Virus record (IMG/VR): IMGVR_UViG_2690315807_000003
Span: 3,696-67,695 of that record
DNA: 64,000 nt
Direction: 5' to 3' (one strand)
Origin: a virus
Lineage: Duplodnaviria > Caudoviricetes
Within the stretch, counting starts at the first letter, position 1. Each line of letters opens with the position of its first letter. Shown here in pieces: positions 1 to 64,000 of this stretch. The notes beneath the pieces were generated by a model that made no database searches, was not told the origin of the DNA, and worked only from the letters and a program-made list of their open reading frames with translations. The translations under genes and the position numbers were made by a program.

Positions 1-49
1 GCGGAATAACAATGAAGAATTGCTAAAAGATATCGGATAGAAAATTATC

Positions 50-87
50 AGCTTTATCGACTCAGAAAAGTCGGTAGAGCTTTTTTT
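50..87 (+). terminator. Intrinsic terminator of a gene ending near nt 40
   Basis: agctttatcgact-cagaaa-agtcggtagagct followed by T-run. Confidence 0.7.
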
Positions 88-186
88 ATTTCATCTAACA
101 CTTACTTGAATATATAGGTTTATTTGTTTAGACATTACATTTCGTGCGCTTTATGATACATATTATTCTAAGAAAAGGGGATTAAC

Positions 187-1305
187 ATGAAAAAATATCT
201 ATACTTTCTTTTAATGTTTTTGATGATAGGAGTTATGTCTTTAAAATTCAATGTGAACATATCACATGCTGAAGAAACATTTTCGGAGAATCTTATACCC
301 ATAATGGCATCTCCAACTTCTCCGTCAGGCAGAGTAACTTCTAGTGAATATTGGCAAGATACTAATGATTGGAAGGCATTTGATGGAGTCGAACAATACT
401 CTACCTCTCCAGGTAAGTATAATGCTTGGGGTACGACTAAAAAAACGGGATGGTTATCGTATGAATTTTCTAACCCACAGAAAGTTGCTAAGTATGTTAT
501 CGGGTATGGGGGGTTTGTGGGTACGTCCGAGTTCGGATCTCAGCCAAAGGATTGGACATTTGAAGGATCAGACGATGGTTTAGAATGGCATATTTTAGAT
601 ACTCAAAAAAACGTGACATCATGGATCAAAAATACTTCTAAAACTTATATAATTGAAAATAATAAAGCATATAAATTTTACAGAATTAACGTAACTGCAA
701 ACAACGGTTCCTCCTCCCAAGTAGTTAATCTTACTATACACGAACTAAAAATGATGGAAAGAACCACTCCCCTACCTAATGAGTCTATTGATCTTATTGC
801 CTCTGGTAGTGATTCAAAAGTCGTTCTTAATTGGAAATACTCCAACGACTCAAATAATGAGTCATATACAATTTCCAGATCAGATATTATTGGTGGACCT
901 TATACAGTTATATCTTCAAATACAAAAGGTTCTAGTTTTACAGACAACAATTTGATAAATGGTAAAACATACTATTATATTGTCTCTCAAACCGGAACGG
1001 ATCTAGTTTCTAACGAGGCTGCCGCTACACCACAAAAAGTAAATATTACCGATCCAGAACCCAGCGGCAACCGTGCTATTTTGAACGTAATAATGACAAC
1101 TGGTCTGGAAAAAGAATATGATCTTCCAATGAGTGATGTAATTGCATTCCTCAACTGGTACGATTCTCGTGATGCCGGAACAGGCCCAGCTAAATTCGCT
1201 ATCAACAAATACAGTAACAACAAAGGACCATTTAGCAAGCGTACAGATTATGTAATATTCGATAAGATACTGACGTTTGAAGTAAGTGAATATACATCCA
1301 ACTAA
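187..1305 (+). CDS. Secreted protein with discoidin (F5/8 type C)-like and FN3-like domains
   Basis: Signal peptide; WKAFDG, WLSYEF, PKDWTFEGSDDG, YKFYRINVT motifs; FN3-like VVLNW..YTISRS..FTD..GKTYYY; RBS aagggg. Confidence 0.75.
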   Translation: MKKYLYFLLMFLMIGVMSLKFNVNISHAEETFSENLIPIMASPTSPSGRVTSSEYWQDTNDWKAFDGVEQYSTSPGKYNAWGTTKKTGWLSYEFSNPQKVAKYVIGYGGFVGTSEFGSQPKDWTFEGSDDGLEWHILDTQKNVTSWIKNTSKTYIIENNKAYKFYRINVTANNGSSSQVVNLTIHELKMMERTTPLPNESIDLIASGSDSKVVLNWKYSNDSNNESYTISRSDIIGGPYTVISSNTKGSSFTDNNLINGKTYYYIVSQTGTDLVSNEAAATPQKVNITDPEPSGNRAILNVIMTTGLEKEYDLPMSDVIAFLNWYDSRDAGTGPAKFAINKYSNNKGPFSKRTDYVIFDKILTFEVSEYTSN

Positions 1306-1310
1306 AAAGA

Positions 1311-1347
1311 AAAGAGCAGCGAGGCCTGAGCCCCCTGCTCTTTTTTC
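1311..1347 (+). terminator. Intrinsic terminator
   Basis: aaagagcag...ctgctcttttt stem-loop after 187..1305. Confidence 0.7.
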
Positions 1348-1517
1348 TACCAGTATTTCGATGTATCAAAGCTTACGTACAGACATAAACTAGATTTAAG
1401 ATTCTATGAAATTTGATGTGTACTTATTTTAAATTTGTTTTATCTGTAGTTTCTCTAATTGTTTCTAAGAACTTTCCAACAAGAATAAGTTTGTTTGTTT
1501 ATAATAAAAATGAATCA

Positions 1518-2480
1518 CTATAGAAATCTAGGTATATAACTTGTCGCTGAAGTATGACTCAGCTTAAGAATTTTCGTTAAAAACTCTATGATCATATCAT
1601 TTCCTAATTTTTCATATTGCGCTTTATTCAAAGGCTGGCAATTATAGTACGTATTAAAAAGGTTTCTCATTGAAGCAATAAATGCTTTCTCATTTTCCTT
1701 TGTGGTTTTTAAATATCTTGATTCGGCTTCAGATACATCTGCATGTGCAACTCGAGTAGCAATTACATAGTTTAAATCATATAGTGATTGAATAGGAGTA
1801 GACCATCCCTCACCTCGAAATAATTGGTTAGAGATACTCGTTTCGGCTGTAGAAATTTTTATTTGTAAATTTGTATCGAATGTGCGAAAGCGTTCAGATA
1901 CTACCCTACAAGCTGAGTATTCACCTAGTATTGCCCACGCAAAATTCGCTATTCTATGTCCTCTAATTGATTTGTATTCTTCATTCCCATACTTCGAATG
2001 TACACTTACACTGTCTCTGGCATGTACTAATTCATGAGCAAGAACTTCACAGAATTCTCTATTTTTAGCTTCATCATACTCATGAATGTACCCGCCTTTG
2101 TTAATTCCCATTTTAAATGATCGAACTCTTATCGTAATTGATAATTTTGCATCTTCACTCAATACTGCACACTCTCCAGCGTCATAAAGATCGCTAACAA
2201 TTTCAATCCTATCTATTTTATCCCCAATACCCGATATGTTTAATTCTCCCTGTATTGATTGAAAATACTTATCCTTTTGAAAGTAAGTGATTTTTCCACT
2301 GTCTCTGTCTTCATAGTGTTCTGGAAAGGGACGTACTCTATCTTTTTCCTTAAAAAAAATCTTATTCTCTAATTCATTAAACTTTACTTCCTGTACTTCC
2401 TTTACTTCAAATTGAGTCTCTTCTTCCATATAAGCATCATGAACCACAGTGTTGTTCTTTTTTCTAAACCAGTTAAACAG
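1518..2480 (-). CDS. Hypothetical protein with HEXXH zinc-metallopeptidase motif; possible CTG start at 2480
   Basis: LAHELVH plus downstream E (LGEYSA); in-frame CTG after GGAGTG gives MFNWFRKK N-terminus. Confidence 0.6.
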   Translation of the reverse strand: MFNWFRKKNNTVVHDAYMEEETQFEVKEVQEVKFNELENKIFFKEKDRVRPFPEHYEDRDSGKITYFQKDKYFQSIQGELNISGIGDKIDRIEIVSDLYDAGECAVLSEDAKLSITIRVRSFKMGINKGGYIHEYDEAKNREFCEVLAHELVHARDSVSVHSKYGNEEYKSIRGHRIANFAWAILGEYSACRVVSERFRTFDTNLQIKISTAETSISNQLFRGEGWSTPIQSLYDLNYVIATRVAHADVSEAESRYLKTTKENEKAFIASMRNLFNTYYNCQPLNKAQYEKLGNDMIIEFLTKILKLSHTSATSYIPRFL

Positions 2481-2539
2481 TAACTTTCACTCCAATCTAC
2501 AAATTCGTATGTAAAACCTTAATTATTTTTGTAAAGCAA

Positions 2540-2827
2540 TCATCTAATCTCCCGATTATAAGCACTCGCAAAAGTAATTCCAACAATTTGAGCCAGATCG
2601 CAATCTGCAAAATCTGGATGAGTCTCAATCAAACCATATACTACATTGAATGTTCTTTGTGCAAGTTCATCTTCTTCTAGCTTTGTATCAGAATTAACTC
2701 TGACAGTTCTGTTTATGAAATCTTCTGCATCATTCTTACAAGTTCTTAAATTGACTATGACAGTGTATGAGAACTGATGATTTTTACTTTGTTCCTTTAC
2801 AAGATCATTCATCGGGTAATATTTCAT
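2540..2827 (-). CDS. Hypothetical protein
   Basis: 95 aa ORF with RBS gaaggag and upstream sigmaH-like promoter. Confidence 0.65.
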   Translation of the reverse strand: MKYYPMNDLVKEQSKNHQFSYTVIVNLRTCKNDAEDFINRTVRVNSDTKLEEDELAQRTFNVVYGLIETHPDFADCDLAQIVGITFASAYNREIR

Positions 2828-2904
2828 TCAGAGTTCTCCTTCCCTAAAATTAAACATAATGTAATACTTCGACAAATTAATACATATTCCTTTTCCCCTC
2901 ATAC

Positions 2905-2943
2905 AAAAGTCCCCCACAAGGTTTATGCTTGTGGGGGACTTTC
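2905..2943. terminator. Strong hairpin, probably bidirectional terminator
   Basis: aaagtcccccacaag-gtttatg-cttgtgggggacttt inverted repeat. Confidence 0.75.
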
Positions 2944-3144
2944 TAGCAAGATCAACAGTTTTTCACTCAATTATAATCTGATTCTTTACGTAAAAATTTC
3001 TAATCTGTTGCCTACTCTACTATTCATAACTCTATTATCTGAAAGGTTTATGTATAGAGCTCCTGAATTCCGACCATAATCTTATCGTCCTTACGCCTAC
3101 TGTCACATTGAGGACACTGCCATTTTTTTCAGATTGAAAAGGAG

Positions 3145-3579
3145 TTAAAATGAAAGTCCATTTAGCATTTGTAACATCTCGTCCATTTTATTCATGCCTT
3201 TTATTATAGTCTCGAACAAAGTTAAGATAATGCTTGAAAAAAGCCACAAAAAAATAAAATTCAACATCGTCCCCATACAAAATATAAAAATTTTATAACC
3301 TAAAGAATCTCTCAACTCAAAAACGCTTAATCTGGATAGCTCGCTTAATGTATACGCTGTGGATGCTATGCTGATGGCTCTTGGTAAAATTAATTGTAGT
3401 ACTGTAATTGTAATATCTCCCTGCATATAATATATAAGATATACAATATCAATAGCCAACAACATGTTACCTAAGATCGGTATATTTCCAACTACACTAC
3501 TCTCAAAAAAGCCAAAACTCAATAACTGAATAACAATTGCACTTAGTAGTGAGATTAGTAAGAACATCCCATTATTCAA
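3145..3579 (-). CDS. Multi-pass membrane protein
   Basis: 144 aa with about four hydrophobic segments. Confidence 0.5.
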   Translation of the reverse strand: MNNGMFLLISLLSAIVIQLLSFGFFESSVVGNIPILGNMLLAIDIVYLIYYMQGDITITVLQLILPRAISIASTAYTLSELSRLSVFELRDSLGYKIFIFCMGTMLNFIFLWLFSSIILTLFETIIKGMNKMDEMLQMLNGLSF

Positions 3580-3849
3580 TTTAAAATCACATTCTCGGCA
3601 GACAAATTAATTCCTCCTTTTGTGGATAATACGAATCACTTCTTAGTTAGTGCCACTCTAAATCAAACTTATCTCTAAAATATCTACTGCCTGCTAACTT
3701 TACTGATACATGTACCTGGGACAATGCTGCCAAGAAGAATTCTGTTTATGCTTGCAATACTCGCATCCATACATTTTTATAGAAAATTATACCTAGGTCT
3801 GATAGACTATGTTTTGTTGTTAATTATTACTATATCAGGAGGATGAAGA

Positions 3850-4557
3850 TTGAAAAAGCCTATACAGAAAAAATGGTGGTTTTGGCTTATTGTTGTGATT
3901 ATAGTGGGAGGTATCTTTGGCAACAAAGATGAGGAGCAAACTGAGAAAGAAGCAGTTGCGACAACCGAAGTATCTGTTCCTGCTGAAACCAAGCCAGAAA
4001 CTGTTGTTGCTGAAAAATCTGCTACTAAGTCCGAGGAAGTTAAGGTAGCAAAAGAGAATGTAAAGAAGCAAGAGGATAAGAACTTAGAAATACCAGGAAC
4101 TCTGGGAATGACTCCGGAAGAATTTCGTAAATCGTTCAATAAACGCGCAGATGAGCTTAATAACTCCAAACTGAAAATTGGCAAGAAATTAAACATCGAA
4201 ACTGGACCAGCTCAAGATGTATTCCAGTATATGACCACTGATTACATAGGTATAGCCGGCTCAGTAAACAAAGCAGACGGATCATTACGTGATGTAATGA
4301 TGATAGGACAAGGTAACGGTACTCTTTCATCTGGAACAGATCTTGTTTTAACTATCGGTTTAGTCATACTTGCAACCAATCCAGAATTACCATCAAAATC
4401 TGTTGGTAATGTTCTTGATGACCTGGGTATTCTTAATGAAGGCGTGGATTGGACAACAGTTAACGAATCAACAGAACTAAACGGTATTCGTTATAGAATA
4501 ACTGGATCTGATGCTATTGGAATAATGTTTAGTGCTAGTGACGCAAAAGAGAAATAA
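3850..4557 (+). CDS. Membrane-anchored extracellular protein
   Basis: KKPIQKKWWFWLIVV anchor, low-complexity E/K/T linker, globular C-terminus; RBS aggagg. Confidence 0.8.
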   Translation: MKKPIQKKWWFWLIVVIIVGGIFGNKDEEQTEKEAVATTEVSVPAETKPETVVAEKSATKSEEVKVAKENVKKQEDKNLEIPGTLGMTPEEFRKSFNKRADELNNSKLKIGKKLNIETGPAQDVFQYMTTDYIGIAGSVNKADGSLRDVMMIGQGNGTLSSGTDLVLTIGLVILATNPELPSKSVGNVLDDLGILNEGVDWTTVNESTELNGIRYRITGSDAIGIMFSASDAKEK

Positions 4558-4574
4558 TTATTAAGGAGACCATC

Positions 4575-5126
4575 ATGAAAAGAATACTAGCTCTACTTTG
4601 TGCCATGGCAATGTTTGGATTTATATGTACCCCGTCAAACGTCGATGCAGCTACCGTAAATCCAAAAAAACTTTTAGAAAAGAAATACCCTAGAGAACGT
4701 GTAACCATTAGTAAATCTGTAGATCTGAACGGTGACAATAAAAAAGAACATTTATTGATAACCGATTCAGATAACTTTTACTTCATTAACTCTAAAGGAG
4801 TTATCGTGCTGATAGATACGGATTACTATAGCGATGAAGATCCCACATTCCATATCCTAAGTATCTCGGCTAAAGAAAAGCATGTAGCCATTACACTTGA
4901 CTATTTACCATCAAATACTGAACTGCTCGTTTACAAGTATCAGAATGGAACTCTTAAAAAGAAGTTATCTGTTATGGGGGATGTTGGGATAAACATTTCG
5001 AAAACCGGGGAAATAAATCAACTGTGGAAAAGCCACTACCCAGAAGGCGGATGGGAGATTGCTGTTGCAAACTATAAGTGGAATAGTAAGAAGGATAAGT
5101 ATGTAGGTTCTGGTCAATTACCTTAG
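4575..5126 (+). CDS. Secreted protein
   Basis: Signal peptide; DLNGD motif; RBS aaggag. Confidence 0.8.
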   Translation: MKRILALLCAMAMFGFICTPSNVDAATVNPKKLLEKKYPRERVTISKSVDLNGDNKKEHLLITDSDNFYFINSKGVIVLIDTDYYSDEDPTFHILSISAKEKHVAITLDYLPSNTELLVYKYQNGTLKKKLSVMGDVGINISKTGEINQLWKSHYPEGGWEIAVANYKWNSKKDKYVGSGQLP

Positions 5127-5139
5127 TGAGGTTATAAAA

Positions 5140-5173
5140 AGGATCTATCGGCATGATTGGCCGGTAGATCCTT
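5140..5173 (+). terminator. Intrinsic terminator
   Basis: aaggatctatcggc-atgattg-gccggtagatcctt. Confidence 0.7.
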
Positions 5174-5414
5174 ATTCAGCTCTCCTATAAAAAGATACTA
5201 CTTCTAGATCTTCAAACCTGCTCTTATTTCTTTTGCTTATACTATTCTTCGTCTCAACTCTTCTTTAAATAAGAACTTTCAACTCAGCCACACACTCCAC
5301 TTATTTTTGATGGTTCATTTGATAACTCTACAGGATAATGAATAAAAAACTATCTTTATACTCTTTATACCATTAAACTAATCTTAAATCATATCCAAAA
5401 TATAATATCAAAGG

Positions 5415-6341
5415 ATGAGACAAATGCCTCAAGCGAAAGTTATTTCATTCATTAATATGAAAGGGGGAGTTGGAAAAACTACGTTAACTATAAATGTTGC
5501 TGATCAACTTGCGAGCAAAGGCAATAAAGTAGTCGTTATAGATATGGATCCACAATTTAACGCTACTCAAAGTCTTTTACTACATAAAACTCAATTAACT
5601 TCAATCACTCCTATGAATTCGGATGTTATCGATGAAGATAATAATGTTGCAGAAGAAGATATTAGAAAAGAAATGACGTCTGCCAATGAATATGATGAAC
5701 TTTCCACAGCCGGATTAACAGTGCTTCAGATTTTTGGATCGTCCGATGTGGCAAAACCGGCTGATAACCCATCGTTAGTTCAAAAAATCAAGGATAATCT
5801 TTATTTAATTCCTGGAGATTTAAGATTAGCCAAAGAAGTCTCAGGAGATACTGCGGGTAAAGTTGCTGCGGTTTTTTCACACGTTGATAAAACACAAATA
5901 TTATTAGAATATGATTATGTGTTAATCGATTGTCCCCCAACATGGTCTATACTAACACATTCAAGTCTATTTGCTTCAGACTATTACATTGTACCAAGTA
6001 AAGTAGATTTTTATTCATCAATCGGTATACAACTTCTCGAAGAGCAAATAAGTAAAAAAATTATCAATGATGATATCTTTAAAATGACTGAGAAGAAATT
6101 AACGAGATTAGGAGTTATTTTCACCCTAGTCCACAGGAATATTAGAGCTGAGGAAAGCAGGATGACGAATCTCAAAGATAAATTCCCCGAGATCGAATTT
6201 TTCAGGACTAATTTGCCACACATGCCATCAATTCCTACTAGGTTCGTAATGTACAGTGATGCACGCAATTCCTCTCTGTATGATCAATTACATAACTCCT
6301 TAGAGAGAATAGTTGCTGAAATTGAAGGAAAAGTTAATTAA
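5415..6341 (+). CDS. ParA/Soj-family ATPase
   Basis: Deviant Walker A MKGGVGKTT, IDMDPQFNAT, Walker B YVLIDCPP. Confidence 0.9.
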   Translation: MRQMPQAKVISFINMKGGVGKTTLTINVADQLASKGNKVVVIDMDPQFNATQSLLLHKTQLTSITPMNSDVIDEDNNVAEEDIRKEMTSANEYDELSTAGLTVLQIFGSSDVAKPADNPSLVQKIKDNLYLIPGDLRLAKEVSGDTAGKVAAVFSHVDKTQILLEYDYVLIDCPPTWSILTHSSLFASDYYIVPSKVDFYSSIGIQLLEEQISKKIINDDIFKMTEKKLTRLGVIFTLVHRNIRAEESRMTNLKDKFPEIEFFRTNLPHMPSIPTRFVMYSDARNSSLYDQLHNSLERIVAEIEGKVN

Positions 6342-6355
6342 GGAGGGCCGTCGTT

Positions 6356-6772
6356 ATGGATGAAAGAACACTTGGAAAAATTAAAGATGACCTTAAAGTT
6401 ATTTCTTCGAATAAGCTAAATTCTCACCAAAGCAAGTTGTTTCTAGTAGGAATTTTGCATGAAATAATACTGCGTAAAGATTTGTTTCCTAAAAACGGAG
6501 ATCTCAAAATATTTATTAATATACTTATTGTTGAGCCTATAGGTAGTTTGAGCCCCTTCCGAGATTACATTTTTTTATCGAGGACTTTACTAGCCTCAAG
6601 AGTAAGCAATATTATTCTTAAACAATTCCAGTTCAGGGATGTCATAAAAACTGTCGACATATTAAACAATGTCCTTCCCTCTTCTGAAAAAATACCTTCA
6701 AACCATTCTAAAAACCTTAATGAGAGAGAGTTAGATGATTGGATGAATTTTATTAGAGGTAACAATAAATGA
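6356..6772 (+). CDS. Hypothetical protein, second gene of ParA operon
   Basis: RBS aaggagg; stop overlaps start of next gene. Confidence 0.8.
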   Translation: MDERTLGKIKDDLKVISSNKLNSHQSKLFLVGILHEIILRKDLFPKNGDLKIFINILIVEPIGSLSPFRDYIFLSRTLLASRVSNIILKQFQFRDVIKTVDILNNVLPSSEKIPSNHSKNLNERELDDWMNFIRGNNK

Positions 6773-7476
6773 GATTGATACAAGACTATCAAGATCAACT
6801 TCAGACTATTTTGCATTCTCAAGGAAATGAATTTATTAAAACAGAATACGGTGTAATTATTGAAGTTAATTTTTCTTACTTGTATGCACTTAATCTTATT
6901 GCAAGAAGAATTGAGTTAGAGAGATTTTTTAATACACAGTACTTTAGTATCGCCTATTCTTGTCTAATTGAATCTTACTCCCTTGCGCTTGATAATCATT
7001 CAAGAGGTTCTGCTTTGGTGTTGAGAAGTGCTCTGGAGAACTTCCTGAAAAGTGCAATTAGTGTTGCTGGAAACGGATCTTATATAATTAATGATAGATC
7101 CTATTCGGCAAATAAAAAAACATTGGAATTAATAATCGATGATGTGTACCCAGAAAAATACAAAGTTATATTTAAAAGAACAACTGACCAAATGAATAGA
7201 ATCTATGGTATATTATCCGGTTTATCCCATTCTTTGACTCCAGAGAGCCAAAATAATATGCTTTCATTTTTTTCGGATGTTAAGACCGTTTCAAGAGATA
7301 GGCTGAACTTTGTATTCAATAACATGAAGCTTGTATTTGAATATATTTTCACTTCCAGCCTTCTTGTGGCCAGATCCAGTCTTGAATTATGGGAACGTTC
7401 CACACTAAAAGATATACTTTCGTTGGTATATGGAACAAAGAGAACCGCAAAAACGCTCCTTCTATTTGTCCCTTAA
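6769..7476 (+). CDS. Hypothetical protein, possibly HEPN/DUF4145-like
   Basis: Helical; LRSALENFLK and IYGILSGLSH segments resemble HEPN-superfamily motifs (inference). Confidence 0.6.
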   Translation: MRLIQDYQDQLQTILHSQGNEFIKTEYGVIIEVNFSYLYALNLIARRIELERFFNTQYFSIAYSCLIESYSLALDNHSRGSALVLRSALENFLKSAISVAGNGSYIINDRSYSANKKTLELIIDDVYPEKYKVIFKRTTDQMNRIYGILSGLSHSLTPESQNNMLSFFSDVKTVSRDRLNFVFNNMKLVFEYIFTSSLLVARSSLELWERSTLKDILSLVYGTKRTAKTLLLFVP

Positions 7477-7479
7477 ACT

Positions 7480-7509
7480 ACCCCCTGCCGACTTCTAGCG
7501 GGCAGGGGT
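7480..7509. terminator. Hairpin between convergent ParA operon and endolysin
   Basis: accccctgcc...ggcaggggt inverted repeat. Confidence 0.7.
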
Positions 7510-7564
7510 CTACAGCTTTCCTGACACTACTGATTCTTCTGCTACTCCTTCCAAAAAAATATAA

Positions 7565-8431
7565 CTACACTTTAATGTCGTTTTCTTTACGATAAAAGAT
7601 AACAAGTTGTCTCCAAAAGTCGTAGCTGCCTGTCTCATCCGCAATATACGGTTTGTAGAAATAATAGGCTTCCTTGGCCCAATTCGGACATGGCATGTTG
7701 TCCTTATCCTTCTGAGCTGCTATCCATTTAGCTTGTCCCTCGACAGTTGCCTTCAGTTCCTCCATTTGTTTCTTTTCTTCTAATGTCATTGGGTCTCCCT
7801 CCCCATCCTTAATTCGTTTGATTTCAGCTCTGATACACGGAATGAACCCTCGTTCAGCAGCAGATCGTGTATTCCCGTCACCGAAGAATTTTGTGCCCGG
7901 ACAAGTCTTGCTGGACTTACCTTTCTCATAATTACCTAACCATGCTCCAGAATCCGTATACCAGGCGTGATACACAATATGGGATGTATCAATAGGTATG
8001 TTTAGTTTTAGTGCGAGACAAGCGTATAAGTGGACTACAGCTTGTTTCTGAATTGCTGCCATCATGTCTCCACCTTGATCAAAGTTTCCGATAATCTCTA
8101 TACACAAACCGCCTGTGTTCGCTCCCTTGATTCCAGCAGGCGTTTTATTGAGATCCCGATCTAAACTGATGGCGATACGTCCATCCTCAAGTACAGTTAT
8201 GTTCTGCCCTGTACCGGACCATCCCTGAGATAAATGGAAAGTCCTCATTCCCTCAAGACATTTCCAGACATCCTGTTTGGCTACTCCATTGACCACCTGA
8301 CGAGTAGTATAGTTGGGCGCAGCCGTATGATGGACCTGGAGCTTGCCTATGCTTCTTGTTATCTTCTGTTTGTCGAGCCACCCTTTAAATTCGGATGGCT
8401 CCAGAAGCAAGAAATTCCCCTTTGAGATCAT
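7565..8431 (-). CDS. Endolysin, N-acetylmuramoyl-L-alanine amidase (Amidase_2 type)
   Basis: QVHHTA, CIEIIGNFD, VYH, KTCPG zinc-amidase motifs; follows holins. Confidence 0.9.
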   Translation of the reverse strand: MISKGNFLLLEPSEFKGWLDKQKITRSIGKLQVHHTAAPNYTTRQVVNGVAKQDVWKCLEGMRTFHLSQGWSGTGQNITVLEDGRIAISLDRDLNKTPAGIKGANTGGLCIEIIGNFDQGGDMMAAIQKQAVVHLYACLALKLNIPIDTSHIVYHAWYTDSGAWLGNYEKGKSSKTCPGTKFFGDGNTRSAAERGFIPCIRAEIKRIKDGEGDPMTLEEKKQMEELKATVEGQAKWIAAQKDKDNMPCPNWAKEAYYFYKPYIADETGSYDFWRQLVIFYRKENDIKV

Positions 8432-8697
8432 GACTGTTCAGTTCCTTTCTTCGCTTGCTTAATCACCTGGTTACCGAACACTGCAAATGCTCCAACCAAT
8501 ATTCCCTGGATAAGCGATTCAGGAGACCAGCCAAGCGTCCAACTTGTAATAACAATAGCGAATGCAGTCACAATGAAAACAATGGTCCAATCAGGAATCT
8601 TTGGTATGCGTTTGATTCCAATACCAAGTGCCCAGCATGCAGCCAATACAATAAACAGCTTAGGATCAATAAGTGAAAATACAGTATTCCAATCCAT
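8428..8697 (-). CDS. Phage holin
   Basis: 89 aa, three TM segments, IPDWTIV and QGILVGAFAVFGNQVIKQ holin-like pattern; overlaps lysin. Confidence 0.85.
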   Translation of the reverse strand: MDWNTVFSLIDPKLFIVLAACWALGIGIKRIPKIPDWTIVFIVTAFAIVITSWTLGWSPESLIQGILVGAFAVFGNQVIKQAKKGTEQS

Positions 8698-8700
8698 ATC

Positions 8701-9003
8701 CTATACGCCCCCCGTTTTCAAAATCAGAACAATTGCTCCGATAGCTATACCAATCAGGGTTGTAGCAATAGTCCTCCACAACCAGGTCTGAGCATTCTCA
8801 ATCTTATCGAGCCTGTGATGGGCCGATTTGGTGGATTGCATAGCTTCCTTTGCCAGATCTCGTGTAGCTTCCAACGTGGCAGCCATTGCCGGTACTCCTT
8901 CGAGTGTCTTTTCCATCCGGGCCAATTGAACCTGGATACCCATAAGAACTTTTGTAGTCTCTTCCACAACACTGTTCACCTCACTTATAGTTGTGTCAGT
9001 CAA
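8701..9003 (-). CDS. XhlA-like lysis protein
   Basis: Coiled coil, KSAHHRLDKIE, WLWRT then C-terminal TM; lysis cassette position. Confidence 0.75.
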   Translation of the reverse strand: MTDTTISEVNSVVEETTKVLMGIQVQLARMEKTLEGVPAMAATLEATRDLAKEAMQSTKSAHHRLDKIENAQTWLWRTIATTLIGIAIGAIVLILKTGGV

Positions 9004-9043
9004 ATTAATCCCCCATCTCTCTGTTCAGGATAAATTTCCTGAC

Positions 9044-9247
9044 CTATTCAACAACTTCTTGTTTATCTTTTTGTTCTTGAATCTCAATTGCTGCTAGTGC
9101 ATTCCCGATCTCCAAATCTAAAGCTGTCAGAATCTCTTTTTGATTAAGTGGATGCGAGCTAAGAACCGCAGAGATTACCTGGGTCAATTCTTCAACCGGT
9201 TTATTCAAATCCATTTCAACTTGGAGTGTATGTGTCATCTTTGCCAA
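9044..9247 (-). CDS. Small hypothetical protein heading lysis cassette
   Basis: RBS gaggagg; 67 aa. Confidence 0.7.
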   Translation of the reverse strand: MAKMTHTLQVEMDLNKPVEELTQVISAVLSSHPLNQKEILTALDLEIGNALAAIEIQEQKDKQEVVE

Positions 9248-9273
9248 GACCTTTCCTCCTCTCTATACGAAAA

Positions 9274-9350
9274 TAAGCCCCTTCCAATTAAGGAATAGGG
9301 CTTTATAGATTTATTATCTTTTATCTTTGTTACGGAGTGGCTACGGATTT
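9274..9350 (-). promoter_or_regulatory. Candidate late promoter plus leader terminator upstream of lysis cassette
   Basis: AAATCCGTAG motif, GATAAT at matching spacing, then hairpin aagccc..gggctt and T-rich tail. Confidence 0.5.
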
Positions 9351-9394
9351 ATAGTCACACAAACAAAAAAAGAGTCCGTAGAGAACGGACCCAA

Positions 9395-10120
9395 TTAATT
9401 CCCGATGAACTTTTTGAAATCTAATTCGTATACTGCGTAGTCGTCTTTCCCATTGTACAGAAAAAGTACTTCCGCAGGTTTATTAAAATCAATTTCTTCT
9501 CCGACAGAGAACACTGCATAACCTTCTTCTCTGTTGTATTGTTTACTTGTAGGAGATAGATCATCATCATATGACACATTCGATTTAATTGAATTGGATT
9601 TATATCCATTTGATGCAGGTTGAAGCACAGTTTCACCTTGCCTTAAAACAACGTGAAATTGTTTGCTTGTATCGTAAATGTCCTTATAAGCAGTTGTCTT
9701 GAAGGAGAGAACATTTTCAATTACATCTGATTTTGCTTCTTCAGCAGTATAAGTGTTCATCTTTTGTGATGCATGATAGGCGTTCTGTACAATAATTGAT
9801 TGCGGGCTGTAAAGTGATACAAATGGTGGGTATTCCTTTGCTGTTACAAGAGCATTCTCTTTCAGCGGAAGTCTAAGACCCTTTAAATAATTGAAATAGT
9901 CATACCCTTCAAATCCTTCAGCCTTTCGAATGAGCGAGTCTATAACAAAGGCGCTGGGATGGTAAAACCGATCAAAGGTAGTGATATCCGTTGTCTCAGT
10001 TACACTTGCTCTAACATCGTCCGGTTTATCCAACGACTTGTCTATAATCGCAATTACAATAAACAGAACCACTAAAACTATTATCGACCAGAATACAATG
10101 TTTCCTTTTTTAGTATTCAT
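9395..10120 (-). CDS. Membrane-anchored accessory protein
   Basis: N-terminal TM helix; lies between tail and lysis genes. Confidence 0.75.
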   Translation of the reverse strand: MNTKKGNIVFWSIIVLVVLFIVIAIIDKSLDKPDDVRASVTETTDITTFDRFYHPSAFVIDSLIRKAEGFEGYDYFNYLKGLRLPLKENALVTAKEYPPFVSLYSPQSIIVQNAYHASQKMNTYTAEEAKSDVIENVLSFKTTAYKDIYDTSKQFHVVLRQGETVLQPASNGYKSNSIKSNVSYDDDLSPTSKQYNREEGYAVFSVGEEIDFNKPAEVLFLYNGKDDYAVYELDFKKFIGN

Positions 10121-10122
10121 GA

Positions 10123-10683
10123 TTACTGACTAGTGACTTGTAGAGCTGCCTCAATAAGGGCGAGTTCGGCTTTTGCATCATTTACAAGCTTCTGATATTC
10201 ATCTACTTTCTGTTTTGCCAAAGCAGTCACATCTTCTTGACCTGTTGCTTTGATGGCTTCATACTCTTTTGTAACCTTGTCCAGACCTTCTACCAGAGGT
10301 GGGAGGATTTCGGAATCATACCCTTTTTTCATTGATTCCAGATAAGCTTTCGACTTTCCACTAAACTGATTATTTTCGTTTGAAGGAAATTGAGAAGCGG
10401 TTCCTTCATTAGGTACTTCCTCGCTAGTGATAATTGTGATTGTTTTCCCAGACACTTTTACATCAGCTCCCAATGCCTCAGAAAGGGCGCGAGCAGGAAC
10501 ATTAGCCCGTGAATCTATTACTGCGCCTTTCTCAGTAAGATTTTTACCGTTGACTATAACTGAATATTCTCCAGTCACCTTTTTACCAACCATACTTTTC
10601 ACTGAATCAGCGAAAGCCCCCGCAGTTGTCGAAAAAACAATCCCGATTACGATGCCGCCAGCAATGTATGCTATTTTCTTCAT
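10123..10683 (-). CDS. Secreted copper-amine-oxidase N-terminal (stalk)-like domain protein
   Basis: Start MKKIAYIAGG with RBS ggagg; signal peptide; IDSRANVPARALSEALGADV motif. Confidence 0.75.
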   Translation of the reverse strand: MKKIAYIAGGIVIGIVFSTTAGAFADSVKSMVGKKVTGEYSVIVNGKNLTEKGAVIDSRANVPARALSEALGADVKVSGKTITIITSEEVPNEGTASQFPSNENNQFSGKSKAYLESMKKGYDSEILPPLVEGLDKVTKEYEAIKATGQEDVTALAKQKVDEYQKLVNDAKAELALIEAALQVTSQ

Positions 10684-10723
10684 ACCAAAACCTCCATAAT
10701 GGTTCTTTTTTCCTATAATACCA

Positions 10724-12919
10724 TTACGGGGTTGAAGTTGGGAAGGTTCCGCCCCAATTCGAAGCATTAGACAGACCGTGGTTATGTGTAGGCAAAGTTA
10801 CAGAATGTGAGTGAGAATAGAACGCTGATTCTAGTGATAAGATTCTATTCCTTAAAGAGGTTAAATCCGCTTGCAATCCGTTCACATCAGAAATGTCCAA
10901 TCCGATAACTGCCCCGCCAAATGTAACGACTCCTTGAAGCCTGATGGGATTTCCAGTGTTATTCGATCCTATAAAAACGTCATTACTAAAAATAGTCAGA
11001 CCGCCGCTATTTTGATATGTGTTTATCTCCCCGGCGAATGCCCCTCCTGATCCAAAGAAAGACATCGCTGCAATTCCATCATCTGAATCAGTATTGATTC
11101 TAATCCTGTTTCTATTATTAGAATCATATGTTCGAAATCCACTTGCATCCTGCTCCACACGTCTGCCTGTTGCTGCTGTACGGATTAAAGCACCAGTAAT
11201 TGTACCGCCATTAATATTTGTGCCTGTAATTGTTGAAGCCGTAATAGACCCAGAGAAGTTCGCACCTACAGCCGACATAATCCCACCTGAAGTAACTGTG
11301 AACATCCCATTGCCTACGTTTATTGAGGAACCTACGATTGCTCCATTTTTAAAGTTGGAATATTCAATATTGGCATAGTTTGCAGTTAAGCTATTAGCTA
11401 TCAAGTCACCTTTCATGTTTAGTCTGAAAGGAGCACTATTAAATGACGATGCTCCTGCTGCTATACCGTTTGTATTGATCTGGACAATATCCTCACCATT
11501 ACCGATCAACATGGAGACAAAGTTACCTAGTTGGCCTATTACTTGCTCAGCTACAACACCTCGTGCCGTTATAGCAGCACGTATTGACTGCCAACCGTCT
11601 GTAGATATCCCGACCCCTTTGGAAGTCAGCCTGACTTGTTCCAGAGGATTCGTTTTCTCTTGAGCCAGTATCCCGCCTTCTGGTGGATAGATCAGTTCGG
11701 TTTTGCTGTTATTGATATCAATGACAGCTTGTTTAGCAAATGATTCAAAAACATCCGTCCGGATCTTCCCGTTTGAAAACAGGTTGTTGGTGATGTTCTT
11801 ATTTCGTTCCAAGTCACTGATAATATCATCGTAATCTCTTAAATTGATATTGGAGATTGTCGGTTCAGCATGCTTGTCTAAACTGTATGGATACTCTGTC
11901 AGTTCAGTGATACGAGCCTTCAATCGGTTCATACCCATATCCGGGTCGATACACATGACATCATCACCTAAATGAGGTTTAGGCTCAGTGTGGTCGATTT
12001 TGAACAGGTCTGCCGTGGATATGGTCGCTTCGAGTGAGACAACTTCGTGCTCAAGCAAAGCCTTCCGTGTGGCCTTCAGCAAATCCTCTGCTTCTTCGAT
12101 ATCTTGTTCAATAATTTCTCCATCGTAAAATGGAACCGAATCGCTTGCCCAATATTGAGCAAATGGTGATATGAGATAGTTGACCGCCAGTTTACCATTC
12201 ACAATTGCCCCTGGTATGCTCGACAATAAATTACGCTCCAGGTCAGTCAATAAGGATGCATCCATACCAATGAATGTCCGACCATCTTTCATCTGTGCAT
12301 ACATTCTAGTGACAAGAGACTCTCCTTTGTCCTTGAATGAGCTGGATACGATATTCTTCTTAAGCCGGTACTGTAATCCGTGGTCTGATCCTATTCTCTT
12401 CTTGAGGTTAATCACAAAATTGTCGGGTTCTACCTCGCATTCATACAGATCGACGATCTTATTCAAAGCTTCCAGACATGTTCCCCGTCCAAAATCTTTT
12501 ACGTCATGCAAATCAAACGTATCGTGGACCACGAATGTGAATCTCCCGCCAGTGGCTTTTGTAATTAAGTCTGTCAGCTCGTTGAGATGTACGCCATACG
12601 CTTCATCGATGTATGAAGTATAGGGGAACTTGAAATCATTCAGTTTGAACATAATGTGGTTGCAATAGATTGAAGCCATAAGCTTCCGACCTTCACGGGA
12701 TCGGCTCCTGGACTGAATAACATAAAATTGGCCACGCTCGTCTTGAACGTGGCCTTTAATTGCTATTTTTTCACGGTAATCATCTGAGGTCATTGGGACC
12801 ATAAAGGTTAATTCATAATCGCTATTAATCCGTCTTCTTCGTTGGATCTCATGGCTATCAATTAGTGTTCCTACACGTCGAAGATTCTTATCGAAAACTT
12901 GCATAGTTGGGTTAGGCAT
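10724..12919 (-). CDS. Tal-like tail spike / prophage tail endopeptidase-family protein
   Basis: N-terminal prophage-tail domain (LKKNI..LVTRMY), LGDDV motif, Gly/Thr beta-repeat region. Confidence 0.8.
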   Translation of the reverse strand: MPNPTMQVFDKNLRRVGTLIDSHEIQRRRRINSDYELTFMVPMTSDDYREKIAIKGHVQDERGQFYVIQSRSRSREGRKLMASIYCNHIMFKLNDFKFPYTSYIDEAYGVHLNELTDLITKATGGRFTFVVHDTFDLHDVKDFGRGTCLEALNKIVDLYECEVEPDNFVINLKKRIGSDHGLQYRLKKNIVSSSFKDKGESLVTRMYAQMKDGRTFIGMDASLLTDLERNLLSSIPGAIVNGKLAVNYLISPFAQYWASDSVPFYDGEIIEQDIEEAEDLLKATRKALLEHEVVSLEATISTADLFKIDHTEPKPHLGDDVMCIDPDMGMNRLKARITELTEYPYSLDKHAEPTISNINLRDYDDIISDLERNKNITNNLFSNGKIRTDVFESFAKQAVIDINNSKTELIYPPEGGILAQEKTNPLEQVRLTSKGVGISTDGWQSIRAAITARGVVAEQVIGQLGNFVSMLIGNGEDIVQINTNGIAAGASSFNSAPFRLNMKGDLIANSLTANYANIEYSNFKNGAIVGSSINVGNGMFTVTSGGIMSAVGANFSGSITASTITGTNINGGTITGALIRTAATGRRVEQDASGFRTYDSNNRNRIRINTDSDDGIAAMSFFGSGGAFAGEINTYQNSGGLTIFSNDVFIGSNNTGNPIRLQGVVTFGGAVIGLDISDVNGLQADLTSLRNRILSLESAFYSHSHSVTLPTHNHGLSNASNWGGTFPTSTP

Positions 12920-12933
12920 TTTTCACCTCGATA

Positions 12934-13485
12934 TTAATAAAGGAATTTGTCACGATGTGTAATCCTCATCAGCACTGTCCGTCCTGTTTCCGGGTCAGTC
13001 CAGGTCAGGTTATTTTCTCCTAAATTCAGATAGAAGAAGTCTCCGTCATACAAATGTGATACGTTCTGACCATTCCGAGTTATTTTGAATTTATCAGTAT
13101 CAATTATGATCTGATCTCCAGGGTTAAACACGTCTTCAAATTCGATATAATCCACATGGAAGCGAGAAGCTTCGGCAAACAATCTCGCCTCGCCGGACAT
13201 CTGAGAACTGAAACGCAACTCGCGCACAAAGTCCGCTTGAAGCCGAGCCTCCCCTGACATTGGCAAAGCTTCCAAGACGTATTCACGTATAAAATCAGCT
13301 TCTACTCGCGCCTCTCCTGACAGTTCAGAAGACAGAGACATTTCCATTGAATATTCCAACTCATACTCATCGCCATCGCGTTTCGTATACATCTGTGCGC
13401 CACCCGATAAATGCGCCGACATATCAATGATATTTACTCCGCCGCCTGTGTTAAACTCAATTTCGTTAAATCCGCCACCGAACAA
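12934..13485 (-). CDS. Distal tail (Dit) C-terminal-like protein
   Basis: GDQIIIDTDK..NGQN..GDFFYLNLGENNL..ITHRDKFLY; immediately upstream of Tal. Confidence 0.65.
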   Translation of the reverse strand: MFGGGFNEIEFNTGGGVNIIDMSAHLSGGAQMYTKRDGDEYELEYSMEMSLSSELSGEARVEADFIREYVLEALPMSGEARLQADFVRELRFSSQMSGEARLFAEASRFHVDYIEFEDVFNPGDQIIIDTDKFKITRNGQNVSHLYDGDFFYLNLGENNLTWTDPETGRTVLMRITHRDKFLY

Positions 13486-13505
13486 GGCAATCGCCTCCTT
13501 TCAGC

Positions 13506-13649
13506 CTACGCTTCATACTTCTTGTCTGTAATCTGTTCAAATTCATCTGGTGTAATTACCCCAAAGGAAACATACTGCTTGAGCTGAGGTTCCTTAGCCC
13601 ATTTCTTTTCGTAGTAGTATTGGAGTCTTTCAAAGTCAGAATTAAACAT
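13506..13649 (-). CDS. xkdX: XkdX-family small protein (not in ORF track)
   Basis: 47 aa MFNSDFERLQYYYEKKWAKEPQLKQYVSFGVITPDEFEQITDKKYEA; overlaps upstream gene. Confidence 0.85.
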   Translation of the reverse strand: MFNSDFERLQYYYEKKWAKEPQLKQYVSFGVITPDEFEQITDKKYEA

Positions 13650-14229
13650 TTGCCTCGTCTCCCTTCGATTGTGTTTCCACAGTTAATACTCGTAATTCCA
13701 GACCAACAATTTGTCCGCCCAACGCTTCATTTTGTGCCTTTAGGTCAGCGCCTTCCAACTCCCTCATGACAATCTGCTGGCCCAAGATCTCATTCTGTTG
13801 CTTTAATTCGAGGGCTTCCAGCTCTCGCTGTACAAGTTGTTCGCCAAAACGATCCAGCTCGGTCGGCTCCGTAGGCTGTGGCTTGGTCAATTCGTCTATC
13901 TCTTCCTGGCTTAAACCTTCGATCCATAGCTCAGGAAAACTTTCCTGGGGATCTGCGTCCTGGTACGCTTCCCAAGCTGCTAGGTCAAAGCGAGGACGAA
14001 ACAGTCCAGCAGGAACCGGCACGCCTACGATATAGCCGGCAATCTCCCTCTCTACTTCATCCTCGTCCTCTTCCGGCACATCAGGTTCCACAGGCTGTTC
14101 AGACGCTTCAGGATCGAAGACAATTGGCTCTGGCTCGGCATAAAAAGGGACGACACCACTAAAGGCATCGTCCACCAATTCGTCCTCCAAATAGAGTCCG
14201 TCTATATTTACTTTAGGTATGGCTTTCAT
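13642..14229 (-). CDS. Tail fibre assembly-type protein
   Basis: Start MKAIPKV with RBS aggagg; acidic N-terminus and repeated C-terminal coiled coil; between fibre gene and xkdX. Confidence 0.65.
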   Translation of the reverse strand: MKAIPKVNIDGLYLEDELVDDAFSGVVPFYAEPEPIVFDPEASEQPVEPDVPEEDEDEVEREIAGYIVGVPVPAGLFRPRFDLAAWEAYQDADPQESFPELWIEGLSQEEIDELTKPQPTEPTELDRFGEQLVQRELEALELKQQNEILGQQIVMRELEGADLKAQNEALGGQIVGLELRVLTVETQSKGDEANV

Positions 14230-14240
14230 GGCAATCCTCC

Positions 14241-16529
14241 TTATTGTTCGGCTTGAAATGAAATTCCGTCCAAGGAAACCCACTCATTTGCGGTTGACAT
14301 TATCATGAGAGTTCCAGATGGATTAACGTTAACTTGTGCGGCTACTTGAGTAGACGAATGAGAACCCACAGTACCGAAGTTATATTGAAGTTTTGGTCGA
14401 TATCCTTGCGGTAGTTGAAAAACAGGCACTGCATACACTCCGGGTTTTATTAATCCCTTTAATTGAACATTCCCCAACGAATCTTTATAATATTGCACAT
14501 TCTGAACGAAGTCATTGTATTTAGTCCACCCATTAAGCAACGTAGGCGTTATCCACGCAGGGTTATCCTTCTCAGCCTTTTTATTTTCAAGGACAGAAAT
14601 ACGTGTCGTGTTCTCCTGAAGAGTTCGAACAGTATCCAGTTGCAGAGCCTTTTCATTCTCGGCATACGTTCCCATCATTTCCGCTGCCGGATACTTGTCC
14701 AACATCAGGTATGTGACGCTGTAGGCTGCTGACGAATCATATTGAGAAATGGGTGATCGAACAAAGCCAACGCCATTGTATGACTCAACTACAAATTCCC
14801 ACGGCTCTTTACGCCCGGCTTTATAAACACCCAAATAGCGCGATACTGCTTTGCTTAATCTGCCCATTGGTAAGGATGAAGCATTGACGTTATAGTAATT
14901 TGGACTTGCTTGAGGTTTAGCCAGTTCGCGCAACACGATACCCGTTCCGACTTCAACCTGATTATCTCCCTCAATAAACGTCAATTGTCCCTCAGACGTG
15001 ATCGGTTCGACAGTTGGCATTGCAAGCTGGTATAGGAGTTGGTAATGCATCCAGTTTGATGCTTTGGCAGTGGGTAAAGTAGATGTTCCACCAGCGTAAG
15101 TTGCGCTTACTCCATCAGACCGATATGCCCAGCGTTTATTCGCACCGGCACTCCCGTTATATACACCTTGACCGCTAGAACTTACAGTGACGTCATACAT
15201 CTTCCATCCCATGAAATACGCCTTAATCTCGTCGGTTGTCGGTGTGTATGAGTCTCCCCATCCACTGTCTGAGTTTGAGATATTAATAGCTAATAATGAT
15301 CCGTCTGTTGAACCATAAAGGGCGTCTGCTATCTCGATATTACCTCGACTTAATTGTATTCCATTGTATTTTGTACCCACAGGACTCCAAGTGCTTGGAT
15401 CATAGGCAGGGTAGGAAAGTACTCGTACTCGTTTAAATCCGTTCGTACTTCCAGTCGAATAATTTGCATAAGACAGTTCTTCGTTTAATATTAATTTCTT
15501 CCACTTCGCCAATTTGAAATACTGCCCATCACGATCAAACACGATATCTGGGTTAGCTCCTGTATCTGGATTAGCATGTAACTCTGTTTGGAAAGCGAGC
15601 ATGGCGTCTTCACGTGGTTTGAATGGTTTGGCTATGTTTCCGATGACAAGCATTGGATTTTTGAAAATACGACTTGTGCCTGCTTGCCAAGTCCATTTAG
15701 TTGAATCGAATTCATCTGTGTATGCAGTTACACCCGACAGAACCACGCTCAAACGCACAGCAGTAGTAGCTATTTTTATAGTTTTAGATTCTCCCGGCTT
15801 AACAAAAATCCCCTGAATTCTTGTACCGGCGCTGTTGTATGTTGAAATACGCATAAAGCCAGTGGAACTGACCGGATTGCTCAAGGTGTAATCCTGGTCA
15901 CCGATCACATCTATATTGCAAGAAGCGAATGCGTCACTCCCAATAGCAGCAGAAACCAATGTTCCAAGCAAGCCGTATGCGTCGGTATCGTTGCTTGTAT
16001 GTCCGGTTTTCGTCCACTCGTAAAACGGAGGTATCAAATTTTCCCCGTACCGGATCACATACGGGTTAAGTACACCAATGATACCAATCTGGCTTTGGTA
16101 GTTAAGCACTGTCCGCCCTTGAAGCCCAGCCAGCCTAAAAGCTGCGTTCTGGTTTGCCTGAACTATGCGGATCCCTGGTTGGAGTGTAATAGCTGACCGC
16201 TCAGGAGTATCCAGCCTATCAGCAAGTTCCATTATATTTTCACGAGCTGCATCCCAATCCGCAGCCGCAAAATTACGAGCAACCCTTGTACCAGGTGTCC
16301 AAGCTTGTGCAATGCCTTGATACCCCCGCAAACAACCCTTCAGGGTATTTCCTTCAACAGATGTATAAGTGATCGTTTCTGCTGTTTCCCCGTTGCCTAT
16401 GACGGCTATCCCTTCGCCTGGTAAAAGTACGCTTGTATCAGTAACTGAAATATCTGTTTGAGCCTGTGTGATCGCCGCCGTAAGTTCCGTTTTGGGAGAA
16501 TTTACGATTGCCGGATACATCTTTCTCAT
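14241..16529 (-). CDS. Tail fibre / receptor-binding protein
   Basis: 762 aa; C-terminal WITPTLLNGW..VQLKG..FQLPQGYRP pattern typical of fibre tips. Confidence 0.75.
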   Translation of the reverse strand: MRKMYPAIVNSPKTELTAAITQAQTDISVTDTSVLLPGEGIAVIGNGETAETITYTSVEGNTLKGCLRGYQGIAQAWTPGTRVARNFAAADWDAARENIMELADRLDTPERSAITLQPGIRIVQANQNAAFRLAGLQGRTVLNYQSQIGIIGVLNPYVIRYGENLIPPFYEWTKTGHTSNDTDAYGLLGTLVSAAIGSDAFASCNIDVIGDQDYTLSNPVSSTGFMRISTYNSAGTRIQGIFVKPGESKTIKIATTAVRLSVVLSGVTAYTDEFDSTKWTWQAGTSRIFKNPMLVIGNIAKPFKPREDAMLAFQTELHANPDTGANPDIVFDRDGQYFKLAKWKKLILNEELSYANYSTGSTNGFKRVRVLSYPAYDPSTWSPVGTKYNGIQLSRGNIEIADALYGSTDGSLLAINISNSDSGWGDSYTPTTDEIKAYFMGWKMYDVTVSSSGQGVYNGSAGANKRWAYRSDGVSATYAGGTSTLPTAKASNWMHYQLLYQLAMPTVEPITSEGQLTFIEGDNQVEVGTGIVLRELAKPQASPNYYNVNASSLPMGRLSKAVSRYLGVYKAGRKEPWEFVVESYNGVGFVRSPISQYDSSAAYSVTYLMLDKYPAAEMMGTYAENEKALQLDTVRTLQENTTRISVLENKKAEKDNPAWITPTLLNGWTKYNDFVQNVQYYKDSLGNVQLKGLIKPGVYAVPVFQLPQGYRPKLQYNFGTVGSHSSTQVAAQVNVNPSGTLMIMSTANEWVSLDGISFQAEQ

Positions 16530-16537
16530 AAGATAAC

Positions 16538-16948
16538 CTACCCCTCGTCAATCTTTAGTTGACCCGCTAGATATCGAATCAGGTCATTGGTCAGTGCTGT
16601 TCTTGGCGTTTTTACAGATCCGTGATACAAGAGATTTCCGCCTGTAACAGCGTCCCTTATACCTACATGTGTAATCAGTCCCAAATCTGCTGTTGCAATA
16701 GGGAAAGATACATCTGCCGTATTCTGAACTCCTGCCCTCCGGTCCGAAATAACGGGGTCTCCGAAAACAACTTGCTGCCGGGCATAGCCTCCACCTGTCA
16801 CTTCTTGTCCTGTATCGGCGTCTGTAGGGTTAGATGTGTAAAGTGCAATATATACTTTGGGTGGAGCAGTGAAGTTAACAGCTCGTAGAGCCGCATTGAT
16901 CGAAGCTCTCTTCCAATAGTTTGATTTCGAAAGTAAAATATCTGCCAA
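16538..16948 (-). CDS. Baseplate/tail fibre-associated protein
   Basis: YIALYTSNPTDADTGQEVTGGGYARQ motif common in phage tail proteins. Confidence 0.75.
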   Translation of the reverse strand: MADILLSKSNYWKRASINAALRAVNFTAPPKVYIALYTSNPTDADTGQEVTGGGYARQQVVFGDPVISDRRAGVQNTADVSFPIATADLGLITHVGIRDAVTGGNLLYHGSVKTPRTALTNDLIRYLAGQLKIDEG

Positions 16949-16959
16949 GATAACCCCTC

Positions 16960-17514
16960 CTACTCAATTTGATATTCATTAGCTATCCTGAACTTTCGTA
17001 TAACGTTCGTACCTTGATTGGTTAATACAATAATCGGACTGGATTTTTCATCTCCTGAGGATGTAATAGAAATAGTTTGAGGAGAATTGGTGATTATTGT
17101 CTCCTTCAAGCGTTCTTCACTCTCTGGAAAAGGACTTGTCCCCATTTTGATGGGGATTGTCAGTTCTCCATCAAAAATTATCTTTTCGATGTCCATAGTG
17201 CCGGCGTATCTTCCGATGTATCTTCTTCCGGGAAGGTCATCGAACGTTAACACGATATCCCCTTTTTTCACATTAAAAAGAGCCGCCACTTGGGCGACTC
17301 TTCTATGATAGTCAAGGGTGGTATCATCAGCCATGACGATACACTCCAGGTTAATTACTCTTGGACCATAAGTACTCCCAAAATCGATTTCTCCATCCCG
17401 TCCTGCAATTTCAAGACTGTAGTCCCTGGTCGGTGGCAACACCGGGATGTTATGCTTCTTCAGGCCAAGTCCGATCTCTCGAAAGGACTTTCCATCAGCA
17501 GTAGCATTGATCAT
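16960..17514 (-). CDS. Distal tail protein (Dit), N-terminal domain only
   Basis: EIAGRDG..GPRVINL..LTFDDLPGRRY; directly after tape measure gene. Confidence 0.8.
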   Translation of the reverse strand: MINATADGKSFREIGLGLKKHNIPVLPPTRDYSLEIAGRDGEIDFGSTYGPRVINLECIVMADDTTLDYHRRVAQVAALFNVKKGDIVLTFDDLPGRRYIGRYAGTMDIEKIIFDGELTIPIKMGTSPFPESEERLKETIITNSPQTISITSSGDEKSSPIIVLTNQGTNVIRKFRIANEYQIE

Positions 17515-20500
17515 TATCCCTTACCTCCTCTAGCCTGCATTCTCCGCATCAAATTATCTCGTTCACTCCAGAAGACCTTCGCAGCCGATTCGTCCGCGAT
17601 ATAAGTATCTCCTGATTTAATTACGAATTGATTACTGGTCCTCTCCGGATTTACTCCGTTTGAACCTTGAGGAACTGAGAAATCAGGCATTGTGAAGTCT
17701 AGTCTGTGCATTCGTAGGTTCAGGAGATTAAACAACGAATCCTGTTGACGGTCATTAAGGATAGCCTCTCCAGCATGAGCGATAACTGGAACAGCCGCAC
17801 CGCGAGGTCCTTTGACAACCCCACCTTGGGAGAAGTGTTGAAGTTTACCTGTGTCCTTCTCAACGCCGTATTTTTTACGTAGGGCTTCATTTTGTTCTTG
17901 AAGGAGCCGCATGGTTTCGGTATCACCACGAGCTTTGGCTGCGTCCCAGGCATCCTTGTTGGAATTGTACGTATAAAGATCAATTTCTTTCTGATATGAA
18001 GGGTCCTTCGATGCAGTACCAGGAGCAAAAGTTCCACCAGGAACGTCAGTCACTCCAATCGCAGCGTTTGCCACAGTAATCTGATCAAGGCGACTCTGGT
18101 ATTCCAAAACAAACGCATCAAGCATACCTAGGATCGTTTCGTTCTTCTCGCTTTCCTTCAAAATCTGAATGTTTTTCAGGTTCTCTGCAGATAATTCGGT
18201 GTTTGAAGAAAATTCATCAAAGGCTGCTGAAAGATTATCATAATGCGATTTAGCATCTTGGATTTTATCGTCAAAATCTTTTTCGCGATTTGTTTTTTCC
18301 TCTTGCAACGCCGTTTTTTGATCCTCAAGCGCTTGTTTCGCAAGCTTGCGCCCGTGTTCACGATCCATATCCTCAATATCCTTCTGAACCTGTTTCCGCT
18401 CTGCAATACCTTCAGGACCAACAGCGGACTGAAGTTTTTCCAAACGTGCTACTTTCTCCGCACGCAATCTCTCATAGTCATCCTGATCATTACTTCGCTC
18501 CATCGCTTGTATCAGATCATCAATGGCTTTGATTTTGGCTTCTTGAGCGGAGGCGAAAGCATCCTTCTCTGCTTGGATACGTTTAATCTCCTCATCTCTC
18601 GCATTGTCCAGTAACTTTTTCTGCTTGGTTACCGATTCGGATACGGCTTTGGTCATTTCATCCATGAGTTTTTTCTTTAGATCATAGACCTTCTCATCCG
18701 CATCCATTCGTTGATCGCTTCCTACCAAATAAGCTGCTTGAAGCTTCATGTACTCAACAAGTTCCTGTTGGGTAGTCATTTCACCGATGGCCTTTAAGTG
18801 ATTGATTCGCTTCTCAGCAGCAGAATAGTACTCCTTATCCAGATCATTACGTTGCTTATAGATTTTCTGTTCTAGATCCCACAGCTGTTCAGAAGACATA
18901 GTCTTATCAGCTTGCATCTTTAGAAACTCTTGCAGCTCCCATTTCATGATGTCTACTTTTTGAGCACCGGACATTTCCATTTTCAAAGCTTCTTTAGTCA
19001 TCCACTTCTCTGAGAACTCATAACGAGACGAAATCAGTTTCTTGGAAGTATCTTGATACATTTTCTCTGCTTCGTCTCGTTGTTCTGCTTTTAGCGTGGT
19101 ATCGTTTCGCATCCGGTTGTAAGCCTCGGCCTGCATTTGATAAATCTCAACCTCAGACTTACCTTGACGCTCCATCTGATCGGTTTGTTTATCGATCCAG
19201 CTAGTCGAATTTTTAAATTTAAGATCCGTAACCTTGTTTGTCAGATCATACACTTGTTTAGCTGATTCGACACGTTGCTCCTCAGTTAGGGCAGTATTTT
19301 TGAGTTGTCCCTGATAAAACTGAAGCTGTGTCTTGGTCATTTCCATATCGGAACGGCCTTGTTGACGCATCCGTTCAACACGAGCCTCCATATTCGCCTG
19401 CGCCGTATCAAACTGATCACTGGCGTACTGATCCTTCATGTCAGACTTCTCAGACTGTACATCACCGATTTTTTCGGTCAGACTTCGTCTCTTATTGATC
19501 AACTCATCTGATTTCAGTCCGGACTGATCTATCATCTGACGCTGCTCCTGCATCAGTTTCTGAATTTCTGTTTTAAGTTTTAATTGAAGTTGGTACTCAG
19601 TCTTATATTCTTGTGAATCTTTCTTCATATTCTTCTGGCGCGCTTCGGATTGTTTTAAAGCCAACTCTTTGTCGGAGATTTTCATATCTTTGATTCCGAG
19701 TTTACTTTCCAATTCCGAAACATCAATGTTATACAGCTCATCGCTAATCCGCAGTTGTTCGCTTTCAGCAGTGTTTTTTGCATCCTTCAATTGCTTCTGT
19801 GTAGGTTGTGTAGTTGTACTGGACTTTTGTGGAGAATAATCAGCCAAGACTTTATCTACATACCCTACATCTCCGTATACTTTGCTTTTGTATACTTTCT
19901 TGTACTTCTCAGAATAGGCGACCATGTCCGCCTTATTGTAACCACCGGACTTTTTGAACCAATCGATGATACCCGATCCCATATTGTATCCGCCAAGGGC
20001 CATGGAGACATCTCCACCGGATTTCTTCAATAGCTCAGAAAGCATCTTCGTGCCTGCATCTATACTTTGTTTAACGGTTGAATTGTTCATACCATTGACT
20101 TGCATGACATTAGTAATTCCTTTGGCTCCGAACGAGGATTCTCGTTGAATCACAGCCGCAACAAGATGTGGGTCAACATTAAATTGATTGGCAGCAGCAT
20201 TAATCTCAGAAGCGTATTTACCGGCATACGCCACTCCGCCAGAGGTTGTTTGGGGACTAGTTGATGTCGGGTAAGCAGCATCTGTCGAAAGCCCCGGAAT
20301 ACGAGTTGCTCCGTTGTACTTCGGTGCCCAGTAGCTGCTATTCAAATCCGAAACCTTTAATCCGGATTCCCCCATTTGAATAAACTTGCTATCACCCATA
20401 TAAATACCAACATGTGAGTTGTCTTTGCCATTCGTATTGAAGAACACAAGATCTCCAACTTGAAGATTTTTCTTCGATACCGCAGTTCCCGCTTTAGCTT

Positions 20501-23500
20501 GTTGAGCTGCGGTACGCGGTACCTGTACTCCGATCGTTTCAAACATCTCCTGCACAAACTGAGAACAGTCTGAATATGCTCTTTGTTTGAAGTCATCAAA
20601 TGATCCTGTAAACTCACCGCCTATTTGCTTGTATCTCATCACACCAGAGTTAGCCAGGTCAACAGCTGTGGACAGCATTCTTGTAATGTCTGATGACGTT
20701 CCGCCACCTGTCGTAATCTCCGTTTGAGAAGATACGAGTTGGGAGGGATCATTGTATCCTTGTTCGTAGAGTTTTTGTTCCTCAAGCAACGCTTTACGCT
20801 TCTCAGCCAGTATATCAAGGTATTCTTTGGATGACTTCGCAACACGCTTCTGCTGAGAATCCAATTTTTCCAAGGACTTATTGTAGCCTTCAATCGCTTT
20901 CTGTAAGTCCGTCATAATCTCTACGGTTTCTTTTTTTGCCTTGTTATTGTCTTCTACCCCGTAAGTGTCATCTTCCAGAAGCTTAGTCATGGCTTCGATC
21001 TGGTCATTGCTCAACTGTAGTTGACCGGCATATTTTTTCACGACATCGTTTAACTCATTAAGTTTTTGTTTTTTAGCTTCAAGTTGCTCATTGGCCTTTT
21101 GTTGAAGAAAATTAGCTATGCCTTGATTCATAAGCTGTGCGCTATTTAATTCAGAAGCATTCTTCTTCTGTTCTTGGGTGATTTCTTTTTCAATATCTTT
21201 GATTTTCTGGCGAGCTTCAGCAAAGGTTGAGATAGATTCAAATTCTTGCCCATAAAACTGAATTCGTTTTAAACTCTCCAGCGCCACACTGCGCGTTGAA
21301 TCCCTCTCTGCTTTCAGATCATCAATAGCTTTCTTGATTTTAACTTGTCGCAATTTTTCTAAAATTTGTCCTTCGAATATCCATCCATCCGTTGTCTTCC
21401 GGATCTGGGAAGCCAATTCAGGGTATTTTAGAATCAAGTCTGCCACAGCAGATGCACTTAATGATTGTCCTTTGGAGAGTGTGTCAGCGACTTGGTTCAG
21501 TTCAGAAACAGATGAAATACTTGCTTGAACGGACTCTCTCAGAGCCTTCGTCTGCTCAACCAGTTTTTCAGTCAGTTCTTCAATCGTATCAGATGCCTTC
21601 CCATTTATCCCCGCCAAAGCATCTATTTCCTTTTGAGCTTCGACTGATTCTACGGTCATTTGTTGCATTTGGACATTCGCATCACTTAATGATGCTTCAA
21701 GTTCGCGATTTTTGGTCTCTAAAGAGTCCATTTTCAATCGTAAATTCTCCAGTTGGTTGGATGATTCGTCCACGCTTTTGAAACTGAAGATGTTCTTCAT
21801 AAACTCCATGCCGCCAGCGATCAAACTATTTTCAAGAGACTCTATCTTCTCCTTCGTTTTTTCAATAGCTGCGATGTTTTCATTCATTTGGTTCTGTAAA
21901 CCGTTTTTCTGATCTTCTAATACAGCTTTTCTGGCTTCCCTTTGCTTATCAATGAGTGAATTAAGCGCAGCAATTTGTGTTTGAGTTGCCTCATCCGTGA
22001 ACCCCGCAGCTTCAAGCTGTGCCAATCCTTCTTTACTTATAGTCATCGCCAGAGCCTTAGATATCTCTTCCAGTTGACGTTTCGCCTGTTCCTGTTTACT
22101 TGTGGATAGCGTTCCGCCATCAATCATCGCTTTTAAAGAATTGTGAGCATTGACCATCTTCGGCAACAAATCAATCTGACGTTGATACTGACTTATCATT
22201 TGTTGACTCGCCGAATCGTTGTCCTTCATCATCTGAATCCGATCACGTTCTGCTTTTTCGGCTTCCCCACTTTTCATAGCAAAAATAGCGATAGCTCCGA
22301 CAAGTAGAGATAGTCCCGCAGTTGCCGCCGCCATAGTAACCGTAGCAGCAGCCTGCGCCCTGCTCAATGCACCGGTTGCCACTGTTGCCGTGGTGGTCGC
22401 TACAGCTTGTGCTTCCCGTGCGGCTGTCTGCTGAACTGTGGAGATAGTTACACCTTCACTGGAAACGATATTAACTGTATTCGCAGCAGAATTCGCCGCT
22501 GTTGCAGTTGTACTGGCAACTGTTGTAACAGTCTCTTGCGCTTTTGCGGCATTCAGAACTTGAATTGCAGCTATTACAGACGCAATAGGACCGCTAAGAG
22601 CCTTATACGCCAACAGCAGTCCACTTAGTCCAGCAGCAGCGGCGTAGACGCCTGTCGGTATTTTCGTCAAACCGATCAATAACTGATCAATGCCATCTAG
22701 TACGTCTTTAATCATCTGACGCAATCCATCTTCGCCGGCAGTGTTAAAGATTTCAAGAAGTGACGTTCTGGTCTGAGCTGCCTTGCGCTGGATGGTATCC
22801 ATTTGTACGGTCAAATACTGCATCGTAGATCCGGAAGACCCAACAGAAGCAGCAGTACCCAGCAAGATATCACCTACGTTGAGGGAAGCGGCCAGTTTTG
22901 CATATTGGTAAACACCTCGGGATATATCTGCATAGGACTGCGTAAGGTCGTAGTTTTTATCTGTTACTTGGATCGAGAGATCTAACAGAATATCCTCTGC
23001 CTTCCGCCACTGCTCAACCCCGTCTACAACCTCCTTGGTTTTAACACCAAGACGCTCAATCTCATCCACCGCTTTATCCGTCCGAATCGTACCTAGAACT
23101 GTTTTCCACATGTTACCGAGGTTTTCCCCGGACAACGCCGTATTACGAACACCGGCAGAGATCAATCCGTTCATCACGTCAAATGACACACCTGTTTCCG
23201 CAGCAATTTTACCAGTACGTTGAAAAGCGGCTCCAAGGTCACGCGCCGGAGCCATAGTGTCATGGGCAACTTTTGACCAGGAATCCAGGACCCTGTTACC
23301 AATAACCATAGCTTCGTTGGCATTGGTGATATGGACTCCATATTGAGACATTACAGATTCCATGGACTTGGTAGCGTCCTCAAGCTCAACCATGTCCACC
23401 GTGGACAGCTTAGTAGATTGACGCACAAGCTCTTGAACAACGTTAACATCTTTGTACATACGGCCCCAGAGACGTGCTGATTCGGTGACGTCCAAAATGT

Positions 23501-24416
23501 TGGAACCGAGTTCGTGAGCAGTTTGGATAAAGGCTTTTGTCTCGCGGTTTAGCTTTTGAGTATCCATAACCATTTTGTTTGTGCCGTCTTCAAAATGAAC
23601 AAAATAGTGTTCATTCGTCTGCACGTATCCGGCCATGTTTGACTCGATGTCTACTAAGCCCTCATGCATTGCCTGCGTGACTTCATGCATTGCTTTATAC
23701 ATTGTGTGGAACACAACGGCATGTGTAGCCATGTCACCTAATCTACCGATCCAACTTTTAGAGACAGCATCCATTGTGGACCCCATCCGTTTGGTTTGCT
23801 GTTCAGTTTGAGACAAAGCTTGTCGAATCCGCTGTTCCTCTTGCAACACTTTTTCCCGGAGAGCTTCTTCTTTTCTCTGGCGTTCTGTCAGAGCAACACG
23901 TATCTTCTGTTCCTCTTGCAGTACACGCTCTCTGGTTCGGTCATCCGTTCCTGTACCTGTTGCTTTTGCAGCCTCCTGACCCGACTTAACAGATCTGTTT
24001 TGAAGAATTTGCATTTTTTGCTGATGTTCACGTTCGGATTGCTCAATCTGTTGATTACGCCTTTTGATCAAGGCTTGCTGAGCCTGCATTTTAGCATCAA
24101 TCAAGCGATTGGTTTGCTCCAACTGTTGAGCCCTCGCACCAAGCAAGGCAGTTTGAGCAAGTTTTTGCTTATGTTGAGCTCCAACTTCAGCGAGTATCTT
24201 TTGGCGGCGTTGATCCGCAGTTAAGGCCATCTTATCCATTGCTGAAGATATATTCTTGTATGACTTCTCAGCGGATGATAACTCAGCATTCAGCGCCTTG
24301 AACGCATCAGCATTACCTTTAGCACCCGTATCAATGTTTTTAAATGATTGTAGCACTGTACCTGTGTCTAGTTTTATCCGCGCAGCAACGACATCTCTAT
24401 TTGTACCTTCTGCCAT
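17514..24416 (-). CDS. Tape measure protein with NlpC/P60 and lytic transglycosylase domains
   Basis: 2300 aa coiled coil; DCSQFVQ..PRTA..GDLVFF..HVGIY; VAAVIQRESSF..GYNMG. Confidence 0.95.
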   Translation of the reverse strand: MAEGTNRDVVAARIKLDTGTVLQSFKNIDTGAKGNADAFKALNAELSSAEKSYKNISSAMDKMALTADQRRQKILAEVGAQHKQKLAQTALLGARAQQLEQTNRLIDAKMQAQQALIKRRNQQIEQSEREHQQKMQILQNRSVKSGQEAAKATGTGTDDRTRERVLQEEQKIRVALTERQRKEEALREKVLQEEQRIRQALSQTEQQTKRMGSTMDAVSKSWIGRLGDMATHAVVFHTMYKAMHEVTQAMHEGLVDIESNMAGYVQTNEHYFVHFEDGTNKMVMDTQKLNRETKAFIQTAHELGSNILDVTESARLWGRMYKDVNVVQELVRQSTKLSTVDMVELEDATKSMESVMSQYGVHITNANEAMVIGNRVLDSWSKVAHDTMAPARDLGAAFQRTGKIAAETGVSFDVMNGLISAGVRNTALSGENLGNMWKTVLGTIRTDKAVDEIERLGVKTKEVVDGVEQWRKAEDILLDLSIQVTDKNYDLTQSYADISRGVYQYAKLAASLNVGDILLGTAASVGSSGSTMQYLTVQMDTIQRKAAQTRTSLLEIFNTAGEDGLRQMIKDVLDGIDQLLIGLTKIPTGVYAAAAGLSGLLLAYKALSGPIASVIAAIQVLNAAKAQETVTTVASTTATAANSAANTVNIVSSEGVTISTVQQTAAREAQAVATTTATVATGALSRAQAAATVTMAAATAGLSLLVGAIAIFAMKSGEAEKAERDRIQMMKDNDSASQQMISQYQRQIDLLPKMVNAHNSLKAMIDGGTLSTSKQEQAKRQLEEISKALAMTISKEGLAQLEAAGFTDEATQTQIAALNSLIDKQREARKAVLEDQKNGLQNQMNENIAAIEKTKEKIESLENSLIAGGMEFMKNIFSFKSVDESSNQLENLRLKMDSLETKNRELEASLSDANVQMQQMTVESVEAQKEIDALAGINGKASDTIEELTEKLVEQTKALRESVQASISSVSELNQVADTLSKGQSLSASAVADLILKYPELASQIRKTTDGWIFEGQILEKLRQVKIKKAIDDLKAERDSTRSVALESLKRIQFYGQEFESISTFAEARQKIKDIEKEITQEQKKNASELNSAQLMNQGIANFLQQKANEQLEAKKQKLNELNDVVKKYAGQLQLSNDQIEAMTKLLEDDTYGVEDNNKAKKETVEIMTDLQKAIEGYNKSLEKLDSQQKRVAKSSKEYLDILAEKRKALLEEQKLYEQGYNDPSQLVSSQTEITTGGGTSSDITRMLSTAVDLANSGVMRYKQIGGEFTGSFDDFKQRAYSDCSQFVQEMFETIGVQVPRTAAQQAKAGTAVSKKNLQVGDLVFFNTNGKDNSHVGIYMGDSKFIQMGESGLKVSDLNSSYWAPKYNGATRIPGLSTDAAYPTSTSPQTTSGGVAYAGKYASEINAAANQFNVDPHLVAAVIQRESSFGAKGITNVMQVNGMNNSTVKQSIDAGTKMLSELLKKSGGDVSMALGGYNMGSGIIDWFKKSGGYNKADMVAYSEKYKKVYKSKVYGDVGYVDKVLADYSPQKSSTTTQPTQKQLKDAKNTAESEQLRISDELYNIDVSELESKLGIKDMKISDKELALKQSEARQKNMKKDSQEYKTEYQLQLKLKTEIQKLMQEQRQMIDQSGLKSDELINKRRSLTEKIGDVQSEKSDMKDQYASDQFDTAQANMEARVERMRQQGRSDMEMTKTQLQFYQGQLKNTALTEEQRVESAKQVYDLTNKVTDLKFKNSTSWIDKQTDQMERQGKSEVEIYQMQAEAYNRMRNDTTLKAEQRDEAEKMYQDTSKKLISSRYEFSEKWMTKEALKMEMSGAQKVDIMKWELQEFLKMQADKTMSSEQLWDLEQKIYKQRNDLDKEYYSAAEKRINHLKAIGEMTTQQELVEYMKLQAAYLVGSDQRMDADEKVYDLKKKLMDEMTKAVSESVTKQKKLLDNARDEEIKRIQAEKDAFASAQEAKIKAIDDLIQAMERSNDQDDYERLRAEKVARLEKLQSAVGPEGIAERKQVQKDIEDMDREHGRKLAKQALEDQKTALQEEKTNREKDFDDKIQDAKSHYDNLSAAFDEFSSNTELSAENLKNIQILKESEKNETILGMLDAFVLEYQSRLDQITVANAAIGVTDVPGGTFAPGTASKDPSYQKEIDLYTYNSNKDAWDAAKARGDTETMRLLQEQNEALRKKYGVEKDTGKLQHFSQGGVVKGPRGAAVPVIAHAGEAILNDRQQDSLFNLLNLRMHRLDFTMPDFSVPQGSNGVNPERTSNQFVIKSGDTYIADESAAKVFWSERDNLMRRMQARGGKG

Positions 24417-24428
24417 ATTGTCTCCTTC

Positions 24429-24724
24429 CTACCTTGGCTGGAAGAAACCAAGATCGGATAAGTATTTTGCTTTCTTCGGCTTTTTGTTTTCAACCGAACC
24501 GCCATGAAGAGTGATTTCGAATTCACGAGAACGTTGTTTTTCATTCATCAATGCTCGGATTTTAGGTATGGTCATATTAGGCCACTCTGTATCAGATATT
24601 CCATTGCTGATACAGAGTGCCCACAGACCCATCCAGTCCGTTCCTGGTTGATCTACTTCACCATCCTCAGAATACTCATCATCGTCATTGGAATCAGGAT
24701 CTGGAGGAAAAGACTCCTTATAGA
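24429..24724 (-). CDS. Tail assembly chaperone downstream frame (gpT-like)
   Basis: Open frame overlapping end of upstream chaperone in +1 frame; lies before tape measure gene. Confidence 0.65.
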
Positions 24725-25104
24725 AATCGGTCCAAAACATCATCCAATGCCTGGATGCCCTCCATGTCCACTTGTTCAAACTCTTCATCCGTTAGTCCCT
24801 CTACAAAGATCATGTCAAATGCTTTCAAATACGCCTGCTCAATAGCTGGACAGTCAATAGCTGGGATATCCTGCTCACCAACTTGCGTCGCTTCAATGGC
24901 ATCCCGTCCAATTACATAGCTAAAGCGAATACCCTTGAGGTTCTTCGCTTGCTGCCGAACTTCCCGAATCAACTTGATCGTTCCGACCTTAATTGTCTTC
25001 TGTAGCCCTTCAGCCAAACGTACGGTACTACCAATGTTCAAAGTCTGGTCCAACGTTTTCTCTTCTTGGGTTTCAACGGCTTGTTCAAGTTCACTCATGT
25101 TCAT
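24718..25104 (-). CDS. Tail assembly chaperone (gpG-like)
   Basis: Between major tail and tape measure genes; RBS aaaggag. Confidence 0.75.
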   Translation of the reverse strand: MNMSELEQAVETQEEKTLDQTLNIGSTVRLAEGLQKTIKVGTIKLIREVRQQAKNLKGIRFSYVIGRDAIEATQVGEQDIPAIDCPAIEQAYLKAFDMIFVEGLTDEEFEQVDMEGIQALDDVLDRFL

Positions 25105-25140
25105 TCTCCTTTAAATTGAAATATGATTTTTACCAAAAAA

Positions 25141-25168
25141 AGAACCCCGCCGATTACCAGCAGGGTTG
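25141..25168 (-). terminator. Terminator after major tail gene
   Basis: Minus-strand aaccc..ggggtt hairpin followed by T-run. Confidence 0.65.
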
Positions 25169-25179
25169 TATATGTTGAT

Positions 25180-25950
25180 TTAGATTCCAAAAATGATACT
25201 CATTGCATGTCCTTTTGGATTTTTGGGAGAAATATCCGGGTCCATTACTTGTAAGTCCATCGTTGTAGTGTTTGGTTTTTTTCGTTCCTGTGAGGCATCG
25301 AGCGTACCACCACCAAGAGCCTTGTGGATAGTGACCTGACATTGTATAGAGTTACCTGTCTTATCATCAATCAACTCAAATCTATGAGTAAGTTTAAATG
25401 GAGTCGGGCGTCGAGTACCTTTAAAGCTAGTCTCTGTTCCCTCAGCCATCCAGTTGTACATCACTCGAATCTTCTTAGTATTATTTGCTTCAGTAGATTC
25501 AATTTTCCCTTCAGAAGTAATTGTGTATTGTTCATCTGTGGGAGTGGAGGCAACGCGCGTGAGTTGTTTTAGTTCATCAGTATCCTCATCTACAATATAA
25601 ACTTCATCGCTTCCAGCGATTAATTTGTTTCCATAAATCAATGTGTAGCCACCTGTCTTCAAAAAGGAAATTTCTGTTTCGTCATATTCGACTGACTTTC
25701 TTACCGTTTCTCCCCCTTGAGACATATCAGCAATAGCTGGAGAAAAGCGCGGTACTTCGATACTGACCTTATCCTGAAGGTCACCCGCCGTATAGTGAAA
25801 TGCATATCCACTATCACCGCCCATGACTGCCTGCCAATCAAACTGCAACTGTAAATTAACCTTAGTTACCTTGTCCTCAATATATTTAATTGTACCGTCC
25901 AAATTACGAGCTACGATTGTTCCTACGCCATCAAAAACGAGTGGTCTCAT
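25180..25950 (-). CDS. Major tail protein
   Basis: Position, size, strong RBS, downstream terminator. Confidence 0.7.
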   Translation of the reverse strand: MRPLVFDGVGTIVARNLDGTIKYIEDKVTKVNLQLQFDWQAVMGGDSGYAFHYTAGDLQDKVSIEVPRFSPAIADMSQGGETVRKSVEYDETEISFLKTGGYTLIYGNKLIAGSDEVYIVDEDTDELKQLTRVASTPTDEQYTITSEGKIESTEANNTKKIRVMYNWMAEGTETSFKGTRRPTPFKLTHRFELIDDKTGNSIQCQVTIHKALGGGTLDASQERKKPNTTTMDLQVMDPDISPKNPKGHAMSIIFGI

Positions 25951-25977
25951 ATTTATCCTCCTTGGGTATAGAGTTGA

Positions 25978-26184
25978 TTAGACAAGCTCCCAGAGCCGCA
26001 TATCAATCTCTTCAATTCGTTTGTAATCTTCGGTTTCTTTGTATCCCTCAATAGGCTTCTGACCGTCTATTAGCCCAAGTTTCTTTGCCAGTCGAATCTT
26101 TTCTTGAGTCAGCTTCTTAAGCTCAGGAATTTTTTCCTTAGCTTCAGGTTTTACGTCTACTTCCTCGTGCTGTTGTTCAGACAT
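25978..26184 (-). CDS. Small hypothetical protein
   Basis: RBS gaggtg; in morphogenesis operon. Confidence 0.7.
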   Translation of the reverse strand: MSEQQHEEVDVKPEAKEKIPELKKLTQEKIRLAKKLGLIDGQKPIEGYKETEDYKRIEEIDMRLWELV

Positions 26185-26193
26185 ATTTTCACC

Positions 26194-26628
26194 TCAATTC
26201 ATTCGGAGATAGTCCACGTCGAAAATGGCCTTATATCCTTTGACACCTTGTATTCCAGTTGCAAAATCAGCATCATACGTTAATAGGCATAGGTATGTCG
26301 CCCAACCTGGCATTGTAATACGTTTATCGTGCAGCACTCGAAAGGCTCTTTCAAAAAGCTCTTTCGCTGAATAACCTGTCCCTGCATAAAAGTCCAGACA
26401 GAATTTACCCTCGAAAACCAACTGATTGGGTGAAAACCGTCCTGGCATAACATATTGGCAAATATGAGGAACCGTTTCGTTACTTACCGTGATTTCAGGT
26501 TCCATTCCCTTTGTCAATCTCTTCACTACCTCTTTGGAAGGTGAAGATGAGTCAAGCTCAAGTAACTCCATGAGTTCAGCATCACCTTTAAGCGCATGCT
26601 GAACTGCATCCAACAATTGAAGACTCAA
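26194..26628 (-). CDS. Tail terminator-like protein
   Basis: Position and size; ALKGDAELMELL N-terminus. Confidence 0.6.
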   Translation of the reverse strand: MSLQLLDAVQHALKGDAELMELLELDSSSPSKEVVKRLTKGMEPEITVSNETVPHICQYVMPGRFSPNQLVFEGKFCLDFYAGTGYSAKELFERAFRVLHDKRITMPGWATYLCLLTYDADFATGIQGVKGYKAIFDVDYLRMN

Positions 26629-27203
26629 TCTCTCACCTCCCTGAAGTAACGATGATATGGAAACTCGGTAATGACACGACTAATACCGTTTAATATCCGA
26701 TCTCGATTGGATTCAAGAGCGATACGCATAAAATAAGTAGGAGGAGTAGCTTTGAACGAAGGATCAAGGTCCCCGCGTTCAGCCAACTCCTCCAAATCTA
26801 CACCTGCGTATCCGCCTTTGGACTTTTTAATTGTACCGTCGATGGATCGGTAAGTACCTCTACCCCGGCCTACGACAACCCGGCTACCCTTTGACCTCAG
26901 CTTGTTCCACGCCTCACTGTTCATGTAACTGATCAATCCAGGGTTTTGGCTCTGTCCCGCCATAAGCGAACCTTTACCAAACTGCTCAAGCCAAGCTTGC
27001 CAGTAATCAGCAGTGATGTCTCCTGATATCATCTGGTTCGCCAGCACAGTCATGTGCATTGCGAGGCTTTCTCTGACAGCCGGATAATACCTGACACCAG
27101 TCTTTGCAGTAAACATAATGATTTTCGTTAGACCTGTAATTTCAACAGCCAGCTTATTTTCCAAGTCCTTCGCTGCACGTTCAGCATCATATCCTGCAAT
27201 CAT
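26625..27203 (-). CDS. Neck/tail completion protein
   Basis: WLEQFGKG and PTYFMRIAL motifs resemble HK97 gp10-like proteins. Confidence 0.6.
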   Translation of the reverse strand: MIAGYDAERAAKDLENKLAVEITGLTKIIMFTAKTGVRYYPAVRESLAMHMTVLANQMISGDITADYWQAWLEQFGKGSLMAGQSQNPGLISYMNSEAWNKLRSKGSRVVVGRGRGTYRSIDGTIKKSKGGYAGVDLEELAERGDLDPSFKATPPTYFMRIALESNRDRILNGISRVITEFPYHRYFREVRD

Positions 27204-27775
27204 CGCCTGTCCTCGCACAACTGAATATTTAACAGATTCGGATACTTGATCCGATCCACTACATCCACTTGATATTTCTTACCAGCAATCACGATGCGGT
27301 CTGGACTTACCAATGACGGATCATTCGGTTCCCTGACATCAACACTGGTCTGCAAAAGAAGAACCAGCAAAGTTGTAGATAGAAGACCAGGTTCTTCTTG
27401 TCTCAGCTGAGCAGAGACATGTTGAGCGAAACCAAGGATATCCCCGGCTACGAGTGTAAACTCAGGTTTGCCCTTTGGATTGTCATTCGCATCGAACTCC
27501 TGCATGTACCGCTGGACTTCCGCAGTAACGTTGGTTTTAATCAAAGAGCAGTATTTGTCTTTGGTTGCGGTGAAACGGAGGGTTTGAACCAAGAATGTCA
27601 TGTCATTCTGTACGACATCCCCAGGTAATACAGACGACTTAGGAGCAAAAAGGCCGTTGTACATGTACTCTTTACCGAGAACCGTAGTCGCCTTTGTTTC
27701 TCTGGACAGAATGACTTTATCCTGTTCCCCATTTACAGTGCAGGGAGAATGTCTATGAACGAAATCTTTAAACAT
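27200..27775 (-). CDS. Head closure protein
   Basis: DRIVIAGKKYQV motif; position. Confidence 0.6.
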   Translation of the reverse strand: MFKDFVHRHSPCTVNGEQDKVILSRETKATTVLGKEYMYNGLFAPKSSVLPGDVVQNDMTFLVQTLRFTATKDKYCSLIKTNVTAEVQRYMQEFDANDNPKGKPEFTLVAGDILGFAQHVSAQLRQEEPGLLSTTLLVLLLQTSVDVREPNDPSLVSPDRIVIAGKKYQVDVVDRIKYPNLLNIQLCEDRR

Positions 27776-28218
27776 CAGAAACGCCGCCTTTCCTTCTCCC
27801 TAGTGGGACCAGACAACATAAATAATGGAGCATCCATGGTCTCTTGAAAACTAGAGATCAAGCCGATGAATTCATTTGCCTCTTCAACGAGTTGTGAGGC
27901 ACGTCTATCCCAATTAACTGCCTGATTTTCGAAAGAGAAATCGAAATCTTTCATTGTTTTTTTGATTCTCGCAGCCATAGATGGAGCCAGTATAGCAGCA
28001 ACCATACAAATAGCTGCTGCATATACATAGGCTTGATCATCACCAATCAAATCAGCGTAATCTGGAACTTGCTTTACAATCCTCGCTTCAGCGATTGGTA
28101 AAACAGAAATAGCGTCTATGTCGGAGTCAGATATTACATCCTCACCAACGCCTAGGCGCCCTCTCACTTCTTCGTGATATGTTTCAGTTGTCAGTATCTT
28201 ATTGACCATCGACTTCAC
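27775..28218 (-). CDS. Head-tail adaptor
   Basis: EEVRGRLG..SDSDI N-terminus; position after capsid genes. Confidence 0.6.
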   Translation of the reverse strand: MKSMVNKILTTETYHEEVRGRLGVGEDVISDSDIDAISVLPIAEARIVKQVPDYADLIGDDQAYVYAAAICMVAAILAPSMAARIKKTMKDFDFSFENQAVNWDRRASQLVEEANEFIGLISSFQETMDAPLFMLSGPTREKERRRF

Positions 28219-28600
28219 CGCTAGTGGTGGAAATTGCCTCTTTCAATTCTTCGATACTCATTTTGGTGTAACCTTGGATCTTCAAGTCCTTTGCAGTTGA
28301 TTTCAGATCTTTCAGTTCATCGTCCTTATGCATATCGGATTTCAGTTCAGAAATCTCAGCCAAAAGATCCGCTTCGCGCTTCTTCGATTCGTCCAATTCT
28401 GCTTGAAGTTTTTGCTCGCGTTCCGAGGGAGTGTCCGTAGAATTCACATCTCCCTCAATGATTTCAGCTAACAACTTTCCGGTTGCTGCATTGCGAACTT
28501 GCCTTTTAGCAATCTCAATAAGTCCATCAGGGGCATCTTTTACGATGTCCCCCGCATTGTATTCCCCAACAGCATCAACCAAAACTTTTACGATCGTCAT
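28199..28600 (-). CDS. Rho-N/HeH-domain capsid-associated protein
   Basis: DLKSTAKDLKIQGYTKMSIEELKEAI motif. Confidence 0.7.
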   Translation of the reverse strand: MTIVKVLVDAVGEYNAGDIVKDAPDGLIEIAKRQVRNAATGKLLAEIIEGDVNSTDTPSEREQKLQAELDESKKREADLLAEISELKSDMHKDDELKDLKSTAKDLKIQGYTKMSIEELKEAISTTSGEVDGQ

Positions 28601-28614
28601 AGGTCATCCCTCCC

Positions 28615-29628
28615 TTACGCCACTGTAGCAAAGATATGCCAGTTGACGTATTTCATACGAGGCAACACTGTTGCGCCGTTGATTACTTGCCATTGGTCAG
28701 GGTCACCTTGAATCAGTTTAGCAAGCGCGAATTTGCCAGTGTGACCAGTGAAGATGTCTTCGTAGTTGTTCGGGCTGGTCACTAGGTCCATGATAGAACC
28801 TGTCATGCCTTGACCAATGATAATTACGGCGTTATCAGGGATGAATGGGAAGAATGTTCCTTTATCATCAATATATCCGCCATCATATACTTCGTATTGA
28901 AGCCCATTCAGGTTTTGGCTGACGATTTCTGAAAGCGAACCATCCGTTACAATATCTTTGCCGTATGTGAATTTAATCAAATCGCGGATTTTTTCGTTTT
29001 GCTTCAGGTAACTGTCCACTTTTTTATTAGCTACAACTTTAACTCCTCTTGCACCACTCCCCCTGAATCTCAGAAGCCATTCATCCAAATTTTTCAACGG
29101 ATCAGCGGTTGTGGTATTGCTCCAAAGAACATCAGCGGTAGGCTTGTTATTTGCCGGAACGCCGTAGTCGATTGTCCGAGAAGGTTTATTTGCTGTTGCT
29201 GGAACAACAAGGTTGCCTGTAAGTGCTTGCCAACGCATCCACTCGAATCGAGTTTCAAGACGTTGGTTGAGATTCACCATTTTTTCAATCATGTATTCTT
29301 CGCCCCAAGTTTGCTCAAGGCTGGTGCCCGGCTTACGAAGGGTAGCAATCTTTTCTCGATCAATAATAGCCTTTTCACGCCATTCTTGATTAGTGAACTC
29401 CATTTGTTTCACAACAGGAGCGGCATGGATCGGTGAAGGATCATTGAGTCCAGTAGGTGGAGTCATGCCGGTATCGTCGTAGGTAACGTCATATTTAATT
29501 GTCAGCCCGAGTTCTGGTTTGAAATCCACACCATTTGTCAGGATTTGAGCACCTCGAAAACTGTTAATATCTGTCCGAATGTTCTGAACGACTTCCGTAA
29601 GGAAGTACGGGTCGAGTACGTTTGCCAT
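28615..29628 (-). CDS. Major capsid protein (lambda gpE-like)
   Basis: RFEWMRWQALTG, IDYGVP, W..ADPLKNL motifs. Confidence 0.85.
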   Translation of the reverse strand: MANVLDPYFLTEVVQNIRTDINSFRGAQILTNGVDFKPELGLTIKYDVTYDDTGMTPPTGLNDPSPIHAAPVVKQMEFTNQEWREKAIIDREKIATLRKPGTSLEQTWGEEYMIEKMVNLNQRLETRFEWMRWQALTGNLVVPATANKPSRTIDYGVPANNKPTADVLWSNTTTADPLKNLDEWLLRFRGSGARGVKVVANKKVDSYLKQNEKIRDLIKFTYGKDIVTDGSLSEIVSQNLNGLQYEVYDGGYIDDKGTFFPFIPDNAVIIIGQGMTGSIMDLVTSPNNYEDIFTGHTGKFALAKLIQGDPDQWQVINGATVLPRMKYVNWHIFATVA

Positions 29629-29643
29629 TTATGTTGTTCCCCC

Positions 29644-30012
29644 TTATACAAAGTAGCAAAGCTTCAGCGCTGTTTTAGCCGCTGCATCGATGCCGGTCAA
29701 TTTTGATTCAGTGAAAATTCCAGCAATCCACGCTGAAGCGCCCATATCGGTAAGCGTAGTATCGTGATCATTGTCCAAAATGCAAACAGCGTCTTGCGAA
29801 CCATCGGATGCTGAAGAGAGATAAGGAACGAATTTATTAGTAGCTGTTACCCTTCCAAGGACAGTACCTTTCTTAATTACTCCGTTCCCTTTTGCAAGCA
29901 ACACGCCACCAGGAATCCGCGCTTGCAAGTCCGTGGAAGCAAGAACTTCAACAAATTCCTGTGTGTTAATCTGACCAGGTCCCGGAGCACCGTTGTATTG
30001 AGATCCAATCAT
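29644..30012 (-). CDS. Head decoration protein
   Basis: KGTVLGRVT..DGSQDAVCIL motif; before capsid gene. Confidence 0.8.
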   Translation of the reverse strand: MIGSQYNGAPGPGQINTQEFVEVLASTDLQARIPGGVLLAKGNGVIKKGTVLGRVTATNKFVPYLSSASDGSQDAVCILDNDHDTTLTDMGASAWIAGIFTESKLTGIDAAAKTALKLCYFV

Positions 30013-30013
30013 A

Positions 30014-31303
30014 TTACTTATCCTCCTTCAGCAGATTACTTCTGCCGGTATTTTTGAGGGCAGCTATAGCATCAGCTCTAGCCGCTTCCTTTGCCTCTGT
30101 TTGGAGTTGTTCTGGTGTCTTTTGACCAGCAGCCTGCGCGTTAGTTGGCGCTGTTCCATTGGCAGCTCCTGCAGGAAGATCAGGGTTATCACCCTCGGTA
30201 TGACGACCACCACCACCCAATGCAGCTTGAGCCTGAGCTTCGTAAGTCGCGCCGATTTTTTCAATCTCAGATACTGGCAAGTGGGACAGCATAGCTTTCA
30301 TAGTTTCCGTATTAAACGCTTCTCCCAACGCACGTACACCAGCTCCGCAAGCTTGCTCCGTAACCTTTGTCTTGTAGACTGCACCATCAGCAGCCTGAGC
30401 GCTAAGTGTAGCCAACTTTGAGGTAATGTCCGCATCATTTTCAACGCCCAGCGCAACCCGGACTTGTCCGAGCACACTATTCGCCGCAGTCAGCGCGATT
30501 GTTTGAGTTTGTGATGCTGCCAAAGCAGCCTTTTGTTCTTCTGTCAAAGTGTCATCTCCTTCGGCCTGCGTTTCGGCCACATTGTTTTTTTCTTGCTTGA
30601 TTACGAATCCATCAAGACCGGATTTTCCGCTAAAAGAATAAAAGACACGTCCGCCACTAGGAAGCGACTTCGTATCTTCAGATAAAGCTTCCCATTTCAC
30701 AATTGGTTGTTGCTCAGTGGCATTGCTCATCCCCACTACTCCAGCACCCGGATAAGCTCCGTCAAAGACGAGAGAGTTCTCCATAAGATCACCGTCATTA
30801 ATATCAACCGTACAGAGTTTTGTATCATACTCTCTGCCGCGTATGTGAGGGCAATTCCCACCGAAATATTCCTGACCACAGATGGAACACGTTTGGCTAC
30901 TTACCGTGAAACCGATTGAGGTATCAAAGATCGTTCCGGCATCAATACCTTCCGCTATCTGATCTATCTTGATGTCTCCGACCTCTTGGCCCAGCTTCAT
31001 GTAATGGTCTGCATATAATGCCAGTTCATCGCCATCCATTTGCAATCGGCTGTCAAAGGTTCTGCCGAGTGGAATTGTCATGATGCCTAAGTTGGCCCAT
31101 GAGTGATCCAAAAGCAGTGACACACCTTCTCTGGCTTGGACAGCCATCTTTCGAAGGAAGTTCGGTGTCAAGCGGTAAAATCGACGTGGGATGATTTGAT
31201 CCCCCACAAGCTTTGCAGGAAAAACATAGGCTTCTTCTTCCGTGAGCGGAACACGCGCAAGTTGATTAATTCTAGCTAATTGCTCAGTTGTTGGCTTTGC
31301 CAT
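30014..31303 (-). CDS. Prohead protease/scaffold
   Basis: LLDHSW, TSIGF, CSICG..CPH, ENSLVFDGA; Ala-rich scaffold tail. Confidence 0.75.
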   Translation of the reverse strand: MAKPTTEQLARINQLARVPLTEEEAYVFPAKLVGDQIIPRRFYRLTPNFLRKMAVQAREGVSLLLDHSWANLGIMTIPLGRTFDSRLQMDGDELALYADHYMKLGQEVGDIKIDQIAEGIDAGTIFDTSIGFTVSSQTCSICGQEYFGGNCPHIRGREYDTKLCTVDINDGDLMENSLVFDGAYPGAGVVGMSNATEQQPIVKWEALSEDTKSLPSGGRVFYSFSGKSGLDGFVIKQEKNNVAETQAEGDDTLTEEQKAALAASQTQTIALTAANSVLGQVRVALGVENDADITSKLATLSAQAADGAVYKTKVTEQACGAGVRALGEAFNTETMKAMLSHLPVSEIEKIGATYEAQAQAALGGGGRHTEGDNPDLPAGAANGTAPTNAQAAGQKTPEQLQTEAKEAARADAIAALKNTGRSNLLKEDK

Positions 31304-31347
31304 CTACTCCTTTTCACCTCCTTCATGTAATAAACGACTCTTCTTTC

Positions 31348-32796
31348 TCAATTTGCTGAATCATGATCGTTATCATCAGACCCATACTTCTTCTCAAGAC
31401 CGGCAAGCAATTCAGACGGTATATTAGGATCAAGCCCCATAATCCACCGTGCTTCTGTCGCCGCTTCTTTGGCAGTGATGTAGCGTTCTTTCTCCGCCAG
31501 CACATAGTTGTTAAGCTTCGCTCTCAGATCACGCTCTCTCTCCATTTCAGAACGTAGATCAATCGGAGCGTAGTCTGCCTCTACCAGGGTTTGAACGCCT
31601 TTCACTCTTGCAGCAATAGAAAAAGCCCGCTTCCAGAAACGTTTGGTTACGTTTCGAGCGGACTCTACGGACTTGATATATATTTGAGTATCCACGGAGC
31701 TGTATGTCTCAGTAGAACCTTGATGCCTGGACAGTAATGTAAGCAAAGTCTTCAATCCAGTTGCCATCTGAGTATCGATAATATCAATCAATTTCTTGAT
31801 GTCGATCATCGGTCCTGAATTGCCGCCCTTGAGATATTCAACTTTCACACTATCCCAATGAATCATTGCATCATCCGGGTTAAGTGAGTTAAAGTGCCCC
31901 ATGATTTCGGTCATTCGTTCTGTTAACCACTTTTGTTGACCTGTAGGATTGTTTTTGTGCTGAGGAGGCATATTTTTCAATAGAACTTCCTCAACCACAG
32001 AAATATCCAATCTAGGATACCCTTGATTGTGAACAACTGCCTTCAAATCCTGCAAAACCTGCAAATGGAAGAATACCGCTTGAAGCACCGGAAGGATTGG
32101 CGTTCGTCCGTATGGGTCGTCGATCATCGGATCGAACTCTTCATAGATGAATGTCGGCGTGTCAATCTTTTTGTACTGTCCAAACCATTCTTCACCAGAA
32201 CGAGGACGCGGATTCTTGATGTATTGCCAAGGAACAAGTCGATTCGTCCCTTCTTCTCTCCTAAACCAAATTGTTGCAGGGTCAACAGGTACGATATCAA
32301 TCACATCGTTACAGGACTCGTTCAGAACCACTTCGCCAGCACAAGCTCCACGCACCATGATCATCATCCGTTGAATCGTATCAAGCTTGTCCAACGACCT
32401 TCCATGCTGATAACCAGGTGAGGGAAGTGGAGAATCCAGTAAGTTCTTGAATGCATCTAACGATCTCTGCCCATTCTTATCGTCACTGCCACTCTGCTTC
32501 TTTGCTGTAAATGTAAGTGGCGTGTCTCCCATACGCAGAAAGTTGTAGAGCGCATGCGAAATATCGGGATGAACAGACACAAGAATTTCAAGCAATTCCT
32601 CGGCTGTATGGTTTTGGAGTTTGGTCAGATCAATATTATGAGCACTCTGGTACTTTTTCGGGAGCCAATTGAATATATCCCATCCGTTTGACGATCTTGG
32701 TGAGGTCATCCTACCAAAACCCATCATCTGACGCTTTACAGCAGTCGGAAGAACCGAATTCGCAAATGAATAAATGGCTTTATGATACCATTTCAA
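31348..32796 (-). CDS. Portal protein
   Basis: ~480 aa first head gene; DDPYGRTP motif; TTG start with RBS ggaggtg. Confidence 0.8.
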   Translation of the reverse strand: MKWYHKAIYSFANSVLPTAVKRQMMGFGRMTSPRSSNGWDIFNWLPKKYQSAHNIDLTKLQNHTAEELLEILVSVHPDISHALYNFLRMGDTPLTFTAKKQSGSDDKNGQRSLDAFKNLLDSPLPSPGYQHGRSLDKLDTIQRMMIMVRGACAGEVVLNESCNDVIDIVPVDPATIWFRREEGTNRLVPWQYIKNPRPRSGEEWFGQYKKIDTPTFIYEEFDPMIDDPYGRTPILPVLQAVFFHLQVLQDLKAVVHNQGYPRLDISVVEEVLLKNMPPQHKNNPTGQQKWLTERMTEIMGHFNSLNPDDAMIHWDSVKVEYLKGGNSGPMIDIKKLIDIIDTQMATGLKTLLTLLSRHQGSTETYSSVDTQIYIKSVESARNVTKRFWKRAFSIAARVKGVQTLVEADYAPIDLRSEMERERDLRAKLNNYVLAEKERYITAKEAATEARWIMGLDPNIPSELLAGLEKKYGSDDNDHDSAN

Positions 32797-32812
32797 TGTT
32801 TCACCTCCAGAC

Positions 32813-32916
32813 ATAAAAAAAGAAGGCAGGAAAAGTTTCCTTACCTTCTACATTTCTTCATACTTCTATGGATTAATAATATCATTCGTTTTGTACGTTT
32901 TCACTACGGATTTTAT
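32813..32916 (-). promoter_or_regulatory. Candidate late promoter plus leader terminator upstream of portal
   Basis: AAATCCGTAGTG-N17-TGATATTAT then agaagg..ccttc hairpin and T-run. Confidence 0.55.
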
Positions 32917-33044
32917 CTTTTGTTAATACCGATTTGAAATTTGTACACTTTAGTATTAATCTGATTTTTCAGAACTATTATAATAGTCATATTAGAAATT
33001 AGTTGGTGTTATATAATAAAAAACATCTACAACAGGCTTCTAAA

Positions 33045-33623
33045 CTATTGCACATTATTGAGTTTTTCTAACAGACTTTGATAAGTAGGTTTTAGATTTT
33101 CTAGTATATCACCTGTTTTAATTTCTTTCATCTTGTTCAAAAGTTCAAAATCCCCTTCAAATATTTGTTTACATATTCCTTCTGCAAGTCCTTTTGATCG
33201 GACAATTTCGCGAGTGTCTCCCATTCTATTTATCCATGATCTCAAAGTTCCCAATAGCGAATATAGTTCATGTAGAGCAATCATCTCATCGAAAGAAAGT
33301 AGTTCAAATACTTCAACAAATTTACTATAGTTGTCTGCATTTATAATAGTTAGTCCTTTTGACGATTCATTAGACCTCGATATTTGAATAGTTTGCTTTA
33401 TGCCAGTAATTATTTCATACCGCAACAACTTACAATATCGAGTTAATAATTCCTTCTGTTTCGCTTGTTCCACTAACTTTTGAAGCTTCATTTGTCTTTT
33501 TGTCTGATACGAAGCACTATATATGGAACACACTCCACCTACTAAAGCACCTATTACACCAATAACTAAACTGTTTTGAGTTATAGTATCTAACAAATTA
33601 ATCAGGCTCACCTCAGAATACAT
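33045..33623 (-). CDS. Membrane-anchored accessory protein
   Basis: N-terminal TM (IGVIGALVGG) then coiled coil; AT-rich. Confidence 0.7.
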   Translation of the reverse strand: MYSEVSLINLLDTITQNSLVIGVIGALVGGVCSIYSASYQTKRQMKLQKLVEQAKQKELLTRYCKLLRYEIITGIKQTIQISRSNESSKGLTIINADNYSKFVEVFELLSFDEMIALHELYSLLGTLRSWINRMGDTREIVRSKGLAEGICKQIFEGDFELLNKMKEIKTGDILENLKPTYQSLLEKLNNVQ

Positions 33624-33723
33624 TCAGAATGTGTTTATCCAACATAATAACATCTCTGTTAACATTAAATAAACGTGCTAGATATGATGTACACTCTTAG
33701 AAGAAAAAGCATGCTGCATGATT

Positions 33724-34122
33724 CTAATGATTCTTTGACGCATTATCGATCCACTTTTGTATGAATGCATCTGTAGATTTCCATGCTTCAACTAAACTGT
33801 CATGCGCGCTACTTAACCAAGATGTGTTTGTATCTTTATCAGTAATGACTTGTTTTAACTCAAAGATATAACTTTCATAAGCTTTAATATAACTTTCTAT
33901 TTCTCCTCGGTCTAATTCCTTCTCCCGATAAATTCTTAACAACTCTATATGGCATTGCTGAGACATGGACAAGTAACCTTGAGCAACTATATAAATCGTC
34001 GTTTCATCATGCTTCTCCAATGTACTGTAAGCCTCACATGCATCAGAATAAGAAAAATGCATGATTCGTTTGAAATGATATAGAGTGTTAATCAATTGGT
34101 TATTATCTTGAGTTGGATTCAT
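33724..34122 (-). CDS. Hypothetical accessory protein
   Basis: RBS aaggag before MNPTQD; upstream sigmaH-like promoter. Confidence 0.7.
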   Translation of the reverse strand: MNPTQDNNQLINTLYHFKRIMHFSYSDACEAYSTLEKHDETTIYIVAQGYLSMSQQCHIELLRIYREKELDRGEIESYIKAYESYIFELKQVITDKDTNTSWLSSAHDSLVEAWKSTDAFIQKWIDNASKNH

Positions 34123-34202
34123 ATATTCACTCTCCTTCGACATCATATTTCGACGTCAGAAGGGTTTTTCCCTTTAAAAGAAAAAGCACCACGACGGGTG
34201 CT

Positions 34203-34457
34203 TCACTTGAATTCAATAGCAGGTTCTATATTCAACTTATTACGCTTAATTTTGGAATGATCAACTTCCACAGCATAAACTTCTGCAGCTAGATCCTTTT
34301 CAAACGGAGTATGAACTACTAACTCAACTTGATACCATGGGGAGTCAGATGAGAGTGCAAACACTTCTCCTTCAATTGGCACTCTGCTGAAATCATGGTA
34401 ATCATTTTTCCAATCACTATCATGAGCTGTATGAGTGTGAACAAATACTTTGGACAA
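34203..34457 (-). CDS. Hypothetical accessory protein
   Basis: RBS gggagg; sigmaH-like promoter; terminator overlapping stop. Confidence 0.75.
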   Translation of the reverse strand: MSKVFVHTHTAHDSDWKNDYHDFSRVPIEGEVFALSSDSPWYQVELVVHTPFEKDLAAEVYAVEVDHSKIKRNKLNIEPAIEFK

Positions 34458-34524
34458 ATTTATCGCCTCCCTATAACATCACAATTCGACATTTAGGAAG
34501 GTTTTTCCTTTCTCACGAAATAAT

Positions 34525-34643
34525 CAGGAGGTTTGGCACAAAACTGCTTCACTGCATCCCTCCTACCCAAATACACCCCTTGCATTTTCTGGCTTCTTTC
34601 TAGGACGGATACGTTGCTTCTCCCATCTTCTGCTGCTGTTCAA
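34525..34643 (-). pseudogene. Decayed copy of small Cys-rich protein gene
   Basis: Frameshifted RIRP.KKPE/CKGCIW/VKQFC matching intact copy at 39955..40092. Confidence 0.6.
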
Positions 34644-34770
34644 TACGTTTCTTTCAATGAAAAAAGACGATCCATGAAGAAATGACTTTAATCCTGATAT
34701 ATATGATGCTGTTACATCTTAAAAGCATACGTACTTGGTTACTGTAGTAAGGGAACAGGAAGACCATTTT
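34575..34770. repeat. Diverged direct repeat of about 40025-40268
   Basis: Shared blocks aaaaag.cgatcca, gactttaat, gcatacgtact, aagaccatttt. Confidence 0.75.
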
Positions 34771-35136
34771 GCGACTCTAAAAATTCAAATTTTAACTTCC
34801 ACATGTCTTTTAAATCTAATAATCTTGGATGAACTCAATATTAACTCCTAAATACTCACTAATTTAATTGAGCAACTATCTTAACGCTAGCATTTGTCTT
34901 CTTGGTATCAGACACATCTTCTGTTCATCTACAAACAAAGCATTTGTTCTACCAAATATCGACATATGGTAATGTTTTCCTATATACTTAATGCATTCTA
35001 GCTTGAAAATCAAGAAAAAACAATTACTCTCATAGGTCTGAATATCTATAAGAAGGTGATATTCTCATTCAAGTGCGTTCCCTATACTTTTACTCGATAA
35101 TGTCAAATTATATTTTATCAATGGAGGTAATATATC

Positions 35137-37092
35137 TTGGGGGCTGACTCAAAAAATCTTCGATCCTTATTAAGAAATAATAAACACTTTAATCCTTTTA
35201 GTGATTCATTTAATTTCAAACAATCTCTTGAAGATGCAAAATTATACGAAGAGAAATCCGAATCAAGTTTAGAAGATGATAAATATGCGTTATCAATATT
35301 GGAAAATTCAAAATTTTTCAATGATTATTTTGTCGATCTGTATGCTTACATGAAAGAAATTATAAATGAGTCTAATATTAGTGTAGAAGATATCCTAAAA
35401 TACATTATTTCTATATCTAATCTTGACACTTGTAAAATTGATGAAGAATACGAAAAATACTTTAAAAATAATACTGATATACGCATCGAAGGCATTGCAT
35501 CTTTTGAGATTGAAAATTCTAACTCATTGTCTGGTCTACCCATGAATGCCTCAGCTATGTATGAAGTCCAACCCGATATCTTGAATTTACTAATTAACTA
35601 TTTACGATATTTTTCAAACGATAACAAAAGGCATAACAATTTTGATCCCTACAATTTACAAGAGATATCAGTTAAGATCTACAGGTTGGCAAATATTCTA
35701 CATTTGGTCAAAGAAGCTTATGACACAGTGCTATGGGAAAATGGAAAAATTGAAAATAAAGATGGAAAATTACATTTTAAGCACATAGATGATGATTATT
35801 CTGTTTTAAAAAGAGTAGGCATCTTGAGACTTTTCAGAAATGTATTAGCTAATAAAGCAATGTTAAATAGGAATTACGATCCAGTACTAATAAAAGAAAT
35901 TTTAAATAAAGGAAATGCCGTTTCACTGTCAGGTGTAGAGATTAATTATAGAGGCTTCGTTATATGTAAATACAAAAAAGAGAATGAAGCTAAACCTGAT
36001 CTCAATTCATATTGGTCTGCATATTCATCAATAATTGCTTTCTATCCACATTTAACCAATAAACCATTGAAAAATATATGTAACTTAACTGTCGATAATT
36101 TAACCTACCTCCATTCAGAATTAGTTTCTTTGGGAAAGGCTATTTTAAAGGAAACAAAAAATCGTGATAATAGCAAATTAAAAAACTTTAGTATACGAAT
36201 AAAGAAGAAAGACTTAATTGAATATTTTTTAAAAGTGACTAACTTTAGCAAAGAAGAAGTAATCTCTTATTTATCTCTCATAGAGAGCGAATTTTCACTA
36301 AAACAAAGAGTAAACCTTTGGGAGAAGCCATTAGTAAACATAAATAACGTATATTTCATATGTTTACCTGCGTTACTTTATCCTAATTATCTACCACTAA
36401 TAGATACTTGGTTAGAGAATGCCGGATATACTCTTAAATTTCGTGGTACTGCTCTTGAGGTACATGTGAAAGATAGTCTCCATCTGTTTTTGAAAGAGAA
36501 AGGAAGCTATCTGATACCAAATATAAATAAATTTTCAGTATCAAAGCAAAAACATGAGGAAATTGATTTAATAATATCATTTGATGATCTAATCATCATT
36601 GGAGAAATAAAAAATATCAAATACCCAATGGAAGCACGTGATTATCACAATTCTTTAAAGATATTAAAAAAAGGAGCAGAACAGCTTCAAAGGAAAAAAT
36701 GTTTCATCTTAGAAAATAGCGAAAAATTCTCAAGTATGTTAAACGGCATAGAGGGGAAGGAAATTTATAGTGTTGTAATTACTAATTACACTCACTTTAC
36801 AGGGATGTCTATTGAGGGCGTTCCAATTATGGACTTTTTAGCTTTTCAAACTTATATGAATAGTGGACAACTTATAGATATAAGGGAGTACCCAGATGGC
36901 ACAAATGAACCAATTCGTGAAACAAATCTTTGGAATAATAATAAAGAGTTCTTCGACAACATTAATAATTATCTGATTGAACCTACTGTTGTAAATATAG
37001 TTAGACAGAATGTTATTCAAAAAGAGTTCAAAATTACACCTGAAGGATTTTACCCTGAAATGTATTTACACACCGCAGATGCAACGATTTAA
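35137..37092 (+). CDS. 651 aa AT-rich protein with C-terminal NERD/PD-(D/E)xK-like nuclease motif
   Basis: RGTALE..EIDLII..IIIGEIK..QL pattern; opposite strand to phage genes; own terminator. Confidence 0.7.
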   Translation: MGADSKNLRSLLRNNKHFNPFSDSFNFKQSLEDAKLYEEKSESSLEDDKYALSILENSKFFNDYFVDLYAYMKEIINESNISVEDILKYIISISNLDTCKIDEEYEKYFKNNTDIRIEGIASFEIENSNSLSGLPMNASAMYEVQPDILNLLINYLRYFSNDNKRHNNFDPYNLQEISVKIYRLANILHLVKEAYDTVLWENGKIENKDGKLHFKHIDDDYSVLKRVGILRLFRNVLANKAMLNRNYDPVLIKEILNKGNAVSLSGVEINYRGFVICKYKKENEAKPDLNSYWSAYSSIIAFYPHLTNKPLKNICNLTVDNLTYLHSELVSLGKAILKETKNRDNSKLKNFSIRIKKKDLIEYFLKVTNFSKEEVISYLSLIESEFSLKQRVNLWEKPLVNINNVYFICLPALLYPNYLPLIDTWLENAGYTLKFRGTALEVHVKDSLHLFLKEKGSYLIPNINKFSVSKQKHEEIDLIISFDDLIIIGEIKNIKYPMEARDYHNSLKILKKGAEQLQRKKCFILENSEKFSSMLNGIEGKEIYSVVITNYTHFTGMSIEGVPIMDFLAFQTYMNSGQLIDIREYPDGTNEPIRETNLWNNNKEFFDNINNYLIEPTVVNIVRQNVIQKEFKITPEGFYPEMYLHTADATI

Positions 37093-37122
37093 ACCACCTA
37101 AATAGTAAATTCATTCATAATT

Positions 37123-37158
37123 GAAAAGGCTGGCTAAGATTATCTAGTCAGCCTTTTC
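37123..37158 (+). terminator. Intrinsic terminator
   Basis: gaaaaggctggcta..tagtcagccttttc. Confidence 0.75.
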
Positions 37159-37412
37159 ACCTTAGCACTCATTCTAATGTTATAAAGGTAAAATTGGTAC
37201 CCACTGTTTAAATGATATCCACACCTTTCCGCAAAACTGTACTTCCATAGTGGAAGAAAACTTTTCTCTAAAAAAATACTTCCACTTCGTAATTCAATCA
37301 ATTACGTAATGAGATCACACGTTCGTATACCGGAACGTTTAATAATTTTAATTTCCAGCTTTGCTTACCCTTCAGATTCTTAGTGTCGAACCTCTCCCTT
37401 ATTAGAAAATCT

Positions 37413-37605
37413 CTAATATTGTCTTTTTATTGACACGACGCCTATTGTTGGAAGCATTATATACTGAGGTGCTCCTATCATATATTCACCAAAGGTGAGA
37501 ACATATGCGTCAGCTCTGTCCGGTGATTTTAATCCGCGCTTCTTCATGTTCTTTTTACTTTCAAGTAATATCTTACCCTTGCTGGTCATTGAGTATTTTC
37601 TTGTA
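37413..37605 (-). pseudogene. Orphan 3' fragment of a terminase large subunit gene
   Basis: RKYSMTSKGKILLESKKNMKKRGLKSPDRADAYVLTFGEY nearly identical to C-terminus of TerL 43212..44666. Confidence 0.9.
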
Positions 37606-37789
37606 TCACTGATGACCGACGACCATATGCCCTGTGAGTTCATTCCAGACAATCGGCTCCACATAACCGAATTCCTCTATACTGCGGATAAGCTTCTCAT
37701 ATTCAACATCACCAGGTTGAAGGGTCAACACGGGGGTTGTAGGCTGCTGCATTAATCTGATCGATTGGCACGATTCTGATGTTTATCAT
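37606..37789 (-). pseudogene. Frameshifted, truncated ParB-N-domain phage gene
   Basis: MINIRIVPIDQINAAAYNPRVD / LQPGDVEYEKLIRSIEEFGYVEPIVWNELTGHMVVGHQ stop; one extra C; RBS ggaggt. Confidence 0.8.
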
Positions 37790-37867
37790 GATACCTCCAG
37801 TTATTTATGGCAACAAAAAAGCCATCTCCTATTAAAGAGCTGACTTATTTTTATTCATATTGTAATT

Positions 37868-38632
37868 TCACATATTATACTTTGCAAAATCCTTGATAAA
37901 TGCTCTTAGTTGCTGGTTACTAGTTGATATTGCGATACGTTCTAGTACATTTACTTCCTCAACTGAGGTATTAGCCATTACAATTCTTTTGAGATCATTA
38001 ACTTGTATCTCGCTAAAATTTGCTTTGGAAATAAATTCAATCAACAGTGTATAGGTTGAGGAATATCGTCTTAATACTTTAAATTCAGTATCGAAGGGTT
38101 TATTAGGTTCATCTTCCATAAGTGATGACAATTTTTCGATTACTTTAAATCCAGCAAAATCACTATAATTAAAATTCATTCTAAGGTTGTTTACTATACT
38201 GTTTTTAAGTTTAGTTAGATCATTGACTGTTGAAAGCGAAAGTTGATAATCCATTAATTGTTTCTGTAATTCCAATTGATCTGCTGATCTAGCAATCTCT
38301 TCTTTCTGACTCTTCATTTCCTCGACTTGCAATTTAAGGGCTGCTGCTTGCATTTTTAGAGCTTTTACTTGTAATGACATTTCATAGGTTTGCATTTTTA
38401 TAGCCTTTTTCTGCTCTTGCAGATCTTCTCTCTGTACTAATATTGTGTAGATTAACCCCACAAAAGCAAGACCTGAGAACAATGCATTAACTGCTCCAAA
38501 CATATCCCCAAAAGTCCCAGCTCCTAAGCCGGTGGGCTCTTCGTACAACCTAGGTATTAGATACCATGTCCCAAACCAAAAAAGTAACACTGTACAAACA
38601 GCCAGCCAAAATATGATTCCTATCTTTTTCAT
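37868..38632 (-). CDS. Membrane-anchored protein resembling putative phage abortive infection family
   Basis: GTFGDMFGAVNALFSGLAFVGLIYTILVQ followed by Q-rich coiled coil. Confidence 0.65.
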   Translation of the reverse strand: MKKIGIIFWLAVCTVLLFWFGTWYLIPRLYEEPTGLGAGTFGDMFGAVNALFSGLAFVGLIYTILVQREDLQEQKKAIKMQTYEMSLQVKALKMQAAALKLQVEEMKSQKEEIARSADQLELQKQLMDYQLSLSTVNDLTKLKNSIVNNLRMNFNYSDFAGFKVIEKLSSLMEDEPNKPFDTEFKVLRRYSSTYTLLIEFISKANFSEIQVNDLKRIVMANTSVEEVNVLERIAISTSNQQLRAFIKDFAKYNM

Positions 38633-38738
38633 ACGCCCACTCCTCAACAATTTCTGACAGAACAACTTCCAGTATCAGACATTAATTGACGGTGGTCAAG
38701 TTGATATATAGGGAAACAAAAAAGCACCCGAAGGTGCC

Positions 38739-38930
38739 TTATTCTTTCGTTCTTTTCGATTCTTCCTGCATTGCCCGAAATTTTGCAATATTGTCGATTT
38801 TACCTTTCAGACCAGCGATTGCTTTCTTCTCATTGTCATCAACATATTCGTCACCTGAATTTGAAAAAGCTTTATATCGCCCATCTGAAATCCTTTGCAC
38901 ATGAATAGAATAACCCTCGTAAACCTCCAT
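38739..38930 (-). CDS. Small hypothetical protein
   Basis: RBS ggaggtg; terminator at stop. Confidence 0.7.
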   Translation of the reverse strand: MEVYEGYSIHVQRISDGRYKAFSNSGDEYVDDNEKKAIAGLKGKIDNIAKFRAMQEESKRTKE

Positions 38931-39150
38931 ATAACACCTCCATCACAATCATATGATAAATCCCAATATACGACAATAATTGTGTTGAGTTGGTTTCAAC
39001 GTTTGAGTGATCATCATATGCATGCGTAGGCTCACTCTGTTGCTGTTCTCCGCTCTCCTAAACGCTCATCCCTGCAAACAGACGTTCTCATGTTATGAAG
39101 CTTAAACAGGCTCACATTATGTCACAAGAGAGCAAAAGAAAAAGCACCTG

Positions 39151-39909
39151 TTACGGTGCTAGTTTCGTGTGATCTATTTTATTTGGGTAAATCCAGTTAA
39201 TCATCTTCATATCATATTCAAATATAGTATTTTTGGCATTATTGACTATTGAATATAGGGTCTCTTTCTTACTTACATAGTCACGATGTAGTTGTAACCT
39301 TTCACCTTTAATTGTGGAATAATCAATAGTTACTGTGAATAGTTCTATTTCTACACCTTTATCTATTCCTTCAGGCACTAACGGAATAAAAATTTCAATC
39401 CCTTTTTCAAAGACCCCAATGCTTACAGACTCAGTATCTGACACTTTTATTCCGTTTTTTAAGTATGAAAAACTTAGAGAAAAACTACAGTCAAAAATCA
39501 ATTCAGCAGTACCGTAGTGAGCCATTTTCAAGTAGCCTACACTTATTTCCTTATATTCATTTGATCTGAACCTCTTCACTAGTGCATCATAGCCGTCTGT
39601 TTGTATTATTCTACTATTCTCGTGTGTTACTACCCCTTTTAACATTAGTGGTGCAGTAAAGTCCTGAACATCAATGTAAGAACGATTGCTTTCGATATCT
39701 CTAACTAATTCGCCATCTTTCTGTTCTTTCATCTGAAACAAAGCAATTAAGACAGCTCCAATCAGACCAAGGAAATTTGCCAGAAAACCCAGCCAATCAC
39801 CTGAATCTCCATTGAGCCCTGGAGCTTCCCAACTAAATAATCCGTAATTAATGAATACTGGTATTGATAAAATGAGTAGTGAAAAAGCTATTATTCTGTT
39901 TTTCTTCAA
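39151..39909 (-). CDS. Membrane-anchored accessory protein
   Basis: Two TM segments incl. GDWLGFLANFLGLIGA; likely TTG start after aaggga. Confidence 0.7.
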   Translation of the reverse strand: MKKNRIIAFSLLILSIPVFINYGLFSWEAPGLNGDSGDWLGFLANFLGLIGAVLIALFQMKEQKDGELVRDIESNRSYIDVQDFTAPLMLKGVVTHENSRIIQTDGYDALVKRFRSNEYKEISVGYLKMAHYGTAELIFDCSFSLSFSYLKNGIKVSDTESVSIGVFEKGIEIFIPLVPEGIDKGVEIELFTVTIDYSTIKGERLQLHRDYVSKKETLYSIVNNAKNTIFEYDMKMINWIYPNKIDHTKLAP

Positions 39910-39954
39910 ATTTGACCTAACTCCCTTATTGTATTTTAATATGCACAAGAGATA

Positions 39955-40092
39955 TCATACGTCCTTGGGACATTTTGGTCGCAAACAAAATTGTTTAACG
40001 CCATCCCATCTGCCCCACGGGCATCCTTTGCACTTCTCTGGCTGCTTGTTGGGGCGAATGCGTATCTTCTTCCGTCTTCTGCTAGTGATCAT
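39955..40092 (-). CDS. 45 aa basic Cys-rich protein (not in ORF track)
   Basis: MITSRRRKKIRIRPNKQPEKCKGCPWGRWDGVKQFCLRPKCPKDV; RBS ggaggt; paralog at 46207..46377. Confidence 0.7.
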   Translation of the reverse strand: MITSRRRKKIRIRPNKQPEKCKGCPWGRWDGVKQFCLRPKCPKDV

Positions 40093-40104
40093 ATAAACCT
40101 CCAA

Positions 40105-40395
40105 TAAAAAAAGCCGATCCAGTGAAGGAACGACTTTAATGTGATATGTATGATGTTGATGTTACGTCCTAAGAGCATGCGCCCGAAACGGTCGCCGCAA
40201 AAACGCTACGCTCTTTGCTTTAAATGCATACGTACTATGTAACTATAGAGGAAGAACAAGACCATTTTACTGAAGCTACCAAATGAGGGTCAAGGAACAG
40301 AAAACGGGTGAGTCCCGATGATCTGGAACAAACCCGTCATTTCCTGCTGATTGCTTGCTGTTTCGCATTTGTATCATATCGTTGATGCTAACGGA
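40105..40395 (-). ncRNA. Candidate structured noncoding RNA
   Basis: ~290 nt intergenic stretch with several GC hairpins and a terminator; 3' part duplicated near 34660-34770. Confidence 0.3.
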
Positions 40396-40399
40396 ATGA

Positions 40400-40624
40400 T
40401 TAAACACGTGGTGGCCAATTCCAATGACCCGGTTTCGGAACCTCGGAGAACGGTACGTCTCTGTTAAAGTGGAAGCCTGTCGGATTTAGAACTGTCACAT
40501 GAACAACACTTGTATCCTCATTAACAACTTCGGTAATGATTGCTGCGCTCGGTTCGCTCTTGTATTCGCCGCCTGGTGTTCCGTAGCGTTGATAATGTAC
40601 TGTGCGTCCAATCGATGGTTTCAT
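40400..40624 (-). CDS. Small phage protein
   Basis: MKPSIGRTVHY..AAIITEV..WNWPPRV; RBS ggaggtg. Confidence 0.75.
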   Translation of the reverse strand: MKPSIGRTVHYQRYGTPGGEYKSEPSAAIITEVVNEDTSVVHVTVLNPTGFHFNRDVPFSEVPKPGHWNWPPRV

Positions 40625-40750
40625 GAAATTCACCTCCAATTTGATTTGAATTTGAAAACAACAAAACAACCGAAGGAGCATAGCCAGAAACTCTTTCAGG
40701 AGTTCCCCTTTGCTCGAATGCCTCCCGGTTGGCCCGTCGGTTGCTTTGTT

Positions 40751-40827
40751 GAAAATAGAAAAAGCGAAAAGAGGAACGCCCCCGTCATATGCCGCTATTG
40801 CAGCTGTGCGTTTCATTCTCGCTCGAT
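40751..40827 (-). ncRNA. Candidate structured leader RNA, copy A
   Basis: Homologous to 42190-42265 with pairing-preserving stem changes. Confidence 0.4.
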
Positions 40828-41037
40828 TTCCACATTACAAATATATCACGTCTAAAGTCCAGCGAACGATCACTATTCATTCAAAATAATGTCATTAATC
40901 AGTCAACAATTTCAAGAGAACACTTTGTAAACTTAATGTAAAATTTAAGGTTATATTCCTATAATTTGTGTTTGGTAGATTGCTAGTGCTATAATATTCC
41001 TGTAACAACCAAATTTTATGAAAAGAGGTCTGAATCT

Positions 41038-41604
41038 ATGAAAAAAATTAAGCAACTGGGAATCGCATCACTTTCCGCACTCTTACTGTCATCATTTACA
41101 CTACCCGCTTTCGCCAGCGCTCAAGTTGCTAATGGCACTTTACCTGTCAACACAGGGACACAAATTGAATTGCCCACTGGTCCTATTAACAAAGATGCCA
41201 GAACTGAATTAGAATTAAGACAAGTTGATTACAACGCTCTTTTTAGAACTGTTGGTTCTGAACTAGGAATGACTACTGCTGCTGGAGAAGTAGGTACGCT
41301 TGGTTGGAAAACAAAACTGGCAAAAGAAGTAGCACAAGAATTAATCAAAAAACTCAAAAACGTTGGGTCACGTGCTTGGAATGAACAGATTAAAGTGTAC
41401 GTAGATAAATTACCATTGACAGCTGGTGCAAAAACTACTTTGAAAACATACCTCAGCTATCAAGTACTGATGCAAGCTTTGGATATCATGGTAGATTTCT
41501 CAGGTACTGCAGAAGATGGTCTTTCTAATGCCTTACAGTCCATTGGAGTTCCGGGATGGTTAAGTGATCCAGCTGCAAGAGCGATTGTCTTCTTCCTGCT
41601 ATAA
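41038..41604 (+). CDS. Secreted protein, bacteriocin-precursor-like
   Basis: Sec signal ending AFA/ASA, spacer, cationic amphipathic GWKTKLAK.. region, hydrophobic C-terminus; TGcTATAAT at 40987-40995. Confidence 0.7.
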   Translation: MKKIKQLGIASLSALLLSSFTLPAFASAQVANGTLPVNTGTQIELPTGPINKDARTELELRQVDYNALFRTVGSELGMTTAAGEVGTLGWKTKLAKEVAQELIKKLKNVGSRAWNEQIKVYVDKLPLTAGAKTTLKTYLSYQVLMQALDIMVDFSGTAEDGLSNALQSIGVPGWLSDPAARAIVFFLL

Positions 41605-41628
41605 AATCGAACTTAGGGAGGACTAAAC

Positions 41629-41805
41629 GTGTACATACTCGCACTGTTTATACTCATATCTACAGGTTTGGTATCCATAATCGATATTCTATTTGGTATA
41701 AAAGATTCCGGTGAAGGAATCAGATTACTGGTAACTATCTCACAGGCTCTATTCTTCTTATCTTTGTTGTTCTTTGTGATTAAGATGCCTACTAAAAAGA
41801 AGTAA
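41629..41805 (+). CDS. 58 aa two-TM protein, candidate immunity protein (not in ORF track)
   Basis: GTG start, RBS agggagg; MYILALFILISTGLVSIIDILFG..FFLSLLFFVIKMPTKKK. Confidence 0.7.
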   Translation: MYILALFILISTGLVSIIDILFGIKDSGEGIRLLVTISQALFFLSLLFFVIKMPTKKK

Positions 41806-41817
41806 CAACGATACTCT

Positions 41818-41866
41818 AAAAAAAGCAGGGTAGACTGGTTAATACATCAGTCCTACCCTGCTTTTA
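41818..41866. terminator. Bidirectional terminator
   Basis: aaaagcagggtag..ctaccctgctttt. Confidence 0.8.
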
Positions 41867-41873
41867 ATATAAA

Positions 41874-42145
41874 TCAACAAACGCCTTCCTTTGCTTGCTC
41901 TTGTATGACTTCTAAGCCCAGCGCACTTGCAAGTACACTCACCGCTTCAAGCTTAATTCTTCTAAATGTGCTTTCACTTATTCCCATCTCTCCGCAACTA
42001 ATATAATCGAACTCCCCCTCATTATGCAGGTAACTGCGCTGAATAACTTCACGTTATGAACTTGAGAGTCTATTCATTACAATTTCAAGCGCTTCATCCA
42101 TCCGAATAAATTCCGCTTCATTGTCTGCGTTGTAAACAGTATAAC
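41874..42145 (-). pseudogene. ArpU-family late regulator, 5'-truncated with in-frame stop
   Basis: LEIVMNRLSSS*REVIQRSYL..DYISCGEMGISESTFRRIKLEAVSVLASALGL; TAA at 42054-42056. Confidence 0.8.
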
Positions 42146-42189
42146 AATCGAAGGAACATAGGCAGAAACTTCCCTTTGCTCTTTGCTGA

Positions 42190-42265
42190 ATATAGAAAAG
42201 GAGAGGAGAGGAGCGACCCCTGGTCATGTACCACATTGTGCAGCCGTACGCTTCATTCGCGCCTT
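42190..42265 (-). ncRNA. Candidate structured leader RNA, copy B
   Basis: Homologous to 40751-40827; both follow a CGTGATA extended -10-like element. Confidence 0.4.
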
Positions 42266-42371
42266 TTTCTATGTCTCCTAATGTATCACGGAAAAATGGT
42301 CATATGGAGTTCAACATAGTCTCAATATGAGGTCAAGTAAGGTTCATATTTGGACCAAATAATTAAGGACC

Positions 42372-43019
42372 TCATTTAGTTGGTATGCCAGCATAGAAAC
42401 TTTCCATTTTGCTGGTATAGTCATAAAATGACAAGCGGGCTCTTATTTTCGAATCATTGCTCTTAAAAGTTTGAGTGACAATATTTGATCTACTATGGTC
42501 TCCGTTTAATTCAATTGGTTCCGAAACATCCTCAATTATTGCAGTGAGACATAACTTCAAATCTTCAGATGCACCATTAAGATATTGAAATGTGTTTGAG
42601 TAAACATCCGATTGACTCCATTCTTTAGACATCCCTGATAACTCTTTTTTTATTTGTTCCAGCTCGGGAAGTAATGATTTAGCTTCGGAAACGGATAAGT
42701 TTGAAGCATCCTCATTTATACCTTCTGTTATAGCAACAAGTCTCTCGTATATTGGTTCTATAACTTCATTAAATCTCTTTGTCTCTGCCTTATTATTTTC
42801 CCTCAGTAGTGCCTCTGTCGCCATTGTTTTTAAGGCTGCTGCATCTTTACTATTAGGCTCTTCTATCAAAGCGTTTTGTATGTACTCCAGTGTTTCCTCG
42901 TATTTACCTTCCTTCATAGAATCTTTGGCTTTTCTCATGTATCCTTCGAATGCATTAAACATTGTACAAGCTGAACAAACAAGCACTATAACAATTAAAA
43001 ATAAAATAATTTTACGCAC
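42372..43019 (-). CDS. Lipoprotein with TPR-like N-terminal helices
   Basis: Hydrophobic signal with lipobox-like CSAC; GKYEETLEYIQNALIEEPN. Confidence 0.7.
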   Translation of the reverse strand: MRKIILFLIVIVLVCSACTMFNAFEGYMRKAKDSMKEGKYEETLEYIQNALIEEPNSKDAAALKTMATEALLRENNKAETKRFNEVIEPIYERLVAITEGINEDASNLSVSEAKSLLPELEQIKKELSGMSKEWSQSDVYSNTFQYLNGASEDLKLCLTAIIEDVSEPIELNGDHSRSNIVTQTFKSNDSKIRARLSFYDYTSKMESFYAGIPTK

Positions 43020-43118
43020 CGCTACTCCCCTTTCTAATGAAAATTTTGTAATCTTCAAGTTATTATACCATCTACCCATTTAACTATTACATGAAAATGA
43101 CTGATCACTCAATAAAAT

Positions 43119-43140
43119 AGGGCGAAATAGTTTCGCCCCT
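43119..43140 (-). terminator. Terminator after terL
   Basis: agggcgaaa-tag-tttcgccc hairpin, T-rich on minus strand. Confidence 0.65.
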
Positions 43141-43211
43141 GCTCTCACTGATCGTTTCTTTGCACGAATATCCTTGAGCGTATATCTCACTCCACTCCAC
43201 TGCTGTTAATG

Positions 43212-44666
43212 TTATCTTTTTATTGTCACACCTCCTATTGCGGGAAGCATCATAGACTGAGGTGTTCCCAGCAAATATTCTCCGAAAGTGATTACATATG
43301 CGTCTGCCCTGTCAGGCGACTTTAATCCGCGCTTTTTCATGTCCTTCTTACTCTCAAGTAGTATCTTCCCCTTACTGGTCATTGACCATTTTCTTGCGGT
43401 CAATTGGGAAGTAAGTACATCATCATCAGGCAATTGTAAAACAGCAAGATCACCATTCATGTAATTGCTCATGTTCTGCTCCAATTGTCCTTTTATGGAT
43501 GCCCACATTTCTGCGCCTAAATTTCCGTAATGTTCATCCAATGAGGATGATCCGTTATTTATCGGAATTACTTCATAAGGAAGCCCTTCTTCGGCAATAA
43601 TCTCATTCAGTCGATCCGTCACTCCACCACCCACGCCGGTATCATCAATCCTGATTCTCGTATGGACAACTTCCGGGTAATGTGGCAACAAGTCCCTTAT
43701 CAAATTCAAAACCCAGCCGGCAGTGACCATAGTATCTTTCTTGAAATGATGATGCTGTCCAACTGTTACCGGCCCTATCCCTGCGTAAATGGACGTCTCA
43801 TCGTCACCAAAACGAGCAACGTCACAGCCAATCGTCAAGATGTCACCGACTGGAGAAAGATTTACTTCCTTGGCAGCGAATTCAGCCACTTCCAACGCAA
43901 TAAATGTTTCGGATTCCCCTCGTGGGAACTCACCTTCAACCCGGACACGCCATACATCAGATCCTTTACCGTATTTGCGTTCAAGCATAGCTATGTTCTC
44001 TTTACTTGTACGAGGACTGTTCAAACAGGATACTTTATGTGTATTGTAGTCAGCACGATCTCGGTTGTGAGAATCATAAAATACTCCGCTGGTTCGGGTT
44101 GGGTTACCACACATAAGCAGCTTATTGTATTCACCTGAGAGCGTACCCAGGATTGCTTCCATGATACGATCTTCAACCCCAGAAGCTTCGTCTACGATGA
44201 ACAGCATGTAGTCTTCATGGAAACCTTGCATGTTCTCAGGTTTAGTTGCTGTCCGGGCTGTAGCAAACCATCGTTCCTCATAATTTCGCATGTAAATCTT
44301 CGTTTTAGTCCATTTGAGTATTCGCTTGAGCAGAGGACTCTTCTCTTGCCATTTACTTATCTCTGCCCAAAGTACATCATGTAGCTGCTGACGTGTAGGA
44401 GCTGTACAGATAACTTTCGGAAACGGGAAACATGATAGAAACCATAATGCCACCGCAGCCTCAAGACCGGTCTTCCCCACACCCTGTCCAGATCGCACCG
44501 ACACCCGTGGACTTCCCGCTATATCCATTAACACTTCTGCCTGCCACTCATCAGGAGTGAATTTCAGTAATTCCACACAAAAAAGAACCGGGTTCTTCCG
44601 GTACTCTGGAATACGTTTTTTGAATGCAGCAAAGCGGCGTTTTGTTTGTGGAGACTCTTTACTCAC
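43212..44666 (-). CDS. terL: Terminase large subunit
   Basis: Walker A SGQGVGKT, Walker B FIVDEA, GNP, nuclease GCDVARFGDD and SPDRADA. Confidence 0.95.
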   Translation of the reverse strand: MSKESPQTKRRFAAFKKRIPEYRKNPVLFCVELLKFTPDEWQAEVLMDIAGSPRVSVRSGQGVGKTGLEAAVALWFLSCFPFPKVICTAPTRQQLHDVLWAEISKWQEKSPLLKRILKWTKTKIYMRNYEERWFATARTATKPENMQGFHEDYMLFIVDEASGVEDRIMEAILGTLSGEYNKLLMCGNPTRTSGVFYDSHNRDRADYNTHKVSCLNSPRTSKENIAMLERKYGKGSDVWRVRVEGEFPRGESETFIALEVAEFAAKEVNLSPVGDILTIGCDVARFGDDETSIYAGIGPVTVGQHHHFKKDTMVTAGWVLNLIRDLLPHYPEVVHTRIRIDDTGVGGGVTDRLNEIIAEEGLPYEVIPINNGSSSLDEHYGNLGAEMWASIKGQLEQNMSNYMNGDLAVLQLPDDDVLTSQLTARKWSMTSKGKILLESKKDMKKRGLKSPDRADAYVITFGEYLLGTPQSMMLPAIGGVTIKR

Positions 44667-45387
44667 CAGACTCCACCGCCTTTACCCAATCTTCTATGAG
44701 GTCATCCTCGGTATCTCCATCACCGTTCTTCAGTTTCTCGATCTCAAGGCGGGTTTTATCAACTTTGGCCTGCATCTGATCCAGTTTCAATCTGCGTTCA
44801 TCTTCCTGCGGTGCAATATCAAGGAATTGTTTGATGGCTCCCCTAATCTCGCGCATGACCGTGGCCTCTGCCTTAATGAAACTAGCGTATTTATCCCAAG
44901 CGAATTGAATTTCCCATTCATATTCATCTCCATACTCACCTGGTTTCTCTTTTTTCAACTCTTTGGTCATATCCTCTTTGTCTTTGATGAAGAAGATACG
45001 TTGCGCCCAAATGATTTTACGGAATCCCTGGGTGATGTTATGCCAGATCATGTCTATAGGTTCCATTTGCTGAACGATATCTATGAGTTCTAGATACTCA
45101 GGATCTTGCGGCTCGAACTTACGGAACAATCCATGTGTCACAGCTTTCTGATTGCCGAGCGGACCTCCTTTACCACCTCTGTTGCCTTTAGCATTCTGAT
45201 TACCACGAGGAGCACCAGGTTTAGCGTTCGCAATCTTCCCTTCCCATTGATCCAGTGATTTCCACTTCCGGACCGATTCAGGTGTTATTCCCAACTTTTC
45301 TGCAATCTCTTTCGGCTTCATTACAGCGCCACTATCTTTCCAAATTTTGAACGCCTTCTTACGATTCGGATTCTGCTTCCTGCTCAC
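44659..45387 (-). CDS. terS: Terminase small subunit
   Basis: N-terminal HTH (EIAEKLG..VRKWK), GAPRGNQNA, GNQKAVTHG; overlaps terL. Confidence 0.9.
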   Translation of the reverse strand: MSRKQNPNRKKAFKIWKDSGAVMKPKEIAEKLGITPESVRKWKSLDQWEGKIANAKPGAPRGNQNAKGNRGGKGGPLGNQKAVTHGLFRKFEPQDPEYLELIDIVQQMEPIDMIWHNITQGFRKIIWAQRIFFIKDKEDMTKELKKEKPGEYGDEYEWEIQFAWDKYASFIKAEATVMREIRGAIKQFLDIAPQEDERRLKLDQMQAKVDKTRLEIEKLKNGDGDTEDDLIEDWVKAVESGE

Positions 45388-45497
45388 AAAATTATCACCA
45401 CTTTCATGTAATTGAGTTGGAATTCCTATTTAAGGTCAGTAATAGTCAAACGTTACGAATCAAAATAAGCCTCCGTGTGAATCGCAGGCTGTTGTTC

Positions 45498-45650
45498 TGC
45501 ACTCATATTCACCAAATAATGTAAGTTGACTGAAACATAAAGGTAATTCTGTTGCACTCATTTCAGGCATGAAAAAACATGTTTCTTCATCTAATGTCTT
45601 CCTAATTGAAAAATGAGTGCAATATAAACCGTATTGTGTTGCACTAAATT
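45498..45650. promoter_or_regulatory. Candidate recombination core site (45616-45645) with flanking TGCACTCAT repeats
   Basis: AGTGCAATATAA-ACCGTA-TTGTGTTGCACT, arms match at 10 of 12, 6 bp spacer. Confidence 0.6.
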
Positions 45651-46210
45651 CACCTTAAATTCAAGATTGCCTTGTCCATCATGTCCTGAGTCAGCCCGAT
45701 ATAGTCCAAAGTCTCCCTTGGATCGCTGTGTCCAAACATATCCATTAGTAACGCTAGGTTCTCAGGATTGTCCATGTAGAGCCTATATGCCCATGTCTTC
45801 CGCAATGAATGGACTCCGATATCCTTTAACCTGAATTCCTGAGCTGCTTCGTGTAAAAAACGATAGGCTGTTGTCCGATCGATCGGTTTATTTCGCATAC
45901 GGCTGATCGTTTTAATCTGACGACTAGCAAACAGATAATCAGTTGGTCGCATGTCAGCAGTGAATTCGTCCAGATCATCTCTTATACTCGGATGGATAAT
46001 AAAAGTCTTCGCATGCTTATTTTTTTGCTCAACCATACTGATATGGGTCCCTTTAGTTTGCCACGCCTTGAGTTCGAGCAAGTCAGATACTCGAAGTCCG
46101 CTGTATATGCCCATACAAAAAAATAAGTAATTCCGCATGCTTCGTATATAGAAGTATTCCTTCATTCCATCTATAACCCGTTCATCACGGATCGGCTGTA
46201 CCTTTCTCAT
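45650..46210 (-). CDS. Short tyrosine recombinase (catalytic domain only)
   Basis: SGLRVSD, HSLRKT, FGHS, YIG catalytic residues. Confidence 0.92.
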   Translation of the reverse strand: MRKVQPIRDERVIDGMKEYFYIRSMRNYLFFCMGIYSGLRVSDLLELKAWQTKGTHISMVEQKNKHAKTFIIHPSIRDDLDEFTADMRPTDYLFASRQIKTISRMRNKPIDRTTAYRFLHEAAQEFRLKDIGVHSLRKTWAYRLYMDNPENLALLMDMFGHSDPRETLDYIGLTQDMMDKAILNLR

Positions 46211-46377
46211 TTAGTCACCTTCTCTTGACCATGATTCGACTTCCAACAGCGCGGCATAATACACATCTGAACAACCCCTGTCCAGGTTCCCAAACAACAG
46301 CCCCGACATTTCTCTGGTTGCTTGTCCGAAACCCTCGGGATAGCCGGTTCATTTCTGCTGTAAAAATGACCATCCAT
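46207..46377 (-). CDS. 56 aa Cys-rich protein coupled to recombinase (not in ORF track)
   Basis: ..DKQPEKCRGCCLGTWTGVVQMCIMPRCW..; RBS gggagg; stop overlaps recombinase ATG. Confidence 0.7.
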   Translation of the reverse strand: MDGHFYSRNEPAIPRVSDKQPEKCRGCCLGTWTGVVQMCIMPRCWKSNHGQEKVTK

Positions 46378-46394
46378 ACTCTTCCCTCCAATAC

Positions 46395-46482
46395 AAAAAG
46401 GCCGCTCCTAAGAGCGACCTTTTATTTGCGTTATTATATGGATAGAATTTATCATAATATTTGTCCCAAAACACTACGCTTT
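46395..46482 (-). promoter_or_regulatory. Candidate late promoter plus leader terminator
   Basis: CGTAGTG-N17-TGATAAATT then aaaaggtcgctc-ttag-gagcggcctttt. Confidence 0.55.
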
Positions 46483-46506
46483 TAGTAATGTTTAATAAGA
46501 TTCTAA

Positions 46507-46758
46507 TCAAGAATTAGCAGTAATTTTTTTCTTGCAGAGCTCAATCATCTCGTTTAAAGGTTGCATAGACTTAAGTTCAACCCAATCGATAGACTGATTC
46601 TTTTTGGATTCTACCGCTTTACCTAAATAGGTAGTACCGTGATTAGCGATTGTAATTTCCCAGATCCATGTGTCAGTTTTTGTACCATTAAAGCCAAACT
46701 TGTTGACATTCACAATTTCAACTACATGAAACTCTGTATGGTAGATTTTATGCTCCAT
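46507..46758 (-). CDS. Hypothetical accessory protein
   Basis: RBS ggggtg before MEHKIY; sigmaH-like promoter. Confidence 0.65.
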   Translation of the reverse strand: MEHKIYHTEFHVVEIVNVNKFGFNGTKTDTWIWEITIANHGTTYLGKAVESKKNQSIDWVELKSMQPLNEMIELCKKKITANS

Positions 46759-46859
46759 ATAAAAATTCACCCCCAACAACATTGTTCGACACCAAAGGAG
46801 GATATTCCTTTTATAATGTTGAAAATAAGTTGTTAGGAGGTGAGAAAGATATAATCATA

Positions 46860-47098
46860 ATGGAAAAAAATATGCAATTGGCGAAGGTAACTTTTGGATT
46901 TATGACCATGAAGGTAATGAGTTAACTCGCTACCAACTAAATCAAATTTCAACTGGTGAAGGAAGAATTACTGCGACTGGAAAGCTGACAGATTTAACTG
47001 TTTTTTTATCAGATGGCGAAAAAATAAAATTTGAAGATAATTCCAAGTTAAATGAATTTGCTGAAGCGTTAGCAAAAGAACAAGCGAAATATCTTTAA
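46860..47098 (+). pseudogene. Small gene interrupted by frameshift in an A7 tract
   Basis: ATG GAA AAA AAT frame stops after 21 codons; -1 frame open to 47098; hairpin 47101-47153 follows. Confidence 0.5.
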
Positions 47099-47174
47099 TA
47101 CAATACAAAGGTCTACTTTTTACCTTAGCGGAAATTGGTAGACTTTTGTATTGTAATGCTACTGAAAATTCAAT

Positions 47175-47807
47175 TCATGAAGGAATTAATAATCCTATTT
47201 CTCCTTCTTCATTTCTTCCACGACCATAATCTATTGTTACAAAATCCAATGTCCGATTAAATTTCAAACTATTAGCTATATTTGCTATAGCCCTGCGCCT
47301 CTTATCTGCAAACGTAGTTGCAGCTATACCAGGAACATCCTTACGATATCCTTTCTCCATGTATTCTTGAGCTTTCAAATACTTCTTACCATCTAGAAAC
47401 AGCAATTTCGCTGCTACACCCTCGTGGACATCTTTTAAATTGTTTATAGCAAATCGGACATTGTTGGATATGAACACGTATAGCTCGTAGTTGGCATGCC
47501 GCTTATCCTTCATGATAACAGCGTTTGCAGTGACATCAGCAGTCAGTTCATGGCCTGATTCGCGTTTCGCAACCGTTCCCTCCGCAGACAACAACTCATA
47601 AGCTGACATACCATTCTCGATCTGCTTGAGTGCGTACTCATAATTTTGAATGATGTCAATCATGTCCACATATTTACCAAGAAGCCATTTGGTTTTACGG
47701 ATATCTTCTTCATCCACATCCGAAAAAAAGTTTAACTGAATAATCTTATTAGTATCATCAATGTCTTCTTGCTTAGGTACGATAACTACTCTTTCTTCTG
47801 TGCTCAT
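47175..47807 (-). CDS. Late gene regulator (ArpU/RinA-like position and features)
   Basis: Last early gene; C-terminal GIAATTFADKRRRAIANIANSL HTH-like segment. Confidence 0.65.
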   Translation of the reverse strand: MSTEERVVIVPKQEDIDDTNKIIQLNFFSDVDEEDIRKTKWLLGKYVDMIDIIQNYEYALKQIENGMSAYELLSAEGTVAKRESGHELTADVTANAVIMKDKRHANYELYVFISNNVRFAINNLKDVHEGVAAKLLFLDGKKYLKAQEYMEKGYRKDVPGIAATTFADKRRRAIANIANSLKFNRTLDFVTIDYGRGRNEEGEIGLLIPS

Positions 47808-48034
47808 GCCGTTCCCTCCTGCGTTTCCCACTTTGCCTTCTCGTTCATAAATTCCAAGCACCTGTTCTGAAACCACTCAAGCAAACGTTTTGTCTCGTCC
47901 CGTTCAGCCGCAATACTTGCATTGATCTCTGTCATTTCTTTCATTGCCTGGTCACGTTCTTTTATAGCTTCAATCAAATCCTCTGGAGCTACGCCTTCCC
48001 ACTCATTTATCAAACCAGCTACACGATTGCTCAT
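47804..48034 (-). CDS. Hypothetical protein
   Basis: Stop/start overlaps with both neighbours. Confidence 0.7.
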   Translation of the reverse strand: MSNRVAGLINEWEGVAPEDLIEAIKERDQAMKEMTEINASIAAERDETKRLLEWFQNRCLEFMNEKAKWETQEGTA

Positions 48035-48270
48035 TCCACCACCAACTTCCCTAACCTTTTCAGGCTCCGTCTGCTATGGACCCCGGTGAATTTGTTGAGG
48101 TATGCAATCTTTTTCATGGTTCTTGAAGAGTCCAATTGCGCTGTCATTCTTTCAGGGAACGTCATTTCATGAAAGTGTTCATCGTATCTAATCTTCTGAG
48201 CCTCAAGACCGATCACCAGACAGCATTGTATTGCAATGGCATCGTCATAACTTAATCCGAACTGTCTCAT
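48031..48270 (-). CDS. Hypothetical protein
   Basis: RBS aaggag; coupled to neighbours. Confidence 0.7.
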   Translation of the reverse strand: MRQFGLSYDDAIAIQCCLVIGLEAQKIRYDEHFHEMTFPERMTAQLDSSRTMKKIAYLNKFTGVHSRRSLKRLGKLVVE

Positions 48271-48575
48271 TCTGTATCCGCTCCTTCCCCACCCATATGC
48301 GGCTGTACGCGATTCTTTGGCACGCTCAGCACCGCAAAGGCTCCGAAGTCTTCCAATATACCCTTGCCCTTTATCGCGTCCTCAGGGACCCATATCTCGC
48401 ATTTAATACGATGGTAGCCCTTGTACTTACCTTGCTTAACTGGTGCGCGAATGCTGGCTTTGTTCGCAAATGGAGCCACCACCCACATCCGATCATCGCG
48501 TGAATTATCCTCCATTGATTGCTTGATGCTCTCAGGCGTTACATTGAATATCACGTTCATATCGTTCTTATTCAT
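48267..48575 (-). CDS. Hypothetical protein
   Basis: Start MNKND with RBS aaggag. Confidence 0.7.
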   Translation of the reverse strand: MNKNDMNVIFNVTPESIKQSMEDNSRDDRMWVVAPFANKASIRAPVKQGKYKGYHRIKCEIWVPEDAIKGKGILEDFGAFAVLSVPKNRVQPHMGGEGADTE

Positions 48576-48951
48576 GCTTATCCGCTCCTTCCTTAACCAA
48601 CAGTTCAGGATTTTCATAGACATTTCCGATCACTTCTCCGTCTGCTATATATCCCAAATGCAAACCCATTAAAGGTTCTTTGTCTCTGAATAACTGAAAC
48701 ATGCCTCCGTATAACCTCACTACCAGATTTTCAGGCAACGGGCTGCTACTCTCAAAAGTTAACTTATTCACTTTAACGATGTCGCCATCGTAGTAATCCT
48801 TACCTTTGCTGTCTTTAACCCCGGATCTAAGCATCAACACTACATACGGAGATAGGACGCACACTTTTAACCAGCTCCGGTCCAAGAAGTCATATGACAT
48901 CTCTTTGGTTTCGATATCCCATGCTCTCGCTCCAAACTCATACAGGCTCAT
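48568..48951 (-). CDS. YopX-family protein
   Basis: RAWD, GVKDSKGKDYYDGDIV, EVIGNVYENPELL. Confidence 0.85.
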   Translation of the reverse strand: MSLYEFGARAWDIETKEMSYDFLDRSWLKVCVLSPYVVLMLRSGVKDSKGKDYYDGDIVKVNKLTFESSSPLPENLVVRLYGGMFQLFRDKEPLMGLHLGYIADGEVIGNVYENPELLVKEGADKHE

Positions 48952-49406
48952 TGTTCCACTCCTTCCTTGGGAGCCAAGCCATCATCGTGGATGATTCCAA
49001 CTACCATTACGCCTTCAGCCCAGCAATACGATCTGTCAAACTCAATCAGCTCTGATACCCAAAGGTATCCGTCTGGTAGCGAATCACCCACAAACATAAA
49101 TCCGCTTCCCTCATGTTTCACTTCACATGTGTGTCCTTCGCCCTCATACTCAAACTGCACTACATCGCCTTCATATACTTTCACCTGATCATCTGAATCA
49201 TCATGGTAGCCAGCATATTGTCCGATTGTTTGAATAGAAATCTCATGCATAACCACCAATTGTCCTAAGTGTCCGTTTACGGTTATACCGTTACAATGTG
49301 GGTTAATGTAGAACTTGCCTCGACTGCGAATTAGATCACCATATACGAATTTGTGCTGCATCTCACCTGGAGCAATCTGTTTTCCTCTGAATTCGATTTC
49401 TAGCAT
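48948..49406 (-). CDS. YopX-family protein
   Basis: IEFRGK, VYGDL, TIGQYAG, VYEGDVV, VVGIIHD. Confidence 0.85.
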   Translation of the reverse strand: MLEIEFRGKQIAPGEMQHKFVYGDLIRSRGKFYINPHCNGITVNGHLGQLVVMHEISIQTIGQYAGYHDDSDDQVKVYEGDVVQFEYEGEGHTCEVKHEGSGFMFVGDSLPDGYLWVSELIEFDRSYCWAEGVMVVGIIHDDGLAPKEGVEQ

Positions 49407-49457
49407 CTTGTATACCCTCCTTAGTAGGGAGAGGCCCACAGGCCCCTTGCCTTAAGA

Positions 49458-49883
49458 TTAGTTTGCAAAGTTCCACAATCCTTGCTGGCCTTTAGCTGCT
49501 AGAGGCTTCATAAGCATCTTTACATCCGACATTTCCCATGCATATCGCCCAGGTTCAAAGTCTCCGAATTCATATTCTGGAGAGTAAACCAATCTGTTTC
49601 CTTCCAACTCATAACCATCTGTCCATGTATCCACCGATTTAAGGCAGTTGGTCAGTTTAGCAATCGCTACAACCGCACCCGTTGGCAGGTTATCTACTGT
49701 GTATCCATGCTGTTCTAGTGCTGCGCGAATCTCAGGATACTTGCAGGCATCCTTGTCGATCTTCTTCCCGGCATGGATGGCAATCTCGCCCCGATGCTTA
49801 GTAGGCCAGCTGCGTGTTTCATATTGTTTTGCTCCAATGGCGATCAGTGTCGCCCACCGCTGAATAATTGTTATAGCCTTCAT
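49458..49883 (-). CDS. ASCH-domain protein
   Basis: MKAITIIQRWATLIAIGAKQYETRSW..IAIHAG..KGQQGLW. Confidence 0.9.
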   Translation of the reverse strand: MKAITIIQRWATLIAIGAKQYETRSWPTKHRGEIAIHAGKKIDKDACKYPEIRAALEQHGYTVDNLPTGAVVAIAKLTNCLKSVDTWTDGYELEGNRLVYSPEYEFGDFEPGRYAWEMSDVKMLMKPLAAKGQQGLWNFAN

Positions 49884-49899
49884 GATTGTTCTTCCTCCC

Positions 49900-50220
49900 C
49901 TAATCCATTTGTCTATAAGCAGAGACGTCATATCCGTTCATGAATAGTTCTTTAGCGAAAACCGTGACTGCCTTGTCTCTGACACTCGCCTGCCCTGAGC
50001 TAACCGTAATCATGTATCCGTCACCTATCCAACGCCGCTTACCCCTGCAATACAATCCCGCTGCCTTTATTGCTTCCAGGACCTTGGTTTCCCGCGCCCT
50101 CGGCAACCGGATAAACACTTTATCCAGATTCGCTGTTCCACCATCCTGCATGCCTTCTGTCGCCGCTTGTGATGCCTTGTGCGCTGCTTTCAGATCTTCC
50201 GTGAATTTGTTATAGTCCAT
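49900..50220 (-). CDS. Hypothetical protein
   Basis: RBS gggagg; DGGTANLD motif. Confidence 0.75.
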   Translation of the reverse strand: MDYNKFTEDLKAAHKASQAATEGMQDGGTANLDKVFIRLPRARETKVLEAIKAAGLYCRGKRRWIGDGYMITVSSGQASVRDKAVTVFAKELFMNGYDVSAYRQMD

Positions 50221-50257
50221 CTGTATATCCCTCCCTGGGAAAGAGGCCCTAAAGCCT

Positions 50258-50464
50258 CTATTTCCGAATTACGATACTGTCCGAATCAACATTGTCACTG
50301 ATTCCGTCATAAATCGTGCTCTCAGCACTTACGCTGCCATCAGGCCATAACTTACCTTGACAAATATCTCCCTTGCGGAACACTTTTACGAACCGCCCCC
50401 AGTCGTCCCAATAGACATCCTTAATTACTTCAAACTCACAAGGTACTGATTTCCACTCGGACAT
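50258..50464 (-). CDS. Hypothetical protein
   Basis: RBS aaggag. Confidence 0.7.
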   Translation of the reverse strand: MSEWKSVPCEFEVIKDVYWDDWGRFVKVFRKGDICQGKLWPDGSVSAESTIYDGISDNVDSDSIVIRK

Positions 50465-50506
50465 GCGTGTTATCCTCTCCTTTGGTGGGCCTAGCCCAGA
50501 TATGTT

Positions 50507-50911
50507 TTAAACCTCTACCTTTTTCAGATACTCCGTAGCAAAGCCACCGTTAAACCCTTCTAAATTCACCACTTCCGATCCGCACAGGTCCCATGGATTC
50601 GAAGTAACCGTCCATACCTTATCCTTGTACTTCTCTTTCCGGGCTTCATAGCAGGTGTGCATTACTACTCGATCCCCTTTTTCCAACGGTTCTTGAGGAT
50701 TCAGTTCTTCCACAGCCCATTTTGCGAAATCGCCTGAGTAGCATGATTTCTCCTTGCCTTCCTTGCCGTTCCGATCAACCGGTGTATAGAACACATCTCC
50801 AACCCAACCGTATCCATTAGCGCCACAAATTCTGAACTGGTTAACCCGTCTCATAAGTCCGCTTCTGCCGATGAATGTTTTACCTGGTTTGATCGCTGAT
50901 GATCTAATCAT
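50507..50911 (-). CDS. Hypothetical protein
   Basis: RBS aaaggag. Confidence 0.7.
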   Translation of the reverse strand: MIRSSAIKPGKTFIGRSGLMRRVNQFRICGANGYGWVGDVFYTPVDRNGKEGKEKSCYSGDFAKWAVEELNPQEPLEKGDRVVMHTCYEARKEKYKDKVWTVTSNPWDLCGSEVVNLEGFNGGFATEYLKKVEV

Positions 50912-50961
50912 GTTTATCCGCTCCTTTGTGTGGTGGGAAGGGAGGGTATTCCCTTCCTCTG

Positions 50962-52311
50962 TTATAGCCGATCGTATATTGCTTTTATGGCTACCATGAT
51001 TGGGTATATTTGTAGTGGGTTAACGGCATTGCCCAGCGCCTTGAGTCGGCCCGTTCTGTCCTTAATGCCGGATGCTACCCGCGACGGCTCCCAATCGTAC
51101 TGAGGCATCCCCATGAGTGCCGGTTGAGGGTATTCATGTATAAGATCGATTAAATCATCCAACGAATTTATTCCACGTCCGTCCAACCCATTGGAAAATT
51201 CATGAGTGTTTCCACCCACTCCGGGTTGAGCTGCCCTGTATGTCCCTCTCTCATCAATGCACCTGGTACCGAATCCCGTTCTTTCTGCGATTCTGGTAGG
51301 GTTGAATTTTTGCTGTCTTGAGCTGCTGGAGTCGGCCACATGCGAACTGCTCCCGGAAGTCCGTTCCTTGGGTCCTCCGCATTGATCTCCCCGCGTTTCT
51401 CCGCATCGTTTGCACGCGGCGTGGGCCACATCTTCACTGCTGCATGCAGATCCGGTGTTCTGCGTTCTCTCTCCGATGGACAATCGCCCCTCAGTGTTGA
51501 TTTGGGAGTGGGCCAAAGTTTCACTTGGTCGTTTAGATTCCTCGTCCATCCTTGTTCCTGTTTCCGTTGCGCTCTCGGTCCAGTCGGATCGTCTCCGCTC
51601 CTGAAATCCCGCGCTTGTGGAGTCGCCCAGTAATCCTTCGTCGTATTGTAAATGTCTGTTCTTAGGCTCTTGCTCTGACCTCCGCCGTGATTCCCAACCG
51701 AATCCGCCGCGCTCGGTGTTGCCCACAATGATCGTCCGGTCTCTTTTGTGCGAGGACCCGACAGATGCAGACGGAAACACATAAACTTGGACTTCGTAAC
51801 CGATGTCTTTAAGGTCCTGACAGATACGTCCGATAAGCATAATCTCTTGTTGTGTATATATCGTCTCGTAAAAGTCTTCGTCCGCTTCTCTGGCAGCAAT
51901 TCTGCTTTCCACTGTAGTTCCCCCAGTTGGCTCTGCCATACTGAGGAGTCCAGCAACATTTTCGCCAACAAACCAAGTGGGCCGGACATCTGCAACGACT
52001 CGCACAACCTCCGGCCAGAGATAACGCTCATCGTCAGTGCCCCCCCGTTGTCCGGCGTGGCTGAATGGCTGACAGGGGAATCCAGCGGAAATAATGTCAA
52101 TTGTTCTACCGTCTCCAATGATTCCATCCTCCTTTAATCGCTCTGCAGTAAGTGTGCATACATCGTCGTATATGGGTACTCCGGGAAAGTTTTTTTGAAG
52201 AACCTTCTGCGGAAACGGCTCCCGTTCGCAAAATGCTACCGTCTCCATGCCTGCCCAATGAGCTGCCAAGTCGATTCCGCCGATACCGCTAAACAAACTC
52301 AGCTTTCTCAT
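50962..52311 (-). CDS. DNA (cytosine-5) methyltransferase, outer (alpha-like) frame
   Basis: Motif I FSGIGG, IV GFPCQPFS, VI ENV, VIII HKRDR, X LKALGNAV; no recognisable motif IX. Confidence 0.9.
   Translation of the reverse strand: MRKLSLFSGIGGIDLAAHWAGMETVAFCEREPFPQKVLQKNFPGVPIYDDVCTLTAERLKEDGIIGDGRTIDIISAGFPCQPFSHAGQRGGTDDERYLWPEVVRVVADVRPTWFVGENVAGLLSMAEPTGGTTVESRIAAREADEDFYETIYTQQEIMLIGRICQDLKDIGYEVQVYVFPSASVGSSHKRDRTIIVGNTERGGFGWESRRRSEQEPKNRHLQYDEGLLGDSTSAGFQERRRSDWTESATETGTRMDEESKRPSETLAHSQINTEGRLSIGERTQNTGSACSSEDVAHAACKRCGETRGDQCGGPKERTSGSSSHVADSSSSRQQKFNPTRIAERTGFGTRCIDERGTYRAAQPGVGGNTHEFSNGLDGRGINSLDDLIDLIHEYPQPALMGMPQYDWEPSRVASGIKDRTGRLKALGNAVNPLQIYPIMVAIKAIYDRL
51168..52118 (-). 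CDS. Nested out-of-frame gene, candidate methyltransferase beta subunit with WxTP repeats
   Basis: AAAGGAGG at 52128-52135, 9 nt before in-frame TTG; five WxTP repeats; C-terminal LNPEWVETLMNFPMGWT. Confidence 0.75.
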   Translation of the reverse strand: METVEQLTLFPLDSPVSHSATPDNGGALTMSVISGRRLCESLQMSGPLGLLAKMLLDSSVWQSQLGELQWKAELLPEKRTKTFTRRYIHNKRLCLSDVSVRTLKTSVTKSKFMCFRLHLSGPRTKETGRSLWATPSAADSVGNHGGGQSKSLRTDIYNTTKDYWATPQARDFRSGDDPTGPRAQRKQEQGWTRNLNDQVKLWPTPKSTLRGDCPSERERRTPDLHAAVKMWPTPRANDAEKRGEINAEDPRNGLPGAVRMWPTPAAQDSKNSTLPESQKERDSVPGALMREGHTGQLNPEWVETLMNFPMGWTDVE

Positions 52312-52399
52312 GTGTCTTGTCTCCCTTCCTCTGTTATCCAGAGAAACACAACTCCAAATAATGTTATAATTTTTCGTTGTTATACGAATTACTTGCATA

Positions 52400-53077
52400 T
52401 TAATCATCGAAATGTCCGTATCCAAACGGGACTTGATGATTCTCTTCAACTCTTACAATATCGTTAATTAAAGCCTCGAAAATTGCGATTTGTTTATCAT
52501 CCATCATTTCAATAAGCCTGACCTCTTTTGCTTTCAATGAACGTCCTGCCGCAGAAGAAATTAGTTCTTTAACCGGGTTCAAAGATTGCTGACGGTTCTG
52601 TTTCTCCTGATCCGCTTTCTGCTGCACCTCTTGCTTCCGGTTATATTCATCCCAATCCTGTTCGTCGAACCAGAAGCGGTCTCCATATTTATCACGGAAG
52701 GCGGAAATCCAAAATTGGAGTAATTCTTCATTGGTTTGAATCCGATCATGACAGGGCCAACAAAGCCGAAGACCGTTTGTCTTAACTCCGCGTCCCTTCC
52801 TGCCTCGCGGATAGACATGGTGAGTAGTCGTCCCTTCCGCGATTTTGCAGCATTCACAAATTCCGTTTGATTCTTCAATAAGTTTAGCTATGACTTCTTT
52901 TGGAAAATCGCCGCGCTCTTTCGAGCCTGGTCTGGATTGGTGATGGGATAAAATGTCCTTCTTCCATTCCGGTACAGGCTTTTTGTCTTTTTTTCTCCGC
53001 CCGAAGCTGCTCATTTTCTTTTCTTTTACTTTTTTCTCCGGTTTCCAGAATGTTTGATGGGCCATTTCCTCATCCAC
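52400..53077 (-). CDS. HNH endonuclease-domain protein
   Basis: CECC..HHVYPR..N..LCWPCH. Confidence 0.85.
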   Translation of the reverse strand: MDEEMAHQTFWKPEKKVKEKKMSSFGRRKKDKKPVPEWKKDILSHHQSRPGSKERGDFPKEVIAKLIEESNGICECCKIAEGTTTHHVYPRGRKGRGVKTNGLRLCWPCHDRIQTNEELLQFWISAFRDKYGDRFWFDEQDWDEYNRKQEVQQKADQEKQNRQQSLNPVKELISSAAGRSLKAKEVRLIEMMDDKQIAIFEALINDIVRVEENHQVPFGYGHFDD

Positions 53078-53126
53078 CTTTCCAACGTTTTTCCTGTCCT
53101 TATGCTTATATTTTGAACCTAATTCA

Positions 53127-53357
53127 CTACATACCCACTACGGATTTTATAGGTTCCAACAATCCAGCACGCTCTAAAACAGCGTAATGAACCTGTCTTT
53201 CCTGAGCAGTAGCTTTTACTCCGTTTACTGTGTATCCAACATAAAAAGCAATAGCTTGTTGCACTTCTGTAGGCTGTTCATCAAAATTATTCAAATCTAC
53301 AGTACTCACATCCAAACCTCCTTTACAAAGTCGAAAGTTGACTCTGTTTTTCTTCAA
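53127..53357 (-). CDS. Hypothetical protein (true start probably GTG near 53309)
   Basis: RBS aaaggagg inside listed ORF. Confidence 0.6.
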   Translation of the reverse strand: MKKNRVNFRLCKGGLDVSTVDLNNFDEQPTEVQQAIAFYVGYTVNGVKATAQERQVHYAVLERAGLLEPIKSVVGM

Positions 53358-53541
53358 ACTTTGATTTTATATCCAGAGGCAAGTCACTAATCACCGCATC
53401 CCAAATGTTTATCAACTCTTTGTTAGGAGAACTTAACTGTTTAACCTGCGTATACCTTTCAGATAAAGCTGCGGAGAATTCATCTTTCTCGGCTTCAGTC
53501 ACAGAGCACACCTCCCAATTGACTATTAAGTTCCAGTACAA
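53323..53541 (-). CDS. Hypothetical protein (true start probably near 53500)
   Basis: RBS gggaggtg before VTEAEK. Confidence 0.55.
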   Translation of the reverse strand: MYWNLIVNWEVCSVTEAEKDEFSAALSERYTQVKQLSSPNKELINIWDAVISDLPLDIKSKFEEKQSQLSTL

Positions 53542-53668
53542 TGTAGATCATTCCAGTAAATTGTTTCTTAATATGAGGTAAGGAAATGTTTCCTTGGACT
53601 ATGTTCGATCGACCTTTAGGTTATATAAGTTATATAACTTATAATCCCTGTAAAAGGAGGGGTACGTC

Positions 53669-53851
53669 TTGGCTGTAGATAAGGATAAAAATACTCAAGT
53701 ACTGGTGACGTTTCCTAACGAAATGCTGGATGAAATTAAGGAGTTCTGGCACAACGAGAAGTTGTCTAACCGTAATGTGGCAATTAGAACACTTATAACT
53801 AAAGGTCTTGAAAAACATAAGCAAGAAGTGAGGGAGCAAGAGGATAAGTAA
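53669..53851 (+). CDS. Ribbon-helix-helix (CopG-like) regulator
   Basis: QVLVTFPNEMLDEI..SNRNVAIRTLI; RBS aaaggagg; terminator hairpin at stop. Confidence 0.8.
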   Translation: MAVDKDKNTQVLVTFPNEMLDEIKEFWHNEKLSNRNVAIRTLITKGLEKHKQEVREQEDK

Positions 53852-53893
53852 ACCTCTTGCTCCTTTTACTTTTGATTTAGAGAGTATCATATT

Positions 53894-54169
53894 CTAGGGA
53901 AGCTCCATCGTATCTCCCTCAAACCTAAACTCCGTTTGATTGGGATCGTGTGTCGGACCCCAATGACCATTATCCTTGAGAATTTGAACAACATCAGTTG
54001 CATAGACCTCATCAGTGTTTACGATCAGATACGTGTTCACCGCCTGTTTCCCTTCCGAAGCTCGTCCTACCCGGACCTTATTGAGAAGCCGCAGCATCTG
54101 CACTCTCTCCAGTTCATTAAGATGTTTTTCAACGTCCTCGTTTTTGATTACGGTATGTTTGATTTTCAT
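53894..54169 (-). CDS. Hypothetical protein
   Basis: Start MKIKHT with RBS aaggga. Confidence 0.65.
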   Translation of the reverse strand: MKIKHTVIKNEDVEKHLNELERVQMLRLLNKVRVGRASEGKQAVNTYLIVNTDEVYATDVVQILKDNGHWGPTHDPNQTEFRFEGDTMELP

Positions 54170-54641
54170 TTTGCTTTCTCCCTTCATCAGCTCGTTTTTT
54201 AAGTGCATTCGCCGCTCGTTTACGCGCTGATTTTTCCTTCTTATACTGGGCAAGCGGTCTAAATTCCCCGCGTTTTTTAACGAGTATATCTATTGGTAAA
54301 GTCGGATATTTAGCTTGGAATAGTTTCAGTTTGACTCGGAACGTGGAGGTCTCCATTCCTTTAATATCCACCACCCGTTGACTGTCATCTAATCCTGTTA
54401 CCAGGAAGTCAGCGATATAAGTGATCTTCGGTTTCTCTTGAAGAACAAATTTAGGATGGCATTCAAAATCCTTGATATCTCCGTATTTCTTCTGTTGGAG
54501 GAGCAGTTGGTAATACTCTCCCTCAGCCATGCTATCGAATCGTATTCCAGTTATAACAAGGTTGTGCTTTTTAACGATCCATTCCGAGAACAATGTCCCG
54601 TCTTCTGTGACAATCACTTTGGTTGCATTATATTTGTTCAT
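54129..54641 (-). CDS. DUF1064-like nuclease-fold protein
   Basis: NKYNATK, FDSMAEGEYY, YIADF, VVDIKG. Confidence 0.85.
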   Translation of the reverse strand: MNKYNATKVIVTEDGTLFSEWIVKKHNLVITGIRFDSMAEGEYYQLLLQQKKYGDIKDFECHPKFVLQEKPKITYIADFLVTGLDDSQRVVDIKGMETSTFRVKLKLFQAKYPTLPIDILVKKRGEFRPLAQYKKEKSARKRAANALKKRADEGRKQNENQTYRNQKRGR

Positions 54642-55771
54642 TACACTTCTTCCGTCCTATAAGGAAGTACAATGTGGAGTGATCTCTCGTCACTTTCATC
54701 CAGGATATAAATTGGCTTCAACTTACCAGGGAAAACCAGTGTCACCTTATCTCCTTCTAATGCTTTGATAGCATCTATGAAGTACTTGGAATTCAGTGCA
54801 ACGGCAAAATTTTCGCCTTTAAACAAAACTGGAACTATACTCTCATTCGCCTTTCCAGATTCTCTTCCTTTGCCGCGAATGCTCACTTCATTCTCTGTGA
54901 TGCTGATGACGACCTGGTTATGTTTTTCTTCCTTGGCAAGTGTGTATACGAGGTCAAGACAACTCAATATCTCTCCTTTATCTACGATCACCTCGGTAAC
55001 ACCATCTGGCACAATCGACATCCGGCTCACATCCGGGAACGCCCCCTCCAATACCCGGGAGTAAAAGGTGAAACGGTCTGTTCTCGCAAATACGTACACC
55101 ACTTCTCCGGTGAAGGATTTCGAAAATCCAAATTCAAGATTGTCTTTATCCAAGATAATCTTTTGCAACTCACCCAATGCCTTAGCCTCAATGACAGCTC
55201 CACCCAAGTTGCCTACTTCTGTGCGCTGCTCCGTTTTTGCAAGTCTATGCCGGTCTGTCGCTTCAATGCCAAATACTCCGTTATTAATGTAAACATGTGC
55301 TCCAGCTAGGATTGCCGCATTCTTGCCGGTTGGATCAGCAGCATAGGTCGCTTTTCTGAAAAGCCGTTTAAGTTCTTTGCCAGTAGTTTCAAACAACTCG
55401 CTATCATCAATGTCAGGTACTCTCGGAAACTCTTCTGTATCGAAGACACCCATATCTATTTCTTTCTTCCGAGAAATGATAATCACGTTGTTTCCCTGCT
55501 TCTCAATGCTCACATCGCCATTCAATTTCTTGATCACTTCCAGTGATAGCTTAGGGAGTGCAATCTGACCAGGCGAATCAACTTGAACATGTTCACTGAA
55601 AATGTAAGACTGTATCGTTGTTCTTGTATCCGTTCCGGTTACCTTGATCCCATCCGCTCCAGCTTCGATCAAGAAGCAGTCCAGGATTGGCATAATGTTC
55701 TTGCTTGCAATGGCCTTACTTGCATCTTCCAAGGCTTCTGCAAGTAGCTCGCTATCAACGAATATTTTCAT
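54641..55771 (-). CDS. dnaN: DNA polymerase III beta sliding clamp homolog
   Basis: 376 aa; MPIL, ATDRHRLA, SRVLEGAFPD, NSKYFIDAIKAL, IVLPYR. Confidence 0.92.
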   Translation of the reverse strand: MKIFVDSELLAEALEDASKAIASKNIMPILDCFLIEAGADGIKVTGTDTRTTIQSYIFSEHVQVDSPGQIALPKLSLEVIKKLNGDVSIEKQGNNVIIISRKKEIDMGVFDTEEFPRVPDIDDSELFETTGKELKRLFRKATYAADPTGKNAAILAGAHVYINNGVFGIEATDRHRLAKTEQRTEVGNLGGAVIEAKALGELQKIILDKDNLEFGFSKSFTGEVVYVFARTDRFTFYSRVLEGAFPDVSRMSIVPDGVTEVIVDKGEILSCLDLVYTLAKEEKHNQVVISITENEVSIRGKGRESGKANESIVPVLFKGENFAVALNSKYFIDAIKALEGDKVTLVFPGKLKPIYILDESDERSLHIVLPYRTEEV

Positions 55772-55895
55772 AAGGACGATTCCCCTCCTGAGGTTTTTTC
55801 TTTGCGTTGGGATTGCACTCCGGGCAAGGTCCGAGCATCATCATTGCACCAATAAACTGATATTTCACTGTTGCTCCACCACAAGTTTTATACAT
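55755..55895 (-). CDS. 46 aa Cys-containing small protein (not in ORF track)
   Basis: MYKTCGG..GPCPECNP; RBS gagggg; fills gap between dnaI and dnaN. Confidence 0.5.
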   Translation of the reverse strand: MYKTCGGATVKYQFIGAMMMLGPCPECNPNAKKKPQEGNRPYENIR

Positions 55896-55899
55896 TCGA

Positions 55900-56856
55900 T
55901 TATCCCCTCCGTCTATTTCTTCCACCTACCGATATTGTTTTTGAAAAAGGTTCGATCCGTTCAATGATCCGCTCTGCCTTCTTCTCATGCTGCTTTCTGT
56001 CCATCTCTTTGGCATCTTTCACATTAGCAAAGTGATGTCTCAGTTCATTAACTGTCAAATTGGAAGTATATATTGTCGGTAGTCGCTCCATGCGCCGCTG
56101 GAGTATTGGCCCAATCACTTCATCCCTTGTCCAAATGGTTAAGGTCTCAGCTCCAATATCATCGAGTATTAGTACAGATGCTGTCCTTAGAGAATCAAGT
56201 TTGCTCTCAACTGTTTCTGTCTTGGAACCAATAGCATCCTTGACTTCGAGTAGAAAATCCGGGACATAAACCATGAGCACATCTATGTCACATTTGGCTA
56301 GTTCTTGAGCAATCGCTCCGGCGATCCGGCTTTTACCTACACCCATAGGACCGTAAAGATACAACCCTTTTGTCGTTTGCCCTGGAACGAATGTGCTACA
56401 GAATTTAACCGCCGCCGTAATGGCGGGTAAGCGTTGCGGATCAGGTTCGATGTCATCAAAGGTCGCGTCCAAAATGTGAGCGGGTATAAAATGGCTTTTG
56501 ATTCTCTGACCAATCCCCTGTTGTCTCTCGTAGGCCTTTAACAAATTGCATTTCCTTAGCCTGAACACCAACTCGTCCGATTTGTTAGGATTAGGTTCTT
56601 CCATGCTCCTGTGGCCCTTCTGGACGTTCTGACAGCCCATTAGACCAGGGCACGTGGCGCACGCATCACATTGAGACAAATGTTCAGATACATCCCTGTA
56701 TCTTTTAGGGCTTGTTAGGTCTCCTGAACGAGCTGGATATTCTTGTCTAAGCCTCTGTATCTCCGGGTGTTTATCAATCCGTTCAATGGCAGAGGCTCGG
56801 CGTTCCAAAAACCGATCTGGCATCAACGCTTTTAGCTCTTCTTGAAAGCTGCCCAC
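55900..56856 (-). CDS. dnaI: DnaI-like helicase loader
   Basis: Cys-rich N-terminus, Walker A GPMGVGKS, LILDDIGAE, WTRDEV, TSNL. Confidence 0.88.
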   Translation of the reverse strand: MGSFQEELKALMPDRFLERRASAIERIDKHPEIQRLRQEYPARSGDLTSPKRYRDVSEHLSQCDACATCPGLMGCQNVQKGHRSMEEPNPNKSDELVFRLRKCNLLKAYERQQGIGQRIKSHFIPAHILDATFDDIEPDPQRLPAITAAVKFCSTFVPGQTTKGLYLYGPMGVGKSRIAGAIAQELAKCDIDVLMVYVPDFLLEVKDAIGSKTETVESKLDSLRTASVLILDDIGAETLTIWTRDEVIGPILQRRMERLPTIYTSNLTVNELRHHFANVKDAKEMDRKQHEKKAERIIERIEPFSKTISVGGRNRRRG

Positions 56857-56860
56857 TGCT

Positions 56861-57889
56861 TCACATCCCTTGTTTTGCTCTTAGTTCAGCAATCATTTTT
56901 TGAAGATCGTTTTCGGTGTACTGTTCGCCTAGCACTTCAGGAACAACGTTTTCAGGAGGCACCTGTTCTGCTGCACGTTGTGTATCCGATTGATTCGAAT
57001 TTTCTGTGTTCGAAGCATGGAGAGCTTGAATCACTGTAGAGCAGTAGTTCACGCTCCTGATCTCGTCCCGAGAATGCTTGGGTTTAAAGTTGTCAAACGC
57101 TTTGTCAACTCCATCAAGAGCCGTTTGCAGTGGCACCTTGTCTCTGATCAATTCGGAAATACTCACCTCATCCGCTGGAGATATATCCATGCCCTTACCT
57201 CTGCGTTGTAAATACTTGCTAGCAACCGCGTTGCGATAATCCAATTCAGTCGATGATATTTCATCCTGTCCAGAGTCAGCATCTGTTTCAGGAGTGGCAG
57301 GAACGGTACCTTGCCGGGAAGACGGTATCCCCTCATCTTTGGAATCGTTATCAGCCTCGGGCGATAAACAACAACTACTATCTTTTTCTTGTTCTAAATC
57401 TAGTTCTAGTTCTGTTCCGTTACCGGGCGTTACAGTAACGTTACCTGTAGCGTTTCCTGTAACGTTACAATCTGGATTAGTTTTTTGACCTGGATAGAGC
57501 AACTTCTGCTTCTCTCGAAACTTGCGAACCCTATCATTAGTTTGTGCTCTGACCTTATCCATGCCATCAATATTCTGATGCTTCTCCCAATTCGGGAGGA
57601 AGTAAGCTCCGTGTTCAGAAACTTCTAACATACCGAATCTCTCAAAGATGGATAAAGCCATTTTTATAACAGGTAAAGGACGTTTAATAGCAGACAATAG
57701 CATTTCTTCTGTATATGGGATGTTTTCAGTCAACATGATGTATCCTCCCATATTTGCCTTGCCGGTCATTGTCAGTAACTTGAGCCATATTACAATGATC
57801 GTATCAGCCTCAGGCATGTCTTCAATGAGTTCAATCTTTGTATCACTGAACATTCCGGTACTGAGTTTGATCCATTTTATTTCTGCCAT
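56861..57889 (-). CDS. Phage replisome organizer / replication initiator
   Basis: IKWIKL..F.D.KI..IWLKLL, NWEKHQN, RVRKFRE. Confidence 0.9.
   Translation of the reverse strand: MAEIKWIKLSTGMFSDTKIELIEDMPEADTIIVIWLKLLTMTGKANMGGYIMLTENIPYTEEMLLSAIKRPLPVIKMALSIFERFGMLEVSEHGAYFLPNWEKHQNIDGMDKVRAQTNDRVRKFREKQKLLYPGQKTNPDCNVTGNATGNVTVTPGNGTELELDLEQEKDSSCCLSPEADNDSKDEGIPSSRQGTVPATPETDADSGQDEISSTELDYRNAVASKYLQRRGKGMDISPADEVSISELIRDKVPLQTALDGVDKAFDNFKPKHSRDEIRSVNYCSTVIQALHASNTENSNQSDTQRAAEQVPPENVVPEVLGEQYTENDLQKMIAELRAKQGM
57418..57469. repeat. Iteron-like repeats, candidate replication origin
   Basis: Clustered GTAACGTTAC palindromes inside initiator gene. Confidence 0.6.
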
Positions 57890-57912
57890 GATTCAACCTC
57901 GCATTATCAGCC

Positions 57913-58320
57913 CTACCTATTCCCGCTGGCAGGATTGTTGTACTCAGCCAGCAGAACCTTCAGGCTGTATTTTAATGAGTTTATAACTTGGTCATTACTT
58001 TCTACTGCGTTATGCCATCGAACCTTGTCTGCCTCGGCATCGGCTTCCTGAAGACGGATCTTGATGATAGCGAGTTCCGCACGCTGAGCTTTGTCTTTCC
58101 CAGCAGCAAGGTAGGCTTCTGCATATACACGCTTGCGTTCAGCGTATAGACGTTTATAGTCCCTCACCGCCTCCGCAGCTCTCCGGCCCAATAAAACTTG
58201 TACCTCCGTCAAATACCCAATCTTCCGCGCCAGTGTAGCCGGATAATCGTGACTGCACTGTTCAGCTAGACTGTATAACTCGCCTAGCGAATATTGTTTT
58301 TGTAAAGACAATGCAGTCAC
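57913..58320 (-). CDS. Hypothetical helical protein
   Basis: 135 aa in early operon; RBS aggag. Confidence 0.7.
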   Translation of the reverse strand: MTALSLQKQYSLGELYSLAEQCSHDYPATLARKIGYLTEVQVLLGRRAAEAVRDYKRLYAERKRVYAEAYLAAGKDKAQRAELAIIKIRLQEADAEADKVRWHNAVESNDQVINSLKYSLKVLLAEYNNPASGNR

Positions 58321-58334
58321 TCCTACTTTAATTT

Positions 58335-59033
58335 TTAATAATCATCACCATAATAGGTATCTACTTCATCCTCATCGACAATAACCTTTGCGCCTGTAGC
58401 GAAAATTTGGAACATTAATTTGTCGAAGTCGTAAAACGATGTCATGATCTCGTTGTTTTTGGATAAATCATGACTGTCAATTTTGGAATTGTAGACATGA
58501 CCTTCTTTATCTAAGTGAAGTTGATATTTATAATTGTATTTCGATCTGCTAGAGCGCCATGATTCTGTACCGTCACTTTCAGGATCAAGGTAAATGTGTT
58601 TGTAACCGTAATCGCTCTCTTCAAGAATGAAGCCTATTTTTTCGCCATCTTTATCGTGATCCTCGTTCTTATCCTTTTTCATAGCCTCAACTAACTCAGA
58701 TAACTTGTATTCTGACTTGACGCCAACTAGCATTTTTTCCATATTTTCTTTTATTTTTTGGACACCCTGAATGTGAAGCGCTGTTTCCAATTGGGACTTC
58801 ACTTCATTCAAAACCATGAGATTGTATCCGCCAATCCCAAGTTTGCTCATATCAATTTCCAGTTGTTCTTTTACTTGGTTTTCCAACTCTTTACGGAAAT
58901 CTCCATAGGAGCCAAAGTAATCTTCAACGACTTTTTTGATAGTAGTCTCCAATTGCTTTTTAATAACTTCTTCAACAAACCCATCCTTTTGAATATTCTC
59001 CATAGCATCATTTACCAGGATATTTAAATTCAT
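58335..59033 (-). CDS. Hypothetical protein
   Basis: 232 aa; RBS aggag. Confidence 0.75.
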   Translation of the reverse strand: MNLNILVNDAMENIQKDGFVEEVIKKQLETTIKKVVEDYFGSYGDFRKELENQVKEQLEIDMSKLGIGGYNLMVLNEVKSQLETALHIQGVQKIKENMEKMLVGVKSEYKLSELVEAMKKDKNEDHDKDGEKIGFILEESDYGYKHIYLDPESDGTESWRSSRSKYNYKYQLHLDKEGHVYNSKIDSHDLSKNNEIMTSFYDFDKLMFQIFATGAKVIVDEDEVDTYYGDDY

Positions 59034-59131
59034 ATTTTCCAGCTCCTATTTTCAAATTTTGAATTGCATGGTATACTGCCGTTGAATTGTTTTTCAAATG
59101 ATCGTGTTGGTAGCACGATTAACTTAAGGAC

Positions 59132-59494
59132 TCATTTGATACTGTTGTTGCGGTAGACTCTTCTGCAATAGTAGTTACAGAAGAGTCCTTCTTCTTTTGG
59201 ATCAGGAAATTTTTGTCCAGAGAACACTTCTCTATCACAGTGTTTACACAAACCAATCACTGTCCCTTCAACCTTATAGCCTGATGGTTCTTTCCAGATT
59301 AGTCCTTCATATTCTGCATTCTTATCGATTGAGCGTTCTAATTCCTCAAGATCGTTACGGAGCATCTTAATTTGTTGTTTGATGGGTTTGATGCTGCGTT
59401 CCATTGCTAATGCATCAATCGCAGTATCACATAAATCTCTAATCTGTCTTCGCAGTACTCTGGTTTGCAATAACTCATGAGCACGTATCATCAT
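59132..59494 (-). CDS. Hypothetical protein with C-terminal CxxC..CxxxC
   Basis: CKHC..FCNYYC. Confidence 0.65.
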   Translation of the reverse strand: MMIRAHELLQTRVLRRQIRDLCDTAIDALAMERSIKPIKQQIKMLRNDLEELERSIDKNAEYEGLIWKEPSGYKVEGTVIGLCKHCDREVFSGQKFPDPKEEGLFCNYYCRRVYRNNSIK

Positions 59495-59606
59495 TTCTTT
59501 TTGGCAATGTTTTTTTGAATAATTGCATGTTGCAATGGTTTGTGTGACCAGATACGTGCCAAATCGTCAAGCGTCATGAATTTTAATCTCATAGGTTTCA
59601 ACTCCC

Positions 59607-60035
59607 TCAGATATAATCTTCCGGACGAAATTCCTTAATGAACTCAACCGCATCATCAAAGTCGATACGCCGTACATGGCTGTATTTCGCTACCTCAAAC
59701 CGATCTTTCAGTTTACTCCATACCATCCTACGATAACGACCGACCAGGTCCTTGAATTTCTCGTCAGACTCTTTGTACCTGTCCTTTGTTAACGAGTTCG
59801 ACTTCTTGCGGACAAGAGACTGGAGTTGGTAGCACTCCGCATCCGTAAGCGTTACGCTGTCCCGGACCTCCTGAACCATCATCTGGACCTCTCCAACCTT
59901 TTCGGCCACATCCTCTTGCATCTGTCTGATGCCATCCACCAAACCGCGAATCGCCTTACCTTGAGCTTCAGTTAACTGCATCTGTCTTTCGACAACCGAC
60001 AAGAAGTCAGTCTGGTTAGGATTAATCAATGTCAT
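59607..60035 (-). CDS. ORF6C-domain protein (antirepressor-associated)
   Basis: VWSKLKDRFEVAKYSHVRRIDFDDAVEFI. Confidence 0.8.
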   Translation of the reverse strand: MTLINPNQTDFLSVVERQMQLTEAQGKAIRGLVDGIRQMQEDVAEKVGEVQMMVQEVRDSVTLTDAECYQLQSLVRKKSNSLTKDRYKESDEKFKDLVGRYRRMVWSKLKDRFEVAKYSHVRRIDFDDAVEFIKEFRPEDYI

Positions 60036-61155
60036 TTCGTTCTACCACCTTTCTGGAATTGATTGCTGGTCGAAGTTGGTCAATGAAGGATTGAAGCATA
60101 TCAAGACCTTCTGACACCCGCTTTTTATCACTGGTACTTGCACCGGATACTGCGCCAAGCATAAACGAAGTGATACCAACCTTCTGAAGAAACTGTTTAA
60201 TGTGATAACTAACTTGGGTAGAGTTGTAGTCTGATTCGAAGCGGAGTTTCTTCAATTGAGCCGTTGCATACTGTTCATCGAAATCATCAGGTTGCTGAAG
60301 CTTAAGTGCCTCAAGTTCTTCTTTAGCTCTCTGATACCCGGATTTCAGATCTTCAACTTTCAGGCGTTCAGCTTCAACGTCATCATCGAGCTTTTCCTTC
60401 CAGTACTGGTCCCGCTCTTTGATCCTCCGAGTAACTTCCTGCTCTTTTTGTTCAAGCAAGACTCCCGTCTCTTCGTCTCTACGCTCAACAGCGGCCGCTA
60501 TTGCTTCGTCCACCTGATCGGCTGGAATCGCATCCTTGTATCGTCGCTGGAGCTCTTCCTTTTCATGCTCCGCTTGGTTAGCGCGTTTCTCAGCCTCTCG
60601 TACAGCAGCTTCAAGCCTTTCCTTAGTCTCCACATACGCTTTGTGTGTAGATATGATCCCTTCATCAAGTTGCTGGATGATTTCTGGTGTCGCATTTTCC
60701 ATGATGTACTTGGCCTTGTCGTAGGTTCTGCCTGATCCAAAGCCTGCTTGATCAGCTACGATATCACGGACTTGTCCAGCGGGATGCTCAGGTACATTTT
60801 CCTTACCTCCAGCCATCCGGTCCTTCGCCTTGATCCGTTCGACTTCTTCCAATCGTTTAGCCCACTCGACTCGCTCTGAGAAGGTGAATTCTTTCCGATG
60901 CTCGTTCTCGGATATTTCAAGCCGAAGCTGATGTTCGAAGTCGCTGATTTCCATCACTCGGACTACAACCTCTTTGCGTCCCAGGTACTGATGAGCACGC
61001 AATCGGCGCTCTCCTGCAATTAACTGATAATCTGGTGTTACTACTATAGGATTGATAAGTCCGTTTTGATCAATGTCTAGTGCCAACTCTTCAATGCCGC
61101 CAAAGTCTTTGCGAATTCTATCTGCAACCTTGATTTCGTTTATCTTAATTAACAA
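60022..61155 (-). CDS. ParB N-terminal domain protein
   Basis: GLINPIVV, LIAGERRLRA, EISENEHRK; long coiled-coil C-terminus. Confidence 0.85.
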   Translation of the reverse strand: MLIKINEIKVADRIRKDFGGIEELALDIDQNGLINPIVVTPDYQLIAGERRLRAHQYLGRKEVVVRVMEISDFEHQLRLEISENEHRKEFTFSERVEWAKRLEEVERIKAKDRMAGGKENVPEHPAGQVRDIVADQAGFGSGRTYDKAKYIMENATPEIIQQLDEGIISTHKAYVETKERLEAAVREAEKRANQAEHEKEELQRRYKDAIPADQVDEAIAAAVERRDEETGVLLEQKEQEVTRRIKERDQYWKEKLDDDVEAERLKVEDLKSGYQRAKEELEALKLQQPDDFDEQYATAQLKKLRFESDYNSTQVSYHIKQFLQKVGITSFMLGAVSGASTSDKKRVSEGLDMLQSFIDQLRPAINSRKVVERNDID

Positions 61156-61443
61156 TTACATTTCTCCTTTCTTCAAATGTTCAAAAAGCCATTGCCTTAG
61201 AAACTCTCTGGTTTCTTGAACGGGAAAATACCACTTTCCACCAAGCTTCGCTTTTATAAATCGTGGATCAAAGAAAAAATTATTCTGTATGGTGTTCCAA
61301 CTCATACAGGTTCTCTTCATTAATTCCTCCGAATCCCAGTATACGTATTCCGAATCCACTTCTTTTACTAATTCGGCAATGCGCTCTCGGGCAAGCTTCA
61401 ATACCTCTGTTTCATTAATGTTAATAGTCATCATTTTTTCCAA
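61156..61443 (-). CDS. Excisionase-like small DNA-binding protein
   Basis: ELMKRTCMSWNTI..FFFDPRF..KWYFP winged-helix-like pattern; follows cro. Confidence 0.6.
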   Translation of the reverse strand: MEKMMTININETEVLKLARERIAELVKEVDSEYVYWDSEELMKRTCMSWNTIQNNFFFDPRFIKAKLGGKWYFPVQETREFLRQWLFEHLKKGEM

Positions 61444-61468
61444 ATCGTCACCTCCGGATCATAATCGA

Positions 61469-61576
61469 AGGTATTTAAAATACCCTTGTGGATATAAAAA
61501 AATGCCGTCCTCAAACAATGGGTATTGACAATACCCATTAACAAAAGTATACTTCATATAGGTATTCTGACTACCT
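61469..61576. promoter_or_regulatory. Operator cluster and rightward promoter TTGACA-N17-TATACT (61525-61553)
   Basis: GGTATT-N3-AATACC palindromes at 61470-61484 and 61521-61535, degenerate copy at 61561-61575. Confidence 0.75.
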
Positions 61577-61582
61577 ACTGAA

Positions 61583-61786
61583 CTAAAATAATTCGTCTGG
61601 TTTTCCTTTTAGAACTTCACAAATTTTTAGCATTAATTTAAAACTTGGATTGACTCGACCGTATTCTAAGCTCTTGATATGTTCAGTAGAAACGCCAACT
61701 GCATTGCCTAGCATAGATTGGGTCAGCCCTTGTTGAAGTCGCTTGTTTCTAAGATTACCGCGTTTTTCAATCAGCTTCTCTGGCAA
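61583..61786 (-). CDS. Cro-like HTH protein
   Basis: GLTQSMLG..GVSTEHIKSLEYGRVNPS; divergent from repressor. Confidence 0.9.
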   Translation of the reverse strand: MPEKLIEKRGNLRNKRLQQGLTQSMLGNAVGVSTEHIKSLEYGRVNPSFKLMLKICEVLKGKPDELF

Positions 61787-61822
61787 TGTTTCTTCACCCC
61801 CTTTTATATAACTTGTATCCTG

Positions 61823-61866
61823 ATTATAAAGGGTATTTTAAATACCGTCAAGTATTTAAAATACCC
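61823..61866 (-). promoter_or_regulatory. Lytic promoter TTGACG-N17-TATAAT overlapped by two operators
   Basis: -35 at 61846-61851, -10 at 61823-61828; operators at 61831-61847 and 61850-61866. Confidence 0.8.
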
Positions 61867-61896
61867 TTTATAAAAAAATGTTTTGGAGGCTAGAGA

Positions 61897-62361
61897 ATGT
61901 CTTTAGGTGAGCGTATTCGTAACCGTAGAAAAGAAATAGGTTTAACTCAAATAATAATAGCAGAACATCTAGGTATGGGTAGATCCAACTTTGGTCATAT
62001 AGAAAACGATAGGGTTATCCCTTCAAGTACAGACCTAGAAAAAATAGCCACCATCTTAAAAACGACTCCGAATTATTTACTTGGAAACAGCGATCAAAAA
62101 GAAACCATCACTGACAATGCTGATGTACCTGACTGGGCAACGAATAAGGATATTGCAGATTTCAGAAAGATGCTTGAGAATGATCAACCTGTCCTCTTTG
62201 ATGGGGTTCCAATTGAAGGTGAAAAGCGTCAACGTGTGTTGGACATATTGTCTGGTCTATTCTGGGAAGCAAAGGAATTAAACAAAGAAACATATGGCAA
62301 GAAACGAAATAGCAAGAAACGAAATAGCAAGAAACCAAACGACCAAGACTCCAAAGAGTAG
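61897..62361 (+). CDS. CI/ImmR-like XRE repressor
   Basis: N-terminal HTH LGERIRNRRKEIGLTQ; followed by ImmA-like protease. Confidence 0.9.
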   Translation: MSLGERIRNRRKEIGLTQIIIAEHLGMGRSNFGHIENDRVIPSSTDLEKIATILKTTPNYLLGNSDQKETITDNADVPDWATNKDIADFRKMLENDQPVLFDGVPIEGEKRQRVLDILSGLFWEAKELNKETYGKKRNSKKRNSKKPNDQDSKE

Positions 62362-62371
62362 GTGAAATGGA

Positions 62372-62785
62372 TTGGATGATATCATTCACAAGCTTGTTCG
62401 TAAATATAAAACAACCGACCCTTTTGCAATTGCACAGGCAAGGAACATATTGGTTAGGTTTGTTAGTTTCGATGAGGGAACGCGGGGTCTATACTACCGA
62501 AAACTCAGGCGTAGATTCATTGTGATAGACAACGGCTTGACTGAGGAATGGCAGAGGGTCGTATGTGCACATGAACTAGCCCACGACTGCATGCATCCAG
62601 GTATAAGTCAGTTTTGGATGGATAAACATACCTTTTTTAACATTGGCAAATTTGAACGTCAAGCAAATACTTTTGCATTGAAACTTCTTACCTATGGCAA
62701 ACCATCGGAACAATGTGAATCCATGGAACATTATCTAATTAGTTGTGGTATCCCTCAGGAATTACACCATCTATATGAACTATAA
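62372..62785 (+). CDS. immA: ImmA/IrrE-family metallopeptidase (anti-repressor)
   Basis: TTDPFAIA, CAHELAH, ERQANTFA. Confidence 0.9.
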   Translation: MDDIIHKLVRKYKTTDPFAIAQARNILVRFVSFDEGTRGLYYRKLRRRFIVIDNGLTEEWQRVVCAHELAHDCMHPGISQFWMDKHTFFNIGKFERQANTFALKLLTYGKPSEQCESMEHYLISCGIPQELHHLYEL

Positions 62786-62835
62786 ACGTAACTTGCGCTT
62801 ACGCCGCTGCATGGCGGCTTCACATATATAAAAAT

Positions 62836-62849
62836 AGAACATACGTTCT
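62836..62849. promoter_or_regulatory. LexA (Cheo)-type SOS box upstream of integrase
   Basis: AGAAC-ATAC-GTTCT matches GAAC-N4-GTTC; adjacent to RBS aagggagg. Confidence 0.6.
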
Positions 62850-62866
62850 TTAAGGGAGGTTTTTGT

Positions 62867-64000
62867 TTGGCTAGCTATAAAAAACATGGGACTGGATGGG
62901 AGTATCGACTAAGGTATAAGGACCCTTTCACACAGAAATTTCGAGAGAAGGCACAAAGAGGATTCGATTCAAAAAAAGAAGCTCAGTTGGCAGTTAGAGA
63001 ATTTGAAAGAAAACTTGCTGCTGGCTATGAACAATCTGATTTATCGCTACAAGATTATCTGGATTTTTGGATCAACGAATATAAGAAAGGAAGTGTTCGT
63101 AAGAATACACTATTACTTCATCAGAACAACATTAAAAATCATATTATCCCATTTTTTAAAAACATGCTTATACGAGACGTGAAGCCAATTATGTACCAAA
63201 ATTTTATAAACCATATTAGTGAGAAAGGATATAGCCGACGTACGGTTGAATTGATTCATTCCACAATGCATAACGCCTTACAAAAAGCTGTTATAATCGG
63301 AAAATTAGAAAAAAATCCATGTCTAGGTGTCGAAATAAAAATTAAGCGCAAAAAGAAGGAAGTACACTTTATTGATTCCGATGATATACCATTGTTTATG
63401 CAAAACTCTCGTCATTATGGTTATGTATACTGGATATTTTTCCGAGTGTTAATTGAAACTGGTATGCGAAAAGGCGAAGCAGCTGCTCTAAAATGGATCG
63501 ATATTGATTTGGATAATCATTTTATTACAATTGATGAAACTTTAGATTTTACAGCGAAAAACAAAGAAGAATTATTCGGTGACACCAAGACAGAAAAATC
63601 AGAAAGAAAAATAAAAATTACTACAAATCTAGTAAATGACATCAAATTTCACAGAGAGTGGCAGGAACATAACAAAGGGATACTTGGGGATAGATACCAC
63701 CATGACCTTGATCTGGTTCTATGTAGGGAAGATGGAAACTTCATGCCTAAATCATCATTGTTCAATGCCTTCTCCCGCATCTTACAACGTTGTGATCTCC
63801 CATCCCTCCCCATTCACTCTCTCCGACATACCTGCGCGGTTCTTTTACTTGAGTCCGGGGCAGATATGAAATTCGTTCAAGAACAATTAGGTCACGGAAG
63901 TATTCAGATCACATCAGATGTATATGCCCACATCTCAGGCAAGATCCAGAAAAGCAATATAGATAGATTTGAGAAATTCACTGAAGAAATTTTCGAATAG
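62867..64000 (+). CDS. int: Tyrosine integrase
   Basis: Arm-binding N-terminus; TGMRKGE, HSLRHT, LGH, VYAH; ends at TAG 63998-64000. Confidence 0.95.
   Translation: MASYKKHGTGWEYRLRYKDPFTQKFREKAQRGFDSKKEAQLAVREFERKLAAGYEQSDLSLQDYLDFWINEYKKGSVRKNTLLLHQNNIKNHIIPFFKNMLIRDVKPIMYQNFINHISEKGYSRRTVELIHSTMHNALQKAVIIGKLEKNPCLGVEIKIKRKKKEVHFIDSDDIPLFMQNSRHYGYVYWIFFRVLIETGMRKGEAAALKWIDIDLDNHFITIDETLDFTAKNKEELFGDTKTEKSERKIKITTNLVNDIKFHREWQEHNKGILGDRYHHDLDLVLCREDGNFMPKSSLFNAFSRILQRCDLPSLPIHSLRHTCAVLLLESGADMKFVQEQLGHGSIQITSDVYAHISGKIQKSNIDRFEKFTEEIFE

What the first reader, a model, noticed from the sequence alone, without database searches (positions are those of the whole stretch)
50962..52311. C5 methyltransferase encoded in two fully overlapping frames; nested gene supplies motif IX-like segment and five WxTP repeats
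Seen: the outer ORF has motifs I, IV, VI, VIII and X but a long low-complexity middle and no motif IX. Entirely inside it, same strand, another frame stays open about 950 nt, with AAAGGAGG 9 nt before a TTG at 52118, five W(A/P)TP repeats 29-38 aa apart, and a C-terminal LNPEWVETLMNFPMGWT resembling motif IX. Established: M.EcoHK31I is a heterodimer whose beta chain, carrying motif IX, is read from an alternative frame inside the alpha gene; multispecific Bacillus phage MTases carry tandem target-recognition domains. Inference: a two-chain phage MTase whose nested chain holds a repeat array of possible recognition modules that can vary in number while both frames remain open, a potential anti-restriction device that annotation would miss.
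Basis: partly seen in the sequence, partly recalled or inferred. Interest (0 to 1): 0.8.

Follow-up and report, generated by a model that had tools for sequence, protein, structure and literature searches.

The report
Phage cytosine methyltransferase encoded in two frames
A prophage DNA cytosine methyltransferase is written in two overlapping reading frames that appear to give two cooperating protein chains, and the same layout is kept in hundreds of other phages, so it is real and little described rather than an error.

Summary
An outer ORF (alpha, 449 aa) carries C5-methyltransferase motifs I-VIII and X. A nested +1-frame ORF (beta, 316-319 aa) has its own Shine-Dalgarno and start, five W(A/P)TP modules and a C-terminal motif-IX-like segment.

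It is not chance or a sequencing error. In 77 of 78 beta-sampled and 77 of 80 alpha-sampled phage loci the beta-like sequence lies in alpha's +1 frame. Alpha's frame has no stop across beta's module region in 80 of 81 loci (about 5 expected). Alpha's synonymous codons are constrained where beta overlaps it.

Alpha(1-200), beta(134-317) and alpha(404-449) map in that order onto single-chain relatives. Beta therefore holds the variable region plus motif IX, and alpha's middle is an unconserved read-through linker.

The best reading is an M.EcoHK31I-like two-chain enzyme, but with the variable modules on beta. This rests on comparative evidence only; no complex could be folded. Module number (2-6), type and order vary between phages, but a role in specificity is untested.

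'Annotation would miss it' is wrong here: both proteins are in NCBI, and P. larvae phage records list both CDSs.

A conserved N-terminal QxxLF (clamp-binding-like) motif on beta is a new lead.

The parts
50962..52311 (-). alpha (outer) CDS, 449 aa: C5 DNA methyltransferase large-domain chain
   Evidence: ORF. PF00145 E 5.7e-38; TIGR00675. The exact 449-aa product is in NCBI/UniRef.
51721..52311 (-). alpha residues 1-197: catalytic part, motifs I to VIII
   Evidence: Invariant columns among 40 homologues are G9 I10 G11 G12, P79 C80 Q81, E117 N118 V119, and H188 R190 R192. Residues 1-200 align to single-chain P0059 residues 4-176, E 1e-30.
51124..51720 (-). alpha residues 198-396: unconserved, low-complexity read-through linker, the alternate-frame reading of beta's modules
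   Evidence: It is not alignable among 40 homologues and found tblastn matches in only 4 of 83 loci. It has 0 stops against 7.9 expected in the window.
50965..51123 (-). alpha residues 397-449: C-terminal segment with motif X (…RLKALGNAVNP…)
   Evidence: Invariant E408 P409 R411 G415 R419 L426 G427 N428 P432. Residues 404-449 align to P0059 461-506, E 9e-12.
51168..52127 (-). beta (nested) CDS, +1 frame of alpha; 319 aa from ATG 52127 or 316 aa from TTG 52118
   Evidence: ORF. phrog_1008 E 2e-32. 365 database homologues at E<=1e-3. The 316-aa product is in NCBI/UniRef.
52128..52135 (-). Shine-Dalgarno AAAGGAGG for beta, inside alpha codons (…L-K-E-D…)
   Evidence: Sequence. An SD-like 4-mer lies upstream of beta's first start in 61 of 76 loci, against 282 of 1520 control windows.
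52089..52103 (-). beta residues 9-13, QLTLF: matches the QxxLF clamp-binding pattern (a lead only)
   Evidence: Translation. Qxx[LMI][FWY] occurs in the first 30 aa of 44 of 83 class-I betas, against 36 of 963 background windows. The consensus QL[S/D]LF / QxxLF is quoted from PMC12309361.
51729..52127 (-). beta residues 1-133: N-terminal domain, overprinted on alpha motifs IV-VIII, with no counterpart in single-chain relatives
   Evidence: Invariant G38 G52 L54 L58 W64 L71 W73 L120. The beta frame has no stop here in 78 of 79 loci. Alpha's synonymous-codon entropy is 0.64 here against 0.92 in the alpha-only part, p 1e-6. It does not align to P0059.
51237..51728 (-). beta residues 134-297: array of five W(A/P)TP modules. 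W codons start at 51725, 51629, 51515, 51428 and 51338. Types are D, E, F, A, B.
   Evidence: Positions; module typing. Residues 134-317 align to P0059 221-369, between that protein's motif VIII and X; E 1e-47, 48% identity.
51180..51236 (-). beta residues 298-316, GQLNPEWVETLMNFPMGWT: motif-IX-like segment
   Evidence: Invariant G298 N301 P302 W304 V305 L308 P312 W315. The equivalent segment of single-chain P0179 (residues 260-300) is modelled at pLDDT 87-92, within a model that superposes on M.HhaI over its whole length.

Best explanation
The locus encodes one orphan prophage C5 DNA cytosine methyltransferase as two polypeptides read from two overlapping frames of the same strand.

Alpha (outer frame) supplies the large catalytic domain: motifs I-VIII at the N-terminus and motif X at the C-terminus. 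These are joined by about 200 residues whose only visible constraint is to contain no stop codon. That stretch is simply the other-frame reading of beta.

Beta (+1 frame) starts from its own Shine-Dalgarno and start codon inside alpha, just before motif IV. It consists of three parts. The first is an N-terminal domain overprinted on alpha's motifs IV-VIII. The second is a variable array of roughly 35-aa W-x-T-P modules. The third is motif IX.

In single-chain relatives the modules and motif IX occupy the usual variable-region position between motifs VIII and X. Beta is therefore the equivalent of the small, DNA-recognition domain.

Shown by computation: both frames are under selection, beta has a conserved start, and alpha and beta are colinear with single-chain enzymes. 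Inferred: the two chains assemble, as M.EcoHK31I alpha and beta do. Inferred: beta's N-domain serves assembly. Inferred: the modules contact DNA, and the enzyme protects phage DNA from host restriction.
For: Frame arrangement. Beta-like sequence lies in alpha's +1 frame in 77 of 78 phage loci found with a beta pattern. It also does so in 77 of 80 loci found with alpha-only patterns, motifs IV and VIII. 74 of those 77 include the N-domain part of the beta profile. Alpha's C-terminal motif is back in alpha's frame, within one open alpha ORF, in 64 of 78 loci.

Selection on both frames. Alpha's frame has 0 stops across beta's module region in 80 of 81 loci, against 5.0 expected from synonymous shuffles of beta; the third frame averages 9.8 stops and is open in 0 of 81. 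Beta's frame has 0 stops across alpha motifs IV-VIII in 78 of 79 loci, against 1.5 expected; the third frame averages 5.0.

Codon constraint. Alpha's synonymous-codon entropy drops from 0.92 in the alpha-only part to 0.64 in the overlap (p 1e-6). Examples: A181 is GCT in 38 of 38 sequences and L160 is CTC in 33 of 34. Entropy returns to 0.83-1.0 from alpha residue 426, which lies past beta's end.

Close relative. A near-identical independent metagenome copy has 0.31% substitutions in the overlap, against 4.6% and 6.5% in the alpha-only parts (Fisher 2e-9). It has no indels and both frames are open.

Beta's own start. An SD-like motif lies before beta's start in 61 of 76 loci, against 18.6% of control windows. 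The start sits 120-220 nt after alpha's in 55 of 76 loci.

Colinearity. Alpha 1-200, beta 134-317 and alpha 404-449 align in that order to single-chain P0059.

Precedent. M.EcoHK31I needs both an alpha chain and a beta chain, and beta is encoded in another frame inside alpha (PMC2836561 and PMC3404938, passages read).
Against: There is no direct evidence that either product is made or that they bind. No RNA or proteomic data were available, and no complex could be folded. Beta alone folds poorly (mean pLDDT 56). In a single-chain relative the module regions are modelled below pLDDT 50, so the structural role of the modules is unknown. Single-chain relatives exist, so a fused product would in principle work. 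Some database gene calls (P0013, P0020, P0042, P0070) fuse alpha's N-terminus in frame to beta at different points. These could be natural frameshift variants or assembly errors. The loci are related by descent, so the counts are not fully independent.
Confidence: 0.8

Rival explanations
1. One polypeptide is made by two programmed ribosomal frameshifts: +1 after motif VIII into the module frame, then -1 back before motif X. This would reproduce the single-chain enzyme.
For: Alpha(1-200), beta(134-317) and alpha(404-449) are colinear with single-chain relatives, and such relatives are numerous. The point where the frames rejoin differs between loci: before motif IX in L085 and L086, after it in the window, and never in L006, L098 and L116.
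Against: Frameshifting would not require alpha's frame to stay open through 100-200 codons of modules, yet it does in 80 of 81 loci. It would not require beta's frame to stay open back through motifs IV-VIII, yet it does in 78 of 79 loci. It also would not predict an SD and start codon at a conserved place, or conserved residues there that have no single-chain counterpart. No slippery site was looked for systematically.
Confidence: 0.07
2. Beta is a real protein but not a subunit of the methyltransferase. It could be, for example, a regulator or an independent DNA-binding factor, with alpha acting alone as a relaxed-specificity enzyme.
For: Alpha keeps every catalytic motif and motif X. Beta has an N-terminal domain with no counterpart in single-chain enzymes, and an N-terminal QxxLF-like motif.
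Against: Beta's C-terminal 184 residues are homologous (E 1e-47) to the stretch between motifs VIII and X of single-chain enzymes, and that stretch includes the invariant motif-IX-like segment. Alpha lacks any conserved segment there. In M.EcoHK31I the chain that bears motif IX is required for activity (PMC2836561, passages).
Confidence: 0.08
3. Artefact or decay: the two frames result from sequencing errors or recent frameshift mutations in a single-chain gene, and the nested frame is open by chance.
For: The alternate frame of a GC-balanced gene can stay open by chance. For the window alone, the N-terminal overlap is not significant (18% of shuffles have no stop).
Against: The same frame arrangement occurs in 77 of 78 and 77 of 80 independently assembled phage loci, and in 93 cultured-phage records. 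Contigs from an independent study show no indel across 50971-52153.
Confidence: 0.02

Closest known systems
M.EcoHK31I (E. coli HK31; Lee, Kam & Shaw 1995). Known to me through passages of PMC2836561 and PMC3404938; the original paper, PMC306636, is not held.
   Same: It is a two-chain C5 methyltransferase. Alpha has motifs I-VIII and X. Beta is encoded entirely within alpha's gene in another reading frame and carries motif IX. Beta's N-terminal residues are needed for association with alpha.
   Different: In M.EcoHK31I the TRD is assigned to alpha and beta is small (recalled: 176 aa). Here alpha's middle is unconserved, and the variable modules plus a 133-aa N-domain are on beta, which begins upstream of motif IV. 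M.EcoHK31I belongs to a restriction-modification system, whereas this is an orphan gene in a prophage replication module. Sequence homology to M.EcoHK31I could not be tested because no sequence was at hand.
Nested 'DNA cytosine methyltransferase' CDS pairs annotated in Paenibacillus larvae Fernvirus phages, e.g. Jacopo gp56/gp57 and Leyra gp61/gp62
   Same: They are homologous, with about 70% nucleotide identity in parts and 38-39% identity for beta. The alpha/beta +1 arrangement is the same, and beta starts at the same place ('MES…EQLTLFP').
   Different: They have three W-x-T-P modules instead of five, and lack the 31-aa insertion between motifs VI and VIII. In the two P. larvae phage genomics papers, term searches of the text showed both gene products only as table entries, with no passage on the nesting (PMC6070908 and PMC5056774).
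Single-chain relatives from metagenomes (P0059, P0126, P0127, P0132, P0179, P0188, P0207 …)
   Same: They have the same catalytic core, the same W-P-T-P module types, the same LNPxWVExLMGFPxGWT segment and the same motif X, in the same order.
   Different: Everything is in one frame, and there is no counterpart of beta's N-terminal 133 residues. Motif IV reads PCQDLS rather than PCQPFS.
M.AquI (alpha: motifs I-VIII; beta: motifs IX-X), as summarised in PMC3404938
   Same: It is a C5 methyltransferase split within the variable region into two chains. Relatives of the window at L006, L098, L116 and proteins P0007, P0008, P0014, P0021, P0025, P0034 have this partition, with beta fused in frame to motif X.
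   Different: In the window motif X is on alpha, not on beta. In this family the two genes overlap by hundreds of bases.
Multispecific Bacillus phage C5 methyltransferases (SPR, phi3T, rho11s type; recalled, not examined here)
   Same: They are phage orphan enzymes with a tandem array of short, exchangeable units in the variable region. Here the number, type and order of units also differ between phages.
   Different: Those are single chains whose units are proven target-recognising domains. Here the units are about 35 aa, carry a W-x-T-P signature, are modelled as unstructured and have no tested function.

Membership tests
C5 DNA cytosine methyltransferase (Pfam PF00145) | Motif I (FxGxGG, AdoMet binding) | tested here: met
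   Alpha reads LFSGIGG. G9 I10 G11 G12 are invariant in 40 homologues. PF00145 E 5.7e-38.
C5 DNA cytosine methyltransferase (Pfam PF00145) | Motif IV (PCQ with the catalytic Cys), motif VI (ENV) and motif VIII (arginine-rich) | tested here: met
   P79 C80 Q81, E117 N118 V119, and H188 R190 R192 are invariant. The motif names are recalled.
C5 DNA cytosine methyltransferase (Pfam PF00145) | Motif X (GN…P helix that closes the AdoMet site) on the same chain as motif I | tested here: met
   Alpha reads RLKALGNAVNP. L426 G427 N428 P432 are invariant. It aligns to the C-terminus of P0059.
C5 DNA cytosine methyltransferase (Pfam PF00145) | Motif IX and the variable region between motifs VIII and X on the same chain | tested here: not met
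   Alpha residues 198-396 are unconserved. The homologous segment is in beta.
M.EcoHK31I-type two-chain enzyme | Beta is encoded in another frame entirely inside alpha's gene | tested here: met
   51168..52127 lies within 50962..52311, on the same strand, in frame +1. This is conserved in 77 of 78 and 77 of 80 loci.
M.EcoHK31I-type two-chain enzyme | Beta carries motif IX | tested here: inconclusive
   The segment is invariant. In single-chain relatives it sits just before motif X and is confidently modelled, within a model that superposes on M.HhaI (Z 23.4, rmsd 3.3, 225 aligned, model 1-384 against chain 12-327). No residue-level match to a solved motif IX was obtained.
M.EcoHK31I-type two-chain enzyme | The TRD lies on alpha | tested here: not met
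   Alpha's middle is unconserved, and the variable modules lie on beta.
M.EcoHK31I-type two-chain enzyme | Both chains are required for activity and associate with each other | not testable with these tools
This needs expression and assay.
M.EcoHK31I-type two-chain enzyme | Sequence homology to M.EcoHK31I alpha and beta | not tested
   No M.EcoHK31I sequence was available. The original paper is not held and supplements are closed.
Type II restriction-modification system | A cognate restriction endonuclease gene next to the methyltransferase | tested here: not met
   The neighbours are phage replication and packaging genes plus a phage-type HNH protein. No restriction enzyme family matched.
Multispecific phage C5 methyltransferases | Tandem units that each confer one target specificity | not testable with these tools
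   Only variation in number, type and order was shown. This needs methylome data on module variants.
Sliding-clamp-binding proteins (QL[S/D]LF / QxxLF motif) | The pentapeptide lies in a flexible terminus | tested here: met
   Beta residues 9-13 are QLTLF, and residues 1-41 are modelled at pLDDT below 50. The motif is enriched at beta N-termini: 44 of 83 against 36 of 963. The consensus is from PMC12309361.
Sliding-clamp-binding proteins (QL[S/D]LF / QxxLF motif) | Binding to DnaN | not testable with these tools
   No complex tool was available. This needs a peptide-binding or pull-down assay.

The most novel reading that the evidence does not exclude
The nested beta chain may be a modular adaptor that defines a very large, cross-phylum family of dual-frame phage methyltransferases. 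In this reading its N-terminal QxxLF peptide tethers the enzyme to the sliding clamp; the prophage encodes its own clamp 2.5 kb upstream, at 54641-55771. Methylation would then be coupled to replication, a bacterial and phage counterpart of DNMT1-PCNA. Its shuffled W-x-T-P cassettes would set, and possibly multiply, target specificity. Alpha's linker tolerates any cassette swap that introduces no stop codon. In a related metagenome contig, 934 bases of the window's middle are replaced by 337 unmatched bases.
Probability: 0.18. Interest if true: 0.85.

Novelty: new variant of a known kind. Interest (0 to 1): 0.66.

Why it matters
Long same-strand overlapping genes in which both products are conserved are rare outside small viruses. 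Here about 960 bases, and in some relatives the whole gene, encode two conserved chains of one enzyme.

The arrangement is the majority form in the phage contigs sampled. It occurred in 77 of 80 loci found with alpha-only motifs. A beta profile finds 44,846 cluster representatives at E<=1e-3; many of the weaker ones may be single-chain enzymes.

It offers a natural system for three questions: how two frames co-evolve, how an unconstrained read-through linker is tolerated inside an enzyme, and how specificity modules are exchanged under a double coding constraint.

Practically, phage annotation that keeps only the outer CDS loses the chain that probably determines what the enzyme methylates. 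This is the case in, for example, Salmonella phage vB_SalP_ABTNLsp11242, Acinetobacter phage ABMM1 and some P. larvae phage records. Predictions of phage methylation and restriction evasion based on alpha alone would then be unreliable.

It also suggests re-examining whether the TRD of M.EcoHK31I is really on alpha.

Tried and rejected
Nothing was folded, so there is no verdict on binding.

Beta alone (AlphaFold2, 40-row alignment): mean pLDDT 56, which is too poor for a fold search.

Beta profile against PDB sequences: only chance-level hits, GerE at E 0.36 and a dynein regulatory subunit at 4.2.

A 129-aa C-terminal piece of single-chain P0179 against PDB sequences: only chance-level hits to ribosomal uL16, at E 0.39 or higher. 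No residue-level match to a solved motif IX was obtained.

ESM Atlas search with beta residues 1-133: only unnamed viral clusters, best score 0.91.

NCBIfam and Pfam for beta: no family matched.

Earlier findings of this scan, searched by sequence: nothing returned.

I sampled viral contigs with the single-chain alignment instead. That sample turned out to be almost entirely two-frame loci, so the question whether single-chain genes keep the +1 frame open stays open. I first read L085 and L086 as single-chain, but they are a third partition: motif IX in alpha's frame and the modules in a +1 ORF.

Expression: no RNA holder was listed for this stretch, so nothing can be said about transcription.

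M.EcoHK31I sequence: not obtainable. PMC306636 is not held, and supplements are closed; those of PMC2836561 may hold the construct sequences. A blastn of a Salmonella-phage homologue against 5,426 E. coli genomes found 4 genomes, all annotated only as 'DNA cytosine methyltransferase'.

Plasmids: 7 records hold beta-like sequence, and none was informative.

Prior description: six full-text searches found no paper describing this nested arrangement in phages. The library lacks most subscription journals and REBASE, so this is not proof that it is unpublished.

Full report
WHAT IS THERE

On the minus strand an outer ORF runs from ATG 52311 to the stop at 50962-50964 and is 449 aa; the ORF listing also offers a TTG start at 52449. 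It is a C5 DNA cytosine methyltransferase: PF00145 E 5.7e-38, TIGR00675 E 3e-30 and phrog_363 E 1e-74.

Entirely inside it, on the same strand and one base further on (+1), a second ORF runs from 52127 to 51168 and is 319 aa. AAAGGAGG sits at 52135-52128 and an in-frame TTG at 52118, nine bases after it. This nested product has no Pfam or NCBIfam family but matches phrog_1008 'DNA methyltransferase' at E 2e-32.

The nested product has five W[AP]TP motifs at residues 135, 167, 205, 234 and 264. It ends with GQLNPEWVETLMNFPMGWTDVE.

The window is a provirus record of 67,695 bases. The gene lies between a phage replication module and the terminase genes. The replication module holds an anti-repressor, DnaD- and DnaC-like loaders, a sliding-clamp homologue, a RuvC-like resolvase and an HNH protein. 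No restriction enzyme was recognised nearby.

IS IT MORE THAN CHANCE OR ERROR?

Cultured Paenibacillus larvae phages (Fernvirus) carry a homologous pair. Their GenBank and RefSeq records already list two nested 'DNA cytosine methyltransferase' CDSs with the same relative start ('MES…EQLTLFP').

A pattern taken from the nested protein found relatives in at least 554 IMG/VR stretches, and 80 loci were fetched. Of these, 78 had tblastn hits both for the outer N-terminal part and for the nested C-terminal part. In 77 of the 78 the nested part lies in the +1 frame of the outer one. In 64 of the 78 the outer C-terminal motif is back in the outer frame within one open ORF.

I then shuffled synonymous codons. 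Holding the nested protein fixed, the outer frame should carry about 5.0 stops across the module region. It carries none in 80 of 81 loci (the window, three phage records and 77 contigs). The exception is L006. The third frame averages 9.8 stops and is never open.

Holding the outer protein fixed, the nested frame should carry about 1.5 stops across motifs IV-VIII. It carries none in 78 of 79 loci, while the third frame averages 5.0.

This second test is unbiased in one respect: the loci were chosen by the nested C-terminus, not by its N-terminus.

A second sample was drawn with outer-chain patterns only (motifs IV and VIII). In it, 77 of 80 loci had a beta-like ORF in the +1 frame (hmmsearch E<=1e-5). 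In 74 of those the match includes the N-domain part of the beta profile. One cut contig (L088) had the beta-like region in frame 0, and two loci had none.

SIGNATURE OF DOUBLE CODING

Among 40 outer-chain homologues, I looked at conserved residues with degenerate codons. In the part that no nested frame covers (residues up to 58) they use their codons almost freely: normalised entropy 0.92 over 20 columns. In the overlap with the nested N-domain (residues 66-197) entropy falls to 0.64 over 39 columns (Mann-Whitney p 1e-6).

Extreme cases are A181 = GCT in 38 of 38, L160 = CTC in 33 of 34, D72 = GAC in 36 of 37, and L167 = YTG in 38 of 40. The last is the Leu codon that gives the nested chain its invariant W73.

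Near the outer C-terminus, entropy is low for residues 408-424. In most loci these are read in the other frame as NPxWVEWL, so outer EPxVGRVA and nested NPxWVEWL are the same nucleotides. Entropy is free again from residue 426 on.

A near-identical copy occurs in sediment metagenome contigs from one independent study. One contig of 1,193 nt covers 50971-52153 with 15 substitutions and no gaps. Both frames stay open. Substitution density is 0.31% in the overlap, against 4.6% and 6.5% in the two outer-only parts (Fisher 2e-9). Sequencing error and recent decay are therefore excluded.

WHAT THE TWO CHAINS ARE

The outer chain (alpha) keeps the following invariant: G9-I10-G11-G12, P79-C80-Q81, E117-N118-V119, H188/R190/R192 and L426-G427-N428…P432. 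By recalled names these are motifs I, IV, VI, VIII and X.

Its residues 198-396 cannot be aligned among homologues and vary greatly in length. They found tblastn matches in only 4 of 83 loci. They are 74% small, polar or charged residues. The only recurrent element there, 'DVAD', is the other-frame shadow of M-W-P-T-P.

The nested chain (beta) is conserved end to end in 365 database proteins at E<=1e-3, most covering 97-99% of it.

The database also holds single-chain enzymes that have everything in one frame: the catalytic core, W-P-T-P modules, LNPxWVExLMGFPxGWT, further modules, and motif X. Against one of them, P0059, the window's alpha 1-200 aligns to residues 4-176 (E 1e-30). Beta 134-317 aligns to 221-369 (E 1e-47, 48% identity). 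Alpha 404-449 aligns to 461-506 (E 9e-12). Beta 1-133 aligns to nothing.

An AlphaFold2 model of a single-chain relative (P0179, 42-row alignment, mean pLDDT 68) is confident for three parts: the catalytic core, the LSPAWVECLMNFPLGWT region (pLDDT 87-92) and the motif X helix. The modules are below pLDDT 50. The model superposes on M.HhaI over its whole length (Z 23.4, rmsd 3.3, 225 residues, model 1-384 on chain 12-327).

Beta's C-terminal half is therefore the variable region plus motif IX of an ordinary C5 methyltransferase, displaced into another frame. Beta's N-terminal 133 residues are an addition written over alpha's motifs IV-VIII.

HOW IT MOST LIKELY WORKS

Beta has its own start. In 55 of 76 loci the first start of the nested ORF lies 120-220 nt after alpha's start, usually just behind an in-frame stop. 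In 61 of 76 loci an SD-like 4-mer lies 5-18 nt upstream, against 282 of 1520 control windows. In many loci the SD is alpha's own K-E codons (AAG GAG).

The most economical reading has ribosomes making two proteins. Alpha is the large domain, whose two halves are tied by a linker that must merely stay open. Beta is the small-domain equivalent, which must dock on alpha. M.EcoHK31I works this way; its beta lies in another frame inside alpha and carries motif IX, and both chains are needed (PMC2836561 and PMC3404938, passages).

Shown here: selection on both frames, the conserved start, and colinearity with single-chain enzymes. Inferred: assembly of the chains, a role of the N-domain in assembly, DNA contact by the modules, and protection of phage DNA from host restriction.

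A double programmed frameshift would also rebuild the single chain. It does not explain why alpha's frame is open through the modules. It also does not explain why beta's frame is open and conserved back to a start codon before motif IV. I give it 7%.

THE MODULES

In 79 distinct beta chains the number of [WFYLMRH]xTP-type units before motif IX ranges from 2 to 6, with a median of 3. The distribution is 9, 31, 19, 17 and 3 proteins with 2, 3, 4, 5 and 6 units. The median unit length is 35.5 aa. The pattern splits one module type (F) into two (F+H), so the window scores 6 for its five W[AP]TP units.

The 290 units fall into 101 clusters at 50% identity, and 28 clusters have three or more members. 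The same types recur in different numbers and orders: window D-E-F-A-B, P0008 D-A-E-F-B, P0007 D-E-A-B, P0015 C-E-A-B, L007 A-E-B.

One metagenome contig keeps the window's flanks, but 337 letters that match nothing in the window stand in place of the 934 bases between 51013 and 51948.

Nothing here shows what a cassette does. The low model confidence may mean either disorder without DNA or simply a shallow, shuffled alignment.

VARIANTS OF THE ARCHITECTURE

The family shows a continuum of partitions.
(i) Single chain: P0059 and similar proteins.
(ii) Alpha ends after motif VIII and beta runs on in frame through motif X. This is the M.AquI-like partition, seen in L006, L098, L116 and proteins P0007, P0008, P0014, P0021, P0025 and P0034.
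(iii) The window's form, with motif IX on beta and motif X on alpha.
(iv) L085 and L086, where motifs IX and X are both in alpha's frame and a +1 ORF holds part of the N-domain and the modules only.
(v) A whole-gene overlap, in which beta's ATG lies four bases after alpha's ATG ('ATGAATG', beta 'MSWLFS…'). This occurs in 11 of 76 loci. Examples are Acinetobacter phage ABMM1 and a P22-like Salmonella phage, where alpha is 244 aa, beta is 247 aa and only alpha is annotated.

A NEW LEAD

Beta's N-terminus reads …EQLTLFP. Qxx[LMI][FWY] occurs within the first 30 residues in 44 of 83 distinct class-I beta chains, against 36 of 963 windows elsewhere in beta. The strict form Q[LMIV][STDEN][LM]F occurs in 29 of 83.

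The motif appears in two different registers relative to alpha: QLTLF over alpha's I-D-I-I-S, and QMDLF, QKELF or QIEMF further upstream over a variable part of alpha. It is therefore not merely alpha's shadow.

The bacterial clamp-binding motif is QL[S/D]LF, or more generally QxxLF (PMC12309361, passage). Residues 1-41 of beta are modelled as unstructured. The prophage encodes a clamp homologue at 54641-55771 (phrog_947, E 2e-53). Binding is untested, and the motif could equally serve docking on alpha.

KNOWN OR NEW?

The kind of enzyme has been known since M.EcoHK31I: a two-chain C5 methyltransferase with the small chain nested in another frame. This genome's two products are already in public protein databases, and P. 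larvae phage records annotate both CDSs.

What I did not find in print, in six full-text searches, is any of the following:
- that this is the prevailing architecture of a very large phage family. The beta profile finds 44,846 representatives at E<=1e-3, 31,115 at 1e-10 and 5,614 at 1e-30; many of the weaker ones may be single-chain enzymes;
- that the variable region sits on the nested chain while alpha's 'variable region' is an unconstrained read-through;
- that the modules are shuffled cassettes;
- that partitions range up to complete overlap.

The library lacks REBASE and most subscription journals, and supplements were closed, so prior description cannot be excluded.

I file it as a new variant of a known kind.

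LIMITS

All the evidence is comparative. The loci share ancestry, so the counts overstate independence. However, identities of 25-50% at the protein level and free synonymous sites outside the overlap argue that the open frames are actively maintained.

Noticed in passing
L164:1023-1770 (Salmonella phage vB_SalP_ABTNLsp11242); L003:1068-1982 (Acinetobacter phage ABMM1); also L014, L041, L047, L055, L056, L061, L067, L069, L075: This is a second class of the same family. Beta's ATG lies 4 bases after alpha's ATG ('ATGAATG', beta begins MSWLFS…), so the two chains overlap over the whole gene (alpha 244 aa, beta 247 aa in L164). One ribosome-binding site could serve both starts. Only alpha is annotated in these two phage records.
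   Followed up: partly
window 52089-52103 (beta residues 9-13) and window 54641-55771: Beta's N-terminal QLTLF fits the sliding-clamp-binding pattern QxxLF. The pattern is enriched at beta N-termini (44 of 83 against 36 of 963 background windows). The prophage encodes its own clamp homologue 2.5 kb upstream. Replication-coupled methylation is a possible reading.
   Followed up: partly
L085:1492-2544 and 1805-2335; L086 likewise: This is another partition. Motifs IX and X are both in alpha's frame, while a 177-aa +1 ORF holds only part of the N-domain and three L/F-P-T-P modules.
   Followed up: partly
L006:2305-3485; L098; L116; proteins P0007, P0008, P0014, P0021, P0025, P0034: This is the M.AquI-like partition. 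Alpha stops just after motif VIII, and beta continues in frame through motif X.
   Followed up: partly
window 51013-51948, as seen in run X3 (table 5): A metagenome contig keeps the window's flanks, but between 51013 and 51948 it skips 934 bases and holds 337 letters that lie on neither side. This looks like a cassette replacement of the module array. Its sequence was not seen.
   Followed up: no
protein P0103 (449 aa): A beta homologue carries a LAGLIDADG homing-endonuclease domain (PF00961) inserted in its N-terminal part. If the gene is nested like the others, the insertion would also have to stay open in alpha's frame.
   Followed up: no
proteins P0013, P0020, P0042, P0070, P0101: These are gene calls in which alpha's N-terminus is fused in frame to beta at different points: after motif I, after motif IV, or near motif VIII. 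They could be natural frameshift variants, phase-variable forms or assembly errors.
   Followed up: no
window 51195-51230 versus 51060-51100: In most relatives, alpha's EPxVGRVA and beta's NPxWVEWL are the same nucleotides read in two frames. In the window and its Paenibacillus-type relatives the two are separated: alpha reads a degenerate shadow (QPGVGGNT) over beta's motif IX, and carries its real WEPSRVASG copy after beta's stop. This suggests a local duplication that relieved the overlap.
   Followed up: partly
window 52400-53077 (-): A 225-aa phage-type HNH endonuclease (phrog_7370, phrog_22514) ends 89 bases upstream of alpha's start. It is not obviously a restriction partner.
   Followed up: no
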